From: a virus | Lineage: Duplodnaviria > Heunggongvirae > Uroviricota > Caudoviricetes | Strand: one strand, 5' to 3' | Virus record (IMG/VR): IMGVR_UViG_2534682162_000005 | Length of the DNA: 37,194 nt | Shown: piece after piece, positions 1 through 37,194 of the stretch | How the letters are laid out: each line of letters opens with the position of its first letter | How positions within the stretch are numbered: position 1 is the first letter of the stretch | Position numbers and translations under genes: made by a program | The notes under the pieces: model-generated | Database searches by the model: none | Told to the model about the DNA's origin: nothing | The model's input: only the letters and a program-made list of their open reading frames with translations

Positions 1-1248
1 ATGGCACTGAATATTCCATTCAGAAATGCGTACTATCGTTTTGCATCCAGTTACTCATTTCTCTTTTTTATTTCCTGGTCGCTGTGGTGGTCGTTATACG
101 CTATTTGGCTGAAAGGACATCTAGGGTTGACAGGGACGGAATTAGGTACACTTTATTCGGTCAACCAGTTTACCAGCATTCTATTTATGATGTTCTACGG
201 CATCGTTCAGGATAAACTCGGTCTGAAGAAACCGCTCATCTGGTGTATGAGTTTCATCCTGGTCTTGACCGGACCGTTTATGATTTACGTTTATGAACCG
301 TTACTGCAAAGCAATTTTTCTGTAGGTCTAATTCTGGGGGCGCTATTTTTTGGCTTGGGGTATCTGGCGGGATGCGGTTTGCTTGATAGCTTCACCGAAA
401 AAATGGCGCGAAATTTTCATTTCGAATATGGAACAGCGCGCGCCTGGGGATCTTTTGGCTATGCTATTGGCGCGTTCTTTGCCGGCATATTTTTTAGTAT
501 CAGTCCCCATATCAACTTCTGGTTGGTCTCGCTATTTGGCGCTGTATTTATGATGATCAACATGCGTTTTAAAGATAAGGATCACCAGTGCGTAGCGGCA
601 GATGCGGGAGGGGTAAAAAAAGAGGATTTTATCGCAGTTTTCAAGGATCGAAACTTCTGGGTTTTCGTCATATTTATTGTGGGGACGTGGTCTTTCTATA
701 ACATTTTTGATCAACAACTTTTTCCTGTCTTTTATTCAGGTTTATTCGAATCACACGATGTAGGAACGCGCCTGTATGGTTATCTCAACTCATTCCAGGT
801 GGTACTCGAAGCGCTGTGCATGGCGATTATTCCTTTCTTTGTGAATCGGGTAGGGCCAAAAAATGCATTACTTATCGGAGTTGTGATTATGGCGTTGCGT
901 ATCCTTTCCTGCGCGCTGTTCGTTAACCCCTGGATTATTTCATTAGTGAAGTTGTTACATGCCATTGAGGTTCCACTTTGTGTCATATCCGTCTTCAAAT
1001 ACAGCGTGGCAAACTTTGATAAGCGCCTGTCGTCGACGATCTTTCTGATTGGTTTTCAAATTGCCAGTTCGCTTGGGATTGTGCTGCTTTCAACGCCGAC
1101 TGGGATACTCTTTGACCACGCAGGCTACCAAACAGTTTTCTTCGCAATTTCGGGTATTGTCTGCCTGATGTTGCTATTTGGCATTTTCTTCTTGAGTAAA
1201 AAACGCGAGCAAATAGTTATGGAAACGCCTGTACCTTCAGCAATATAG
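1..1248 (+). CDS. cscB: Sucrose:H+ symporter CscB (MFS, LacY-type oligosaccharide permease), 415 aa
   Basis: Full-length ORF from track; N-terminus MALNIPFRNAYYRFASSYSFLFFISWSLWWS and overall sequence match my recollection of E. coli CscB; 12-TM-like hydrophobic pattern. Confidence 0.9.
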   Translation: MALNIPFRNAYYRFASSYSFLFFISWSLWWSLYAIWLKGHLGLTGTELGTLYSVNQFTSILFMMFYGIVQDKLGLKKPLIWCMSFILVLTGPFMIYVYEPLLQSNFSVGLILGALFFGLGYLAGCGLLDSFTEKMARNFHFEYGTARAWGSFGYAIGAFFAGIFFSISPHINFWLVSLFGAVFMMINMRFKDKDHQCVAADAGGVKKEDFIAVFKDRNFWVFVIFIVGTWSFYNIFDQQLFPVFYSGLFESHDVGTRLYGYLNSFQVVLEALCMAIIPFFVNRVGPKNALLIGVVIMALRILSCALFVNPWIISLVKLLHAIEVPLCVISVFKYSVANFDKRLSSTIFLIGFQIASSLGIVLLSTPTGILFDHAGYQTVFFAISGIVCLMLLFGIFFLSKKREQIVMETPVPSAI

Positions 1249-1689
1249 ACGTAAACTTTTTCCGGTTGTTGTCGATAGCTCTATATCCCTCAACCGGAAA
1301 ATAATAATAGTAAAATGCTTAGCCCTGCTAATAATCGCCTAATCCAAACGCCTCATTCATGTTCTGGTACAGTCGCTCAAATGTACTTCAGATGCGCGGT
1401 TCGCTGATTTCCAGGACATTGTCGTCATTCAGTGACCTGTCCCGTGTATCACGGTCCTGCGAATTCATCAAGGAATGCATTGCGGAGTGAAGTATCGAGT
1501 CACGCCATATTTCGCTATCAGGATTCTGTGTGATGGTTACATCGCCCGGCTCAGGGCTGTTTAGTCATCAGCGCTTTCTGACAGTGCTGAGATTTCAACC
1601 TGTTGCAGTAAAAATGAGTAGATATAAGGCAAGTGTGCTGCCAAACCCATCTTTTACGGGGTGAAGGTAGATTTCGTTTGAAGGGTATC

Positions 1690-1704
1690 TGGTGTCCCCT
1701 GCAG
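1690..1704 (-). other. Putative attR core: 15-nt match to 3' end of tRNA-Arg (argW-like), CTGCAGGGGACACCA on minus strand
   Basis: Plus strand reads tggtgtcccctgcag; reverse complement ends in ...GGGGACACCA, the acceptor 3' strand plus CCA that I recall for argW. Lies between host cscB side and torI. Confidence 0.5.
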
Positions 1705-1777
1705 ACATCTACTTGACGAGGCAGGGGATTGATTGGAATGGTGTTTTTTAGATATGAGAAATATTTTACCCGCTATT

Positions 1778-1978
1778 TTACCCATTGGCGCGGCTTAAGA
1801 GCTTATTTTTGAATTCACAATGGTCACGATATAACCATCTTGCTCGCCCGTGGATAACTTTGGCTTTAGGCAGGTCTCCGGACTTAATCCGGTCATAGAT
1901 GAAGGTCTTACCAAAGCCAGTATCAGCCATGATGAATTTCAAATCAACCAGTGAATCAGGCTGTAGTTCGTGTTGCAT
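1778..1978 (-). CDS. torI: Excisionase / recombination directionality factor TorI (AlpA-Xis family), 66 aa
   Basis: ORF from track; MQHELQPDSLVDLKFIMADTGFGKTFIYDRIKSGDLPKAKVIHGRARWLYRDHCEFKNKLLSRANG matches my recollection of E. coli TorI (KplE1 prophage excisionase); adjacent to att core. Confidence 0.8.
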   Translation of the reverse strand: MQHELQPDSLVDLKFIMADTGFGKTFIYDRIKSGDLPKAKVIHGRARWLYRDHCEFKNKLLSRANG

Positions 1979-1996
1979 GAGTGCTATCTCCGAATA

Positions 1997-2013
1997 GGGA
2001 ATCGAACCTGCAA
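1997..2013 (-). other. tRNA T-arm-like fragment (TTGCAGGTTCGATTCCC on minus strand)
   Basis: Plus strand gggaatcgaacctgcaa; reverse complement contains the GGTTCGATTCC T-loop motif and matches the argW T-arm region as I recall it; not a complete tRNA. Confidence 0.4.
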
Positions 2014-2023
2014 ATCAGGCAAT

Positions 2024-2043
2024 AAAAAACCGCCATCAGGCGG
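2024..2043 (-). terminator. Rho-independent terminator (minus strand) between early-left genes and torI
   Basis: Stem ccgcc(2030-2034)/ggcgg(2039-2043), loop atca; A6 run 2024-2029 on plus strand gives a U-run after the stem on the minus strand. Confidence 0.5.
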
Positions 2044-2109
2044 CTTGGTGTTCTTTCAGTTCTTCAAATCGAATATTGGTTACATTGTTTTCATATATGA
2101 ATAAATAAA

Positions 2110-2289
2110 TTAGCTTTTTCCGTTGCCTTCGCGATCTTTATTAATTTTGACAAACTCGTTTTTACCACGCTCTCCAAATGCGTCTTTAGAGTCGTTGTAT
2201 CCGCAATCGCAGCACACATAATCACCAGACCATCCACGCATTGTTTTTTCTTTTGCAATATTTCCAGAACCGCATTTTGGACAAGACAT
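2110..2289 (-). CDS. Small zinc-ribbon protein (two CxxC pairs), about 59 aa
   Basis: Track ORF 2110..2322; internal Met at 2289 preferred because GGAGG lies 7 nt upstream; MSCPKCGSGN...CCDCGYND has CPKC and CDCG motifs. Confidence 0.55.
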   Translation of the reverse strand: MSCPKCGSGNIAKEKTMRGWSGDYVCCDCGYNDSKDAFGERGKNEFVKINKDREGNGKS

Positions 2290-2385
2290 ATCACTACCTC
2301 CAAAGCATGAGTGAGATGACAACGTAACATTGATTGGAGATTAACAATAGATTGCTGATGTAAAAGATATGTATAAGCTTCGCTT

Positions 2386-3126
2386 TCAAAGTGGAGGCTC
2401 TGGTAGCGGCATCCAGTGAGTTACGTCATCCAAGATATTTCCTGATAAATACGTGAAAGCTCTATATTTTTTGTAATCAATTGGATTTACAACCCAGTTC
2501 CAATATGCGGCCACGATTTCACCTTGACTAAATGCCAGTAACATTTTGGTGTCTTCCGGCATTCGATCACTACAGCTTATCCAACCATCCGGAATTACCG
2601 GATAGTTGCCAGCCAGTCTACGCAACACAGCCTTAACCGCCTCAATACGGTCATCATCAACTTTTTCTACAATATTGGAATTTAAATACTTCGAAGCCTT
2701 GCTATGCCAATCGCTGGTTTTAGGGTCTTGTCCATCCATCAAACGCCAAGCTTCAGCGATTAACTCATAGCCAGTAACAGTGGCTTCCTGCGCATCACCA
2801 ATCAGTTGTGTGATCTCTCTTTCAAGCATGCTTAGAGCGTTAGGCATTGGTTTTTCTTCCGGTACTACTGGCGCTGGAGGGGCGGCATAAACAGGAATAA
2901 CGTCCGATTGCTCTTTATTGCTTTCATCCGTTAAAGCCCAGAATAATTTTCCAGCCGGATGTTTGAAAATATAAGCAACTGGTTCTGCTTCCAGCGATGC
3001 CAGCGCCAACTTGAACGCCTGAAGCTCAATGGCACTGTTGGTATCCAGTCCAAACGGTAATTCATCACGATTGGCTTCGTATTCAGCGATAGTTTGCTTC
3101 AGCCATTCTTTGGTTAGTTCAGCCAT
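2386..3126 (-). CDS. Phage protein with C-terminal DUF551-like domain, about 246 aa
   Basis: Track ORF 2386..3177; start moved to Met at 3126 (MAELTKEW) to avoid overlap with upstream gene; C-terminus ...THWMPLPEPPL is typical of DUF551 as I recall it. Confidence 0.6.
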   Translation of the reverse strand: MAELTKEWLKQTIAEYEANRDELPFGLDTNSAIELQAFKLALASLEAEPVAYIFKHPAGKLFWALTDESNKEQSDVIPVYAAPPAPVVPEEKPMPNALSMLEREITQLIGDAQEATVTGYELIAEAWRLMDGQDPKTSDWHSKASKYLNSNIVEKVDDDRIEAVKAVLRRLAGNYPVIPDGWISCSDRMPEDTKMLLAFSQGEIVAAYWNWVVNPIDYKKYRAFTYLSGNILDDVTHWMPLPEPPL

Positions 3127-3130
3127 ATCC

Positions 3131-3547
3131 CTAATTCCCCTTGATGCTGACTTTGACGCCAACCTTGCGAATCTCATCGGCGCATCTGTTCACGATACTC
3201 CGGTGAAACTCACAAAAAATTTTCGCCGACTGCGGCCCTAATGGGTGAACATCGTGCGCACGCGGCAGTACAACCTCCCGCGCCTCCATGTCAGCAATCC
3301 GCTTGTCTTTGGCTTCCAGCTCATCCAGTAATTCCAGCACGGTAGCCGGATTAGCCTTGGCAACAAAGTCCCGGACTGGCTTACAATCAATCTCCGCAAT
3401 GGGTTGATACGATGTGTAGCCATGCTGTCTTGTATAACTACCGTGACGAATAACGAAAAAATCACCATTTATTTTTTTAGCCTGCCACTTATCTTCACCG
3501 GCTTTCTCCGCCGCTTCACGCAGTGCCTGATAGTCAATCTTGTTCAT
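3131..3547 (-). CDS. Ead/Ea22-like early-left phage protein, 138 aa
   Basis: Track ORF; N-terminus MNKIDYQALREAAEKA resembles the Ead/Ea22 family of lambdoid prophages. Confidence 0.6.
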   Translation of the reverse strand: MNKIDYQALREAAEKAGEDKWQAKKINGDFFVIRHGSYTRQHGYTSYQPIAEIDCKPVRDFVAKANPATVLELLDELEAKDKRIADMEAREVVLPRAHDVHPLGPQSAKIFCEFHRSIVNRCADEIRKVGVKVSIKGN

Positions 3548-3548
3548 G

Positions 3549-3848
3549 TCACATCACCCTGAATCCGTTGCATTTACGTAAGAAATCGCAGATATAGCCC
3601 TTCATTTTTTCATGCCAATCTCGATCATTCCCATTGCACCAACCATCAGGTGGAGTCCAGTTTTCTATCAGAGCAGCCATTTTCTTTGCTTTCGCCGGAG
3701 TAGCTGTTGCGGTATCGCAGTAATGACGAGTGTTAACCAACGCATCCATACCATCGATATCAAGTACGCAAAACCATGTGTGATTCGGCATTTCAACAGA
3801 TGGTATTTGTTGCCCACGTCGACGTTTATCAATAAGACATACAGTCAT
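3549..3848 (-). CDS. Hypothetical early-left phage protein, 99 aa
   Basis: Track ORF tightly packed (stop/start adjacency) in the leftward operon; no recognisable motif. Confidence 0.5.
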   Translation of the reverse strand: MTVCLIDKRRRGQQIPSVEMPNHTWFCVLDIDGMDALVNTRHYCDTATATPAKAKKMAALIENWTPPDGWCNGNDRDWHEKMKGYICDFLRKCNGFRVM

Positions 3849-4390
3849 GGTTCCACCTTCTCTATTTGCTTAAGACCGTCTCTCACTGCATTAAGTACGC
3901 GTTCCAGATACTGGTATTTCGGGTTTGGTGCCGTTGGCCAGTCGGCATACCACGGATCATCACCAAAGAGATTCAGCAGTTTGTTACCGACACCGAAACA
4001 ACAGCAGCTTTCTTTTACGTCATCGGCGTTTTCCGCCTCGTCCCACATTTCTCGAGCCTGTACCGCGTCGATTTCTCTCTCTCTTCGTAACTTTATGATT
4101 TCTGACTTCACGAAAAGCAGATTTGCATCGTTGTCATCGTCGACCGTGCTTCGCAGTTGAGGGTCGAAATAGCCGATTAGATACTCGTTGCTGACCCGCT
4201 TAATGAACGTCTGCACATCATCACCGCCCATAGCAAACCAAGCCGCAGTCCACGCTTTTCCGTAGCAGGTGATGGTGATTCTTCCCTTACCAGGTTCGTA
4301 GTTTTCAATCATCACTCGAACCGGATCTAGTCGCTCTGCACCGGTTATAACGAATGACAACACATCAATCTTTTCAACCGTTACACTCAC
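3845..4390 (-). CDS. Hypothetical early-left phage protein, 181 aa
   Basis: Track ORF, 4-nt start/stop overlaps with neighbours typical of a phage operon. Confidence 0.55.
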   Translation of the reverse strand: MSVTVEKIDVLSFVITGAERLDPVRVMIENYEPGKGRITITCYGKAWTAAWFAMGGDDVQTFIKRVSNEYLIGYFDPQLRSTVDDDNDANLLFVKSEIIKLRREREIDAVQAREMWDEAENADDVKESCCCFGVGNKLLNLFGDDPWYADWPTAPNPKYQYLERVLNAVRDGLKQIEKVEP

Positions 4391-4887
4391 TGGTTGCCTC
4401 CTTTGCGAAGCTGGTCGGCGAACAAACGTACACCAGACGCTTCACTGCGTAGAAACTTAACGGCATCATCAAAACCACCTCGTTCTGCGTCGTCTGCTCC
4501 GTTGTCGAGGTTATCTGCGTACATCTCTACCCCCTGCGCCCGTACTTCAGCCAGGAAAGCATCGGTGGCTGGGGTGTCTGATTGCAGAGACTTTGCGCGA
4601 TAGTCATTCCACCCTCTTGCATACATGGGATTAACTTGCACTCCATCTTTTACGCAATATGCCTGCCCTCCACGGTTGATAACCTTGATTTCGCCCATAG
4701 CGCCAGACTTCAGCCCCGCATTCTCCGCTGCCAGCGCCGCGCACTTGGCCTCCGCTTCAGCAAATTTACGCACCAGATATTCAGCGTTTGTTTCGTTAAC
4801 CTTTAAATCACTTGGGATGCATTTACCTTTCAGAAATCCATCCATCTCAATTAGTGTCATTTGTTTCATTTCTTCCCACTCCGCCAC
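4387..4887 (-). CDS. Hypothetical early-left phage protein (possibly Ead/Ea22-like), 166 aa
   Basis: Track ORF; acidic C-terminal region; position and composition like ea genes. Confidence 0.5.
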
Positions 4888-5048
4888 ATCGCATTCAGAT
4901 ATTTGTTTTGATTCACTGATGGAAAAGAATTTCTCTTAAGCAATTCCTCTCTCGATGGCATTGGCTTTACGCGTTGGCGAATAATCATTTCTGCCGGAAG
5001 AATGCCGGGATTGTATGCAAGTCCTCTCATGGTAAATTCCTCAGTCAT
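4866..5048 (-). CDS. Small hypothetical protein, about 60 aa (translationally coupled)
   Basis: Track ORF 4866..5183 overlaps the upstream gene; Met at 5048 overlaps the stop of the 98-aa gene in an ATGA arrangement. No SD seen. Confidence 0.35.
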
Positions 5049-5337
5049 TACTGATAGCGCCATAGCGTGAGCGGTAATTACGCAGGCGCGGGTCGATATA
5101 TTCAGGGAAGCGGGTATATGTGGCTTTGCGGAATGGTCGGATTGATGTCTGGTAAATTCGCTCTCGTTCTTCTTTCTCTGCAAGCCATATACAGTGGCGA
5201 AATTCCTTTTCCTTTTTCGTTTCCTGCGGTAGCGACATTATCCGGTCGTAGTTTTTCCTGAATTTATCCAGCACCTCCGATACGGAATTGCCGGAACAGC
5301 GGCGCACGTCGTCCGCACCATACAGAGGCGCTGGCAT
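5041..5337 (-). CDS. Hypothetical protein, 98 aa, immediately downstream of erf-ssb (Abc2-like position)
   Basis: Track ORF; AAGGA about 8 nt upstream of the start; size and position resemble P22 anti-RecBCD Abc2 but the sequence is not recognised. Confidence 0.5.
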
Positions 5338-5360
5338 AATGGGATCCTTATGTTGCTACT

Positions 5361-5744
5361 TTAGAAGGGAATTGAATCGTCGTATTCAGGATGATTTTGA
5401 TGATTGCTACTTTGCTGCTGTTGGCTGTTTCCTGAAGTTGCAAATCCAATCTTTGCATTCAGTAATTCAAGAGTGATTGATTGACCATTTTGCCCCTGAT
5501 AAACATCAACCCTGATGTTTTCTCCGGTAATTTCCACAATGCCACCTTCAACAAGAACACTACGGTAGTAATCCGCTTGCGCTCCCGGCTTGGCAAATAC
5601 AACGGCGCTGTAGTTTGTCCATTCTTTCTTTTTTGTCTGGCGATCGTAATACTGAACTCCAGCACGGATGTTGAATCCGATATTTTCCCCGGCCTGAAAC
5701 TCTCTTGCGGGCTTGTTTAGTCTTACAGTAATCGAATGTGCCAT
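5361..5744 (-). CDS. ssb: Phage single-stranded DNA-binding protein (SSB), about 127 aa
   Basis: Start ATG at 5742-5744 overlaps the erf stop (TAATG); C-terminus ends ...PEYDDSIPF, the acidic SSB tail motif; Q/G-rich linker before it. Confidence 0.8.
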   Translation of the reverse strand: MAHSITVRLNKPAREFQAGENIGFNIRAGVQYYDRQTKKKEWTNYSAVVFAKPGAQADYYRSVLVEGGIVEITGENIRVDVYQGQNGQSITLELLNAKIGFATSGNSQQQQSSNHQNHPEYDDSIPF

Positions 5745-6349
5745 TAAGCAGCCGCTCCTTCTAATTCGTCTCGTCTGATGTTGTAAACGTCCTGCGCTTT
5801 GTGCTGCTCCGGTGTGCCTTCGAGCATCTTCCACGCTTTGGCGAACGCCTGTTTAAGCTCTTCTACGGTGTTTTTCTGCATTGCTGCGTCAGTGAATGCT
5901 TTTAGAACCTGTTCAGGTGTAGGTGATGGTTTTGATTGCTTTGCTGCTGCGTTCTGCTGATGTTTATGCTCGTCTGTATCTGCATCTTTCGCATCATCAA
6001 TGCCGAACAAACCATTGAGGCAATACTTGCGTGCATAAGAGCTTGTAGCTCCCGTAACTTGTGCAGAATCCATTCCTTTCTTGCTTTCTTCCTCTCGTGC
6101 AAGAGCGGTTGCCGTATGACTGTTTTCGCCATCGGTAATAGTTGCCGTGGCTTTCACGTAATACCGATCACCAATCAACACAACTTCATCGCTGATTGAT
6201 AAAAACAGACCATTCAGTAACGGCTTAACGCCTTCAAGAATGTCTTCGCAGCTTCTGTATTTATATTTACCGAATGAGTTGTACTGATTCTTGGGCGCGT
6301 TCAGATTTTCCTGAATAGCTGCCAGTCTTGCGTAAAATTCTTTGCTCAT
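5744..6349 (-). CDS. erf: ERF-family single-strand annealing recombinase (P22 Erf-like), about 201 aa
   Basis: Track ORF 5744..6379; MSKEFYARLAAIQENL...ATSSYARKYCLNGLFGIDD resembles the Erf family; start at 6349 or 6379 is uncertain. Confidence 0.8.
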   Translation of the reverse strand: MSKEFYARLAAIQENLNAPKNQYNSFGKYKYRSCEDILEGVKPLLNGLFLSISDEVVLIGDRYYVKATATITDGENSHTATALAREEESKKGMDSAQVTGATSSYARKYCLNGLFGIDDAKDADTDEHKHQQNAAAKQSKPSPTPEQVLKAFTDAAMQKNTVEELKQAFAKAWKMLEGTPEQHKAQDVYNIRRDELEGAAA

Positions 6350-6359
6350 ATGATTGTTC

Positions 6360-6530
6360 TCAGAATGGACATGGCCCAAGGAAATAACGCTGATTTAATA
6401 CTTCGACTCGGGACAAATTAAGGCATACCCGCATTCCTTCGCGGTCGCCATTATGGCGATACCAGAGAGCTTTCTGCGTGTACATGCGTCTCTGTAACTT
6501 GCTCTCCTTCACTGTGGTTGCAAGTGACAT
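6360..6530 (-). CDS. Small ORF, 56 aa (arf-like position upstream of erf)
   Basis: Hand-translated minus-strand ORF MSLATTVKESKLQRRMYTQKALWYRHNGDREG..., GGAGA 5 nt upstream of ATG; overlaps an alternative 52-codon frame (6451..6609). Confidence 0.3.
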   Translation of the reverse strand: MSLATTVKESKLQRRMYTQKALWYRHNGDREGMRVCLNLSRVEVLNQRYFLGPCPF

Positions 6531-6605
6531 GAATATCTCCTTCGTTACCGATTAATTCTTTCATCTGACGAATGAATTCTTCGTCTGACCAGTTATCTGT
6601 AAAAC

Positions 6606-6758
6606 TCATTTCCTGCGATACCACGGAAGGTTGATAGCTGATTTCATAGCTTTATTTGCTTCAAGCCACATTTTTGAATCACCAATAAATCTGGCTATTA
6701 CTGCTTTGTTTTGTGCTGCACGAAGCATCTGGTGATTGATGGCTATTTCATTGCGCAT
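6606..6758 (-). CDS. kil: Kil-like small host-killing protein, 50 aa
   Basis: Hand-translated MRNEIAINHQMLRAAQNKAVIARFIGDSKMWLEANKAMKSAINLPWYRRK; the IARFIGDSKMW segment resembles lambda Kil as I recall it; sits between cIII and erf as in lambda/P22. Confidence 0.45.
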   Translation of the reverse strand: MRNEIAINHQMLRAAQNKAVIARFIGDSKMWLEANKAMKSAINLPWYRRK

Positions 6759-6874
6759 AATAAGACCTCAACTCTTTTCCATCCGTCACGTAATTTACGG
6801 GTGATTCGTTCAAGTAAAGATTCATTTAGTTGGAAGGCACCCATGCGAGCGCCTCCCGCGATTGCGTAAATCAT
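6743..6874 (-). CDS. cIII: CIII-like FtsH inhibitor, 43 aa
   Basis: Hand-translated MIYAIAGGARMGAFQLNESLLERITRKLRDGWKRVEVLLCAMK; contains the ESLLERITRKLRDGWKR core that I recall from lambda CIII; AAGGAA SD upstream. Confidence 0.7.
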   Translation of the reverse strand: MIYAIAGGARMGAFQLNESLLERITRKLRDGWKRVEVLLCAMK

Positions 6875-6898
6875 GGGTGGTTCCTTATGTTGGTTTTA

Positions 6899-7867
6899 TT
6901 AGTAGGTTATTTTTGTTGCGAATACTTCGCCTTTTACGATGGCTGTTATGATATTTTTAGCAACATCTTCTGATGCACCAACCTTGATAAGGTCAGCAAG
7001 TATTTTGTTATTTACTTCTTTCCGGTGAGCTTTATCCTTTGCTCTACGCTCTTCTTCGTCCTTGATTCTTTTTTCTTCTGCTATTCTGGCTTGCTCTTTT
7101 GCTTCAGCTTCGCGCCGGATTCGTTCAGCCTCCTCCTGTGCTTTTCGGCGTTCTGCTTCAATTGCCGCCTGCTTTTCTCTTTCAGCTCGTTCTGCTGCCT
7201 CTTTTGCTTCGCGCTGTGCTCGTTGCTCGGCTTCAATGCGTTCACGCTCTGCACGTTCCGCTGCTGCCTTAGCTTCTGCTTCTCGCCTTGCTGCTGCTTC
7301 AATTTCGGATTTTGCCTTTGCTTCGGCTTCTGCTCTGGCTTTCTCTTCAGCTTCTCTTTTTAAGCGTTCTTCATGCTCTCGCTTTTCCTGCTCTGCTTTG
7401 AGTCTTGCCTCTTCTCTTTTGCGGTCAAATTCGCGATCCATCAAAATCGCTATTTCATGGTCAGACTCAATTTGCTTTGCGAGAGCTTCAGCTGCTGCCT
7501 TAGCTTCTTCTTCGGCTTTAATCCGTGCCTGTTCCTCCTCATAATCAGTAAGAGGCTGGCGCGCCTTGGCTTTCAGTTCATCAAGGCGATCGCGCACTGT
7601 CTTGCGGTTGGCATCAATTAGCTTTGGAATTTCCTTCAGTTCAGCAACAAGGTCTTTGCCAAGACCATCGAGATATGTTTTCGTCTGCGCAACTTTATAC
7701 GCCAGAGAAGCGATCTCCTTTCTGCCCTTTGCCGTTGTGATATCAGGCACAAAGGACATAACTTCACGTTCAACCTTTTGAAGGATTTCTTCAATCTGGT
7801 CGGCAGACTTAAATACAGTCATTGCATTTGCTTTTTCAATAACAACTAAATCTGTTACTTCACTCAT
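6899..7867 (-). CDS. Coiled-coil protein with long charged E/A/K/R repeat region, about 322 aa
   Basis: Track ORF 6899..7921; start at Met 7867 (MSEVTDL) has GGAGG 4 nt upstream; central about 170 aa are EAKAAAE/REAEEKARAEAEAK-type repeats. Confidence 0.6.
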   Translation of the reverse strand: MSEVTDLVVIEKANAMTVFKSADQIEEILQKVEREVMSFVPDITTAKGRKEIASLAYKVAQTKTYLDGLGKDLVAELKEIPKLIDANRKTVRDRLDELKAKARQPLTDYEEEQARIKAEEEAKAAAEALAKQIESDHEIAILMDREFDRKREEARLKAEQEKREHEERLKREAEEKARAEAEAKAKSEIEAAARREAEAKAAAERAERERIEAEQRAQREAKEAAERAEREKQAAIEAERRKAQEEAERIRREAEAKEQARIAEEKRIKDEEERRAKDKAHRKEVNNKILADLIKVGASEDVAKNIITAIVKGEVFATKITY

Positions 7868-7879
7868 ATATCCTCCATC

Positions 7880-7906
7880 AAAAAAATTGCCCTCACACTG
7901 GAGGGC
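7880..7906 (-). terminator. Rho-independent terminator (tL-like) upstream of the coiled-coil gene
   Basis: Stem gccctc(7889-7894)/gagggc(7901-7906), loop acactg; A7 run 7880-7886 on plus strand gives a U-run on the minus strand. Confidence 0.45.
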
Positions 7907-8012
7907 AAAGAAGATTTCCAATAATCAGAACAAGTCGGCTCCTGTTTAGTTACGAGCGACATTGCTCCGTGTATTCACTCGTTGGAATGAATACACAGTG
8001 CTTATTCGCAGC

Positions 8013-8339
8013 CTACATAATCATTCCGGTTATTATTACCATTTCAACATCACTATCTTTCATAATGATTGGGGTTGAGTTATCAACTTTACTTTTACTC
8101 CATTTTCCTGCATCAGTTTTTACCGCTTCACAATAAGAAATCCAATCATCATCACAATGTTCTGGATCACTGATTCTGACAAGAACTCGTGATAGTGCTT
8201 TTTCGATACTTTCATCACAATTAGCATTTGTGTAATTTCCGTGAGACAATTTCAAATCGTTAACTTCATCTTCATTGGCATCAAAAATATAGATTTCAGT
8301 CGACTCTGGAACATTTTCATAAACCATTAAAACTTTCAT
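8013..8339 (-). CDS. Acidic hypothetical protein, about 108 aa, in AT-rich cassette
   Basis: Track ORF 8013..8459 appears to use a non-ATG start; first ATG at 8339 (MKVLMVYENVPE...). D/E-rich; very AT-rich coding sequence. Confidence 0.5.
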   Translation of the reverse strand: MKVLMVYENVPESTEIYIFDANEDEVNDLKLSHGNYTNANCDESIEKALSRVLVRISDPEHCDDDWISYCEAVKTDAGKWSKSKVDNSTPIIMKDSDVEMVIITGMIM

Positions 8340-8385
8340 TTTTACCCCATATTGTTTATGCCAAAAATAAAGTCGGCTATGCGCC

Positions 8386-8856
8386 CTAGTAGAATACCCA
8401 ATTTTCTGTTTCTTGGTTGTGTCCAAAGTTATATTCAATATCTGGTGTTGATGTATCAATATTCTTCATCCCATCAACAAGAGTTGATACAACAGCCAAA
8501 TCTTGTTTGATTCTCATTAAATGGTATTTCTTCCGGCGCAATAAACTCTCAATGGCAAGTTTCTTCGTTGGGAATGCAAAAGATCTTTCTGCATTTTTTG
8601 CTACTTTCTTAATTGCATATCTATTTCTCTTTTGTTTCCATTCCTGTAACCACTGATTTGGTGCTGGTTTAAAATTAACAATCCAATGCGCAGGAACCAA
8701 CCATGCATAATGCTCTGTCTGATGAAAAGCTATATATTGAAGTGCGAATATTTTGATTCCATCTTCTTCAACTGTCGCTTGGAATCTCCAGAAAACAGGC
8801 ATTCCATCATGTTCAGTTTCTGATTCAGGAAAAGGTACGCTCCATGATTTTGTCAT
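8386..8856 (-). CDS. Hypothetical protein, 156 aa, in AT-rich cassette immediately downstream of N
   Basis: Track ORF; GAGGTGA SD upstream of ATG at 8856; no TM segment or recognisable catalytic motif. Confidence 0.6.
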   Translation of the reverse strand: MTKSWSVPFPESETEHDGMPVFWRFQATVEEDGIKIFALQYIAFHQTEHYAWLVPAHWIVNFKPAPNQWLQEWKQKRNRYAIKKVAKNAERSFAFPTKKLAIESLLRRKKYHLMRIKQDLAVVSTLVDGMKNIDTSTPDIEYNFGHNQETENWVFY

Positions 8857-8864
8857 ATCTCACC

Positions 8865-9164
8865 TCAAATAAGTGGTTTGCTGCCTAATTTCATTTTCTG
8901 GCGACCAACACAAGTCACACCCATTTCACTGCGTGGCTTGCGGTAGTAAATACGATTCTGTTTACGCTCGACTTCTTCTGCCTTCTTGCAGCGAAGGCTT
9001 CCGAGTGATGCTGCTTTATCTGCTCTGACGCAACCAGAGAGCTTTAGCGCAATTTTTCGCGCCAGTCGCTGCTCTTGCATTGCCTGTTCACGTTGAGCCT
9101 GTCTGCGTGCTCTGCGGCGATTTCTGGCGTTATCGTCAGCCAGATATGTAATGACTACTGTCAT
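8865..9164 (-). CDS. N: N-like transcription antiterminator (P22 gene 24-like), 99 aa
   Basis: Track ORF; N-terminus MTVVITYLADDNARNRRRARRQAQREQ is an arginine-rich motif resembling P22 gp24; GGAGG SD; first gene downstream of PL/nutL. Confidence 0.75.
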   Translation of the reverse strand: MTVVITYLADDNARNRRRARRQAQREQAMQEQRLARKIALKLSGCVRADKAASLGSLRCKKAEEVERKQNRIYYRKPRSEMGVTCVGRQKMKLGSKPLI

Positions 9165-9478
9165 GTTGACCTCCGATGAAACAACTTTGGAATTTTTTTT
9201 ATTACAAAGTTGTTTCCTTCCCCGCCAATTAGACGGGGATGGAAGAGCATTTATGAGCCTTCATGGACTCTGCTCGATCAGTTCTATTTAATTAATCTCT
9301 CAACTGAATGTAAGTATTCACATAAATCCTCCTACCTCTTGTGCAGCTTTCTTGAATATGGTGGCGGCTGCATAACGCCTATGGAATTGACTTTGGCGGT
9401 GACGCGCCGGGTGCTTATCTTCCGGTTGCCGTCGTGCAGCTGCACTTCACGTCACCCCAAAGCCAACTACTCTTTGGT

Positions 9479-9519
9479 TCCCGCATTTCGGCGGGACAAT
9501 CCCATCAATGTTAAAGAGC
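9479..9519 (-). promoter_or_regulatory. nutL: boxA (GCTCTTTAACA) and boxB hairpin (UCCCGC-CGAAAU-GCGGGA)
   Basis: Reverse complement of 9509-9519 is GCTCTTTAACA; inverted repeat tcccgc/gcggga at 9479-9496; the same boxA/boxB pair recurs at nutR. Confidence 0.6.
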
Positions 9520-9566
9520 CTGCCAACCTGTTCCGTTTGGCTACCAGCGTCCTGCTGATGGCTTAA

Positions 9567-9649
9567 ATTTAAGATCTCTTTAATTAATGGTCAAGAGTAT
9601 TTTTGAAGAAAACTTAAATTTTCTTTCGTAACTTAAGTTTGGCTTTGAT
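9567..9649 (-). promoter_or_regulatory. OL operators (three about 18-bp sites of ATTTAAG..CTTTAAT type) with leftward promoter PL
   Basis: Sites at about 9567-9584, 9612-9629, 9631-9649; minus-strand TTGACC (9590-9595) with 17-nt spacer then TAAATT (9567-9572). Confidence 0.6.
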
Positions 9650-9662
9650 TTTTAAAGGAAAT

Positions 9663-9684
9663 AAAAAAAAGGGGCGAACGCCCC
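9663..9684 (-). terminator. Rho-independent terminator ending the cI (PRM) transcript
   Basis: Stem ggggc/gcccc at 9671-9684 overlapping the cI stop; A8 run 9663-9670 on plus strand gives U8 on the minus strand. Confidence 0.6.
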
Positions 9685-9685
9685 C

Positions 9686-10336
9686 TTATGGAAGGTTTGC
9701 TAGTTTTGCATCGACAACTACGCCGATGATTTTGCAGTTTCCGTTGATCTCGATCATCGGATATTGTGGGTTAAGTGGTTTTAGAAACTTCCTGCCTGCA
9801 TCAATAACTAACTTCTTGAAAGTTGCCTCGTTTTCTCCTTCGAGCTTTGCAACTACCAGTTTCCCGTTACGCGGCTCTACTTCAGGATCGACGAGTATTA
9901 TCATTCCTTCAGGGATACTGAGACCGGCCGGAGCCGTCATTGAGTCTCCCTTCACGTCCAACCAAAACGAATCTTCTGAACAGTCTACGGTTGTATCGTA
10001 CCAGTTATCTATTGCACGCTTATGATATGGTTCTACAGCTTCCATCCAGCATCCTGCGCTCACCCAGCTAATCAGAGGGTATGACCCTCTTGGATCATGC
10101 CTACTGTGATAGGCAATGTTTGAAAGACTTTCCTCTCCTTTCATCAGATAGTCAGGGGAACACTTCAACGCATTAGCCAGGGCGAGAAGATTCTCTCCAT
10201 TTGGCTCTGTCTCAGAGCGTTCCCACTGAGATATGGCAACATTAGACACGCCGACCATCTTTCCAAGTGCGGCCTGCCTGATCTTGAGTTCTTTTCTCCG
10301 AGCGCGAATGCGCTCTCCCATCAATTGAGTTTTCAT
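9686..10336 (-). CDS. cI: Prophage repressor, P22 c2-type (HTH plus S24 LexA-like autopeptidase), 216 aa
   Basis: Track ORF; MKTQLMGERIRARRKELKIRQAALGKMVGVSNVAISQWE... and C-terminal ...GDSMTAPAGLSIPEGMIILVDPE... match P22 C2 as I recall it. Confidence 0.95.
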   Translation of the reverse strand: MKTQLMGERIRARRKELKIRQAALGKMVGVSNVAISQWERSETEPNGENLLALANALKCSPDYLMKGEESLSNIAYHSRHDPRGSYPLISWVSAGCWMEAVEPYHKRAIDNWYDTTVDCSEDSFWLDVKGDSMTAPAGLSIPEGMIILVDPEVEPRNGKLVVAKLEGENEATFKKLVIDAGRKFLKPLNPQYPMIEINGNCKIIGVVVDAKLANLP

Positions 10337-10402
10337 AGTTAAGACATCTTAAATAAACTTGACTTAAGATTCCTTTAGTGGATAATTTAAGTGTTCTTTA
10401 AT
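10337..10402. promoter_or_regulatory. OR1-OR2-OR3 operators with divergent PRM/PR promoters
   Basis: Three 18-bp sites agttaagacatcttaaat (10337-10354), acttaagattcctttagt (10362-10379), atttaagtgttctttaat (10385-10402); PR -35 TTGACT 10359-10364 and -10 GATAAT/ATAATT around 10381-10387. Confidence 0.75.
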
Positions 10403-10416
10403 TTCGGAGCGAGTCT

Positions 10417-10602
10417 ATGTACAAGAAAGATGTTATCGACCACTTCGGAACCCAGCGTGCTGTAGCTAAAGCGTTAGGCATTAGCGACGCAGCAGTCTCT
10501 CAGTGGAAGGAAGTCATCCCAGAGAAAGACGCCTATCGACTGGAAGTCGTTACAGCTGGCGCCCTGAAGTATCAAGAAAGCGCTTACCGCAAAGCGGCAT
10601 AA
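10417..10602 (+). CDS. cro: Cro repressor (P22 Cro-type), 61 aa
   Basis: Track ORF; MYKKDVIDHFGTQRAVAKALGISDAAVSQWKE... matches P22 Cro as I recall it; divergent from cI across OR. Confidence 0.9.
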   Translation: MYKKDVIDHFGTQRAVAKALGISDAAVSQWKEVIPEKDAYRLEVVTAGALKYQESAYRKAA

Positions 10603-10608
10603 GCAAAT

Positions 10609-10653
10609 TGCTCTTTAACAGTCATGGTCCTCATTCCCGCCGAAATGCGGGAA
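10609..10653 (+). promoter_or_regulatory. nutR: boxA (TGCTCTTTAACA) and boxB hairpin
   Basis: boxA at 10609-10620 directly after the cro stop; inverted repeat ttcccgc(10634-10640)/gcgggaa(10647-10653) with loop cgaaat. Confidence 0.6.
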
Positions 10654-10710
10654 TACAACGCGCATAAGTTGATGCGCATAACTTCTTATTTGTTAAGGAA
10701 ATACTTACAT

Positions 10711-10989
10711 ATGGAACTTACAAGTACTCGCAAGAAAGCGAATGCAATTACAAGCAACATCCTGAATCGAATTGCTGTACGTGGTCAGCGAAAGGTTGCC
10801 GACGCGTTAGGGATTAATGAATCGCAAATTTCGCGATGGAAAGACAGCTTCATCCCAAAAATTGGAATGCTTCTGGCTGTTCTTGAATGGGGTGTTGAAG
10901 ACGAGGAGTTGGCGGAACTGGCTAAGAAAGTAGCCAGAATGCTGACAAAAGAAAAAGCCCCGAAGAACGGCGAATTCTTCGAGGCCTGA
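10711..10989 (+). CDS. cII: CII-like transcriptional activator (P22 c1-type), about 92 aa
   Basis: Track ORF 10624..10989; start at Met 10711 (MELTSTRKK) past nutR; ...GINESQISRWKDSFIPKIGMLLAVLEWGVEDEE... parallels lambda CII. Confidence 0.85.
   Translation: MELTSTRKKANAITSNILNRIAVRGQRKVADALGINESQISRWKDSFIPKIGMLLAVLEWGVEDEELAELAKKVARMLTKEKAPKNGEFFEA
10952..10985 (-). terminator. Minus-strand terminator overlapping the cII 3' end (oop RNA-like arrangement)
   Basis: Stem gccccgaag(10957-10965)/cttcgaggc(10977-10985), one mismatch, 11-nt loop; A5 run 10952-10956 gives a U-run on the minus strand. No promoter identified. Confidence 0.4.
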
Positions 10990-11023
10990 TGTAGAAAGAC
11001 TGGATCAATCCACAGGAGTAATT

Positions 11024-11185
11024 ATGACAAAACGTCGTAAGAAATACCAGGAAAAAGAAGATATTCGACACCCTGATTCACCTGAGGGATTAGTGGTAGC
11101 CGCAGCAAATAACAGGGCGTTCGCAGAGCGCCTTGTTGGTGTTTACAGACTAGCCAAAGCAGGAGTGAAACATGGGCGTCGTTAA
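11024..11185 (+). CDS. Small basic ORF, 53 aa, between cII and the replication initiator
   Basis: Hand-read ATG at 11024 with GGAG 6 nt upstream (MTKRRKKYQEKEDIRHPDSPEG...); below the ORF-track threshold; its end overlaps the O-like start. Confidence 0.3.
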   Translation: MTKRRKKYQEKEDIRHPDSPEGLVVAAANNRAFAERLVGVYRLAKAGVKHGRR

Positions 11186-12062
11186 GTTAGCTGATTACAG
11201 GCATAACCCTGTACAACATCAGGAGGCATCCAGTATGGGGTATGTCTCTATACACCGCCAGTTTATGGACAGCAGGCTCTATAAGGACTCTCAGGCAGTA
11301 CATCTTTGGCTTCACTTAATCCTCAAGGCTAATCACGAATCTACTGTCGTCAATACGGATATCGGTCCGATAACTGTTGATCGCGGTCAGATGATAACTG
11401 GACGCCCGTCGCTGGTCAGAGAAACATTCATCCCCGACAACAAAGTTCGGAGCTTATTACGGACTTTTGAGTCGAAAGGGATGCTTAATATTTGCTCGAT
11501 GGGGAAGAAATTTAGCCTGTTTACAATCGTTAAATATGACGATTTTCAGGCAAAAAATTGTCCAACGGTTGTCCAACGGTTGTCCAACGCAAACACCAGT
11601 AATGGCGCGGCTCTCAGCGGAGATTGTCCAACGGTTGTCCAACGGTTGTCCATAAACAATAATATAAATAATATCTCTAATACTGACGTATTAGAGAGTG
11701 CCACAGCAGACAAAAAGTCTGACAAGAAAAAACCTTCCGTTAGCTGTCAGGATGTTGTCGATGCTTACCACGAAATCCTTCCTGAAGCGCCAAGAATCCG
11801 CGCACTGAATGACAAGCGTAAAAACCAGATCCGAACGTTCTGGCGCAAAGCCGGAGTGATAACCCGCCAGCTTGACGGGCATGGGTTCACGATGCAGGAC
11901 TGGAGAAATTATTTGAGCTACGTAGGCGAAAATTGCCGATGGATGTTCGAAGAGCGTCCAAACCATCAACGCGGAACTGTCTGGCACAAAAAGGGATTTG
12001 ATTTCCTGCTTAACGATAATACCTACCTGAAAGTTCGTGAGGGTGAACACGATGACCGATAA
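11172..12062 (+). CDS. Replication initiator (lambda O / P22 gene 18-like), 296 aa, origin inside gene
   Basis: Track ORF; AGGAG SD; position between cII and helicase; iterons and AT-rich tract lie within the coding sequence as in lambda O. Confidence 0.8.
   Translation: MGVVKLADYRHNPVQHQEASSMGYVSIHRQFMDSRLYKDSQAVHLWLHLILKANHESTVVNTDIGPITVDRGQMITGRPSLVRETFIPDNKVRSLLRTFESKGMLNICSMGKKFSLFTIVKYDDFQAKNCPTVVQRLSNANTSNGAALSGDCPTVVQRLSINNNINNISNTDVLESATADKKSDKKKPSVSCQDVVDAYHEILPEAPRIRALNDKRKNQIRTFWRKAGVITRQLDGHGFTMQDWRNYLSYVGENCRWMFEERPNHQRGTVWHKKGFDFLLNDNTYLKVREGEHDDR
11555..11700. repeat. Replication origin: six 11-bp iterons (TTGTCCAACGG) in two triplets plus AT-rich tract
   Basis: ttgtccaacgg at 11558, 11569, 11580 and 11624, 11635, 11646 (last one degenerate), followed by acaataatataaataatatctctaatact. 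Confidence 0.75.
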
Positions 12063-13488
12063 TTTTTATGCGCCGCCCCATAGCATCGAGGCAGAGCAGG
12101 CGGTGATTGGTGGATTGCTTCTGGATGATGACAGCAGTGAGCGCGTCCAGAAAGTTCTGGCGATGCTGAAGCCCGATTCATTTTACAGCCGACCACACAA
12201 AATCCTTTTCGAAGAGATAACCAGAATGCACCGGGAGCAAAAGCCAGTAGATGGCCTGACGCTTTTCGATGAACTGGAGCGTAAATCGTTAACGGCGTCT
12301 GTTGGCGGTTTTGCTTATATCGCTGAGATCGCAAAGAACACGCCAAGCGCCGCAAACATCGTTGCCTATGCAATGCAGGTTCGCGAAACCGCAATGGAAC
12401 GCTACGCCATCAACCGCATGACTGAAGCGACGGAATTGCTCTATTCCCGCAACGGAATGACTGCAACGCAGAAGTACGAAGCTATTCAGGCGATTTTCAC
12501 GCAACTGACAGATCATGCAAAAACCGGATCGCGTCGCGGCCTTCGCTCATTTGGTGAGGTCATGGAAGACTGGGTTAGCGACCTTGAGAAGCGATTTGAC
12601 CCGTCAGGCGAACAACGAGGAATGAGCACAGGGATCCCATCGCTGGACAGGATGCTGTCACCGAAAGGTCTGGTGAAAGGCTCTCTGTTTGTCATTGGCG
12701 CTCGCCCTAAGATGGGGAAAACGACGCTATACAGCCAGATGGCAATCAACTGCGCAGTGCATGAGAAAAAGCCCGCTCTGATGTTCAGCCTTGAAATGCC
12801 CGGTGACCAGATACTGGAAAAACTGGTAGGACAGAAGTCAGGTGTTAACCCGAATATTTTTTACCTTCCGGCGACAAATGACGCTGATGACGGCTATCAG
12901 GGTGATTACGATGGTGACTTCAACAGGGCGATAGAAACAGCAAATCGCTTGAGTGAAATCGACATGCTTTACATCGACGACACGCCGGGATTATCTCTGG
13001 CTCAAATCGTCAGCGAAAGCCGTCGAATCAAGCGAGAAAAAGGATGTGTTGGCATGATTCTGGTCGATTACCTGACACTAATGACCGCTGAGAAGGCCGA
13101 TCGCAACGACCTTGCTTACGGCATGATCACCAAAGGACTGAAGAACCTTGCCAAAGAGCTTGATTGCGTTGTTGTGCTTCTGACGCAGCTTAACCGCGCA
13201 CTGGAAAGCCGAACCAATAAACGCCCATTACCAAGTGACTCACGAGATACAGGGCAGATTGAACAGGATTGCGATTATTGGGTTGGGATCCATCGTGAAG
13301 GCGCTTTTGATGACAGTGTTCCACCTGGTGAAACCGAACTAATCCTTCGTCTCAATCGTCATGGCAATACCGGCACGGTGTATTGCATTCAGGAAAATGG
13401 CGCTATTTATGACACAGACCAACAGTCTGCTGAAATGCGCCGCCGTGAACGCGAGGAACCGCAATCCAAGAAGAAAGGAGGATTCTGA
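12052..13488 (+). CDS. dnaB: DnaB-family replicative helicase (P22 gene 12-like), about 478 aa
   Basis: Track ORF 12037..13488 (GTG); ATG at 12052 (MTDNFYAPPHSIEAEQAVIGGLLLD...) is the DnaB N-terminal signature; Walker A GARPKMGKT. Confidence 0.9.
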   Translation: MTDNFYAPPHSIEAEQAVIGGLLLDDDSSERVQKVLAMLKPDSFYSRPHKILFEEITRMHREQKPVDGLTLFDELERKSLTASVGGFAYIAEIAKNTPSAANIVAYAMQVRETAMERYAINRMTEATELLYSRNGMTATQKYEAIQAIFTQLTDHAKTGSRRGLRSFGEVMEDWVSDLEKRFDPSGEQRGMSTGIPSLDRMLSPKGLVKGSLFVIGARPKMGKTTLYSQMAINCAVHEKKPALMFSLEMPGDQILEKLVGQKSGVNPNIFYLPATNDADDGYQGDYDGDFNRAIETANRLSEIDMLYIDDTPGLSLAQIVSESRRIKREKGCVGMILVDYLTLMTAEKADRNDLAYGMITKGLKNLAKELDCVVVLLTQLNRALESRTNKRPLPSDSRDTGQIEQDCDYWVGIHREGAFDDSVPPGETELILRLNRHGNTGTVYCIQENGAIYDTDQQSAEMRRREREEPQSKKKGGF

Positions 13489-13516
13489 TGACCATCTACA
13501 TCACTGAGCTAATAAC

Positions 13517-13546
13517 AGGCCTGCTGGTAATCGCAGGCCTTTTTAT
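13517..13546 (+). terminator. Rho-independent terminator after the helicase gene (tR2-like)
   Basis: Stem aggcctgc(13517-13524)/gcaggcct(13533-13540), 8-nt loop, then ttttatt. Confidence 0.6.
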
Positions 13547-13563
13547 TTGGGGGAGGGGGAAGT

Positions 13564-13890
13564 GTGGCTGACTGGCAAATTCCAATCATCATTCTTGCCG
13601 GAGCGTCGCTGATTGCTGGCTTTATCCTGCTGAAAAAGCATAAAGACCGTGATCAAAAAGTCGAAGTTCTCTATGGGTATCCAGCGAACAGCACAACATG
13701 GCTGACCATTTACCACTACCGAAAATCAGGCCGCTGGGTATTCGAATGGGATGATCTGTTTGCTGAAAAGCGACCAAAGTCATGGGGAGACATCAGCGAA
13801 TGCATGATGTTTGAAGAAAGAAAATCCGGCGCAACCCGAGAAGAGTTTAACGAAGCGTGGGCGCGATTAAGTGATAGAGGGTATTTGTGA
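13564..13890 (+). CDS. Membrane-anchored hypothetical protein, 108 aa (GTG start)
   Basis: Track ORF; GGAGGGGG SD; N-terminal hydrophobic helix IPIIILAGASLIAGFILL followed by KKHK. Confidence 0.5.
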   Translation: MADWQIPIIILAGASLIAGFILLKKHKDRDQKVEVLYGYPANSTTWLTIYHYRKSGRWVFEWDDLFAEKRPKSWGDISECMMFEERKSGATREEFNEAWARLSDRGYL

Positions 13891-14084
13891 GCAAGTACGA
13901 AAAATTAGATCAAAACATTCTTTCAATGCTGAGTGAAAGACCAACACCTGTTTTTGATATCTGGCTTAAATGGCGGAGCAATGGAATGTATATCGAAACC
14001 ATCGATCGCCGTATGCAATACCTGAGAAAGAAAGGGCTTGTTGCAAATGTGCGTGGGAAGGGTTGGGTGAAAATTAACCTGTAA
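13887..14084 (+). CDS. Small hypothetical protein, 65 aa (possible winged-helix)
   Basis: Track ORF; GTG start overlapping the upstream stop; AGAGGG SD. Confidence 0.45.
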   Translation: MSKYEKLDQNILSMLSERPTPVFDIWLKWRSNGMYIETIDRRMQYLRKKGLVANVRGKGWVKINL

Positions 14085-14098
14085 TAACGGGGATTGAT

Positions 14099-14365
14099 AT
14101 GGACGAATCAAGAAAGCAGTTTGAAGAATGGTTTGAAAATTACACCGGATGTGATCCTAAAAATAAAATATACGCCAATATGGTTGAGATGTATTGGCAA
14201 GCGTGGCAGGCATCGCGAGCAGCTATCGAGATTGAGTGTCCTGGAAAAAGAGAGCGTGAGGCATTTTCTACCGATTTCGAGGATGGGGTCACATTTGGTT
14301 ATAACGACGCAATTAGTGAATGCGAAGGACGGATTCGCGCTGCTGGAGTCAAAGTGAAGGAGTAA
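14099..14365 (+). CDS. Hypothetical nin-region protein, 88 aa
   Basis: Track ORF with ATG start; compact operon spacing. Confidence 0.5.
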   Translation: MDESRKQFEEWFENYTGCDPKNKIYANMVEMYWQAWQASRAAIEIECPGKREREAFSTDFEDGVTFGYNDAISECEGRIRAAGVKVKE

Positions 14366-14367
14366 CG

Positions 14368-14778
14368 ATGAAGCAAACAATCTTCCTCCGAAGTAAGCAA
14401 CAACAGCAAGCCGCAATAAATGCCATCCTCTCAACTCCTCTCGATAAAGACAAGCCAGTCACCATCCGCATTACTGACTACAAGCGCAACCTTGACCAGA
14501 ACGCAAAATTTCACGCGATGCTGGCGGATATCGCTCGTCAGGTTCAATGGTGCGGCAAATGGTTAAAACCGGAACAATGGAAGGTTTTGTTGATTAGCGG
14601 TCATGCAGTGGCAACAAACCTGGAAGCTGATGTTTTGCCCGGGCTTGAAGGCGAATACGTCAACATTCGCGAAAGCAGCGCGCAGATGAGCGTGAAGCGC
14701 ATGGCAAGTCTGATCGAGTACACAACAGCCTGGGCTATTGGTCAGGGTGTCAGATTTACCGACAGGAGGTATGAATGA
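14368..14778 (+). CDS. ninB: NinB (Orf recombination mediator), about 136 aa
   Basis: Track ORF 14320..14778; Met at 14368 with GAAGGAG SD; [20 protein letters not shown]... resembles lambda NinB. Confidence 0.8.
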
Positions 14779-14951
14779 GACGACAGCGACGAAGTATCAC
14801 CGACATCATCTGCGAAAACTGCAAATACCTTCCAACGAAACGCTCCAGAAATAAACGCAAGCCAATCCCAAAAGAATCTGACGTAAAAACCTTCAACTAC
14901 ACGGCTCACCTGTGGGATATCCGGTGGCTAAGACATCGTGCGAGGAAATGA
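14775..14951 (+). CDS. ninE: NinE-like protein, 58 aa
   Basis: Hand-read [58 protein letters not shown]; AGGAGG SD; ATGA overlap with the ninB stop. Confidence 0.7.
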
Positions 14952-15313
14952 CAATGGATTATTCACAGTTAAGTGATTTTGAAATTAACGTGGCGGTATT
15001 CGAAGCCATTCATAACGGATCACCTGATTACAAAGAAGGTGAGAATGGCGATATGGTGTTTGTCTCATTTGAGGGAGACATTGTAAACGGAGACGCAGTT
15101 GAAGTAGAAGTTGAGCGCGGATCATTTAACCCATGCGTAAACCCAGCAGACGCATGGCCGATTATTGAAAAATACAGGATTAGCATTATCAATCTCGATG
15201 AAGACGAGTGGGGTGCACGCGGTGTGGCCTACTGTAAATCTAAGCGAGCTATACATGAAAATCCCCTCCGCGCCGCCATGATTGTCTTTCTCATGATGCA
15301 GAGAATCCAATAA
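14948..15313 (+). CDS. Hypothetical nin-region protein, about 121 aa
   Basis: Track ORF 14912..15313; ATG at 14948 overlaps the ninE stop (translational coupling). Confidence 0.55.
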
Positions 15314-15489
15314 TGCTTAGCCCATCCCAATCCCTTCAATACCAGAAAGAAAGCGTCGAGCGGGCTTTAACGTGCGCTAACTGCGGTCAGAAGCTGCATG
15401 TGCTGGAAGTTCACGTGTGTGAGCACTGCTGCGCAGAACTGATGAGCGATCCGAATAGCTCAATGTACGAGGAAGAAGACGATGAATGA
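15313..15489 (+). CDS. ninF: NinF-like protein, 58 aa (Cys-rich)
   Basis: Hand-read [40 protein letters not shown]...; TAATG overlap with the upstream stop; resembles lambda NinF. Confidence 0.65.
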   Translation: MLSPSQSLQYQKESVERALTCANCGQKLHVLEVHVCEHCCAELMSDPNSSMYEEEDDE

Positions 15490-16204
15490 GTTAATAAATG
15501 GCAATGCCATCAAAATGACAAGCATTGAAATCGCTGAGTTGGTTGGTAAGCGTCATGACAATGTGAAACGTACCATCGAAACGCTGGCTAAAAATGGTGT
15601 TATCCGGCTTCCTCAAATTGAGGTTTCCGAAAGAATCAATAACTTAGGGTTCAATGTTCAGTACGAGCATTACGTCTTCGAAGGCGAACAAGGTAAGCGA
15701 GATAGTATTGTTGTTGTTGCCCAGTTGTCGCCAGAGTTCACCGCTCGCCTTGTTGACCGCTGGCGAGAGCTTGAAGAAGCTGCGGTTAATATCCCAAAAA
15801 CGCTACCGGAAGCGTTGCGCCTTGCTGCTGATCTTGCTGAGCAGAAAATGCAACTGGAAAACCAGCTCGCAATTGCCGCACCTAAAGTTGAGTTTGCCGA
15901 TCGCGTTGGCGAGGCCAGCGGAATTTTGATTGGAAACTTTGCAAAGGTTGTTGGTATTGGTCCAAACAAACTGTTTGCGTGGATGCGCGATCACAAAATC
16001 CTTATTGCTTCAGGTTCCCGGCGCAATGTGCCAATGCAGGAATATATGGATCGCGGCTATTTCACAGTGAAAGAAACAGCGGTCAACACAAATCACGGAA
16101 TACAGATATCGTTCACCACAAAAATCACCGGGCGTGGTCAACAGTGGCTGACCAGAAAGCTGCTCGATAACGGAATGCTGAAAGTAACAGGGGAGGCTGC
16201 TTAA
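15482..16204 (+). CDS. Rha-family regulatory protein with C-terminal KilAC (antirepressor-type) domain, 240 aa
   Basis: Track ORF; N-terminal region MTSIEIAELVGKRHDNVKRTIETL is Rha-like and the C-terminal half looks like a KilA-C/ANT domain. Confidence 0.65.
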   Translation: MNELINGNAIKMTSIEIAELVGKRHDNVKRTIETLAKNGVIRLPQIEVSERINNLGFNVQYEHYVFEGEQGKRDSIVVVAQLSPEFTARLVDRWRELEEAAVNIPKTLPEALRLAADLAEQKMQLENQLAIAAPKVEFADRVGEASGILIGNFAKVVGIGPNKLFAWMRDHKILIASGSRRNVPMQEYMDRGYFTVKETAVNTNHGIQISFTTKITGRGQQWLTRKLLDNGMLKVTGEAA

Positions 16205-16494
16205 TGGCTAACCTACGCAAAGAAGCACGCGGCAGAGAATGCCAGGTACGTATTTACGGCGTATGCAATGGCAACCCTGAAACTACAGTTCTGGCACATT
16301 ACCGGATGGCTGGAATTTGCGGAACGGGAATGAAGCCTGACGACCTGATCGGCGCATGGGCTTGTAGCGCGTGTCACGATGAAATCGACCGACGCACCCA
16401 TAACCTCGACAACAAAGACGCCAGACTTTACCACCTCGAAGGCGTGATCAGGACGCAGGCGATACTGCTGAAGGAGGGAAAGATTAAGCCATGA
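16204..16494 (+). CDS. ybcO: YbcO-like DUF1364 protein, 96 aa
   Basis: Track ORF; MANLRKEARGRECQVRIYGVCNGNPETTVLAHYR...CSACHDEIDRR resembles DLP12 YbcO. Confidence 0.7.
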   Translation: MANLRKEARGRECQVRIYGVCNGNPETTVLAHYRMAGICGTGMKPDDLIGAWACSACHDEIDRRTHNLDNKDARLYHLEGVIRTQAILLKEGKIKP

Positions 16495-16853
16495 ACGAAT
16501 ATCAGTTTGTGCTTCCATACCCGCCGTCGGTGAATACCTACTGGCGAAGACGAGGAAGCCAATACTACATCAGCGATAAAGGCCAGAAATACCGAAAAGA
16601 CGTTCAGCAAATCATCCGCCAACTTAAGTTAGACATTTTCACCAAATCACGACTCCGCATCAAAGTAATCGCAGACGTTCCAGACTCCCGCCGCCGCGAC
16701 CTCGACAACATCCTGAAAGGTTTACTCGACTCCCTTATCCATGCCGGATTTGCGGAAGACGACGAGCAATTCGATGACATTCGCGTAATTCGTGGTGTGA
16801 AAGTACCAGGCGGACGGCTTGGAATAAAAATCACCGAACTGGAGAACGTATGA
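16491..16853 (+). CDS. rusA: RusA Holliday-junction resolvase, 120 aa
   Basis: Track ORF; YPPSVNTYWRRRG...RRRDLDNILKGLLDSL carries RusA-like catalytic Asp residues; 4-nt overlap with the upstream gene. Confidence 0.9.
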   Translation: MNEYQFVLPYPPSVNTYWRRRGSQYYISDKGQKYRKDVQQIIRQLKLDIFTKSRLRIKVIADVPDSRRRDLDNILKGLLDSLIHAGFAEDDEQFDDIRVIRGVKVPGGRLGIKITELENV

Positions 16854-17038
16854 ACGCCACAATTCAAACGATACCAGAGCTTCTTATCCAGACACGAGGC
16901 AATCAGACCGAAGTGGCGAGGATGCTTTCCTGCGCAAGAGGAACAGTGCTCAAGTACAACCGAGACAGCAAAGGCGAGCGTCACGTAATAGTTAACGGCG
17001 TCCTGATGGTCAAACAGGGCAAGAGGGGTAGACCATGA
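16850..17038 (+). CDS. ninH: NinH-like small DNA-binding protein, 62 aa
   Basis: Track ORF; ...GNQTEVARMLSCARGTVLKY...IVNGVLMV resembles lambda NinH. Confidence 0.7.
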   Translation: MNATIQTIPELLIQTRGNQTEVARMLSCARGTVLKYNRDSKGERHVIVNGVLMVKQGKRGRP

Positions 17039-17658
17039 GACTCGAAAGTGTAGCTAAATTTCATTCGCCAAAAAGCCCGATGATGAGCGACTCACCACGG
17101 GCTACGGCTTCTGACTCTCTTTCCGGTACTGATGTGATGGCTGCTATGGGGATGGCTCAATCACAAGCCGGATTCGGAATGGCTGCATTCTGTGGTAAGC
17201 ATGAACTCAGCCAGAACGACAAACAAAAGGCTATCAACTATCTGATGCAATTTGCACACAAGGTATCGGGGAAATACCGTGGCGTGGCAAAGCTTGAAGG
17301 AAATACTAAGGCAAAGGTACTGCAAGTGCTCGCAACATTCGCTTATGCGGATTATTGCCGTAGTGCCGCGACGCCGGGCGCAAGATGCAGAGATTGCCAC
17401 GGTACAGGCCGTGCGGTTGATATATCAAAAACAGAGCTGTGGGGGAGAGTTGTTGAGAAAGAATGCGGAAGATGCAAAGGTGTCGGCTATTCAAGAATGC
17501 CAGCAAGCGCCGCATATCGCGCTGTAACGATGCTAATCCCCAACCTTACTCAACCCACCTGGTCACGCACTGTTAAGCCGCTGTATGACGCTCTGGTGGT
17601 GCAATGCCACAAAGAAGAGTCAATCGCAGACAACATTTTGAATGCGGTCACACGTTAG
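17035..17658 (+). CDS. Q: Late-gene antiterminator Q (lambda Q-type), 207 aa
   Basis: Track ORF; sequence appears essentially identical to lambda Q as I recall it (MRLESVAKFHSPKSPMMSDSPRATASD...). Confidence 0.95.
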   Translation: MRLESVAKFHSPKSPMMSDSPRATASDSLSGTDVMAAMGMAQSQAGFGMAAFCGKHELSQNDKQKAINYLMQFAHKVSGKYRGVAKLEGNTKAKVLQVLATFAYADYCRSAATPGARCRDCHGTGRAVDISKTELWGRVVEKECGRCKGVGYSRMPASAAYRAVTMLIPNLTQPTWSRTVKPLYDALVVQCHKEESIADNILNAVTR

Positions 17659-17700
17659 CAGCATGATTGCCACGGATGGCAACATATTAACGGCATGATA

Positions 17701-17750
17701 TTGACTTATTGAATAAAATTGGGTAAATTTGACTCAACGATGGATAAATG
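17701..17750 (+). promoter_or_regulatory. Late promoter pR' with qut site
   Basis: -35 TTGACT 17701-17706, 17-nt spacer, -10 TAAATT 17724-17729, then TTGACTCAACGATGG as in lambda pR'/qut. Confidence 0.6.
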
Positions 17751-17765
17751 CACTCGTTAAATAAA

Positions 17766-17793
17766 GCCCTGAGTTAATAGCTCGGGGCTTTTT
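17766..17793 (+). terminator. tR' terminator ending a short 6S-like pR' leader
   Basis: Stem gccctgag/ctcggggc (8 bp, one G-U) at 17766-17788 followed by ttttt; about 55 nt from the predicted start. Confidence 0.5.
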
Positions 17794-18091
17794 GCGTTTT
17801 AAGCACGGACTTTCTGAAAGCACATCAAACCAAATACCAGACAGACCAAAATAATCACCTTATCCGCTGTGGCTACGGTGTGGTGTGCTTTGCATAAAAG
17901 AAAACCAGCGCAATGGCTGGCTTCGTGAAAGCGGGTGGCAAGAGGCTGCGCTAACAACCTCCTGCCGTTTTGCTCGTGCATATCGGTCACGAACAAATCT
18001 GATTACTAAACACAGTAGCCTGGATTTGTTCTATCAGTAATCGACCTTATTCCTAATTAAATAGAGCAAATCCCCTTATTGGGGGTAAGAC

Positions 18092-18415
18092 ATGAAGATG
18101 CCAGAAAAACATGACCTGTTAGCCGCCATTCTCGCGGCAAAGGAACAAGGCATCGGGGCAATCCTTGCGTTTGCAATGGCGTACCTTCGCGGCAGATATA
18201 ATGGCGGTGCGTTTACAAAAACAGTAATCGACGCAACGATGTGCGCCATTATCGCCTGGTTCATTCGTGACCTTCTCGACTTCGCAGGACTAAGTAGCAA
18301 TCTCGCTTATATAACGAGCGTGTTCATCGGCTACATCGGTACTGACTCGATTGGTTCGCTTATCAAACGCTTCGCTGCTAAAAAAGCCGGAGTAGAAGAT
18401 GGTGGAAATCAATAA
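18092..18415 (+). CDS. S: Holin S (lambda S107/S105 dual-start), 107 aa
   Basis: Track ORF; [34 protein letters not shown]... matches lambda S; upstream leader also matches lambda. Confidence 0.95.
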
Positions 18416-18875
18416 TCAACGTAAGGCGTTCCTCGATATGCTGGCGTGGTCAGAGGGAACAGATAACGGACGGCAGAAAACCAGAAATCATGGTTATGAC
18501 GTCATTGTTGGCGGAGAGCTATTCACTGATTACTCCGATCACCCTCGCAAACTTGTCACGCTAAACCCAAAACTCAAATCAACAGCCGCCGGACGCTACC
18601 AGCTTCTTTCCCGTTGGTGGGATGCCTACCGCAAGCAGCTTGGCCTGAAAGACTTCTCTCCGAAAAGCCAGGACGCTGTGGCACTGCAACAGATTAAAGA
18701 GCGTGGCGCTTTACCAATGATTGATCGCGGTGATATTCGTCAGGCTATCGACCGTTGCAGCAATATCTGGGCTTCACTGCCGGGCGCTGGTTATGGTCAG
18801 TTCGAGCATAAGGCTGACAGCCTGATTGCAAAATTCAAAGAAGCTGGCGGAACGGTCAGAGAGATTGAGGCATGA
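18399..18875 (+). CDS. R: Endolysin R (lambda-type lytic transglycosylase), 158 aa
   Basis: Track ORF; [42 protein letters not shown]... matches lambda R. Confidence 0.95.
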
Positions 18876-19309
18876 GCAGAGTAACCGCGATTATCTCAGC
18901 TCTGGTTATCTGCATCATCGTCTGCCTGTCATGGGCTGTTAATCATTACCGTGATAACGCCATTACCTACAAAGAGCAGCGCGATAAAGCCACATCCATC
19001 ATCGCTGATATGCAGAAGCGTCAACGTGATGTAGCAGAACTCGACGCCAGATACACAAAGGAGCTTGCTGATGCTAACGCGACTATCGAAAGCCTCCGTG
19101 CTGATGTTTCTGCTGGTCGTAAGCGCCTGCAAGTCGCCGCCACCTGTGCAAAGCCAACGACCGGAGCCAGCAGCATGGGCGATGGAGAAAGCCCAAGACT
19201 TACAGCAGATGCTGAACTCAATTATTACCGTCTCCGAAGTGGAATCGACAGGATAACCGCGCAGGTTAACTACCTGCAGGAATACATCAGGACGCAATGC
19301 CTTCGATGA
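18872..19309 (+). CDS. Rz: Spanin inner-membrane subunit Rz, 145 aa
   Basis: Track ORF; N-terminus [34 protein letters not shown] matches lambda Rz; central region diverges. Confidence 0.85.
19065..19256 (+). CDS. Rz1: Spanin outer-membrane lipoprotein Rz1, embedded in Rz in the +1 frame
   Basis: Track ORF inside Rz; lipobox VVSAC then proline-rich [13 protein letters not shown]; exact start (19065 or a later Met) uncertain. Confidence 0.7.
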
Positions 19310-19482
19310 TAGCGATAATTTTACTCATCATCCTTCACATCTGGCTCTGTAGACAGGGTGATGATCACTTCTGGAGTGAATCCAGATTAAACATCTCATT
19401 GCTGATGCTTGATATTGAGCATCTTGCGCGCGGTAAGGGGCTGCGTTGAGATAAGAGCCAGTCATTACAAATACCAGGATTT

Positions 19483-19508
19483 AGCCTCGCATTCGCGGGG
19501 CTTTTTAT
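19483..19508 (+). terminator. Rho-independent terminator after the lysis cassette
   Basis: Stem agcctcgc/gcggggct (one G-U) at 19483-19502 with loop attc, then ttttatt. Confidence 0.45.
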
Positions 19509-19527
19509 TGCAACAAAGGTAAAGACG

Positions 19528-19815
19528 ATGGATGAAGAATATCGTAAAGACCTGCAACTGTGGTTTGGTCTTACGCATGCGCCGTTCTGCGTGATGCCGC
19601 GAGTATTCATGGAGGCTATGCCGCCAGAATGGCAAGAGAAGATGGCTCAGTTGCTTTTTGAGTATAGCGACACAATCAAAACGGATGTCTGCGGAGTTCA
19701 CAGCTGTTTTGTTACTGCCAAAGACGGCAACAACCGCTTTATGAGGATGCCAGAAGATATTCTGAACTATCGTCATCCCCGACGTGAATTCATCGAATCA
19801 GTTCTGAAGAAGTAG
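19528..19815 (+). CDS. Hypothetical protein, 95 aa
   Basis: Track ORF; AAAGG upstream; sits behind a terminator between the lysis and packaging modules. Confidence 0.5.
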   Translation: MDEEYRKDLQLWFGLTHAPFCVMPRVFMEAMPPEWQEKMAQLLFEYSDTIKTDVCGVHSCFVTAKDGNNRFMRMPEDILNYRHPRREFIESVLKK

Positions 19816-19849
19816 CCATTACAAAGCCTATCTACGGGTGGGCTTGATA

Positions 19850-20077
19850 ATGAAACCAGAATTTATTCTTGGCAACCAGTTACGGCAGTACAGCGAAACA
19901 ACCCAAGCCAGTAAGTGGGGAAATAACACTGGCAGCCACTGAAAGATGAACCTCCAGCCTTATGGCAAAAAAGATTCTTTGTGGTGGCGGACTGATGGAA
20001 AGACATCGGTTATTGCAGAGGCCATTCAATGAATGGTCTCGACAATGGCTTATACCCTACACGGGATAACTTAACTG
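19850..20077 (+). pseudogene. Decayed reading frame with two internal in-frame TGA codons
   Basis: One frame reads MKPEFILGNQLRQYSETTQASKWGNNTGSH-TGA-KMNLQPYGKKDSLWWRTDGKTSVIAEAIQ-TGA-MVSTMAYTLHGIT-TAA; stops at 19940, 20030, 20075. Confidence 0.3.
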
Positions 20078-20109
20078 ATATCCCTTTTAACGGATAAACG
20101 GAGCCAACA

Positions 20110-20352
20110 ATGGCAGAGATTATTCCCATGACTGAAGAACAGAAATTCCAGCTAGAGATTTACAAACTGGTAATGAACCAGAACGCAGCCGCAGAAGAAG
20201 CATTTCAGTTCATTGGCACTGACGAGCTGAAGCTTGAGCTATTCAAAATTCACTTCCAGTCAGGCGGCGCTAATTCAGATATCACGACCCGCACTATCGA
20301 AGCGGTGCGTAAATCGAAGGAAGCGTTAGACCTGTTCACTACCGGAGCATGA
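20110..20352 (+). CDS. Small protein upstream of terminase, 80 aa (P22 orf80-like position)
   Basis: Track ORF; GGAG SD; same size and position as a small ORF preceding gene 3 in P22 as I recall. Confidence 0.55.
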   Translation: MAEIIPMTEEQKFQLEIYKLVMNQNAAAEEAFQFIGTDELKLELFKIHFQSGGANSDITTRTIEAVRKSKEALDLFTTGA

Positions 20353-20387
20353 TGCTCAACCTGAAATAACGATTAAGTGAGATGAAT

Positions 20388-20876
20388 ATGGCAGCACCAA
20401 AGGGCAACCGATTCTGGGAGGCCCGCAGTAGTCATGGGCGAAACCCTAAATTCGAATCGCCTGAGGCGCTGTGGGCTGCTTGTTGTGAATACTTCGAGTG
20501 GGCTGATGATAACCCGCTATGGGAGGGTAAGGTATTTTCATATCAGGGAAAAATAATTAAGGCTAATGTCCCTAAGATGCGAGCCATGACTATTTCAGGA
20601 TTGTGTACCTTCCTTGATATCACCAGGCAAACATGGGGAACCTTCCGGTCAATGGAAGGTTTTTCTGACGTCACATCACGAGCGGAAGACATCATCTACG
20701 ACCAGAAATTCTCTGGCGCAGCCGCTGACCTTCTCAACGCTAACATCATCGCCCGTGATTTGGGCCTCAAAGAGCAGTCGCAAGTTGAAGACGTGACACC
20801 TGATAAGGGAGATCGCGATAAGCGGCGCTCTCGTATCAAGGAGCTATTCAACCGTGGAACTGGACGCGATTCTTGA
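20388..20876 (+). CDS. Terminase small subunit (P22 gp3-like), 162 aa
   Basis: Track ORF 20382..20876; [38 protein letters not shown] matches P22 gp3; start at 20388 gives the P22 length. Confidence 0.85.
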
Positions 20877-22353
20877 TAACCTGAGCGACGAAGAGCAAAT
20901 CGAATTGCTCGAGCTACTCGAAGAAGAAGAGAACTACCGTAACACACACCTGCTATATGAATTTACGCCATACAGCAAACAGCGTGAGTTCATCGACGCC
21001 GGGCATGACTATCCAGAGCGCTGTTTTATGGCTGGTAACCAGCTTGGTAAGTCATTTACCGGTGCTGCCGAAGTCGCGTTTCACCTTACAGGGCGTTATC
21101 CGGGCACAAAAGGCTATCCTGCTGATGGTAAATATGGCGGTGAGTGGAAAGGTAAGCGTTTCTATGAGCCTGTTGTCTTCTGGATTGGTGGAGAGACAAA
21201 CGAGACGGTAACCAAAACGACTCAACGCATCCTGTGCGGTCGTATTGAAGAGAATGATGAGCCGGGCTACGGTTCAATACCGAAAGAGGACATCATTAGC
21301 TGGAAGAAGTCTCCTTTCTTTCCGAACCTTGTTGATCATCTTCTGGTTAAGCATCACACGGCTGATGGCGTTGAAGATGGCATTTCAATCTGCTACTTCA
21401 AACCATACTCGCAAGGCCGTGCTCGTTGGCAGGGTGACACAATCCACGGCGTGTGGTTTGACGAAGAACCACCATATAGTATTTATGGCGAAGGTCTTAC
21501 CCGTACCAACAAATACGGGCAATTCTCAATTCTGACGTTTACCCCGCTGATGGGGATGTCTGACGTTGTTACCAAGTTCCTGAAGAATCCCAGCAAGTCG
21601 CAGAAAGTGGTCAACATGACCATCTATGACGCAGAGCACTACACCGACGAGCAGAAAGAGCAAATCATCGCATCCTATCCTGAGCATGAGAGAGAGGCGC
21701 GTGCTCGCGGTATTCCTACGATGGGTAGCGGTCGAATCTTCCAGATACCGGAAGAGACGATTAAGTGCCAGCCGTTCGAGTGTCCTGATCACTTCTACGT
21801 AATTGGCGGGATGGATTTCGGATGGGATCACCCACAGGCGCAGGTTCAGCTTTGGTGGGATAAGGACGCAGACACAATCTACGTTTCACGCGTGTGGAAG
21901 GCGAAAGAAAAAACAGCCGTTCAGGCGTGGGGAGCCGTTAAATCATGGGCGCATAAAGTGCCAACCGCATGGCCTCATGACGGAAACCAGCATGAGAAGG
22001 GCGGCGGTGAGCAGCTCAAAGGGCAGTATGCAGATGCTGGTTTTATGATGTTGCAGGAGCATGCGACATGGCCTGATGGCGGTAACGCTGTTGAGCCTGG
22101 CATCACTGAATTGCGAGACATGATGCTCGACGGTCGCTTCAAAGTATTCAACACCTGTGAGCCATTCTTTGAGGAGTTCCGCCTCTATCACCGTGATGAA
22201 AACGGGAAAATCGTCAAGCTTAACGACGACGTGCTATCCGCCGTTCGCTATGCATACATGATGCGCCGCTTCGCAAAAATGATGCGCGACATCAAAAAAC
22301 CAAAAGAGAAAAAGATACCAGCCCCAATCAGGCCCATCGCACGGAGAACTTAA
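20854..22353 (+). CDS. Terminase large subunit (P22 gp2-like), 499 aa
   Basis: Track ORF; [37 protein letters not shown]... matches P22 gp2; Walker A-like GNQLGKS. Confidence 0.95.
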
Positions 22354-24519
22354 ATGGCCGACGAAAACAGACTCAATTCCATTCTGTGTAAGTTTGACGC
22401 AGACTGGATGGCGAGCGATGAAGCCAGAACCGAGGCGACAAATGACCTGTATTTTAGCCGAGTGTCGCAATGGGATGACTGGCTATCAAACTACACCACC
22501 CTGCAATATCGCGGACAATTCGATGTTGTTCGCCCGGTGGTCAGGAAGCTGGTCGCAGAGATGCGCCGGAACCCTATCGATGTTCTCTTCAGACCAAAAG
22601 ACGGCGCTAATCCTGATGCTGCCGATGTGCTGATGGGGATGTATCGTACTGATATGCGCCATAACACGGCAAAAATTGCCGTTAACGTTGGCGTTCGTGA
22701 GCAGATAGAGTCCGGCGTTGGTGCATGGCGTCTGGTCACACAGTACGAAGACAACGACCCAACAAGCAACAATCAGGTAATCAGACGCCTGCCAATTCAT
22801 GAAGCCTGCTCACACGTCATATGGGACGCCAACAGCAAGCAGATGGATAAGAGCGACGCTAAGCACTGCACGGTGATTAACGCCTTGTCGCGCAATGGCT
22901 GGAAAGAGTTCGCAGAGGATTACGGTATTGATCCGGACACCTTGCCATCTTTCCAGAATCCGAACGATACATGGCTGTTTCCGTGGGTATCGAATGATGT
23001 CGTCTACGTCGCTGAGTATTACGAGGTCGAAGAGAAGAAAGAGAAGGTCTTCATCTACCGCGACCCGCTGACAGGTGAGCCGGTCAGCTATTACCAGCAG
23101 GATATCAAAGACGTCATCGACGACCTGGCTAATCGTGGATTCATTAAGGTAGCAGAGCGTAAGGTCAAGCGTCGGCGTGTGTATAAGTCGATCATCACCT
23201 GCACGCAGATACTGAAAGACCGCGAGAAGATAGCCGGAGAGCATATTCCAATCGTTCCAGTGTATGGCGAATGGTCATTCGCTGGTGACAAGGAGTGCTA
23301 CGAAGGAGTGGTAAGGCTGACGAAAGACGGTCAGCGCCTTCGTAACATGATCATGTCGTTCAACGCCGATATCGTTGCTCGTTCACCGAAGAAGAAACCG
23401 ACCTTCTTCCCTGAGCAAATCGAAGGCTACGAATACATGTACGGTGGAAATGATGACTATCCGTACTATCTGCAGAACAGGACCGATGAAAACGGTAACG
23501 ACCTGCCGATTGGTCCAATCTCCTACATGGAAAACCCTGAAGTGCCGCAAGCCAACGCTTACATGCTTGAGGCTGCCACCAACGCAGTGAAAGAGGTGGC
23601 TAGTCTTGGCGTGGATGCGCAGGCGGCAAATGGTCAGGTCGCTTTCGATACCGTCAATCAACTGAACATGCGGGCAGACCTTGAGACATACGTGTTTCAG
23701 GATAACCTGGCTACCGCAATGCGACGTGATGGCGAGATTTATGCCTCAATGGTCAACGATATTTATGACGTTCCTCGTCATGTAACGCTGACACTTGAAG
23801 ATGGAAGCGAGAAAGACGTTCAACTCTATGCGCAAGTTGTCGATTACCAGTCCGGCAATGTGGTCACACTCAACGACATTCGTGGTCGCTATGAGTGCTA
23901 TACGGACGTTGGGCCATCCTTCCAGAGCATGAAGGAACAGAATCGCGCAGAGATTCAGGAGTTGCTAACCAAGGTTCCGCAAGGTACTCCAGAGTTCCAG
24001 ATGCTGATGCTGCAATACTTCACGCTGCTTGACGGTAAAGGCGTCGAGATGATGCGAGAGTACGCGAACAAGCAACTGGTGATGATGGGACTGAAGAAAC
24101 CAGAAACACCTGAAGAGATGGAGATGGTACAACAGGCGCAACAGCATCCGCAGCAGCCATCAGCAGAGCAAATTCAGGCGCAGGGTATCCTTCTGCAAGG
24201 CCAGGCTGAATTGCTCAAGGCAGAGAACCAACAGTCCCAGATTCAGGTTGAAGCCGCCAAGGTTGAAGCCCAAAACCAACTCAACGCCGCGAAGATTGCA
24301 GAAATCTTCAACAATATGGACCTCGACAAGCAGGCAGAACTGCGTGAGTACCTCAAGCTCGTAGGTCAATTCCAGCAACAGCGCAGCAAAGATGCTCGTG
24401 CTAACGCTGAGCTGCTTCTTAAAGATGCAGACCAGACTCATTCACAACGCATGGATTTCGCGAATCTTATGCGTCAAGTTCAAATCCCCTCCGGCGGAGT
24501 AGCCGAGACACCTCAATAA
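22354..24519 (+). CDS. Portal protein (P22 gp1-like), 721 aa
   Basis: Track ORF; [45 protein letters not shown]... matches the P22 portal; Q-rich C-terminal barrel region. Confidence 0.95.
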
Positions 24520-24532
24520 GAGAGAGTTAATC

Positions 24533-25444
24533 ATGGACCAAACCACCGACATTCAGGCTTCTGAAGAATTAACCCTGCCCGGCAATCATGCAGCGGCATC
24601 TGCTGATGGCTTAGTTGTCGATAATGCCAACGACAACGCAGGTCAGGAAGAAGGCTTCGAGATTGTCCTGAAAGACGATGAGAAACCAAAACAAGACCCG
24701 GCAACTAATGCTGAATTTGCCCGTCGCCGCATCGAACGCAAACGACAGCGTGAGCTTGAGCAGCAGATGGAAGCGGTTAAGCGTGGAGAGTTGCCGGAGC
24801 ACCTGCGGGTGAACCCTGAGTTACCAAAACAACCAGACCCTAACGATTATCTTTCCGAAGACGCACTGGCTAAGTACGACTATGACCAGAGCCGCGCACT
24901 GGCGGCCTTCCAGCAGGCAAACAGTGAATGGCAGATCAAGGCTATGGACGCACGAAGCCAGGCTGTCGCCGAGCAGGGTCGCAAAACTCAGGAGTTCACC
25001 CAGCAATCAGCGCAATACGTCGAGGCAGCCCGTAAGCACTACGACGCAGCGGAAAAGCTCAATATCCCTGACTATCAGGAGAAAGAGGATGCATTCATGC
25101 AACTGGTGCCGCCAGCAGTCGGTGCCGACATCATGCGCCTCTTCCCGGAGAAGTCCGCTGCTCTCATGTATCACCTTGGTGCTAATCCTGAGAAAACACG
25201 CCAGTTGCTGGCGATGGACGGGCAATCCGCGCTGATTGAACTCACTCGACTGTCAGAACGTTTAACTCTCAAGCCTCGAGCCAAGCCTGTTTCAGAAGCC
25301 CCGTTACCTGATGAACCCATTCAGGGGCACGCTGTTGCTGCAAATATCTCTGCGATTGAAAAGCAGATGGAAGCGGCAGCAAACAAAGGGGATGTAGAGA
25401 CGTACCGCAAGCTTAAGGCGCAACTGAATAAAGGAATTCGATAA
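24533..25444 (+). CDS. Scaffolding protein (P22 gp8-like), 303 aa
   Basis: Track ORF; size and sequence (…[30 protein letters not shown]…) match P22 gp8. Confidence 0.9.
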
Positions 25445-26739
25445 TGGCATTAAATGAAGGTCAACTGGTCACGTATGCTCTGGATGAAATCATCGAAACC
25501 GTCCAGAACCTGACGCCAATGGCGTCAAAAGTGACAAAATACACCCCTCCGGCAGAATCCATGCAGCGTTCAAGCAACACCGTGTGGATGCCTGTTGAGC
25601 AGGAAGCGCCAACGCAGACTGGCTGGGATTTAACTGGCAACGCAACCGGGATTCTGGAGCTCTCCGTGAAATGCAACATGGGCGATCCGGATAACGATTT
25701 CTTCGAGCTTCGTGCAGATGACCTGCGTGATGAACGTTCTTACCGTCGCCGCATCCAGGCATCCGCCAAAAAACTGGCGAATAACATTGAGTCAGCAATT
25801 GCCAAACAGGCAACCGAAATGGGCTCACTTGTTGTTCACGATACCCGCGCAATTGGTCCATCTACTGGCCTGTCTGGCTGGGATTTTGTGTCTGATGCAG
25901 AGCGCCTGATGTTCTCCCGTGAGCTAAACCGCGATATGGGCATCAGTTACTTCCTGAACCCTGACGATTACCGCAAAGCAGGCCGCAACCTGGTAGATGG
26001 TGACATCTTTGGGCGCGTTCCTGAAGACGCGTATCGCAACGGTACTATTCAGCGTCAGATTGCTGGCTTTGATGAAATTCTTCGCTCACCGAAACTTCCG
26101 GCAGTTACCAAGTCAACCGCTACTGGTGTAACTGTTTCTGGTGCGCAGAAGTTTAAGCCGCAGGCATACACCCTTGATACCGATGGTAACAAAGAGAACG
26201 TCGATAACCGTGTTGCAACGGTGACCGTATCCTCCACCACCGGATTTAAGCGCGGCGACAAAATCAGCTTCACTGGTGTGAAATTCCTGTCTCAGATGGC
26301 GAAGAACGTGCTGACTGATGATGCGACTTTCTCAATCACCCGTGTGATCGATGGTACTCACATCGAAATCACGCCGAAGCCGATTGCGCTGGATGACGCG
26401 TCACTGACAAAAGAAGAGAAGGCTTACGCTAACGTAAACACCTCTCTTGCTGATACCACTCCGGTAAACGTTCTGAACGTGGCAACAACCACCGCTAACG
26501 TGTTCTGGGCTGATGACTCAATCCGTCTGCTGTCTCAGCCGATCCCGGTAACCCATGAGCTGTTTGCTGGCATGAAAACGTCTTCCTTCAGCATTCCTGG
26601 TATTGGTGTTAACGGCATCTTCGCAACGCAGGGTGATATCAACACTCTGTCTGGTAAGTGCCGTATTGCTGTGTGGTATTCAGCATGTGCTGTACGACCA
26701 GAGGCAATTGGTGTTGGTCTGCCTAACCAGACCGCGTGA
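25444..26739 (+). CDS. Major coat protein (P22 gp5-like), 431 aa
   Basis: Track ORF; [20 protein letters not shown]...[14 protein letters not shown] matches P22 coat. Confidence 0.95.
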
Positions 26740-26746
26740 TAACCAG

Positions 26747-26770
26747 AGGGAGCTTCGGCTCCCTTTTTTA
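26747..26770 (+). terminator. Rho-independent terminator immediately after the coat gene
   Basis: Stem agggagc/gctccct with loop ttcg at 26747-26764, then tttttt. Confidence 0.6.
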
Positions 26771-26783
26771 TCTGGAGACAAGC

Positions 26784-27020
26784 ATGACACACATGATCTT
26801 TCGTCATGGCGACATGAAGAAGTGGAAAGGCGTTGGCTACGACTTTGAAATCGTGAAAGCCGAAGAGCTTCAGGAATATCTGGATGCTGGTTGGTTTTCA
26901 CATCCTGATGACCTTTTGAAGGATGTTGCAGAGCCAGAGCCAGAGCCAGAAGAAAAACAGCGTAAAAAGCCTGGTCGAAAACCTAAGGCGGCAGCAGATG
27001 AACCTGACAACGAAGGGTGA
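26784..27020 (+). CDS. Small acidic/Pro-Glu-rich protein, about 78 aa
   Basis: Track ORF 26736..27020 begins inside the terminator; Met at 26784 (MTHMIFRHG...) with GGAGA SD; its end overlaps the gp4 start. Confidence 0.4.
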
Positions 27021-27498
27021 TTTAGTTCTTGCGGCATTACGTAAGCTCGGTGTGGCATCAAATGCCACGTTAACCGATGTCGAACCGCAGTCTATGGAAG
27101 ACGGCGTCAACGACCTTGAAATGATGATGGCTGAATGGCTTGGCGGTGATGCGTCACCAGGTATCAACGTTGGCTACATTTTCGCTGATGCAGATGTCGC
27201 TCCAGATCCTGGCGATGAACACGGTTTATCAAATAACGCTATAAATGCTGTCATTTTCAACCTTGCCTGCCGCATTGCTCCGGATTATGCGCTGGAAGCG
27301 TCTGCAAAACTTATAACCACTGCCAGATACGGGAAAGAGCAACTCGTCAAACTGTCTGCAATGGACAGAGCAAAAGCCGCTAAATGTAAGTCCGGTTATC
27401 CAAACCGTATGCCTGTTGGTAGCGGTAATCAGTTGGCGAAGTGGAACGGTTGGAATTACTTCCACCGGAAGGAACCTTGCGATAACGGGAGCGAATAA
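26998..27498 (+). CDS. Head-to-tail adaptor (P22 gp4-like), 166 aa
   Basis: Track ORF 26923..27498; Met at 26998 ([32 protein letters not shown]...) matches the P22 gp4 N-terminus and length. Confidence 0.85.
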
Positions 27499-28917
27499 AT
27501 GCCGATTCAGCAACTTCCGCTTATGAAAGGTGTCGGCAAAGATTTCAGAAACGCCGACTATATCGACTATCTGCCAGTGAATATGTTGGCTACACCCAAA
27601 GAAATCCTCAACAGCAGCGGATATCTTCGCTCATTCCCGGGCATTGCCAAACGCTCTGATGTGAACGGTGTATCTCGCGGCGTCGAGTACAACATGGCGC
27701 AGAATGCTGTTTATCGCGTGTGTGGCGGCAAACTCTACAAAGGCGAAAGCGAAGTCGGTGATGTTGCCGGAAGTGGTCGCGTATCAATGGCGCATGGTCG
27801 GACATCACAGGCGGTAGGTGTTAACGGGCAACTGGTCGAATACCGCTATGATGGCACGGTTAAAACCGTCTCAAACTGGCCTACAGATAGCGGATTCACG
27901 CAGTATGAGTTAGGTTCTGTTCGCGACATTACGCGTTTACGTGGGCGTTATGCGTGGTCAAAAGACGGTACTGATTCATGGTTTATCACTGACCTTGAAG
28001 ACGAATCGCACCCTGACCGCTACAGCGCACAATATCGCGCAGAATCGCAGCCTGACGGCATCATCGGCATCGGAACATGGCGAGACTTCATCGTCTGCTT
28101 TGGTTCATCGACGATTGAATATTTCTCCCTGACTGGTGCAACCACCGTTGGTGCTGCTTTGTATGTCGCACAGCCATCGCTGATGGTGCAGAAAGGTATT
28201 GCCGGAACTTACTGCAAAACGCCGTTTGCTGATTCCTATGCGTTCATCAGCAATCCGGCAACAGGTGCGCCGTCTGTGTACATCATCGGCTCCGGTCAGG
28301 TGTCACCAATCGCCAGTGCGAGCATTGAGAAAATCCTCCGCTCCTACACTGCTGATGAACTGGCTGATGGTGTGATGGAATCGTTGCGCTTTGATGCTCA
28401 TGAGTTGCTGATTATCCACCTGCCGCGCCACGTCCTATTATATGACGCATCTTCAAGCGCTAATGGTCCGCAATGGTGTGTGCTGAAAACAGGCCTGTAT
28501 GACGATGTGTACCGCGCTATCGACTTCATTTACGAAGGCAATCAGATAACGTGCGGCGATAAGCTGGAATCGGTGACCGGGAAATTGCAGTTCGATATCA
28601 GCAGTCAGTACGACAAGCAACAGGAACACCTGCTGTTTACTCCGTTGTTCAAAGCGGATAACGGCAGATGCTTCGATCTGGAAGTTGAATCATCGACGGG
28701 TGTCGCTCAGTACGCTGACCGCCTGTTCCTCTCTGCAACCACTGACGGCATCAATTACGGACGTGAGCAGATGATTGAGCAGAATGAACCGTTCGTTTAC
28801 GACAAACGCGTTTTGTGGAAGCGTGTCGGGCGCATCAGGAAAAACATTGGCTTCAAATTGCGCGTTATCACGAAGTCACCTGTCACTCTGTCTGGTTGCC
28901 AGATAAGGATTGAGTAA
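27499..28917 (+). CDS. Tail hub/plug protein (P22 gp10-like), 472 aa
   Basis: Track ORF; P22 gp10 length and position; ATGA-type overlap with the upstream gene. Confidence 0.85.
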
Positions 28918-29765
28918 TGGCTGATTCGAATCTCAACACTCCTGTTATTGTGCAGGCGACGCGGCTCGATACATCAATCCTTCCACGCAATATCTTCTCG
29001 CAGTCGTATCTGCTTTACGTTATTGCACAGGGTGCTGATGTTGGTAACGTGGCGAACAAGGCCAACGAGGCCGGGCAGGGCGCTTATGACGCACAAGTCA
29101 GGAACGATGAGCAGGATGTGATTCTCGCTGACCATGAGCAGCGAATTTCTGCTGCGGAAGCAACGCTTGTTAATCATGAGGAGCGAATCAGCCAGGCAGA
29201 ATCAACTCTTCAGGAACATGAAACGCGAATCGCTCAGAATGAAAGCGATATTGCGTCTCTTGATACCAGAGTTCAGTCGCTGGAGTCGCAGGTTTCAGAC
29301 CATGAAACGCGCATCGATGCTCTTGAGTATGCCACTACTCGCAAGAAGTCAGAGGTTGTTTACTCTGGCGTATCTGTAACCATCCCGACAGCGCCGACCA
29401 ACCTTGTTAGCCTGCTGAAAACGCTCACGCCGTCATCCGGCACGTTGGCACCATTCTTCGACACCGTTAACAACAAGATGGTTGTGTTCAACGAGAACAA
29501 AACACTGCTCTTCAAGCTGTCGATTGTCGGCACGTGGCCCAGCGGAACCGCCAACAGGTCAATGCAGCTAACCTTTTCCGGCTCTGTTCCTGACACACTG
29601 GTAAGCAGCCGCAACTCGGCGACAACAACCGATAACATCTTGTTAGCTACGTTCTTCAGCGTGGATAAAGACGGCTTTCTTGCCACAAATGGCAGCACGT
29701 TAACCATTCAGTCAAATGGGGCGGCGTTTACTGCCACAACCATCAAGATAATCGCGGAGCAGTAA
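28917..29765 (+). CDS. Tail needle (P22 gp26-like) with extended C-terminal knob, 282 aa
   Basis: Track ORF; N-terminal coiled-coil heptads (…[40 protein letters not shown]…); about 50 aa longer than P22 gp26, with Sf6/HK620-type knob. Confidence 0.8.
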
Positions 29766-30220
29766 TGATTCAGTTCAAACCAACGCGAAACATCGACCTG
29801 ATCGAAGCAGTCGGAAATCACCCTGACATTATTGCCGGAAGCAACAACGGTGATGGATACGACTACAAGCCTGAATGCCGTTACTTTGAGGTTAACGTGC
29901 ACGGTCAGTTTGGCGGCATTGTTTACTATCAGGAAATTCAGCCGCTTACATTCGATTGCCACGCCATGTACCTGCCAGAGGTTCGTGGATTCAGCAAGGA
30001 AATCGGACTGGAGTTCTGGCGATACATTCTGACTAACACCACCTTTCAGTGCGTCACATCGTTCGCCGCACGCAAATTCCGAAACGGGCAGATTTACTGC
30101 GCAATGATTGGCCTTAAGCGTGTCGGAACCATCAAGAAATACTTCAAAGGCGTGGATGACGTGACATTTTACAGTGCTACACGCGAAGAACTAATCGAAT
30201 TCCTGAATCACGGGAGATAG
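29765..30220 (+). CDS. P22 gp14-like head/tail assembly protein, 151 aa
   Basis: Track ORF; position and size as in P22 gene order 4-10-26-14. Confidence 0.7.
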   Translation: MIQFKPTRNIDLIEAVGNHPDIIAGSNNGDGYDYKPECRYFEVNVHGQFGGIVYYQEIQPLTFDCHAMYLPEVRGFSKEIGLEFWRYILTNTTFQCVTSFAARKFRNGQIYCAMIGLKRVGTIKKYFKGVDDVTFYSATREELIEFLNHGR

Positions 30221-30222
30221 CC

Positions 30223-30921
30223 ATGTTATATGCATTTAAGCTGGGCAGAAAACTGCGCGGCGAGGAACCTTATTGCCCTGAAAAAGGCGGGAAAGGTGGC
30301 AGCTCTGATAAAAGCGCAAAGTATGCAGCAGAAGCTCAGAAGTATGCCGCAGACCTGCAAAATCAGCAGTGGCAGACGATCATGAAAAACCTTGCTCCGT
30401 TCACGCCTCTTGCGGAGCAGTATGTTAACCAGCTTCAGAACCTTTCCAGTTTAGAAGGTCAGGGGCAGGCACTTAATCAGTATTACAACTCTCAGCAGTA
30501 TAAAGACCTTGCAGGTCAGGCTCGTTACCAGAGTCTTGCTGCTGCGGAGGCTACGGGAGGACTTGGTTCGACAGCCACAAGCAATCAACTGGCTACGATC
30601 GCGCCGACTCTCGGTCAGTCTTGGTTATCAAACCAGATGAGCAATTACAACAATCTGGCAAACGTTGGGCTTGGTGCTCTGCAAGGTCAGGCAAACGCCG
30701 GGCAGACGTACGCCAACAACATGAGCAGCATTGCACAGCAAAGCGCAGCTCTTTCCGCTGCTAATGCCAACAAACCATCAAGTCTTCAGACAGCAATTAG
30801 TGGCGGAACGTCTGGTGCGATTGCCGGTGCAGGTCTTGCCAGCCTTTTGGAAACATCAACACCTTGGGGCGCTGGCATTGGTGCTGGTATCGGATTGCTT
30901 GGTTCGTTGTTTAAGGGGTAA
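30223..30921 (+). CDS. Ejection protein (P22 gp7-like), 232 aa
   Basis: Track ORF; Q/A/G-rich low-complexity protein in the gp7 position. Confidence 0.75.
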   Translation: MLYAFKLGRKLRGEEPYCPEKGGKGGSSDKSAKYAAEAQKYAADLQNQQWQTIMKNLAPFTPLAEQYVNQLQNLSSLEGQGQALNQYYNSQQYKDLAGQARYQSLAAAEATGGLGSTATSNQLATIAPTLGQSWLSNQMSNYNNLANVGLGALQGQANAGQTYANNMSSIAQQSAALSAANANKPSSLQTAISGGTSGAIAGAGLASLLETSTPWGAGIGAGIGLLGSLFKG

Positions 30922-30923
30922 TC

Positions 30924-32219
30924 ATGGCTACTTGGCAAGGATCAAATGGCGGATTGTTGGCTGGTATCGGCGGCGTCAACTCAAACGCTCCGAGCGTAAA
31001 TGACATCGGCAATACGCTTCAGCTTATCAGGCAGAACAATGATATTGAGCGTTCAGGCGCTAACAATGTTGGGCTGACTGCTTTGCAAGGCCTTTCAGGC
31101 ATTGCGGGGGTGTTTCAGCAGGAAAAGCAGGCTCAGAGGCAGAAAGAATTTCAGCAGGCATACGCTAATGCTTATGCGTCTGGTGATCGCGGTGCTTTGC
31201 GTCAGTTGGCTACTCAATATCCAGACCAGATTGAATCTGTTCGTAAAGGCATGGGATTCATTGATGAAGACCAGCGCAATTCTATCGGCACCTTAGCGGC
31301 TGGCGCACGCCTTGCGGCCTCGTCTCCAGAAGCAATGCAATCATGGCTGCAAAACAACGCCAATGAGCTGGCGCGCGTCGGTGTTGACCCTAATAACGTT
31401 GCTCAGATGTATCAGCAGAATCCTTCAGGATTTGGTGAGTTTGTTGATCACCTTGGGATGGCTGCTCTTGGTCCTATTGATTACTTCAATGTTCAGGACA
31501 AGATGGCAGGTCGTGAGATTGACCGAGGCAGGCTGGCAGAGACAATCCGCAGCAATCAGGCCGGAGAAGCACTAACAGCTCGAGGTCAGGACATCCAGAT
31601 ACGTGGACAGAACATCAGCGCACAGAATGCTGCTCTTTCCCGAGAAATACAAAGAGCAGAATTACAAGAAAAGGCTCTGGACAGACAGATAGCCAGAGAA
31701 AGCAATCAGTTAAAGCTTGAAGAGCTAAAACAGAAACAGGCAGATGTTCGGAAAAAGGCTGACATAGCCCGCGCTGACAGGCAGGCCGCCGCTCAGGGGG
31801 CAGTTGATACGTTCAGCACCGCGCTTGATTCTCTCAACGAGATAGAGCAAAGCCCCGGCCTTTCAAAAGCAGTAGGAATTCGCTCAGCGTTTCCGACAGT
31901 TCCTGGCTCTGATGCGGCTAACTTTGAAGCAAGGCTCGACACCTTTAAAGCTCAAACATTCCTTCCTATGGTGCAGTCCCTGAAGGGTATGGGCGCTCTT
32001 TCAGATGCTGAGGGTAAAAAATTATCCGATGCGGTTGGTGCCCTAAGCCCCAAAATGAGTGAAAAGGCTTTTCGTGACTCTATCGGAAAGATTAGAAATC
32101 AGCTTGAAAGCAAGTTGAGCACTGTTAAAAAACAGTTTGATTATCAGGAGCCGGTTCAGAATATGCCAGGGAAACAATCTACTACTGGCAGTAACTTTTC
32201 TTCACTATGGGGTGATTAA
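30924..32219 (+). CDS. Ejection protein (P22 gp20-like), 431 aa
   Basis: Track ORF; position after gp7; Q/A-rich composition. Confidence 0.75.
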   Translation: MATWQGSNGGLLAGIGGVNSNAPSVNDIGNTLQLIRQNNDIERSGANNVGLTALQGLSGIAGVFQQEKQAQRQKEFQQAYANAYASGDRGALRQLATQYPDQIESVRKGMGFIDEDQRNSIGTLAAGARLAASSPEAMQSWLQNNANELARVGVDPNNVAQMYQQNPSGFGEFVDHLGMAALGPIDYFNVQDKMAGREIDRGRLAETIRSNQAGEALTARGQDIQIRGQNISAQNAALSREIQRAELQEKALDRQIARESNQLKLEELKQKQADVRKKADIARADRQAAAQGAVDTFSTALDSLNEIEQSPGLSKAVGIRSAFPTVPGSDAANFEARLDTFKAQTFLPMVQSLKGMGALSDAEGKKLSDAVGALSPKMSEKAFRDSIGKIRNQLESKLSTVKKQFDYQEPVQNMPGKQSTTGSNFSSLWGD

Positions 32220-34216
32220 TGGCTAAAGCATGGAAAGATGTTATCGCCTCTCCACAGTATCAGGCGTTAGCACCAGAACAAAAAGCGCAGGCTCAGGAGC
32301 AATACTTCAATGAAGTCGTGGCCCCGCAAGCCGGAGAAAATGCAGAGCAGGCTAAGCAAGCTTTCTATGCAGCCTATCCATTGCCATCTGTGCAGCCAGT
32401 GGAGACACAGCAACCAGTAGCACAGCAACAACCACAGCAAAGTGGATTTATGTCTGATCTTGGCGAAGCAGTAAAAGAGACTGGTCGCGGACTGGTGCAG
32501 GCTGGCGTGAACGTGGCAAACATACCTGCATCAGTTGCCGATGCTGTAACGAGCGCGGCGGCTTGGGCTGGCGGTAAACTCGGCATTGGCGATGGTACAT
32601 ATCAACCAGCACCACGAGTAACAACGCAGGGATTAGAGCAGGACTTTGGCCTTCAGCAAGGCGCGCTGACTCCACAAACGACAGAGGGAAGGGTATTTGC
32701 TGAAGCATTGCCTTACCTCACTCCTGCTGGCGTTGAGAGAGCGGCAACACAGGCACCAACACTTGCTGGTCGAATTGCTCAGGGGGCAACTCGCCTTCTA
32801 GCAGAAAACGCAGTTGGATCACTTGCTGCAAATAGTGCGAAAGATGATGCGGAAGCACTCGCCACCGATTTAGGCGTTGGCGTTCTGGCTGGCGGCGCTA
32901 TTAACGCTGCCGGACGTGGATTAGGCGCTGCTTATCGTGGCGTTCGTGGTGCTATTGCACCAGAAGCGCAGCAAGCTATCAGATTTGCAGAGCGTGAAGG
33001 AGTGCCTCTGCACACCACAGACCTGTTACAGCCTACTTCCCGCGTCGGGAAAATGGCGCAGACTACAGCAGAAAATATTCCCCTGGCTGGCACAAGCGGA
33101 ATGAGAGCAACGCAACAGGAAGCGAGAAGTCAGTTGGTGCAGAGATTTGCTGATAAATTCGGCGAGTATGATCCAGCGGTTGTTATTGACAGCCTTAAAG
33201 CGAAAACATCAGGAATTCGTCGTGCCGCCGGTAATCGACTGGAGCAGGTTCAGAATGCTATGGCTGGAGTAAACATTCAGCCTGCGCGAGCAATTCAGCA
33301 GATTGATACAGAAATATCTAACCTGCAGAAGCTTGGTAAGGTTGCTGATAACGAGACTATTTCAAAACTTCAGTCCTATCGTGATGAGCTTGTTCGCAAT
33401 GCTAGTCCTGATGGTCCGGTAAATCTGGATTTGAAGCAATTAAGCGATCTGCGCAGCCAGTTCAGAATGGACGTGAAGGGGGAGCGACCAGTGTTACCAA
33501 ACCGTTCCGATGCTGCCATTCAGCGCGTTTACAAGGCGATGACAGACGATATCAATGGTGCCATTGGTCAGAATCTTGGCAACGATACTCTCCGTAAATA
33601 TCAGCAGGCCAATGCCGTCTACGCTGACGAAGCGGCGAAACTAAAGAATACCAGGCTGAAGAATGTTCTCATGAAAGGCGATCTGACGCCGGAAGTTGTC
33701 AACAACATGCTATTCAGCAAGAACAAATCGGAAATTAAGACGCTGTATAACTCAGTTGGTCGTGTTGGCAGGGCGCAAATGCGCAATGGCATCATTGGAA
33801 AGGCGATGGAGAAATCAGGGGGTTCCCCTGATCAGTTCCTTCGACAGCTTAACATCCTGCAAAACCAGACTGGCATCACATTTAAGGGGCAGGACGCTGC
33901 TTATCTGAAAGGATTGAAAAACTACCTGCAATCCACGCAGCAGGCTGCAAAAGCGGCAGTAACAACACCAACAGGGCAGCAAACCATCCCGTTCATTATC
34001 GGGTATGGGACAGCAATGAACCCGGCGACAACTGGCGCAGCGGTAAGCTACGGACTTCTTACTCGCGCCTATGAGAGTGAGCCATTCAGAAATGCAATGC
34101 TACGAATGGCAAACACACAACGCGGATCGACAGCGTTTGAGAAAGCCATGCAGCAAGCGCAAAAAGCGATTAATGCACTGACGCAGGGTGCGAAGTCTGA
34201 TTCGTTGTCAGAATAG
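32219..34216 (+). CDS. Ejection protein (P22 gp16-like), 665 aa
   Basis: Track ORF; last gene of the ejection-protein triplet; ATGG overlap with the upstream gene. Confidence 0.75.
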   Translation: MAKAWKDVIASPQYQALAPEQKAQAQEQYFNEVVAPQAGENAEQAKQAFYAAYPLPSVQPVETQQPVAQQQPQQSGFMSDLGEAVKETGRGLVQAGVNVANIPASVADAVTSAAAWAGGKLGIGDGTYQPAPRVTTQGLEQDFGLQQGALTPQTTEGRVFAEALPYLTPAGVERAATQAPTLAGRIAQGATRLLAENAVGSLAANSAKDDAEALATDLGVGVLAGGAINAAGRGLGAAYRGVRGAIAPEAQQAIRFAEREGVPLHTTDLLQPTSRVGKMAQTTAENIPLAGTSGMRATQQEARSQLVQRFADKFGEYDPAVVIDSLKAKTSGIRRAAGNRLEQVQNAMAGVNIQPARAIQQIDTEISNLQKLGKVADNETISKLQSYRDELVRNASPDGPVNLDLKQLSDLRSQFRMDVKGERPVLPNRSDAAIQRVYKAMTDDINGAIGQNLGNDTLRKYQQANAVYADEAAKLKNTRLKNVLMKGDLTPEVVNNMLFSKNKSEIKTLYNSVGRVGRAQMRNGIIGKAMEKSGGSPDQFLRQLNILQNQTGITFKGQDAAYLKGLKNYLQSTQQAAKAAVTTPTGQQTIPFIIGYGTAMNPATTGAAVSYGLLTRAYESEPFRNAMLRMANTQRGSTAFEKAMQQAQKAINALTQGAKSDSLSE

Positions 34217-34306
34217 CCTTTCAAACACCAGGAACGTGCAAAAACCAAATATGTAGAACGCGAGGTTTATCGTATCCCTCTGCATAGGCGATACCTTTGC
34301 TGATTG

Positions 34307-34792
34307 TTATCTGATGCTACTGCTACTGTTGCATGTTACCGTGTTTCCAAATCCTGAATTGCAGTTTGTGTAAGTGTCAACTCGTGTTGGATAGGGTTGA
34401 GTTATAACAGGCTGTCTCGCTTTTTGCTCGATCGCTTGCATTGTGTTTACAGCCTGATAATTCAATAAAGCCTGCTGGAATGCTTGGCTTTGTGCTATTT
34501 GTTGGGCTTGTTCTTGGCTTTGTAATTGAACATAAAGATTCTGAAGCTCAAGTCTTGCCTGTGCGTCACTTATCTTGCCTTCATCGACACCTTGCCCGAG
34601 CATCTTTGCAGCAAGGACATACAGCTTAGGTGTTGGTGCTGATGCCATGCGTGAGTCGTTCTTCACACTGGCATCAAGGCAATTAGCCATATCGCTAAGC
34701 TTTTGATAGCGTTGTTCGCAACTTGCTTGATAGTCACTTACTTTTGCGCATCCAACCAGCAGAAGCGGGATAATTAACAGTGATTTTTTCAT
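34307..34792 (-). CDS. Lipoprotein, about 162 aa, in the P22 sieA position (candidate superinfection-exclusion moron)
   Basis: Track ORF 34307..34828; Met at 34792 has AAGGAGA SD; signal peptide MKKSLLIIPLLLVGC with lipobox LVGC, no Asp at +2; Q-rich C-terminal half. Confidence 0.65.
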   Translation of the reverse strand: MKKSLLIIPLLLVGCAKVSDYQASCEQRYQKLSDMANCLDASVKNDSRMASAPTPKLYVLAAKMLGQGVDEGKISDAQARLELQNLYVQLQSQEQAQQIAQSQAFQQALLNYQAVNTMQAIEQKARQPVITQPYPTRVDTYTNCNSGFGNTVTCNSSSSIR

Positions 34793-34862
34793 ATGGTTAA
34801 CTCTCCTTAGTTTTTCACAGGATATCATGAAGGCAATGCCATTTTAGCCGGAAACTAGATTT

Positions 34863-35162
34863 CTATGTTTCCTTTTTATTATTGCTATACATGGTCTTAA
34901 GCGTTTCAAAAACCATTTTCTTAACCATATCAGATTGTTGTTCTGCCATACGCTCTGCATCGTCAATGTAAACGGATTCAGAGCTTTGTTTAGCCAATGA
35001 TTCTTCAATCGCTGCAATTATCTCTGAGTTCAGCGACCTGTTATTCATCTTCGCGCGCTGTTTAATTTTCGCGTGGAGTTCATGCGGAAGTCTCAAGTGA
35101 AACTGCGCCTCGTCGTATTTGCTGTACATCCTTGATGCCTCACCAGTTGGGTGGAATGGCAT
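34863..35162 (-). CDS. mnt: Mnt-like ribbon-helix-helix repressor, 88 to 99 aa
   Basis: Track ORF; ...AQFHLRLPHELHAKIKQRAKMNNRSLNSEIIAAIEESL...DAERMAEQQSDMVKKMVFETLK parallels P22 Mnt; start at 35162 or 35129. Confidence 0.75.
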   Translation of the reverse strand: MPFHPTGEASRMYSKYDEAQFHLRLPHELHAKIKQRAKMNNRSLNSEIIAAIEESLAKQSSESVYIDDAERMAEQQSDMVKKMVFETLKTMYSNNKKET

Positions 35163-35202
35163 CGTAACCTACTGGATAAATACTCAATAGTACCATTTCG
35201 GT

Positions 35203-35225
35203 ATGCAATCACATCATGGTTGCAT
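35203..35225. promoter_or_regulatory. Palindrome ATGCAA-N11-TTGCAT between divergent mnt and tailspike (candidate operator)
   Basis: atgcaa at 35203-35208 and ttgcat at 35220-35225 are reverse complements; placement matches Omnt/Pant in P22 but the sequence differs. Confidence 0.35.
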
Positions 35226-35250
35226 CATATCATTCGTCTGGAGCAATGAA

Positions 35251-37194
35251 ATGTCAGATATCACCGCAAATGTTGTGGTAAGCATGCCTTCGCAACTCTT
35301 CACTATGGCTCGTTCTTTTAAAGCCGTAGCCAATGGCAAAATTTATATCGGTAAAATTGACACTGACCCGGTAAATCCTGAAAACCAGATTCAGGTTTAT
35401 GTGGAGAACGAAGACGGTTCTCACGTTCCTGTTTCGCAACCAATCATCATTAACGCTGCTGGATATCCGGTATATAACGGACAGATTGCCAAGTTCGTAA
35501 CTGTGCAAGGCCATTCCATGGCTGTATATGATGCGTATGGTGCGCAGCAGTTCTATTTTCCAAATGTGCTGAAGTACAACCCTGATCAATTACGAACAAT
35601 TCTTGAAGGAAGTATTATTGATTCTTCAGGCGATGTTTTTGGCTCTCCTGTGCGTGATTTTGAATATTTTGGCGCAGTAGGTGATGGTGTTGCCGATGAC
35701 ACTAATGCAATTAAATCCGCGGCTGCATGGGTTACTTCTGGAAATTACCGGCAAATAACTACCAGAGAGCAAAAGATATATCGCGTAACATCAACCGTTG
35801 ATTTTAATTTCGCTAACGGCCGCGGTCACTCGATCCTGATGAAGAGTCCGATTCGACCTGACGACGGAACAGGGATTGCGTTCCTGATTCAAAATACAAG
35901 AAACTCCACATTTGACCTTAAGGTTGATGGTGGTGGCGGGACGTTAGTTGATTACACCCAAGCTGACCCCGCAGGGGCACAAACAGCGTTCTATATTCGC
36001 GGTGTTCGTGAGTGTGATATCAATGTTAATGGAGTTGGCTATCTAGGCCGAGTCCTCCGTACCAATGGTTTGGATGCTGCAACCGGAGGGACCATTAAGA
36101 TGTCTTTTAATACCTTAAGCATCAATACAGGCGACCGTTCAGGTGCGGGTGTCTCATCACGATGTGGTCAGGCTTATTATTTGCAAGGCGACAGTTCCGC
36201 ATGGGGTAAGATTCAAACAGCTTGGATTCAATGGGATAGCTATGGTTCAGTCCATGATGGGCTTACTGACTTTACCGTAGATAACATCGAATTCGGAGCA
36301 GACAATATTGGTGGACTTAAGTTTCTTGGTATTCGTACTGCGCATATAAATACCATCTCTGGTGGGGACGAAACTAATACTAACACAGTCGTGTACTTCG
36401 GCCCGACTACATCAGGTCAGCACTGCCAGGGAGTGCATGTAAATAGAATATTCAGCACCTACGGTGCAATAGGCGTTGAGTTCAACGGAAATCCTTCAAG
36501 CTCAACTACAGGTGAGTTTTTTGTAGAGAGTATAACAACCACTAATAATACTAATTGTGGCATCCGAGTTAGTAACTGTAGTAGTTCTTACTTTGGGCTG
36601 TACAGTACAGGTGATGCTACTGGCATTAAGTTGGCTGGGGTATGCCGGAACGTACGCTTCAGGAATATTCACATCCAAAGCATATTCAGCGCTATTGTTG
36701 CAGAGTCAGGGGCTAACATCGGTAATATTTACTTCGAAGGTAGGATAGTTGGAAACAGCGGCGCAACAAATGTGGATATTACATCAGCCACAGTTGGGAA
36801 AGTTGATTTCGATAAAGTTATGTGCACTGCCCCTAGCGGAGCATACTCTATACCAGTTGCAAACGTTGTTAGCGTTAGGAATGGAGCTATTGACCTGTCT
36901 GGTACTGGCACAGCTTTCCCTTTAGGAACGGCAAAGGTAGTTATTAATAACGACGGATTTGTTACCAGAAATAGAGGGGCTGGATCTATTTCAGCGGGTA
37001 ATCAGACGATTGTGATAAATCATGGTCTTGCACAACAGCCAACAGAAATATGTGTGACGCCATTATCAACAGCAACTGGGTTTAGAGTGCTTAATATTAC
37101 AGCGACATCATTTGATGTGAGATTATCCTCTGCATTAGGTGGTTCGGATCCAGCTTGGACATTCAATTGGTTTGCATCATGTGAGTATCATTAA
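35251..37194 (+). CDS. Tailspike: P22 gp9-type N-terminal head-binding domain fused to a divergent beta-helix receptor-binding domain, 647 aa
   Basis: Track ORF 35203..37194; Met at 35251 ([13 protein letters not shown]...) with GGAG SD; first about 110 aa match P22 tailspike; remainder diverges ([18 protein letters not shown] motif). Confidence 0.9.

Follow-up and report, generated by a model that had tools for sequence, protein, structure and literature searches.

Two pieces of a tRNA-Arg gene stand on either side of the excisionase gene torI in the stretch of viral DNA analysed here (37,194 nucleotides, hereafter the window), about 290 bp apart. Are they the halves of one tRNA 3' end parted by the excisionase gene, or copies of different origin and role? 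The preliminary description had taken them for a tRNA 3' half split around torI and had seen in the phage/host junction a hint of a composite att region. The comparison with related loci led to another reading: the region is, with good confidence, attR of a P22-like prophage with a KplE1/HK620/Sf6-type argW recombination module, and the T-arm piece upstream of torI is probably a relic under constraint.

Phage/host junction and att core

The permease gene at 1-1248 lies on the chromosomal side of attR. In B4103-1, which is 100 % identical to the window over 1250-2400, an oligosaccharide MFS transporter gene stands beside cscA, dsdA and a dsdX remnant. Matches to some part of the window between 1250 and 2400 came from more than 4,000 complete E. 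coli genomes. Genomes with an empty site matched over 1250-1704 and then passed directly into tRNA-Arg, and K-12 derivatives matched from 1690 inward, over 1690-2028, with a gene annotated as torI. Since the empty-site match ends at 1704 and the K-12 match starts at 1690, the host/phage boundary is placed at 1704/1705, with an identity block of 15 nt (1690-1704). The junction that had been proposed at this core was thus borne out by the alignments to empty sites and to KplE1 of K-12.

On the minus strand the block reads CTGCAGGGGACACCA, the sole match in the window at up to two mismatches (0 expected), and it copies the 3' end of argW, which ends in ...CTAATTGCAGGTTCGATTCCTGCAGGGGACACCA in K-12 and identically in B4103-1. 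The published core is a 16-mer, CTGCAGGGGACACCAT (PMC2951348); the host base after CCA is a G in this case, hence the identity of 15 nt versus the published 16. Integrase exchange inside this 15-16-bp identity block left the core CTGCAGGGGACACCA(T), copied from the 3' end of argW, where the prophage meets the host DNA of the cscB side. Junction and argW att system are already known and well studied in E. coli K-12, and what their confirmation chiefly adds is the position of the prophage boundary (1704/1705) and the assignment of the parts (Table 1).

Table 1. Features of the attR region, in window coordinates
Feature	Position	Strand	Basis or remark
Host flank: cscB-type sucrose permease, LacY family	1-1248	+	Pfam LacY_symp, E = 1.7e-193
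attR core CTGCAGGGGACACCA, duplicate of argW positions 62-76 (its 3' end); in K-12 the equivalent is 'pawZ'	1690-1704	-	Alignments to empty sites and to K-12 KplE1
attR P arm, counterpart of the published minimal in-vitro attR	1705-1801	-	Primer mapping and K-12 attR alignment
Inverted core copy, gcagggga on the plus strand, pairing with tcccctgc at 1695-1702 across an 18-nt spacer	1721-1728		Kept in nearly all relatives
Pair of direct repeats TATTTTACCC, read as GGGTAAAATA on the minus strand, with a 12-bp period; putative arm-type (P) sites of IntS	1762-1783	-	Motif match, relatives
torI, 66-aa excisionase (RDF) and TorR inhibitor	1778-1978	-	ORF list, protein identity, annotation
Shine-Dalgarno block of torI, CGGAGAT	1986-1992	-	Entropy of 0-0.33 bits per column in the relatives
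T-arm copy TTGCAGGTTCGATTCC, argW positions 47-62	1998-2013	-	16/16 match to argW
Part of the T-arm copy conserved across the family, GTTCGATTCC	1998-2007	-	Begins 29 nt before the ATG
Intrinsic terminator (hairpin 2027-2046 and T-run), end of the upstream operon	2019-2046	-	Common to lambda, P22, HK022 and Stx phages

For the P arm, the primer attR-IHF2 (PMC3509656) was placed by eye on the window at 1782-1801. A P22-like genome makes up the remainder of the window; in it, Eag-like and DUF551 genes adjoin torI and Pfam finds the head-binding N-terminus of a tailspike from 35203 onward. The window ends in the tailspike gene; the prophage exceeds it, and attL, intS and the intact argW of this prophage fall beyond its limits. 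In B4103-1, identical over 1250-2400, the far end carries intS and tRNA-Arg.

The TorI protein is 100 % identical to that of E. coli loci, one of the K-12 type included, and gave a weak Pfam match to HTH_17. Its gene adjoins attR as a TorI-type RDF gene and is read toward the att core. Expression of torI is reportedly limited by Rho-dependent termination, a finding ascribed to Menouni et al. 2013. In phages of this type, the control of excision is held to act mainly on the RDF gene (PMC2951348). Next to torI, a small Cys-rich ORF on the minus strand (2110-2322), annotated as Eag in a related genome, gave sub-threshold Pfam matches to zinc-ribbon and Lar restriction-alleviation families. On the plus strand, 1928-2055 resembled the Rfam sRNA STnc130, antisense to the start of torI and ending at the bidirectional terminator, with 25 bits against a gathering score of 55; this match is probably due to chance. 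As an Rfam family for the leader STnc130 was rejected, the sub-threshold score being mostly driven by the terminator.

Arm-type repeats and inverted core copy

The direct repeat over the torI stop had been described as 9 bp long, ATTTTACCC at 1763-1771 and 1775-1783. Both copies are present at these positions, but the full repeat comprises 10 bp, TATTTTACCC at 1762-1771 and 1774-1783, and copy 2 overlaps the TAA stop codon of torI (1778-1780). The shorter motif TTTTACCC occurs five times in the window, compared to 0.71 expected occurrences. A repeat pair over the excisionase stop codon was present in every relative examined, in phage g341c as GGGCATAAA. In K-12 and B4103-1, attL just upstream of intS has the arm sites GGGTAAAAAG, AATTTTACCC and ATTTTTACCC, which have GGGTAAAA/TTTTACCC in common with the attR repeats. 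Arm-type sites of IntS contain a conserved TAAA within GGGTAAAA (PMC2951348), a sequence motif present twice in the P arm and kept in relatives; the sites of TorI, in contrast, are GTTCG, GATCG and GTCCG, five in number and located on attL (PMC2951348, PMC3509656). Judged by these motifs, the most fitting assignment of the repeats at 1762-1783 is to the integrase, as arm-type (P) sites, and not to the excisionase. Of the two binding partners initially suggested, the recombinase agrees with the arm motif and the RDF does not.

A 43-aa ORF on the minus strand (1654-1785) begins in the arm repeats, crosses the core and ends in host DNA. Since integration alters its 3' part, it is unlikely to be a genuine gene. 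Small ORFs are annotated across attP at the equivalent place in the phages Midgardsormr38 (ORF36) and g341c (gene 18, whose annotation notes a similarity to Sf6 gene 17).

The P arm also contains an inverted copy of the core, arranged as TCCCCTGC, 17-23 nt and GCAGGGGA in nearly all relatives (L004-L020, L177-L256). Compensatory changes in core and inverted copy were seen in two loci, CCCCTACA/TGTAGGGG in L017 (G-C to A-T) and TCCCTGCAT/ATGCAGGGA in L018 (C-G to T-A). Many non-E. coli lineages have a stem of 11-12 bp around a T-loop-like loop (TGATTCGAT), similar to an acceptor/T-arm minihelix ending in ACCA. The inverted copy could serve as paired integrase sites or as a hairpin. In the P' arm, the presumed excisionase-binding repeat varies by Xis clade, as GTTCG, CATTACC/GTTACC or CAGAACC (L001, L004, L005, L006, L142, L152, L169). 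The integrase arm motif varies too (GGGTAAA versus GGGCATA), and the argW core target is constant. As a group, the P' arm variants form a natural series in which specificity switches and the module remains the same.

A probable second argW copy upstream of torI

The minus strand at 1997-2013, TTGCAGGTTCGATTCCC, had been called a T-arm in its full length. Its initial 16 nt (1998-2013) are exactly the TTGCAGGTTCGATTCC of argW in K-12 and B4103-1, whereas the 17th base, the C at 1997, is a mismatch to the T of argW. With this match and the argW 3' end at 1690-1704, the proposed origin of both fragments in argW was confirmed. In 37 kb, about 2x10^-5 exact occurrences of a given 16-mer are expected, and one match was found in the window; chance was ruled out as its source, the match being exact in 16 of 16 positions and kept in relatives. 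ARAGORN detected no tRNA gene in the window, Rfam gave no tRNA match in 1500-2300 even at E<=10, and a contiguous tRNA 3' half (30-mer) was absent from the window even at three mismatches. Neither the cloverleaf nor the contiguous 3' half of a tRNA gene, pseudogene or split tRNA is thus found.

A terminator block at 2016-2083, a common mosaic linker, has 93-99 % identity with lambda, P22 (3' end of eag), HK022 and many Stx phages; in each case it is located shortly before xis. With this block directly upstream, the T-arm piece lies precisely where a widespread terminator gives way to the ribosome-binding site of torI. K-12 has the identical T-arm sequence upstream of torI, and homology between K-12 and the window starts about 15 nt upstream of the piece. 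The free phages vB_EcoP-611R6, HK633, Kapi1 and phiv205-1 align unbroken across T-arm piece, torI and core (~97 %). We infer that the piece belongs to the module and travels with it in free phages, and that no local rearrangement took place.

A common truncated reading frame, ...LTLDEAC(Q/A)FLKIS, was observed just upstream of the T-arm copy in K-12 (ypdJ, L001 10595-10735) and in the g341c clade (L006, ~2440-2500). It resembles the start of an excisionase/AlpA-type helix-turn-helix gene cut at a mosaic joint. YpdJ gave no Pfam match.

A split tRNA would require that the insertion of torI (~290 bp) had parted one argW 3' half, a composite att region that the att sites of two elements adjoin. 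The arrangement in E. coli invites both thoughts: the two pieces flank torI in the same orientation and abut exactly, with the T-arm piece ending and the core beginning at argW position 62. The identical layout of K-12 and the free phages speaks against either, and so does the core-adjacent sequence of most lineages. Most non-E. coli relatives have TTCGATGTA directly before TGCAGGGG, versus TTCGATTCC before TGCAGGGG in argW; left of the core, Erwinia, Serratia, Citrobacter, Dryocola, Pantoea and Rouxiella read TTCGATGT(A/C) and then TGCAGGGG. Therefore attP already has a T-loop remnant of its own. In E. coli this remnant drifted to GTAGATGTC, which is why it was missed in the preliminary description. 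With GATTCC in place of GATGT, the upstream copy agrees with the host type. It runs on to CCTG (argW 61-64) in the Serratia locus L012 and the Pantoea locus L015, where it shares bases with the start of the core copy; the exact abutment at position 62 in E. coli is hence lineage-specific. Every core found downstream of excisionase genes was of the argW type, xTGCAGGGGAC(A/G)CCA, and a contiguous form (TTGCAGGTTCGATTCCTGCAGGGGACACCA in attP) was absent among the ~185 loci examined. The minimal attR, which supports efficient excision in vitro, has 135 bp, extends from the interior of the torI 3' end (attR-IHF2) to the host flank and excludes the T-arm piece (PMC3509656, PMC2951348). Splitting by torI or adjoining att sites are consequently very unlikely, and neither the split 3' half nor the composite att region could be upheld. 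The T-arm piece would be a second, host-type argW copy with no part in strand exchange.

Conservation of the T-loop copy in excisionase leaders

Excisionase homologues were gathered by protein similarity, blind to the motif, from one genome per species (L007-L033) and from viral contigs. The sample comprised 185 loci with 91 distinct 60-nt leaders. Sixty-five of the distinct leaders had GTTCGATTCC with at least 9 of its 10 bases, 4 had a decaying version (7-8/10) and 22 had none. Of 69 leaders, 61 have the motif begin 29 nt before the ATG; over the whole sample, GTTCGATTCC occupies this place in about 70 %. Column entropy was 0-0.4 bits at nine of the ten positions, the exception being a change of C61 to T (0.72 bits), compared to 1.1-1.24 bits in the 4-nt spacer between motif and Shine-Dalgarno sequence; the block GGAGAT of the latter is as invariant as the motif. 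At least six unrelated upstream contexts abut GTTCGATTCC. The T-stem TTGCAG, part of the 16/16 match in E. coli, decays stepwise elsewhere (TTCCAG, TTCCAA, TTCCCT, TTCTCA). On the alignments, the pattern fits a tRNA-derived segment with constraint on the ten T-loop bases only.

The motif is also found upstream of Xis proteins with only ~48 % identity to TorI: the Salmonella phage g341c, whose Xis is 48 % identical, has AAGTTCGATTCCCaaaccGGAGAT...ATG. The Erwinia phage Midgardsormr38 (~76 % identical over the module) has two tandem copies, AGGTTCGATTCCCgtcAGGTTCGATTCCCaccGGAGAT...ATG. About one quarter of the distinct leaders are without the motif through replacement or clean deletion, the latter removing 25 nt (gcctg/gagat) in Dryocola (L014) and in L238-L250; the motif is decaying in L201, L205 and L242. 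The element is hence dispensable. The leaders are phylogenetically non-independent, with one identical leader preceding two different Xis clades, and such horizontal spread inflates the apparent conservation. GTTCGATTCC nevertheless appears, from these comparisons, to be under purifying constraint at a fixed distance of 29 nt before the start codon.

A protein-coding cause of the conservation was rejected: the frame upstream of the torI ATG is closed by a stop at a distance of 13 codons, no start codon intervenes, and the flanks vary by lineage. The leader past the T-loop was also considered as a further argW 3' end, however in register only 6-8 of 15-16 positions agree, which is not significant. 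The motif together with the pattern CCGGAGAT matched the large viral contigs L118, L145 and L166 (85-119 kb) as well, in these cases without a downstream excisionase; these matches may represent a genuine tRNA-like context.

The new point is that a host-type argW T-loop copy is a conserved part of the excisionase leader at a fixed position. It spans elements of Escherichia, Salmonella, Erwinia, Edwardsiella, Pantoea, Serratia and Citrobacter, independent of the DNA-binding specificity of the excisionase. We found no mention of the copy in the papers available to us on argW-integrating modules, in which it appears to be undescribed.

Possible function and origin

Binding of TorI to the T-arm copy as an operator for torI autoregulation would be a conceivable role, as the motif includes GTTCG, the published recognition pentamer (PMC2951348), and the Erwinia phage has it as a tandem pair. 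An RDF binding site would be expected to follow the RDF specificity of its clade, but the sequence of the motif does not: it is still GTTCGATTCCC where the P' repeats are CATTACC/GTTACC (L142, L169) or CAGAACC (L152). Moreover, the base after GTTCG is an A in the motif, compared to C or T at the GTTCG-type sites in the P' arms of E. coli and Erwinia, and the tandem copies are 16 nt apart and thus out of helical phase. An operator is in consequence highly improbable. Recognition of argW by the integrase is the only DNA specificity common to all clades, and the motif is identical to the attB sequence directly left of the core; the T-arm copy could then be an extra core-type site of the integrase, an attB-like 'B' half that binds the torI leader or joins the intasome. 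The corresponding 'C' position of attP, however, varies freely (TTCGAT, TTAGGT, TGTGAT, GTAGAT). Given this variability, TTCGAT is not required there by the integrase, and the stronger invariance upstream would stay unexplained. In-vitro excision runs without the piece (PMC3509656), and no inverted partner or overlap-like sequence follows the motif, so we regard an integrase site as distinctly unlikely. A neutral relic, conserved in appearance by the recent horizontal spread of one leader block, would agree with the identical leader in front of different Xis clades and with the loss or decay of the motif in ~30 % of the distinct leaders. It is harder to reconcile with a 10-mer unchanged amid at least nine spacer variants and at least six unrelated 5' flanks, or with the bimodal distribution (65 intact, 4 intermediate, 22 absent), which lacks a continuum of decay; neutrality seems doubtful.

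We tentatively prefer, as a speculation, a function in which the T-arm copy acts in cis on the expression of the excisionase within the mRNA leader. A role in cis would agree with the constant spacing to the start codon, with the gathering of mosaic joints at the 5' edge and with the RDF-centred control of excision (PMC2951348). GTTCGATTCC would mark the edge between exchangeable DNA upstream and the expression unit of the excisionase. The UUCG(A) of the copy might pair weakly with (U)CGGA in the ribosome-binding site; alternatively, the copy might contribute to Rho loading or termination. The possible pairing is the only recurrent RNA feature of the leaders; it comprises 4-5 bp, and both sides are invariant. 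A conserved RNA structure was not found in the leaders (RNAalifold -1.7 kcal/mol, 3 pairs), so the conserved structure with covariation that characterises a structured cis-regulatory RNA is lacking, and a 6-bp leader hairpin occurs only in the Edwardsiella and Pantoea stewartii versions. The search for an antisense partner within the xis-attP-int unit yielded only 7-10-nt matches at chance level, one of which is found repeatedly at a single int codon, simply a consequence of the conservation of both sequences. No sigma-70 promoter was found at the T-arm copy.

GTTCGATTCC keeps all signature bases of a T-loop (G53, T54, T55, C56, purine 57, A58, C61). A tRNA-mimicking leader element, read by a host factor for T-loops, by Rho or by the ribosome and setting the amount of excisionase, is nonetheless improbable. 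If true, the element would be one component of the 'main control of excision', which work on KplE1 has attributed to the RDF gene. As for the origin of the copy, it may most simply be the scar of an old capture of argW beside the excisionase gene, after which the part competent for crossover decayed; a longer upstream copy through CCTGCAGGGGACACCA in distant relatives would fix this origin. If the element controls the synthesis of the excisionase, it bears on the exit decisions of prophages, O-antigen-modifying phages included. Without a role in this synthesis, it is still a useful evolutionary marker of the left edge of the module.

Comparison with known systems

The closest known system is KplE1 (CPS-53) of E. 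coli K-12 with intS, torI, attL and attR, to whose attR/torI region the window is ~97 % identical over 1690-2028. Both have the same core, arm repeats and TorI protein, and the T-arm copy upstream of torI. In K-12, the right end of the cryptic prophage CPS-53 carries torI and the same 15 nt, which are annotated as the pseudogene pawZ, and argW and intS lie at the left end. The host flanks differ, the csc sucrose locus in the window and dsdC in K-12, as does the identity block with 15 versus 16 nt. Upstream of 2028 the window continues with the terminator block of the lambda/P22 type and K-12 with yfdT/ypdJ; unlike the 10-kb remnant KplE1, the prophage of the window has a large P22-like genome with a tailspike. 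HK620, Sf6, Kapi1 and HK633 carry the xis-attP unit as in the window and integrate in argW, without a difference relevant to the present question. For Kapi1, Sf6, HK620 and KplE1, attP is located between int and xis, and the published att site is AATGGTGTCCCCTGCAG (PMC8787464).

The core of the window is a phage-borne copy of a tRNA 3' end and in this respect resembles the general duplication of tRNA 3' ends at att sites. Phage att cores are said to copy the tRNA 3' end commonly, whereby the gene is restored after integration; this view is attributed to Reiter 1989 and Williams 2002. Beyond this general picture, the window has a second, host-type T-loop copy, ~290 bp inside the phage and upstream of the RDF gene.

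What the first reader, a model, noticed from the sequence alone, without database searches (positions are those of the whole stretch)
8013..8856. AT-rich two-gene cassette directly downstream of N: candidate exclusion or anti-restriction moron
Two adjacent minus-strand genes (156 aa and about 108 aa, the second strongly acidic) sit between the N-like antiterminator and a rho-independent terminator (7880-7906). Composition drops sharply at the N stop: I count 18 G+C in the 60-nt line 8041-8100 (about 30%) against roughly 50% in the flanking N and structural genes. This is the slot that holds ral/sieB in lambda and other exclusion genes in relatives. Neither protein resembles anything I recognise; the 156-aa protein has no TM segment, so it is not SieB-like.
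Basis: partly seen in the sequence, partly recalled or inferred. Interest (0 to 1): 0.75.

Follow-up and report, generated by a model that had tools for sequence, protein, structure and literature searches.

The report
Two independent early-operon phage accessory genes
Just downstream of this phage's N antiterminator lie two real, AT-rich genes of unknown function. They are separate mobile modules in a known hypervariable accessory slot, the one that holds the anti-restriction gene ral in relatives. One is common and ordinary. The other is a rare small acidic protein whose confidently predicted fold matches no solved structure, which makes it a reasonable but unproven counter-defence candidate.

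Summary
Two minus-strand genes (156 aa at 8386-8856; 108 aa, pI 4.3, at 8013-8339) lie between an N-like gene and an intrinsic terminator. At 35.0% GC they form the most AT-rich 844-bp stretch of the 37-kb window.

They are not a cassette. The 156-aa gene (phrog_1636; 100% identical to an unannotated H-19B ORF, 99% to a 933W ORF, 98.7% to HK97 gp45) occurs in about 11% of complete E. coli genomes. It is one of at least eight alternative genes, including Ral and Nmad5, found upstream of the 108-aa gene in related prophages.

Neither protein matches Pfam, NCBIfam, PADLOC, Ral, Ocr or Arn. No promoter other than pL was found, so both are probably N-dependent delayed-early lytic genes.

Counter-defence is the best guess for the 108-aa protein, and prophage exclusion is less likely. 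Function remains untested.

The parts
9566..9594 (-). pL-like sigma-70 promoter (TTGACC, 17-nt spacer, TAAATT). It is the only promoter-like site upstream of the two genes.
   Evidence: Consensus scan. It lies downstream of the cI-like gene (9686-10336) and its terminator (9668-9687). Not tested experimentally.
9178..9249 (-). nutL-like region: boxA-like TGCTCTTCC (9241-9249), a boxB-like hairpin (about 9218-9238) and a 12-bp leader hairpin (9178-9216) ahead of the N ribosome-binding site.
   Evidence: Read from the sequence. RNA fold of 9160-9262 gives MFE -36.2 kcal/mol, z -5.9. The nut assignment is by analogy with lambda and H-19B, from my own knowledge.
8865..9164 (-). N-like antiterminator, 99 aa, with an arginine-rich N-terminus.
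   Evidence: phrog_271 E 4.8e-37. Pfam N_peptide E 8e-4, below cut-off.
8386..8856 (-). Gene A156: a 156-aa basic early protein (phrog_1636), the same protein as the H-19B ORF downstream of N, 933W ST933Wp19 and HK97 gp45. Function unknown.
8340..8385 (-). Junction and leader of the 108-aa gene: a degenerate hairpin, then TTTATTTTT, then the conserved leader GGCATAAACAATATGGGGTAAAA with the ribosome-binding site.
   Evidence: Alignments A6 and A8. The hairpin is intact and terminator-like in L001 and L002 and weak in the window.
8013..8339 (-). Gene B108: a 108-aa acidic soluble protein (phrog_4658). Relative to 933W and PA28 it is a single-gene insertion.
   Evidence: AlphaFold pLDDT 95.5. 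No PDB fold match. Only uncharacterised phage proteins matched in BFVD.
7875..8012 (-). Conserved structured 3' region: three hairpins, the last being the intrinsic terminator (stem 7887-7908, T-run 7880-7886).
   Evidence: MFE -50.1 kcal/mol, z -5.2. Terminator scan. At least 98% identical in PA28, 933W, L001 and L002 whatever gene lies upstream. No Rfam family.
6899..7867 (-). Next gene: a 322-aa E/K/A/R-rich coiled-coil protein annotated 'TolA' in relatives (phrog_1376). It is a neighbour, not part of the insertion.
   Evidence: The same gene follows B108 in L020, L021, L022 and L038.

Best explanation
SHOWN. The window is the early-left (pL) operon of a P22-like lambdoid phage. Its order is cI, terminator, pL, nutL-like hairpins, N, A156, B108, a three-hairpin terminator region, a coiled-coil gene, and onward.

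A156 and B108 are two independent, horizontally exchanged single-gene modules in the hypervariable N-to-cIII accessory region. A156 is one of at least eight alternative genes found upstream of B108. The others are Ral, Nmad5, phrog_3054, phrog_16670, an 81-aa protein, a 210-aa Cys-rich protein and a 67-aa protein. B108 with its leader is a roughly 375-bp insertion between the stop codon of the upstream gene and a conserved structured terminator region.

INFERRED. No promoter other than pL was detected, and terminator-like hairpins flank B108. Both genes are therefore probably transcribed only by N-antiterminated read-through, as delayed-early lytic genes that are silent in the lysogen.

B108 is small, soluble and consistently acidic, and has a compact, confidently predicted alpha/beta fold. 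A conserved cluster of residues (P11-E12, H33, Y36, N38, G105) may form a binding site. It most likely acts as a stoichiometric binder or inhibitor of a host protein or small molecule during early infection. The best single guess is a counter-defence (anti-restriction-like) role.

A156 has a basic helical C-terminal half and an aromatic-rich beta-sheet N-terminal half. It is most likely a nucleic-acid- or protein-binding early accessory factor of the same general class.
For: Architecture and independence:
- 933W and PA28 run from the A156 stop codon straight into the structured region, so B108 is an insertion relative to them.
- 614 of 5426 E. coli genomes match part of the cassette, but none covers 80% of it. 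16 carry B108.
- Eight different upstream neighbours of B108 were found.

Accessory-region status:
- Ral is directly adjacent in five loci.
- The 'Ral' accessory region ranks second in Silas et al..

Early lytic role:
- The only promoter-like site upstream is pL.
- Terminator-like hairpins flank B108.
- B108 homologues lie in early regions of virulent phages. In RB16 and Mm5 they sit between ndd and the holin gene, where T4 carries arn and stp. In L017 and L018 they sit two genes from Mom. In FBKp34 and L016 they sit beside a TerF/TerD cluster. In a Burkholderia phage-like replicon the homologue is in the early-left operon.

Protein properties:
- The B family has median net charge -11 and pI 4.4. 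Invariant residues are H33, N38 and G105.
- AlphaFold pLDDT is 95.5.
- dN/dS is 0.08-0.31.
- The A family is consistently basic, with median pI 9.0.
Against: - The B profile shows no similarity to Arn, Arn.2, Ocr or Ral.
- B108's charge density (-12 over 108 aa) appears lower than that of classic DNA mimics. That comparison is from my own recall and was not computed here.
- B108 is absent from conjugative plasmids, where many anti-restriction genes live.
- Neither family was among the 200 accessory genes screened by Silas et al., so there are no phenotype data.
- The promoter scan is a crude consensus search and cannot exclude a weak internal promoter of the kind I recall being reported for lambda sieB.
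- The A156 model is low-confidence (pLDDT 65), so its domain description is tentative.
Confidence: 0.5

Rival explanations
1. Prophage-encoded superinfection exclusion or defence. One or both proteins would be made in the lysogen and block incoming phages, as I recall lambda SieB and RexAB doing, or as the genes annotated as P22 gp17-like exclusion proteins here might do.
For: - The slot holds exclusion-annotated genes in relatives. A gp17-like 'superinfection exclusion protein' lies directly downstream of B108 in L001, L023, L024 and L027, and downstream of A156 in PA28 and H-19B.
- The composition is AT-rich and the unit is bounded by a terminator, which is moron-like.
Against: - No promoter was detected apart from pL, which is repressed in lysogens.
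- Neither protein has a TM segment.
- There are no PADLOC hits for either protein or across the B family.
- The B family is present in obligately virulent T4-like, jedunavirus-like and phi92-like phages.
- The A family occurs at varied early positions in other phages.
Confidence: 0.12
2. Host-takeover or regulatory early functions unrelated to immunity. Examples would be modulation of host transcription, replication, recombination or division, like the neighbouring kil, cIII and recombination genes. A156 would act as a DNA- or RNA-binding regulator and B108 as an inhibitor of a housekeeping host protein.
For: - A156 is basic with a long predicted helix and a conserved K/R-rich segment.
- Both genes sit in the operon that also carries cIII, kil and the recombination genes in relatives.
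- A family members occur next to RecE, DNA-binding proteins or xis/int in other phages.
- In T4-like phages the B homologue lies near ndd, the nucleoid-disruption gene.
Against: - The sporadic distribution (0.3% of E. coli genomes for B108) and the allelic replacement by Ral and Nmad5 are more typical of arms-race genes than of core takeover functions.
- No similarity to any known regulator family was found.
Confidence: 0.25
3. A156 and B108 form an interacting pair: a basic protein with an acidic partner, for example toxin/antitoxin-like or an effector with its chaperone. That would make them a true two-gene cassette.
For: - The two proteins have opposite net charges.
- They are adjacent in the window and in two IMG/VR loci, L029 and L034.
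Against: - A156 occurs without B108 in about 600 E. coli genomes and in 83 phage records.
- B108 occurs with seven other upstream neighbours.
- A terminator-like element separates the two modules in relatives.
- Distant homologues of each family never have the other as a neighbour in the loci examined.
Confidence: 0.03

Closest known systems
The ORF downstream of N in H-19B, 933W ST933Wp19 (NP_049479) and HK97 gp45 (PHROG phrog_1636)
   Same: A156 is this protein: 100%, 99.4% and 98.7% identical over the full length, and in the same position after N.
   Different: Nothing differs structurally. The family has no assigned function, and the H-19B record does not even annotate the ORF.
PHROG phrog_4658: RB16p265, Klebsiella phage RCIP0047_00048, FBKp34 gp130 and Morganella phage Mm5_130
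   Same: B108 matches the profile over its full length (E 7.6e-37). It shares the family's length, acidity, and conserved motifs PE, HGxYxN and TGF.
   Different: It is only 25-39% identical to these members, and it sits in a temperate lambdoid pL operon rather than in a virulent myovirus. No family member has a known function.
Lambda Ral (Pfam PF11058) and the 'Ral' accessory region of Silas et al. 2023
   Same: It occupies the same genomic slot. Ral is an alternative occupant of the A156 position and a direct neighbour of B108 in five loci. Expression from pL is early.
   Different: There is no sequence or profile similarity: hhalign probability is below 1% for both families. Ral's mechanism, enhancement of type I methylation, cannot be transferred.
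DNA-mimic anti-restriction proteins: T7 Ocr, T4 Arn and ArdA
   Same: B108 is likewise small, acidic (pI 4.3), soluble and early-expressed. In T4-like phages its homologue occupies the ndd-to-holin region, where T4 carries arn.
Lambda SieB and P22 gp17-type genes annotated as exclusion proteins
   Same: They lie in the same operon segment and are direct neighbours in relatives.
   Different: They are not homologous to either protein here. Neither A156 nor B108 has a TM segment, and no lysogen promoter was found.
Morons as defined for HK97 and HK022 (Juhala et al. 2000, recalled from memory)
   Same: B108 is a single extra gene of deviant composition, inserted between two genes that are adjacent in relatives and followed by a terminator.
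   Different: No promoter of its own was detected. It appears to depend on the operon's read-through.

Membership tests
PHROG phrog_1636 (H-19B / 933W / HK97 gp45 family) | Full-length match to the family profile | tested here: met
   A156 matches at E 5.4e-112 over residues 1-156 of 156. It is 98.7-100% identical to the HK97, 933W and H-19B proteins.
PHROG phrog_4658 | Full-length match to the family profile | tested here: met
   B108 matches at E 7.6e-37 over residues 1-108 against profile positions 2-109 of 109. The 41-sequence family alignment has invariant H33, N38 and G105.
Ral antirestriction family (Pfam PF11058) | Sequence or profile similarity to Ral | tested here: not met
   No Pfam hit for either protein. 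hhalign of the A2 and A5 profiles against Ral gives probabilities of 0.7% and 0.1%.
Ral antirestriction family (Pfam PF11058) | Alleviation of type I restriction or enhancement of modification | not testable with these tools
   Needs plating of unmodified phage on EcoKI-type hosts with the gene expressed.
DNA-mimic anti-restriction proteins (Ocr / Arn / ArdA) | Strongly acidic surface | tested here: inconclusive
   B108 has pI 4.32 and net charge -12 over 108 aa. The family median is -11. It is acidic, but apparently less so than the classic mimics. The surface charge pattern could not be examined.
DNA-mimic anti-restriction proteins (Ocr / Arn / ArdA) | Fold or sequence relationship to a known mimic | tested here: not met
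SieB-like or membrane superinfection-exclusion proteins | Membrane-spanning segment(s) | tested here: not met
   The maximum Kyte-Doolittle value over a 19-residue window is 0.56 for A156 and 1.08 for B108.
SieB-like or membrane superinfection-exclusion proteins | Expression in the lysogen from its own promoter | tested here: inconclusive
   The consensus scan finds no promoter upstream of either gene except pL. The scan is crude and weak promoters would be missed.
Known anti-phage defence systems (PADLOC-DB 2.0) | Match to any defence-protein model | tested here: not met
   A156 gives only Cas1_II at E 0.0097 and 13 bits, which is at chance level. B108 gives no match. Across the 41 members of the B family there are only single-member chance hits.
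Moron (extra gene with its own promoter and terminator) | Insertion between genes that are adjacent in relatives, with deviant composition | tested here: met
   933W and PA28 lack B108 precisely. B108 is 32.7% GC against a 47.6% window mean.
Moron (extra gene with its own promoter and terminator) | Own promoter and own terminator | tested here: inconclusive
   A terminator lies downstream, but it belongs to the backbone, since it is present in 933W and PA28 without B108. No promoter was detected.
Phage accessory region (variable genes between conserved flanks; Silas et al. 2023) | Many alternative unrelated genes at one position between conserved neighbours | tested here: met
   At least eight different genes lie between N and B108, and four different genes lie downstream of B108, across about 24 loci.
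   None of 5426 E. coli genomes and none of 50,697 phage records carries both genes contiguously. Only 2 of 16 IMG/VR loci with B108 have A156 upstream.

The most novel reading that the evidence does not exclude
B108 (phrog_4658) would be the founding characterised member of a new-fold family of phage counter-defence proteins. The family is shared by temperate lambdoid phages and by virulent T4-like, jedunavirus-like and phi92-like phages. Through its conserved pocket (PE, HGxYxN, TGF) the protein would neutralise a widespread enterobacterial immune component, either a nucleic-acid-targeting nuclease or an immune signalling molecule. The A156 position downstream of N would then be a multi-allele anti-defence slot in which A156, phrog_3054, phrog_16670 and the Cys-rich 210-aa protein are further unrecognised inhibitors.
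Probability: 0.3. Interest if true: 0.6.

Novelty: new member of a known kind. Interest (0 to 1): 0.35.

Why it matters
If B108 is a counter-defence protein, it would add a structurally new inhibitor family found in both temperate and virulent phages of Enterobacteria. That would be useful for finding its target defence system and for engineering therapeutic phages.

The finding also maps the N-to-cIII slot, which holds at least eight mutually exclusive alleles including Ral. That gives a compact, testable list of candidate anti-defence genes, none of which was in the published 200-gene accessory-gene screen.

As it stands, the finding is a well-documented pair of uncharacterised accessory genes, not a discovery of function.

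Tried and rejected
1. Family assignment. Pfam, NCBIfam, PADLOC and PDB sequence searches with single sequences and with profiles all returned nothing significant. The DUF7294 hit to B108 (E 0.017) is seen in only 1 of 41 family members, so I treat it as chance.

3. Possible relationships to known proteins, all rejected:
- A156 to Nmad5, the allele in the same slot: no BLASTP alignment.
- B108 to T4 Arn, T4 Arn.2, T7 Ocr or Ral: hhalign probability below 1%.
- A156 to B108: no similarity.
- A T4 homologue in the rIIB-to-holin region: none.

4. Literature. Nothing was found on HK97 gp45, 933W p19, the PHROG ids or the WP accessions. The Nmad5 paper concerns escape from the Tmn defence and says nothing about these genes. 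orf184 of Silas et al., from the same accessory region as ral, begins MEALVVERSEDGYWT and is neither protein. Peptide and motif searches of their 200-gene list were negative.

5. The 3' structured region is not a known RNA family in Rfam.

6. The exact A156-B108 junction string was not found in IMG/VR or in GTDB representative genomes. Two IMG/VR loci do carry the same gene order with slightly different junctions.

7. A plasmid leading-region association was rejected. B108 occurs in only one record, a phage-like Burkholderia replicon.

Full report
**Observation**

- On the minus strand an N-like gene (8865-9164; phrog_271, E 4.8e-37) is followed by a 156-aa ORF (8386-8856, here A156) and a 108-aa ORF (8013-8339, here B108).
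- An intrinsic terminator follows (stem 7908-7887, T-run to 7880).
- The 60-nt line 8041-8100 holds exactly 18 G+C.
- The stretch 8013-8856 is 35.0% GC against a window mean of 47.7% (sd 3.5). It is effectively the most AT-rich 844-bp stretch of the 37 kb.
- B108 is acidic (pI 4.32, net charge -12) and A156 is basic (pI 9.05).
- Neither has a membrane-spanning segment.
- Both are real genes. dN/dS against homologues is 0.03-0.31. Both families are conserved in length and motifs. B108 folds with pLDDT 95.5.
- The 148-aa TTG-start ORF listed mechanically for B108 is an upstream extension that overlaps A156. The conserved start is ATG 8339, preceded by GGGG.

**Context**

The window is a P22-like lambdoid phage. 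Its best overall matches are IME10 and HK633. The local order is:
- a cI-like repressor (9686-10336) and its terminator;
- a pL-like promoter (9594-9566);
- a strongly structured nutL-like and leader region (9178-9249; z -5.9);
- N, A156 and B108;
- a three-hairpin region ending in the terminator (7875-8012; MFE -50.1 kcal/mol, z -5.2);
- a 322-aa coiled-coil gene.

**The two genes are not a cassette**

A156 is a common backbone gene.
- It is 100% identical to an ORF downstream of N in H-19B, which that GenBank record leaves unannotated.
- It is 99.4% identical to 933W ST933Wp19 and 98.7% to HK97 gp45.
- 83 phage records carry it.
- About 600 of 5426 complete E. coli genomes carry it (614 match part of the cassette, 16 of them carrying B108).

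B108 is rare.
- It has no close homologue in 50,697 phage records. The best match is 35.5% identical.
- It is present in only 16 of 5426 E. coli genomes.
- No complete E. coli genome and no phage record carries the two genes contiguously.

B108 is an insertion relative to 933W and PA28.
- In both phages the A156 stop codon is followed immediately by the structured region CGAATAAGCACTGTG.... In the window, about 375 bp (leader plus B108) are interposed.
- The same B108 unit and 3' region, more than 97% identical, occurs in other prophages behind completely different genes.

About 24 loci were examined one by one.

| Position | Gene | Loci |
|---|---|---|
| Immediately upstream of B108 | Ral | 5 |
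| | phrog_3054 protein | 7 |
| | Nmad5-family protein | 2, plus 3 by annotation |
| | A156 | the window plus IMG/VR L029 and L034 |
| | phrog_16670 protein | 1 |
| | 81-aa protein | 2 |
| | 210-aa Cys-rich protein | 1 |
| | 67-aa protein | 1 |
| Downstream of B108 | coiled-coil gene, P22 gp17-like 'superinfection exclusion' gene, DUF2528/Ea10 gene, or cIII directly | varies |

This is a textbook hypervariable accessory region. Silas et al. rank a 'Ral' accessory region second among roughly 2000 such regions in enterobacteriophages (10.1101/2023.04.06.535777).

**What the proteins are**

No library gives either protein a function.
- Pfam, NCBIfam, PADLOC and PDB sequence searches, with single sequences and with family profiles, are negative.
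- Both belong to PHROG families of unknown function: phrog_1636 for A156 and phrog_4658 for B108.

B108:
- The model is a beta-hairpin at 2-20, helices at 23-32, 43-56 and 64-69, and a C-terminal strand at 100-107.
- The family is uniformly acidic, with median net charge -11.
- H33, N38 and G105 are invariant. L4, P11, E12 and Y36 are nearly invariant.
- That pattern suggests a specific binding site rather than a generic DNA-mimic surface.
- Profile comparisons with T4 Arn, T4 Arn.2, T7 Ocr and Ral are null.

A156:
- The family extends to 88 clusters of proteins about 135-160 aa long, all unannotated.
- It is consistently basic.
- It has an aromatic-rich N-terminal sheet and a conserved K/R-rich strand-helix segment followed by a long helix.
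- Distant A-family members sit at various early positions: next to RecE in a Vibrio phage, first in an early operon in Salmonella phage NX263, and upstream of xis/int in a Pectobacterium prophage.

**Where B108 relatives live**

- In T4-like phages (RB16, Mm5) the homologue lies in the early accessory stretch between ndd and the holin gene. That is the stretch where T4 carries arn and stp.
- In jedunavirus-like contigs it lies two genes upstream of a Mom homologue (Pfam E 6e-33).
- In phi92-like phages it lies directly upstream of a vWA-TerF / TerD / TelA / TerC cluster.
- In a phage-like Burkholderia replicon it lies in the early-left operon upstream of ERF.
- It is otherwise absent from 72,556 plasmids.

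**Mechanistic reading**

Shown:
- The modular architecture, the insertion and the accessory-region status.
- Purifying selection on both genes.
- Solubility and charge of both proteins.
- The confident predicted fold of B108 with no PDB match.

Inferred:
- No promoter-like site other than pL precedes the genes, and terminator-like hairpins bracket B108. Both are therefore probably expressed by N-antiterminated read-through early in lytic growth, not in the lysogen.
- The B family's presence in obligately virulent phages supports this. Together these points favour an early lytic accessory role over prophage-encoded exclusion.
- Within the early lytic role, repeated adjacency to Ral, Nmad5 and Mom and the sporadic, horizontally exchanged distribution favour counter-defence for B108.
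- My rough estimates for B108 are 35-40% for counter-defence proper and about 25% for a host-takeover function unrelated to immunity.
- An A156-B108 complex is very unlikely, given their independent distributions.

**Comparison with the known, and verdict**

- A156 is an already catalogued, widespread hypothetical protein.
- B108 is a new allele of a catalogued but uncharacterised family. It differs at three residues from the copies in the seven related prophage and contig loci translated (the six close copies are 96-97% identical to it).
- The kind of feature, accessory genes in the Ral region of the pL operon, is known.
- Neither family was among the 200 accessory genes screened by Silas et al., and their orf184 from the Ral region is a different protein.
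The slot and the moron-like insertion are right. The 'cassette' framing and the novelty of the 156-aa protein are not. The functional claim remains untested.
- Interest is moderate to low. B108 is the one element worth an experiment.

Noticed in passing
window 7875-8012 (-): A 138-nt three-hairpin region ending in the terminator (MFE -50.1 kcal/mol, z -5.2). It is at least 98% conserved in 933W, PA28 and E. coli prophages whatever gene precedes it. It behaves as a fixed junction sequence of the accessory region and has no Rfam family. It could be a processing or stability element or a recombination linker.
   Followed up: partly
window 9178-9249 (-): Upstream of N there is a boxA-like TGCTCTTCC, a boxB-like hairpin (CCCCGUCU...GGCGGGG) and a 12-bp leader hairpin just before the N ribosome-binding site (fold z -5.9). 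From memory, this resembles the lambda nutL and RNase III-sensitive N leader arrangement.
   Followed up: partly
window 6899-7867 (-): A 322-aa protein with a long E/K/A/R-rich coiled coil (phrog_1376; annotated 'TolA' or 'coiled-coil domain-containing' in relatives). It has no Pfam hit. It is the recurrent downstream neighbour of B108 (L020, L021, L022, L038). Function unknown.
   Followed up: partly
L041 (H-19B AF034975) 1701-2168: The H-19B GenBank record leaves the 156-aa ORF between N and gp17 unannotated, although it is 100% identical to the window protein and conserved in 83 phage records.
   Followed up: yes
L038 2323-2955; L028 2715-2960; L019 1889-2203; L020 1904-2269; L022 1904-2326: Further mutually exclusive occupants of the position between N and B108: a 210-aa Cys-rich protein with many CxxC pairs (probably zinc-binding), an 81-aa protein, a phrog_16670 protein and phrog_3054 variants. 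All are uncharacterised. Together they form a ready candidate list for anti-defence screening.
   Followed up: partly
L017 264-1544; L018 810-2090: In jedunavirus-like contigs the B108 homologue is followed by a 52-aa ORF and then a Mom-family protein (Pfam PF25680, E 6e-33). From memory, this resembles the com-mom anti-restriction module of Mu.
   Followed up: partly
L006 3001-5359; L016 5877-7648: In phi92-like (Stephanstirmvirinae) phages the B108 homologue sits directly upstream of vWA-TerF-like and TerD genes. These lie within a phage-borne TerC / TelA / TerD / PRTase cluster.
   Followed up: no
window 8013-8339 (-), residues 67, 71, 98: The window's B108 carries I67, E71 and V98. All seven other copies translated (six E. 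coli prophage copies and the more divergent L008 homologue) carry L67, G71 and I98. The window therefore holds a distinct allele.
   Followed up: partly
L042 (Burkholderia gladioli NZ_CP104216) 4001-4327: The only 'plasmid' hit for B108 is a 41.6-kb non-mobilizable replicon that looks like a temperate phage (YdaU, ERF, HNH genes). The homologue (33.6% identity) is again in the early-left operon. This extends the family beyond Enterobacterales.
   Followed up: partly
window 8340-8385 (-) compared with L001 4351-4411 and L002 4351-4411: The hairpin plus T-run that precedes the B108 leader is a good terminator in the Ral and Nmad5 contexts. It is degenerate in the window and in L029, where A156 lies upstream. 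Read-through into B108 may therefore depend less on N here.
   Followed up: partly

Follow-up and report, generated by a model that had tools for sequence, protein, structure and literature searches.

In phage lambda, N protein and the Nus factors at nutL repress the translation of N by means of an RNA loop across a highly structured leader, with RNase III as a modulator, according to the summaries given in PMC5725501 (citing Wilson 1997, 2002 and Kameyama 1991) and PMC9032294. The elements of the lambda N leader stand in the order PL, nutL, hairpin and N ribosome-binding site, and the same order is present in the window, i.e., the whole stretch of 37,194 nucleotides (IMG/VR record IMGVR_UViG_2534682162_000005) analysed here. 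Shared with lambda are also the PL start ATCAGCAGGACGC, the boxA core, the boxB hairpin and the base of the leader hairpin (GGCUUUGGGGUG / CACC.CCAAAG). The 3' arm of that hairpin adjoins the N Shine-Dalgarno (SD) sequence in lambda, HK620 and ENT47670, where the SD follows about 10–20 nt after the hairpin base, whereas a block of 207 nt lies between the two in the window. The leaders of HK620, N7 and JEP4, which are 98–99% identical over PL, nutL, the hairpin and the N start (N7 and JEP4 share cI as well), are without this block; a leader of 188 nt without it compares with 395 nt in the window. Boundary sequences are short conserved joints between modules, and in the CUS-3 record the homologous gap between cI and N is labelled "bsq5; boundary sequence"; the block differs from these in being an internally conserved, structured module of 207 nt between two such joints.

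The untranslated leader from PL to N extends over positions 9165–9559 of the minus strand, in the context of a CUS-3-like lambdoid prophage of the P22 family. Its features, with the adjoining promoter and gene, were as follows:

9566–9594, minus strand: PL promoter, with –35 TTGACC, a 17-nt spacer and –10 TAAATT (9 of 12 matches in the promoter scan)
about 9559, minus strand: start of the PL transcript, ATCAGCAGGACGC, placed by homology to lambda PL
9478–9519, minus strand: nutL, with boxA GCTCTTTAAC at 9510–9519 and the boxB hairpin TCCCGCCGAAATGCGGGAA at 9478–9496
9386–9467, minus strand: RNase III-type leader hairpin, with a stem of about 20 bp (GUUGGCUUUGGGGUGACG / CGUCACC-G-CCAAAGUCAAU) enclosing a 12-bp palindrome and a CCGG/CCGG stem
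9179–9385, minus strand: insert ("block") of 207 nt, non-coding, conserved and rich in hairpins, delimited by alignments of filled and empty leaders
8865–9174, minus strand: ribosome-binding site and gene of the N antiterminator, with the SD GGAGG at 9170–9174
9164–8865, minus strand: N gene, 99 amino acids, with the arginine-rich motif NARNRRRARRQ

An initial annotation of this DNA had described a leader of about 400 nt, with about 310 nt between nutL and N, and this was borne out by the length of 395 nt and by a distance of about 313 nt from boxB to the N AUG. Its assignment of PL, nutL and N held as well. The nutL site is real: boxA fits the consensus GCUCUUUAAC with a short hairpin 3' of it, and the same boxA (10610–10619, plus strand) and the same boxB (10635–10653) are repeated in nutR after cro, so that both early transcripts carry an identical boxB. 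In the HK620 record, pL is annotated at the homologous place and the homologous 42 nt as nutL; the start sequence ATCAGCAGGACGC is common to lambda, HK620 and ENT47670. PL and PR were the sole promoter-type calls in the promoter and terminator scans, and the genes neighbouring the leader in the window are all on the N strand. Homologues of the N protein are annotated as N in CUS-3 and HK620, and a close variant bears the PGAP name "transcriptional antitermination N peptide"; the Pfam N_peptide match was weak (20.2 bits, below the cutoff).

Folding of the whole leader yielded –144.5 kcal/mol, compared with –112.6 ± 6.4 kcal/mol for shuffled sequences (z = –5.0; none of 100 shuffles was as good). 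Structure beyond chance was also found for the RNase III-type hairpin (–40.2 kcal/mol, z = –4.9), for the CCCC/GGGG hairpin (z = –5.2) and for the terminal hairpin next to N (z = –5.6), which answers the RNA folding proposed with the annotation. All inverted repeats on which the latter was based could be located: ggtgacg at 9398–9404 and cgtcacc at 9450–9456, which are part of a longer repeat (9393–9404 / 9450–9461); the perfect 12-bp palindrome GTGCAGCTGCAC at 9434–9445; ccccg/cgggg at 9220–9224 and 9234–9238; and the stem near the N ribosome-binding site, which is longer than had been described (16 nt with 94% complementarity, 9178–9193 / 9201–9216). The first three of the repeats noted are within the RNase III-type hairpin, but the last two belong to the 207-nt module.

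The stem of the RNase III-type hairpin is long and imperfect, about two helical turns with one bulge, and its base (GGCTTTGGGGTG / CACC(G/A)CCAAAG) aligns with lambda (NC_001416), as do the PL start and boxA. It is situated between boxB, which ends at 9478, and N at 9164, as in lambda-type leaders; its 3' arm is not directly upstream of the N SD in the window, since 207 nt intervene and another hairpin (H6) is found there instead. Six other leader types have a comparable long hairpin (z = –3.1 to –4.8), the form being kept across seven otherwise unrelated types. Judging from the homology at its base, the hairpin at 9386–9467 corresponds to the RNase III hairpin in the N leader of lambda and may be cleaved in a similar way. 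The earlier suggestion of an element analogous to the RNase III site of lambda thus stands as far as this hairpin is concerned; the extra length of the leader, on the other hand, is not a longer RNase III element, since it is a separate insert which many phages with the same leader do not possess. The leader is very probably composite: a part of standard lambda type, with PL start, nutL and the long hairpin (9386–9559), is followed by a portable, conserved non-coding module (9179–9385), which begins exactly where the hairpin base ends on its 3' side and precedes the N SD.

The limits of the block were evident from leaders in which it is missing (HK620, N7, lambda and ENT47670). In HK620 and N7, the sequence ...GCCAAAGTCAAT is joined straight to CATCGGAGGTCAACATG, where the window, CUS-3 and HK140 have 207 nt more. 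The prophage leader L043 and ENT47670 form a clean pair of a filled and an empty site: in L043 a perfect direct repeat of 14 nt (CAAAGCCATTTCAC) flanks the block on both sides, and a single copy is present at the empty site of ENT47670; in the window the two copies have diverged from each other. The joints are short motifs, CACC(A/G)CCAAAG, which are common to unrelated leaders. In one variant, L060, the joint CACCAAAG...GGAGG...ATG stands twice in a row, as a scar of recombination, and within the block pieces of two alleles (A and B) form a patchwork. The following parts were recognized in and around it:

9382–9395, minus strand: left direct repeat CAAAGTCAATTCCA, 3' base of the upstream hairpin and joint where the block starts
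9342–9372, minus strand: hairpin H1, TGCAGC (9367–9372) pairing with GCTGCA (9342–9347), with a loop that differs between the alleles
9316–9333, minus strand: invariant 18-mer AGGAGGATTTATGTGAAT, with SD (9328–9333), AUG (9321–9323) and UGA (9318–9320)
9305–9320, minus strand: hairpin H2, beginning with UGAAU of the 18-mer
9286–9295, minus strand: AU-rich run TTAATTAAAT, invariant and predicted to be mostly unpaired
9245–9275, minus strand: hairpin H4, GAGCA (9271–9275) pairing with TGCTC (9245–9249), with interior pairs
9214–9244, minus strand: hairpin H5, CCCCG/CGGGG flanked by UUCC/GGAA (–21.0 kcal/mol)
9178–9216, minus strand: hairpin H6, GAAACAACTTTGTAAT / ATTCCAAAGTTGTTTC, from the repeat search (–15.0 kcal/mol)
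9176–9189, minus strand: right direct repeat CAAAGTTGTTTCAT, 3' arm of H6

The predicted probability of being unpaired for TTAATTAAAT was 0.73 in the window and 0.56 in HK140.

Sequence lineages of the block are 62–84% identical, and six runs never vary. The longest of these is the 18-mer AGGAGGATTTATGTGAAT, which did not differ between any of the 34 distinct variants and of which the window has a single copy; the invariant runs were also present in copies found by BLAST or by other patterns, i.e., when the 18-mer was not used as query. Of the cells in the block stems, 94.9% were paired, compared with 36–46% in slid controls, and changes on both sides of a pair numbered seven versus one to two in these controls, a value reached by 2 of 500 shuffles. 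In H4 the outer stem is kept in every sequence (100% paired), L060 having independently exchanged a GC pair for AU, and three of the inner pairs change on both sides between the alleles; the closing pair of H5 is U-A in one allele and G-C in the other (16 versus 16 sequences); in P22-type copies both arms of H6 change together, from C-G to U-A and from A-U to G-C. Only few lineages contribute such compensatory changes independently, namely alleles A and B, the P22 type and L060. H1, whose arms form six of six pairs in 34 of 34 sequences, and H2 are invariant and thus yield no information on covariation. Since the runs remained invariant despite a divergence of 16–38%, and since the stems underwent compensatory changes, purifying selection rather than recent origin is indicated, and because the 5' arm of H6 co-varies with the repeat sequence of the host leader, selection would appear to have acted in situ. 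On this comparative evidence the block is probably under selection for some function. Conserved structure in homologous prophages, on which the initial annotation had made its proposal depend, is thus present, both in the block hairpins with their compensatory changes and in the upstream hairpin with its seven leader types.

Of 5426 complete E. coli genomes, 158 have the block, which was never truncated, and 281 have the empty junction; roughly one in three E. coli prophage leaders of this type contains it. Of 50,697 phage records, only those of CUS-3 and HK140 do so. There are one to four copies per genome, and all examined copies were in N leaders of prophages, in constant orientation relative to N; an upstream boxA together with an N-type reading frame starting right after the block was present in 77 of 86 copies examined. 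These contexts span three unrelated N types and at least five upstream leader types, as well as several immunity types, and the block is polymorphic for presence and absence among otherwise near-identical immunity regions. It is dispensable, since N7 and JEP4 share the immunity region and live without it. Scanning of genome contigs with the 18-mer gave chance matches in Firmicutes only; scans for distant relatives with TTAATTAAAT...ATGCTCTT and GCTGCACA...TTAATTAAAT gave mostly chance matches and no new true copies, and a metagenome scan gave only close variants among the matches listed. No described RNA family fits the leader: a search of both strands of 8500–10500 against Rfam 15 (E ≤ 10) showed no match in block or leader, and four weak matches outside the block, three over the cI terminator and the OL/PL stretch and one over the N start.

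Annotations over the block raise the question of a small protein or leader peptide, be it the sense reading frame HK140_048, a peptide beginning with MQPP at ATGCAGCCGCCA, or an antisense "hypothetical protein" of 118–129 amino acids in PGAP annotations. An antisense frame of 51–79 codons is indeed free of stops in all variants, and ATGCAGCCGCCA is nearly invariant, one variant having GTG for ATG, which is still a start. However, substitutions are spread evenly over the codon phases (15/19/14, 14/19/12, 13/13/11 and 13/17/13), and the alleles differ by 2-nt indels, by which the conserved islands fall in different frames; a conserved reading frame, an excess at third positions or a conserved start was found on neither strand of the block. 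The MQPP peptide would have 13, 17 or about 53 amino acids, with unrelated sequences in different lineages. The antisense frame is broken in variant L014, no antisense start or SD is conserved among the variants, and PGAP calls this frame in some genomes and not in others. In HK620, N7 and JEP4 a GTG-initiated upstream frame of 25 codons runs from the palindrome to a TGA overlapping the N ATG; in the window the same frame stops inside the block. A coding function on either strand was therefore rejected and is hardly to be expected any more, in agreement with the original statement that the leader lacks a plausible coding frame: sense frames are short and not conserved, and the antisense frame shows neither codon-phase bias nor a conserved start.

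The invariant 18-mer belongs to a different category. It reads AGGAGG-AUUU-AUG-UGA in all copies, with only 4 nt between SD and AUG, and is a putative start-stop mini-ORF, to which ribosomes may bind. The bar minigenes of lambda, for which PMC2490762 cites Hernandez-Sanchez 1998, are tiny open reading frames within the PL transcript. They have two codons (AUG AUA stop) and act by drop-off of peptidyl-tRNA; a start-stop cannot cause drop-off. Start-stop mini-ORFs of E. coli bind ribosomes and slightly lower the expression of their host genes (bioRxiv 10.1101/520783). Those in yecJ and hslR resemble the site in the block in having an SD followed by AUG and an immediate stop, and differ in being situated inside coding genes instead of in a 5' leader.

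Several features would fit a by-product of the mosaic recombination of lambdoid phages, or a small selfish insertion, which entered through the CACC(A/G)CCAAAG joints and has no role in N expression, its conservation being due to recent spread or to demands other than those of the phage, for example for hairpins by which the insert itself is transferred. The flanking 14-nt repeats with one copy in the empty site, the polymorphism among near-identical immunity regions, the scar in L060, the patchwork of two alleles, the label chosen by the depositors of CUS-3 and the accessibility of the N ribosome-binding site, which the block leaves unchanged (see below), all point in this direction. The direct repeats, perfect over 14 nt in L043, resemble the target-site duplication of a MITE or IS element, but terminal inverted repeats and an associated transposase or integrase were not found, nor were copies at unrelated sites; the one to four copies per genome are all in prophages and, where examined, never outside N leaders. 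A mere by-product would also not be expected to keep six invariant runs of up to 18 nt at a lineage divergence of 16–38%, to maintain its stems through compensatory changes, or to have an H6 whose 5' arm co-varies with the repeat of the host leader, and this origin is regarded as improbable.

If the block is functional, its product could be an RNA of the opposite strand, antisense to the N leader, in which the 18-mer would be read as AUUCACAUAAAUCCUCCU, an anti-SD-like seed; by analogy with lambda OOP or P22 sar, its targets might be the N leader or other mRNAs. The folds do not decide in favour of the sense strand: those of the antisense strand are on average more stable (block alone –64.7 versus –60.3 kcal/mol, the sense strand being better in only 10 of 34 variants; RNAalifold –37.9 versus –33.9 kcal/mol; L043 z = –4.6 versus –3.0). 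Two A.C mismatches of the sense strand in P22-type H6 become G.U pairs on the antisense strand, and a common SNP keeps one stem of allele A on that strand only. Counts of G.U versus A.C cells over the shared helices nevertheless favour sense (58 versus 24), and the plus strand has no promoter-like site in or near the block and no convincing terminator. The N gene downstream differs wholly among the N types, so that no external promoter could be shared; neighbouring genes in the window are all on the N strand, and Rfam gave no match on either strand. An antisense RNA is thus quite unlikely. Similarly low is the probability that processing of the PL transcript, with RNase III cutting at the hairpin upstream and RNase E or III close to H6, frees the block and that the latter then acts in trans on host or phage targets, as a small RNA or as a sponge for proteins. 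A precedent would be DicF, which, according to the accounts in PMC5069750 and PMC10448788, is cut out of a prophage operon transcript; the block is directly 3' of the RNase III-type hairpin, ends in a 16-bp hairpin, has a compact autonomous fold and invariant single-stranded runs which could be seeds or protein-binding sites, and is independent of N type and immunity type. Yet it lacks a terminator-type 3' end and the U-tract typical of Hfq-dependent sRNAs, the phage window holds no further complement of the 18-mer, and a strict position beside the N ribosome-binding site would be needless for an RNA acting in trans. The small RNA considered in the initial annotation found no support either: no promoter or intrinsic terminator was present within the block on either strand (the one terminator-like match nearby, at 9392–9411 of the plus strand, is within the upstream hairpin and has a poor T-tract), Rfam gave no match, and no tRNA or tmRNA was detected. 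Neither svsR (PMC12803456), which occupies the cI 3' end, nor the Pas sRNAs (bioRxiv 10.64898/2026.05.13.724894), which adjoin structural genes, are identical with the block; the work on DsdC in CUS-3 concerns neuO and not the N leader.

A role of the block as a cis-acting leader module of the PL transcript is the most likely reading and is given about an even chance, and action in cis on the sense strand an even or marginally better one. In favour of the sense strand, PL is the sole promoter-like site reading through the block, the orientation of the block relative to N is fixed, and SD-AUG-UGA is meaningful only on this strand, besides the G.U counts given above. By prediction, the block folds by itself into five or six short hairpins and displays the invariant start-stop together with a single-stranded run rich in AU; H6, which includes the second copy of the repeat, recreates beside the N ribosome-binding site the context of stem and SD that is found in leaders without the block. 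In this manner 207 nt of compact RNA with a site for loading ribosomes would separate the N ribosome-binding site from nutL and the RNase III hairpin. That the block in this way retunes the translation of N is a tentative proposal and, as a specific mechanism, rather unlikely; it could change the dependence of N translation on cleavage by RNase III and on autorepression by N and Nus factors from nutL, and could shield the untranslated leader, which is very long, from Rho and RNase E. A simple thermodynamic effect on N translation is not visible, since the predicted accessibility of the N ribosome-binding site is alike with the block (0.35–0.36) and without it (0.36–0.39); sequestration of the SD by the block is for the same reason unsupported.

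Other modes of action were considered and rejected. A switch in which the 5' arm of H6 pairs with the left repeat is possible in L043 with its identical repeats, but three central mismatches in the window show that it is not conserved. Repression of translation by a boxA as far as 100 nt upstream has been reported (PMC5725501), and UGCUCUU(U/C) in the block resembles the boxA core of suhB and nut sites, with the GC hairpin H5 following 3–5 nt later in a nut-like layout. However, UGCUCUU is the 3' arm of H4, and in L060 it reads GUUCUU, which a change in the opposite arm compensates, so that pairing and not boxA identity is kept; a single-stranded boxA core GCUCUUUA conserved as sequence was not found inside the block, and H5 is not a boxB, since it does not change with the N type. 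The run TTAATTAAAT contains stops in two frames only and is thus not a three-frame stop cassette; it is not a repressor operator either, since operators of this immunity type resemble CTTAAATTTAAG and the block occurs with several immunity types. A Rho-loading (rut-like) stretch rich in C is not apparent, C being not clearly in excess of G in the block.

The control of N synthesis sets the timing of the lytic cascade in lambdoid phages and is a textbook case of post-transcriptional regulation, in which RNase III and a structured leader act together with the N and Nus factors on nutL. The block stands at the critical place, after the RNase III hairpin and before the N ribosome-binding site, and serves three unrelated N proteins. 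It is also a candidate for a new family of cis-regulatory RNAs. A further-reaching possibility, which must be called doubtful, would be a new portable family of leader RNAs which passes from one lambdoid N leader to another, unrelated one through recombination at short joints and rewires the circuit of N autoregulation and RNase III, for example by a ribosome loaded at the invariant start-stop and an N ribosome-binding site insulated from nutL, or else a trans-acting RNA, cut from the PL transcript by RNase III, which would be made only on induction or infection. Several "hypothetical proteins" over this leader in the databases are probably spurious. CUS-3 versus N7, and L043 versus ENT47670, provide a natural plus/minus experiment on the N circuit.

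The untranslated leader of N is 395 nt long, counted from the PL start at about 9559, which was set by homology to lambda (ATCAGCAGGACGC). Its neighbours in the window are as follows.

10336..9686, minus strand: cI-type repressor gene (Peptidase_S24 and HTH)
9687..9668, minus strand: cI terminator hairpin
9594..9566, minus strand: PL, from the promoter scan (-35 TTGACC, -10 TAAATT)
9164..8865, minus strand: N, an arginine-rich ORF of 99 aa, annotated as N in phages CUS-3 and HK620

The N ORF matched Pfam N_peptide weakly (20.2 bits, below the cutoff). nutL was confirmed, since its boxA (GCTCTTTAAC) and hairpin (TCCCGCCGAAATGCGGGAA) are repeated identically just 3' of cro, the place expected for nutR. 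Phage CUS-3 of E. coli K1 is 98% identical to the window in the PL-N region; in its depositors' annotation the homologous gap between cI and N is named "bsq5; boundary sequence". Repeated palindromes of the types CTTAAATTTAAG and ACTTAAGT at 9565-9640 and 10340-10400 (OL/OR) presumably serve as operators in this immunity type. A small hkaS-like gene follows cI in HK620 and HK140, and in E. coli M172-1 (locus L007, 862-1719) 857 nt between the repressor gene and N are unannotated. Also in the PL operon, a 340-aa ORF (6899-7921, minus strand) has a very high content of E, K, A and R; the RefSeq name of its UTI89 homologue is a frameshifted "cell envelope biogenesis protein TolA".

All inverted repeats described in the initial annotation were found at their positions, and the structured character of the leader was borne out: the whole leader folds at -144.5 kcal/mol, compared with -112.6 +/- 6.4 kcal/mol for shuffled sequences (z = -5.0). 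The stem adjoining the N ribosome-binding site (RBS) is real and longer than described, namely 16 nt with 94% complementarity. Single hairpins gave z-scores of -4.9 (upstream hairpin, 9386-9467, minus strand; -40.2 kcal/mol), -5.2 (H5, the CCCC/GGGG hairpin; -21.0 kcal/mol) and -5.6 (H6, the terminal hairpin; -15.0 kcal/mol), which are descriptive, as these hairpins were picked after inspection; the whole-leader value is free of that bias.

Alignment of the window with CUS-3, HK140, N7 and HK620 divided the leader into two parts. All five share the part that extends from PL to ...GCCAAAGTCAAT (window 9386), and in it lie the palindrome, the CCGG pair and the ggtgacg/cgtcacc stem. This part runs straight into CATCGGAGGTCAACATG, the RBS and start of N, in HK620 and N7; the window, CUS-3 and HK140 have 207 additional nt at the same joint (window 9385..9179, minus strand), here called the block, in which the ccccg/cgggg stem and the stem adjoining the RBS are located. 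The ggtgacg/cgtcacc stem forms the central portion of a longer helix, about 20 bp in all (GUUGGCUUUGGGGUGACG / CGUCACC-G-CCAAAGUCAAU), whose base aligns with lambda GGCTTTGGGGTG ... CACACACCACCAAAGC; in lambda the N RBS comes next. The lambda counterpart is presumably lambda's RNase III site. Judged by this alignment, the upstream hairpin would be a lambda-type RNase III hairpin and a putative cleavage site. Its form, not its sequence, is conserved, since six other block-carrying leader types with unrelated interiors all form a long hairpin with the 3' base ...CACC(A/G)CCAAAG... (z = -3.1 to -4.8). The suggestion that the long leader holds an RNase III-type element stands for this hairpin, whereas the extra length is a separate element. 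In lambda, according to PMC5725501, nutL is situated about 200 nt 5' of N, and N bound there together with Nus factors represses N translation via an RNA loop (citing Wilson 1997, 2002); the leader in between is described there as highly structured, and RNase III as modulating the repression (also Kameyama 1991, as listed in PMC9032294).

Block-less leaders (HK620, locus L004, about 1290-1400; N7, locus L003) contain a 25-codon GTG-initiated uORF, which begins in the palindrome GTGCAGCTGCAC and ends at a TGA overlapping the N start codon (ACATGACAG); uORF and N could be translationally coupled by this overlap. In the window (9335-9445, minus strand) the frame stops at TAG (9335-9337), just 5' of AGGAGG, whereas in copies with allele B, one of two sequence versions of the block, the UGA within AUGUGA terminates it, giving the ORF annotated as HK140_048. 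The peptide sequence is not conserved.

Of 5426 complete E. coli genomes, 158 have the block, invariably full length and chromosomal, with one to four copies per carrying genome; by identity the copies form three classes (at least 95%, about 77% and about 70%). The empty junction, where the flanks of the block are joined directly, occurred in 281 E. coli genomes. In a set of 50,697 phage records, CUS-3 and HK140 were the only carriers. With copies from pattern scans of IMG/VR and metagenomes, at least 34 distinct sequences were obtained. The block precedes three unrelated N genes (21/HK620 type, P22 gene-24 type and 933W/HK97-like type) and follows at least five different nutL-plus-hairpin sequences; a boxA upstream and an N-type ORF starting directly after the block were present in 77 of 86 copies, while in the other nine the contig ended, boxA was spelled differently or N was frameshifted. 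Since N7 and JEP4 share the immunity region without the block, it is dispensable.

A clean filled/empty pair is formed by L043, a block-carrying copy, and Cronobacter phage ENT47670 (about 99% identity upstream, 97% in N): the sequence of the empty site is ...CAAAGCCATTTCAC|ACGAGG, and in L043 the block is placed between two perfect copies of CAAAGCCATTTCAC. The repeat copies of the window have diverged (CAAAGTCAATTCCA at 9382-9395, CAAAGTTGTTTCAT at 9176-9189). Another copy, L060 (2700-2830, minus strand), retains the first bases of the 21-type N start, CATCGGAGGTCAACATGACA, 3' of the block, and a second joint, CACCAAAGTTCAACCGGAGGTTTCTATG (motif CACCAAAG...GGAGG...ATG), leads into its own 933W/HK97-like N; with this double joint, the scar left by recombination at CACCAAAG is still visible. 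The block itself is a patchwork of two alleles. Distribution, context and junctions all fit the view that the block has spread through recombination, with short conserved joints as the sites of exchange.

The flanking direct repeats, the presence/absence polymorphism and the L060 scar could also be taken as marks of a recombination by-product or a selfish insert, but the confinement of the block to N leaders, its invariant islands, its compensatory changes and the co-varying arm of H6 argue against this. Lineage representatives are 62-84% identical over the block, with 113 of 228 columns invariant and six invariant runs (CCAAA, TGCAGC, GCTGCACA, AGGAGGATTTATGTGAAT, TTAATTAAAT and CAAAG), and these islands mostly pair with each other across variable loops. 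As an invariant SD-AUG-UGA 18-mer (9316-9333, minus strand) served as search pattern, ascertainment bias was checked in three ways: metagenome copies found with ATGCAGCCGCCA...GCTGCACA keep the 18-mer, all among the matches listed; a scan with flanking islands yielded no block copy without it; and the most divergent E. coli copy found by BLAST (69.5% identity) retains all islands. In a five-hairpin model, 94.9% of the cells are standard pairs, compared with 36-46% when partners were slid, and seven pairs have changed on both sides (one or two in the slid controls), a level reached by 2 of 500 shuffles; these compensatory events stem from few lineages. Informative events are a lone GC to AU swap in H4 of L060, three pairs in the interior of H4 which differ between the alleles, a change from U-A to G-C in the closing pair of H5, and C-G to U-A and A-U to G-C in H6 of P22-type copies, matching the different repeat sequence of that leader. 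H1 and H2 do not vary and are hence uninformative on covariation; H6 tolerates one mismatch in most copies. The block is probably under selection, largely for structure; it is a discrete, portable, conserved, structured, non-coding module, which some E. coli prophages have and others lack.

The 10-mer ATTAATTAAA is shared by the spacer that separates the PL -35 and -10 elements (9579-9588) and the invariant AU-rich run of the block (9286-9296), which is probably a coincidence, because it is absent from the PL regions of other block-carrying immunity types.

That the leader lacks a plausible coding frame, as initially noted, agrees with the substitutions between block lineages, which are even over the three codon phases (15/19/14, 14/19/12, 13/13/11, 13/17/13), and with the lack of a conserved start. 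Two 2-nt indels distinguish the alleles, so that the conserved islands do not keep to one frame. Both the HK140-annotated sense uORF and a potential peptide beginning MQPP... vary in length and sequence by lineage. An antisense stop-free frame of 51-79 codons runs through all variants (broken in L014), with no conserved start or SD across them. Antisense RefSeq/PGAP "hypothetical proteins" of 118-138 aa (WP_011478232.1 in UTI89, locus L005, 1320-1709; WP_249398376.1 in locus L008, 1320-1736; window region 9210-9566, plus strand) are called in only some of the genomes with this element; since codon-phase bias and a conserved start are missing, these calls over the N leader are probably spurious. 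Protein coding by the block was rejected for both strands on the grounds of indels, flat phases and missing start and SD.

The inverted repeats can fold on either strand, and folding energies do not single out the acting one; values for sense and antisense, respectively, were -33.9 and -37.9 kcal/mol (RNAalifold), z = -4.4 and -4.3 (window), z = -3.0 and -4.6 (L043), and -60.3 and -64.7 kcal/mol (block-only mean). Counts of G.U versus A.C cells over shared helices (58 versus 24) lean towards sense, with few events behind them. A common G/A polymorphism at window 9304 (alignment column 118; TTCAGTTG versus TTCAATTG) breaks CAGTT/AACTG, a stem restricted to allele A, on the sense strand; the antisense strand would retain a G.U pair there. 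It is one of the few observations in favour of the antisense strand. An antisense RNA as the functional product is nevertheless improbable, since PL is the sole promoter-like site reading through the block and no shared antisense promoter is available, the downstream sequence differing completely among N types. The block always has one orientation and one distance relative to the N RBS, and SD-AUG-UGA has meaning on the N strand only, so that the genomic context favours the sense strand; action on this strand is rated at even odds or slightly better. Release of the block from the transcript as a trans-acting RNA is just as improbable as an antisense product, and nothing favoured the sRNA gene considered for the leader in the initial annotation. 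The Rfam scan proposed there was run, and the block is absent from Rfam. Known RNA families, tRNA-like genes, Pas sRNAs and svsR, an sRNA from the cI 3' end of a lambdoid prophage in E. coli NC101 (PMC12803456, 2026), were excluded as its identity. UGCUCUU followed by a GC hairpin looks nut-like; a second nut/boxA site was rejected, as the motif is a stem arm in which L060 compensates a change. The only annotations found for the block were the "boundary sequence" label and doubtful hypothetical proteins.

Where the block is missing, the 14-nt repeat sequence makes up the 3' base of the RNase III-type stem and is directly followed by the SD of N. In filled leaders the left copy still closes this stem, and the right copy forms H6 with a complementary block arm, 3 nt 5' of the SD. 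The block would restore the local stem-then-SD context and shift nutL and the big hairpin 207 nt away; the predicted accessibility of the N RBS, which is the same in filled (0.35-0.36) and empty (0.36-0.39) leaders, is consistent with a context rebuilt in this way. The block further contributes a compact hairpin chain, an AU-rich run that is left exposed and a strong SD followed by AUG-UGA, which does not vary. In E. coli, ribosomes bind at start-stop sites, with a modest effect on expression (bioRxiv 10.1101/520783). The overlapping AUGUG could also allow an alternative start at GUG (PMC9841429), which would yield ORFs of 3-9 codons, different between the alleles. Our best guess is that the module alters the dependence of N translation on RNase III as well as on the autorepression that N and Nus factors exert from nutL, and that its structure and a parked ribosome may shield this untranslated leader, which is very long, against Rho and RNase E. 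The host leader itself is of a known kind; new here is a conserved portable 207-nt module not represented in Rfam, and natural pairs of filled and empty leaders offer a direct way to test how it affects the classical N circuit.

Follow-up and report, generated by a model that had tools for sequence, protein, structure and literature searches.

The 27-codon open reading frame that begins at the stop codon of a DnaB-like helicase gene in this viral DNA is ninA and, judged from its sequence context, appears to be a translated bridge by which ribosomes cross an antitermination-gated terminator, tR2. It lies in a window of 37,194 nucleotides (the whole stretch of DNA analysed, in which all positions are counted). 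The part of the window considered here very likely belongs to a lambdoid prophage of the Sf6/P22-like kind and covers the beginning of its nin region, namely the ninA/tR2 junction followed by two accessory genes, gp46 and gp47. The locus is an ordinary one that is already annotated, and the ninA/tR2 element has been known since 1982.

At the DNA level, the region matches positions 30268-30938 of Shigella phage Sf6 with 98.2% identity over 671 bp, and the corresponding Sf6 annotation runs gene 44, gene 45 ('similar to phage 21 NinA'), bsq6, tR2, gene 46, and gene 47. The annotations of HK620 and phage L mark ninA and tR2 likewise. A profile match to phrog_5907 (E = 1.8e-19), these annotations, and the lambda sequence together bear out an earlier suggestion, made from the letters of the window, that this is the position of ren and ninA in lambda. 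Operon neighbours that we could identify encode an N-like protein, a repressor, Cro, CII, an O-like protein, the helicase, NinB, NinE, NinX, and Q, with a promoter-like site for PR at 10359-10386. After cro, a boxA-like sequence and a hairpin were read by eye. On the plus strand between 11663 and 17701, a scan found no promoter-like site; because the consensus used was strict, a weak promoter for gp46 and gp47 could have escaped it. The features are listed in Table 1.

Table 1. Positions of the features at the start of the nin region (window coordinates)
Feature	Position	Strand	Description
DnaB-like replicative helicase	12037..13488	+	Pfam DnaB_C 2.5e-60, DnaB 3.4e-31; equivalent to Sf6 gene 44
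Shine-Dalgarno AGGAGG for ninA	13476..13481	+	6 nt before the ATG, within the 3' end of the helicase gene; SD:anti-SD duplex -11.6 kcal/mol
ninA, 27-codon ORF (Sf6 gene 45; lambda/P22/HK620 ninA; phrog_5907)	13488..13571	+	one hydrophobic helix, basic C-terminal tail
Conserved 70-bp cassette (Casjens' 'bsq6 boundary sequence')	13488..13557		begins at the ninA ATG, finishes in a G-rich ribosome-binding site
Intrinsic terminator tR2	13517..13548	+	wholly within ninA; 8-bp GC-rich stem, 8-nt loop, T tract
GGAGG ribosome-binding site of the next gene	13552..13556	+	inside the ninA 3' end; spaced 7 nt from the GTG at 13564
gp46, 108 aa (Sf6 gp46, phrog_5903)	13564..13890	+	GTG start, overlaps the ninA stop by 8 nt
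gp47, 65 aa (Sf6 gp47, phrog_7185)	13887..14084	+	stand-alone winged helix-turn-helix; start overlaps the gp46 stop (GTGA, 4 nt)

The sequence-only reading had placed a hydrophobic mini-ORF at 13488-13571, opening at the helicase stop with AGGAGG 6 nt before its ATG, and each of these positions held. The helicase TGA occupies 13486-13488 and shares its last base with the ninA ATG (TGATG). The ninA product, MTIYITELITGLLVIAGLFIWGRGKCG, reaches 2.04 in its best 19-residue Kyte-Doolittle window. The terminator within it is built from stem AGGCCTGC (13517-13524), the loop, stem GCAGGCCT (13533-13540), and then TTTTATTT (13541-13548), and the stem-loop with short flanking pairs has a folding energy of -16.8 kcal/mol. 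A strong hairpin had been noted at 13517-13546; the hairpin was correct but its end was not, as the stem closes at 13540 and the T tract continues to 13548. Its reported overlap with the mini-ORF also stands, and is complete. The sequence equals that of lambda tR2 and is so annotated in Sf6 and HK620. Beyond the hairpin, the G-rich tail of the cassette recurs ahead of every alternative downstream gene, and here the ninA stop and the gp46 start overlap in GTGGCTGA.

The cassette has sharp boundaries and is widespread. Across 71 distinct flank combinations, the majority-base fraction is 0.95-0.99 inside it versus about 0.5 in either flank, and conservation sets in exactly at the ninA ATG, 29 nt upstream of the hairpin. 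We found the cassette in phages (406 records by DNA, 421 by tblastn) and in 2000 of the 5426 complete E. coli genomes searched, within prophage early operons; the E. coli copies number roughly 2900. In lambda, the same sequence sits between ren and ninB with an ATGA overlap at each end, and there are 2 differences from the window in the first 75 nt of the cassette region. Viral contigs were scanned with a 14-nt anchor, which gave many chance matches that a similarity filter removed. A separate search of assembled genome contigs for the ninA 5' pattern gave 22 matches, most of which look like lambda contamination in assemblies that have nothing to do with the phage.

What surrounds the cassette changes, but the translational signals at its two ends persist. 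In seven unrelated upstream contexts, with helicase, ren, and the P gene among the partners coupled stop-to-start to ninA, the upstream stop always overlaps or abuts the ninA ATG and a Shine-Dalgarno sequence is always present (7/7; duplex -5.9 to -11.6 kcal/mol versus a background of -2.0, Mann-Whitney p = 8e-6). Nearly all downstream contexts have a next-gene start that overlaps or abuts the ninA stop, as ATGA, GTGA, GTGGCTGA, or TAAATG. We sampled 142 elements, of which 139 begin at the ninA ATG, and all 139 keep an open frame of 24-32 codons. As to activity, a reporter study of the lambda tR2 fragment (PMC4824070) describes the ninA initiation site as 'not weak' and reports that mutating the ninA ribosome-binding site or AUG restored expression of the upstream reporter. 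A ribosome-binding site and stop overlap supplied by each of seven upstream genes, an open frame, an overlapping start for the next gene, and a start that is 'not weak' together make ninA look like a translated link. We infer that this coupling is the selected function.

The strongest alternative, though one we consider quite unlikely, is that the frame is an accident within a conserved non-coding element made of tR2, the 'boundary sequence', and the next ribosome-binding site, with any translation being noise and the hydrophobicity being only what a T tract and a GC stem happen to encode in this frame (Leu, Phe, Ile, Val, Ala, and Gly). Nucleotides 30-70, most of ninA, are indeed hairpin, T tract, and Shine-Dalgarno sequence, and three copies have an HNH gene between the ninA 5' half and tR2. 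Codon variation is of limited help. Outside the hairpin, at ninA nucleotides 4-29, 8 variants are synonymous and 4 non-synonymous, against 18 and 60 possible (p = 5e-4), but one antisense frame that shares the wobble positions is equally significant (p = 3e-4), so we take this test as supporting evidence only and not as proof of sense coding. The antisense ORF does not extend over ninA nucleotides 4-11. Several copies have Gln in place of Leu midway along the hydrophobic segment, in the hairpin loop, which disfavours tight constraint on the NinA peptide. The region is also dispensable: lambda with the nin5 deletion and P22 with a deletion from ninA through ninH are both viable, so nothing in it is essential. 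Finally, NCBI's PGAP does not call ninA in the E. coli annotations inspected, which fits an accidental frame but also means that pipelines of this type leave a conserved, probably translated 27-codon ORF out of those annotations.

Against an accidental frame, a purely transcriptional element would have no need of well-spaced Shine-Dalgarno sequences and overlapping or abutting stops in seven unrelated upstream genes, nor of conservation that begins at the ATG rather than at the hairpin. The frame remains open in every ATG-bearing copy and also in an allele with a different hairpin (HK97 gp56-type), and the PA28-type allele retains a hydrophobic tail in the lack of a GC-rich hairpin. The ninA start, moreover, is reported as active in the reporter study (PMC4824070). 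The sequence-only reading had allowed that the mini-ORF might be a coincidence; a conserved unit with an SD in each of its upstream contexts speaks against this.

Whether the peptide matters beyond bridging is a separate question from whether ninA is a translated link. By sequence, NinA appears to be a single-pass hydrophobic micro-protein of 24-34 aa with some sign of purifying selection. In its first ten codons variation is almost only synonymous, while its C-termini occur as three unrelated alleles, all hydrophobic, of which one is without a GC-rich terminator hairpin. It is possible, though we think it doubtful, that NinA is itself selected as a membrane micro-protein. Since tR2 lies within the ORF, full-length NinA would come only from antiterminated transcripts, and if NinA were so selected it would serve as an intrinsic reporter, or an effector, of the delayed-early switch. 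Single-base changes in the G run would produce a NinA-gp46 fusion, a two-helix membrane protein, and rare variants of this kind were seen.

The ninA/tR2 elements of lambda, P22, HK620, and Sf6 are the same element as that in the window, with the same hairpin and T tract, a position directly after the replication or ren gene, and stop-start overlaps on both sides. Relative to lambda ninA, the first 25 residues are identical and the last two codons alone differ (…KCG here, …KS in lambda), because the downstream neighbour here is gp46 and not ninB; upstream, a DnaB-type helicase takes the place of ren. The allele represented by HK97 gp56 and HK544 gp48 shares the first 10 codons, the position, the coupling, a terminator-like hairpin and T tract inside the ORF, and a hydrophobic tail, but has a different stem (GGGCTA…TAGCCC), 32 codons, and another C-terminus. 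Leader-peptide attenuators such as trpL and the pyrBI leader likewise place a short translated ORF by an intrinsic terminator, where ribosome position could affect termination; unlike them, ninA holds the hairpin within its frame, has no alternative antiterminator pairing, and is presumably under N-type antitermination control. We also considered translation of ninA as a strong attenuator of tR2 and dropped the idea, because translation of ninA on the lambda fragment lowered tR2 termination by only about 10% in the published work (PMC4824070).

Lambda is said to have been described by Kroger and Hobom in 1982 as carrying a 'chain of interlinked genes'. We propose that ninA would be the first link of such a lambda-type chain, a portable 70-bp junction with tR2 inside a short translated ORF. 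RNA polymerase initiated at PR would halt at tR2 unless modified at nutR by an N-like antiterminator, a step that is established lambda biology and that we infer for the present phage. This gating would make the nin genes and Q delayed-early. On read-through transcripts, ribosomes ending the replication gene would re-initiate at the ninA ATG, aided by the stop/start overlap and by the Shine-Dalgarno sequence that each upstream gene provides. They would then translate the hairpin sequence and reach the ninA stop right at the following gene's start codon; the GGAGG Shine-Dalgarno sequence of that gene lies in the ninA 3' end. In this way, the accessory genes downstream would stay translationally coupled, whatever genes recombination puts on either side. 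Transcripts ending at tR2 would hold ninA without a stop codon, and a published reporter study indicates that trans-translation would clear non-stop messages of this kind.

The two genes that follow ninA are near-identical orthologues of Sf6 gp46 and gp47, in the same order and with no notable difference. The expected 108-aa protein with one N-terminal transmembrane helix is borne out for gp46 by a structure model with a helix at residues 5-27 (best 19-residue Kyte-Doolittle window 2.3). The remainder is modelled as a small strand-rich domain with a C-terminal helix at its end, and a fold search with the structure model matched no known fold; this membrane-anchored domain probably faces the cytoplasm. 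A PDB profile search gave no match for gp46, and its Pfam matches, FG-GAP_3 and DUF2627, were far under the cut-off. The gp46 profile also matches 14 stretches of one 3904-aa protein, perhaps through a repeat-like beta-hairpin resemblance.

For gp47, the sequence-only reading had proposed a coupled 65-aa protein, possibly DNA-binding, and both parts agree with what we found. The model (pLDDT 93.5) consists of three helices and a beta-hairpin wing (H3-14, H22-26, H36-48, E52-55, E59-62), and Foldseek aligned it to the winged-helix domains of CymR, GabR, RsrR, and BirA with TM-scores of 0.65-0.76 and a probability of about 1, the top families being CymR/Rrf2, GabR/GntR, and BirA. It is not a member of a curated HTH family (best Pfam match HTH_Crp_2, E = 0.067, 13.6 bits versus a cut-off of 27), and its best match in a PDB profile search was an Rrf2 protein with E = 0.61. 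With a net charge of +7 and a basic third helix (RRMQYLRKK), gp47 is modelled as a basic winged helix that probably binds nucleic acid. Kinship of gp46 or gp47 with lambda Ren was considered and discarded, as hhalign gave probabilities of 1.3% and 0.1%, respectively. In the literature, the accessions of gp45-47 or their RefSeq equivalents were found in no paper.

A membrane protein next to a small regulator had suggested a superinfection-exclusion or abortive-infection pair, which we regard as improbable. In its favour, the two reading frames share 4 nt, and the copies in E. coli and Shigella carry both genes, among them 63 E. coli genomes with the full stretch; both proteins are without known function (phrog_5903 and phrog_7185); and membrane proteins are common in exclusion systems. 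However, among PADLOC models gp46 and ninA had no match, and gp47 had only a sub-threshold one, to a CARF model (E = 0.035). The comparison of syntenic loci that had been proposed showed that the pair is not fixed: gp47 is absent from 18 of the 29 loci with a gp46 homologue, including all 11 loci of three distant gp46 clusters, while gp47 homologues at 65-71% identity have other neighbours, including recT, and the distant ones examined are without gp46. As a family, gp46 is very small (37 clusters at 50% identity) and shows no informative domain fusions. Its relatives include one in a record named myovirus vB_EcoM_Goslar, which we take to be a virulent jumbo phage, and another that adjoins a DNA polymerase A gene.

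Operon position argues in the same direction. Both genes lie after tR2, and the strict consensus scan found no promoter-like site for them; silence in a lysogen is therefore expected, and from their position they would be expressed in lytic growth rather than from the repressed prophage. Lambda RexAB and P22 SieA/SieB resemble gp46 in including a membrane protein from a lambdoid prophage, and their expression in the lysogen comes from immunity promoters or promoters of their own; unlike them, gp46 and gp47 are an unfixed pair in a presumably N-dependent delayed-early operon. Both belong to nin-region families that have no defence association, and there is nothing to suggest that either acts in defence. 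We conclude that gp46 and gp47 are independently shuffling, non-essential nin-region accessory genes.

The least credible of the readings takes the mini-ORF for a membrane peptide of the type I toxin kind, restrained by the hairpin or an antisense RNA. With 27 aa, one hydrophobic helix, and a basic tail, it does resemble TisB, ShoB, and Ibs in length and make-up, and Ldr and Hok in general form, but it is the ninA of lambda, P22, and Sf6, without homology to these toxins, chained inside the early-right operon with a start coupled to the upstream stop in every context and with neither a promoter nor a long 5' UTR of its own. A consensus scan of the minus strand near 13400-14200 found no promoter-like site for an antisense RNA, and Rfam gave no family match at E <= 1. 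The cassette is, furthermore, part of prophage early operons in more than a third of the complete E. coli genomes, and the portion of the reporter study available makes no mention of toxicity from a plasmid-borne copy under an active promoter (PMC4824070).

The element is annotated in Sf6, P22, HK620, HK97, and phage L, and outside the tidying of annotations the significance of these results is slight. Within it, a 70-bp block with sharp edges, overlaps of stop and start at either end, and ribosome-binding sites provided independently in seven upstream contexts make a cheap and clear case for selected translation. They support the cassette as a portable junction, in which tR2 control and translational coupling would be kept while lambdoid phages swap the genes that flank it.

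The window is a P22-like lambdoid prophage, and 671 bp around the mini-ORF are 98.2% identical to Shigella phage Sf6. Along the matching stretch, the Sf6 record lists gene 44 (helicase), gene 45 ('similar to phage 21 NinA'), gene 46 and gene 47, and also marks a misc_feature, 'bsq6; boundary sequence', and a terminator, 'tR2, homology to phage lambda'. The same ORF is named ninA in the records of HK620 and phage L, with tR2 inside it, and it matches phrog_5907 (E = 1.8e-19). In lambda, where the same sequence lies between ren and ninB, there is an ATGA overlap at each end; the first 75 bases of the lambda copy differ from the window ninA at two positions, and residues 1-25 are identical. The ninA/tR2 element is already known and annotated, and every feature described here by the sequence-only reading is real: the helicase end, the AGGAGG, the mini-ORF, the terminator, and the 108-aa and 65-aa ORFs, named gp46 and gp47 after Sf6. 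A DNA search found the 70-bp conserved block corresponding to bsq6 in 406 phage records and tblastn found it in 421, with lambda, P22, 933W and many Stx phages among them. Of 5426 complete E. coli genomes, 2000 carry the block, and the full ninA-gp46-gp47 stretch is present in just 63 of these. Low-coverage contigs, several of ~48.4-48.5 kb (L128, L130, L137, L138, L146 and others), also match the ninA 5' pattern exactly. These come from GTDB representative assemblies of Pseudomonas, Shewanella, Oceanobacillus, Neobacillus, Bradyrhizobium, Nocardioides and others, and are almost certainly contaminating phage lambda control DNA.

Features of the ninA/tR2 stretch, its operon and related loci (window coordinates unless a compared sequence record, L, is named; SD, Shine-Dalgarno sequence)
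Feature	Position	Observation
N-like ORF	8865-9164, minus strand	
boxA-like sequence and hairpin	10606-10660	after cro
11-bp repeat clusters	11546-11663	within O-like gene
DnaB-like helicase ORF	end 13488	Pfam DnaB and DnaB_C
AGGAGG (SD of ninA)	13476-13481	sequence
ninA ATG	13488	A common to helicase TGA
Mini-ORF, 27 codons	to 13571	product MTIYITELITGLLVIAGLFIWGRGKCG
Terminator in mini-ORF	13517-13524 / 13533-13540	8-bp GC-rich stem, 8-nt loop, then TTTTATTT; -16.8 kcal/mol by folding, with short flanking pairs
G run	13549-13563	TTTGGGGGAGGGGGAAGT
108-aa ORF (gp46)	GTG start 13564	eight bases ahead of mini-ORF end
65-aa ORF (gp47)	GTG start 13887	within GTGA closing 108-aa ORF
KilAC/Rha antirepressor-type gene	15482-16204	
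HK544 ninA allele	L227 701-799	
HNH-in-ninA	phage PA28 (L229) 9-113 and 91-702	also L013, L087
phrog_1165 68-aa gene	L006 1325-1531; HK620 (L002) 1632-1839	unannotated in HK620 record
Uncalled ORF, ~55 aa	L223 ~3729-3897	Enterobacter hormaechei prophage

The mini-ORF could be a chance open frame in a terminator or a translated ORF. IMG/VR contigs and fetched records together yielded 142 copies of the element, located with anchors that fix nt 1-14 or 46-66 and leave the remaining positions free. Across 71 distinct flank combinations, the majority-base fraction was 0.95-0.99 from nt 1 (the ATG) to ~nt 70 and ~0.5 on either side, a sharply edged block of conservation. In all 139 copies that start at the ninA ATG, the frame stays open for 24-32 codons. 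The sequences upstream of ninA sort into seven families unrelated to one another, among them the 3' ends of ren and of DnaB-type helicase genes; in each of the seven, the stop codon ahead of ninA overlaps the ninA ATG or directly adjoins it (ATGA, TGATG or TAAATG). Each also has an SD 7-12 nt upstream of ninA, with duplex energies of -5.9 to -11.6 kcal/mol, where the background averages -2.0 kcal/mol (Mann-Whitney p = 8e-6). The gene 3' of ninA varies: it may be ninB, gp46 or the gene of a 68-aa membrane protein with two helices, among others. Almost always the next start overlaps the ninA stop or directly adjoins it (ATGA, GTGA, GTGGCTGA or TAAATG), and the SD of the downstream gene is the G-rich ninA tail. 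Both ends of ninA are built for coupling. The 68-aa protein (phrog_1165, two hydrophobic segments) is a frequent alternative first gene after ninA, with the same GTGGCTGA overlap as gp46, and small membrane proteins seem common directly after tR2.

In the 26 nt before the hairpin, variants were 8 synonymous to 4 non-synonymous, versus 18 to 60 possible (p = 5e-4), and the other two sense frames had no synonymous bias in this test. One antisense frame with shared wobble positions scores equally (p = 3e-4), and the synonymous test alone is not decisive for sense coding of ninA. The antisense ORF in the window begins within gp46 and ends short of two synonymous sites; it is unlikely to be real, since it misses those sites and other contexts have different genes in place of gp46.

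A published reporter study of a lambda tR2 fragment (PMC4824070) describes the ninA initiation site as 'not weak' and reports that upstream reporter expression is regained on silencing the ninA RBS or AUG, and that translation lowers termination by only about 10%. Its authors suggest that tR2-ended transcripts are non-stop messages, handled by trans-translation. The best reading of ninA/tR2 is as a portable junction, at which ribosomes would pass from the replication gene via ninA to the next gene. Transcription beyond tR2 would require antitermination, as established for lambda and presumed for the window phage. We infer that coupling is the selected function of ninA/tR2. The suggestion that the mini-ORF is a type I toxin-like peptide fails on defining features: we found no antisense promoter-like site and no RNA-family match, and the mini-ORF has neither its own promoter nor its own UTR.

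The element also occurs as other alleles. The HK97 gp56/HK544 type shares the first ten codons of ninA; its hairpin differs (GGGCTA…TAGCCC followed by a T tract, -14.8 kcal/mol), its tail is again hydrophobic, and its 32-aa product matches phrog_5907. In PA28-type Stx phages, ninA is interrupted after about codon 10 by an HNH endonuclease gene; the 5' half of ninA continues into a different hydrophobic tail (MTIYITELIAGLSLLMVLTVYIIKYILYANKKTN, 34 aa in total) without a GC-rich hairpin and overlaps the HNH start, and tR2 and the G-rich tail come after the HNH stop. Rare 133-137-aa variants (proteins P0003-P0013) have NinA fused in frame to gp46 (for example, …LFIWGEGSVADWQ…), with apparent single-base changes in the G run. 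Each fusion is a single-member cluster, one on 14 contigs and another on 5; homopolymer sequencing errors could account for them, or they may be genuine fusion proteins with two helices.

A search of 5.8 billion proteins gave 58 clusters for the gp46 family (phrog_5903), and one of 1.84 billion representatives gave 37 at 50% identity, almost all of them 73-133 aa long and with no informative fusions. Its N-terminal hydrophobic segment is variable and its core strongly conserved (KV.VLYGYP….TWLTIYH.R…W.FEWDDLF..GRP). Basic residues after the membrane helix (KKHKDRDQK) suggest that the domain would lie on the cytoplasmic side. The only relatives that Foldseek returned from viral models are uncharacterised proteins at 34-36% identity, whose records bear the names Escherichia phage vB_EcoM_Goslar and Salmonella phage IME207. 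Homologues of gp46 always lie directly after replication genes: lambda P, DnaB, an IstB/DnaA-type ATPase, a Toprim/AAA_25 protein or DNA polymerase A. In the model of gp47 (phrog_7185; pLDDT 93.5), a bundle of three helices carries a beta-hairpin wing; it is best matched by the winged-helix domains of CymR/Rrf2, GabR/GntR, RsrR and BirA (TM-score 0.65-0.76, probability ~1, but E ~0.02). Sequence matches of gp47 to curated HTH families were all below threshold, and its net charge is +7. Neither protein showed a relationship to lambda Ren.

The pattern of a membrane protein with a small regulator had pointed to a possible exclusion or abortive-infection module. However, gp46 and gp47 are not a module: gp47 is absent from 18 of the 29 loci with a gp46 homologue, among them every one of the 11 that represent three distant gp46 clusters, as well as several near-identical copies, and gp47 homologues at 65-71% identity follow other genes, one adjoining recT, with no gp46 nearby. 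Neither protein matches a PADLOC model, and a strict-consensus scan of the plus strand from the O-like gene to Q found no promoter-like site. The evidence supports neither the defence nor the toxin reading. In one E. hormaechei prophage, an uncalled ORF with two hydrophobic segments sits in a 230-nt gap after a gp47-like gene.

The operon around ninA is typical of lambdoid phages and includes an N-like protein, repressor, Cro and CII. The N-like ORF matches the N peptide family only weakly, below the cut-off, and by our own reading of the sequence a boxA-like element (TGCTCTTTAAC) is accompanied by a hairpin (TTCCCGC…GCGGGAA); these are likely the antiterminator and nutR that let polymerase pass tR2. 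The O-like replication gene holds an 11-bp repeat, TTGTCCAACGG, in two clusters of three overlapping copies each, 66 bp apart; this looks like the phage origin, and the Sf6 rep_origin is annotated at the matching place. From the helicase, the gene order is ninA/tR2, gp46, gp47, a phrog_343 protein, NinB, NinE, NinX, a KilAC/Rha protein, YbcO and Q, so that an antirepressor-type gene lies in the nin region with ninX and ybcO on either side.

The nin5 deletion takes out ren-ninA through ninI, and a P22 lysogen with a ninA-ninH deletion has been built and used; the nin region is therefore dispensable in the laboratory. Evolved Sf6 nin-region deletion mutants keep a predicted terminator. Small proteins such as NinA, gp46 and gp47, encoded in a region that is dispensable and highly mosaic, are ordinary for lambdoid phages.
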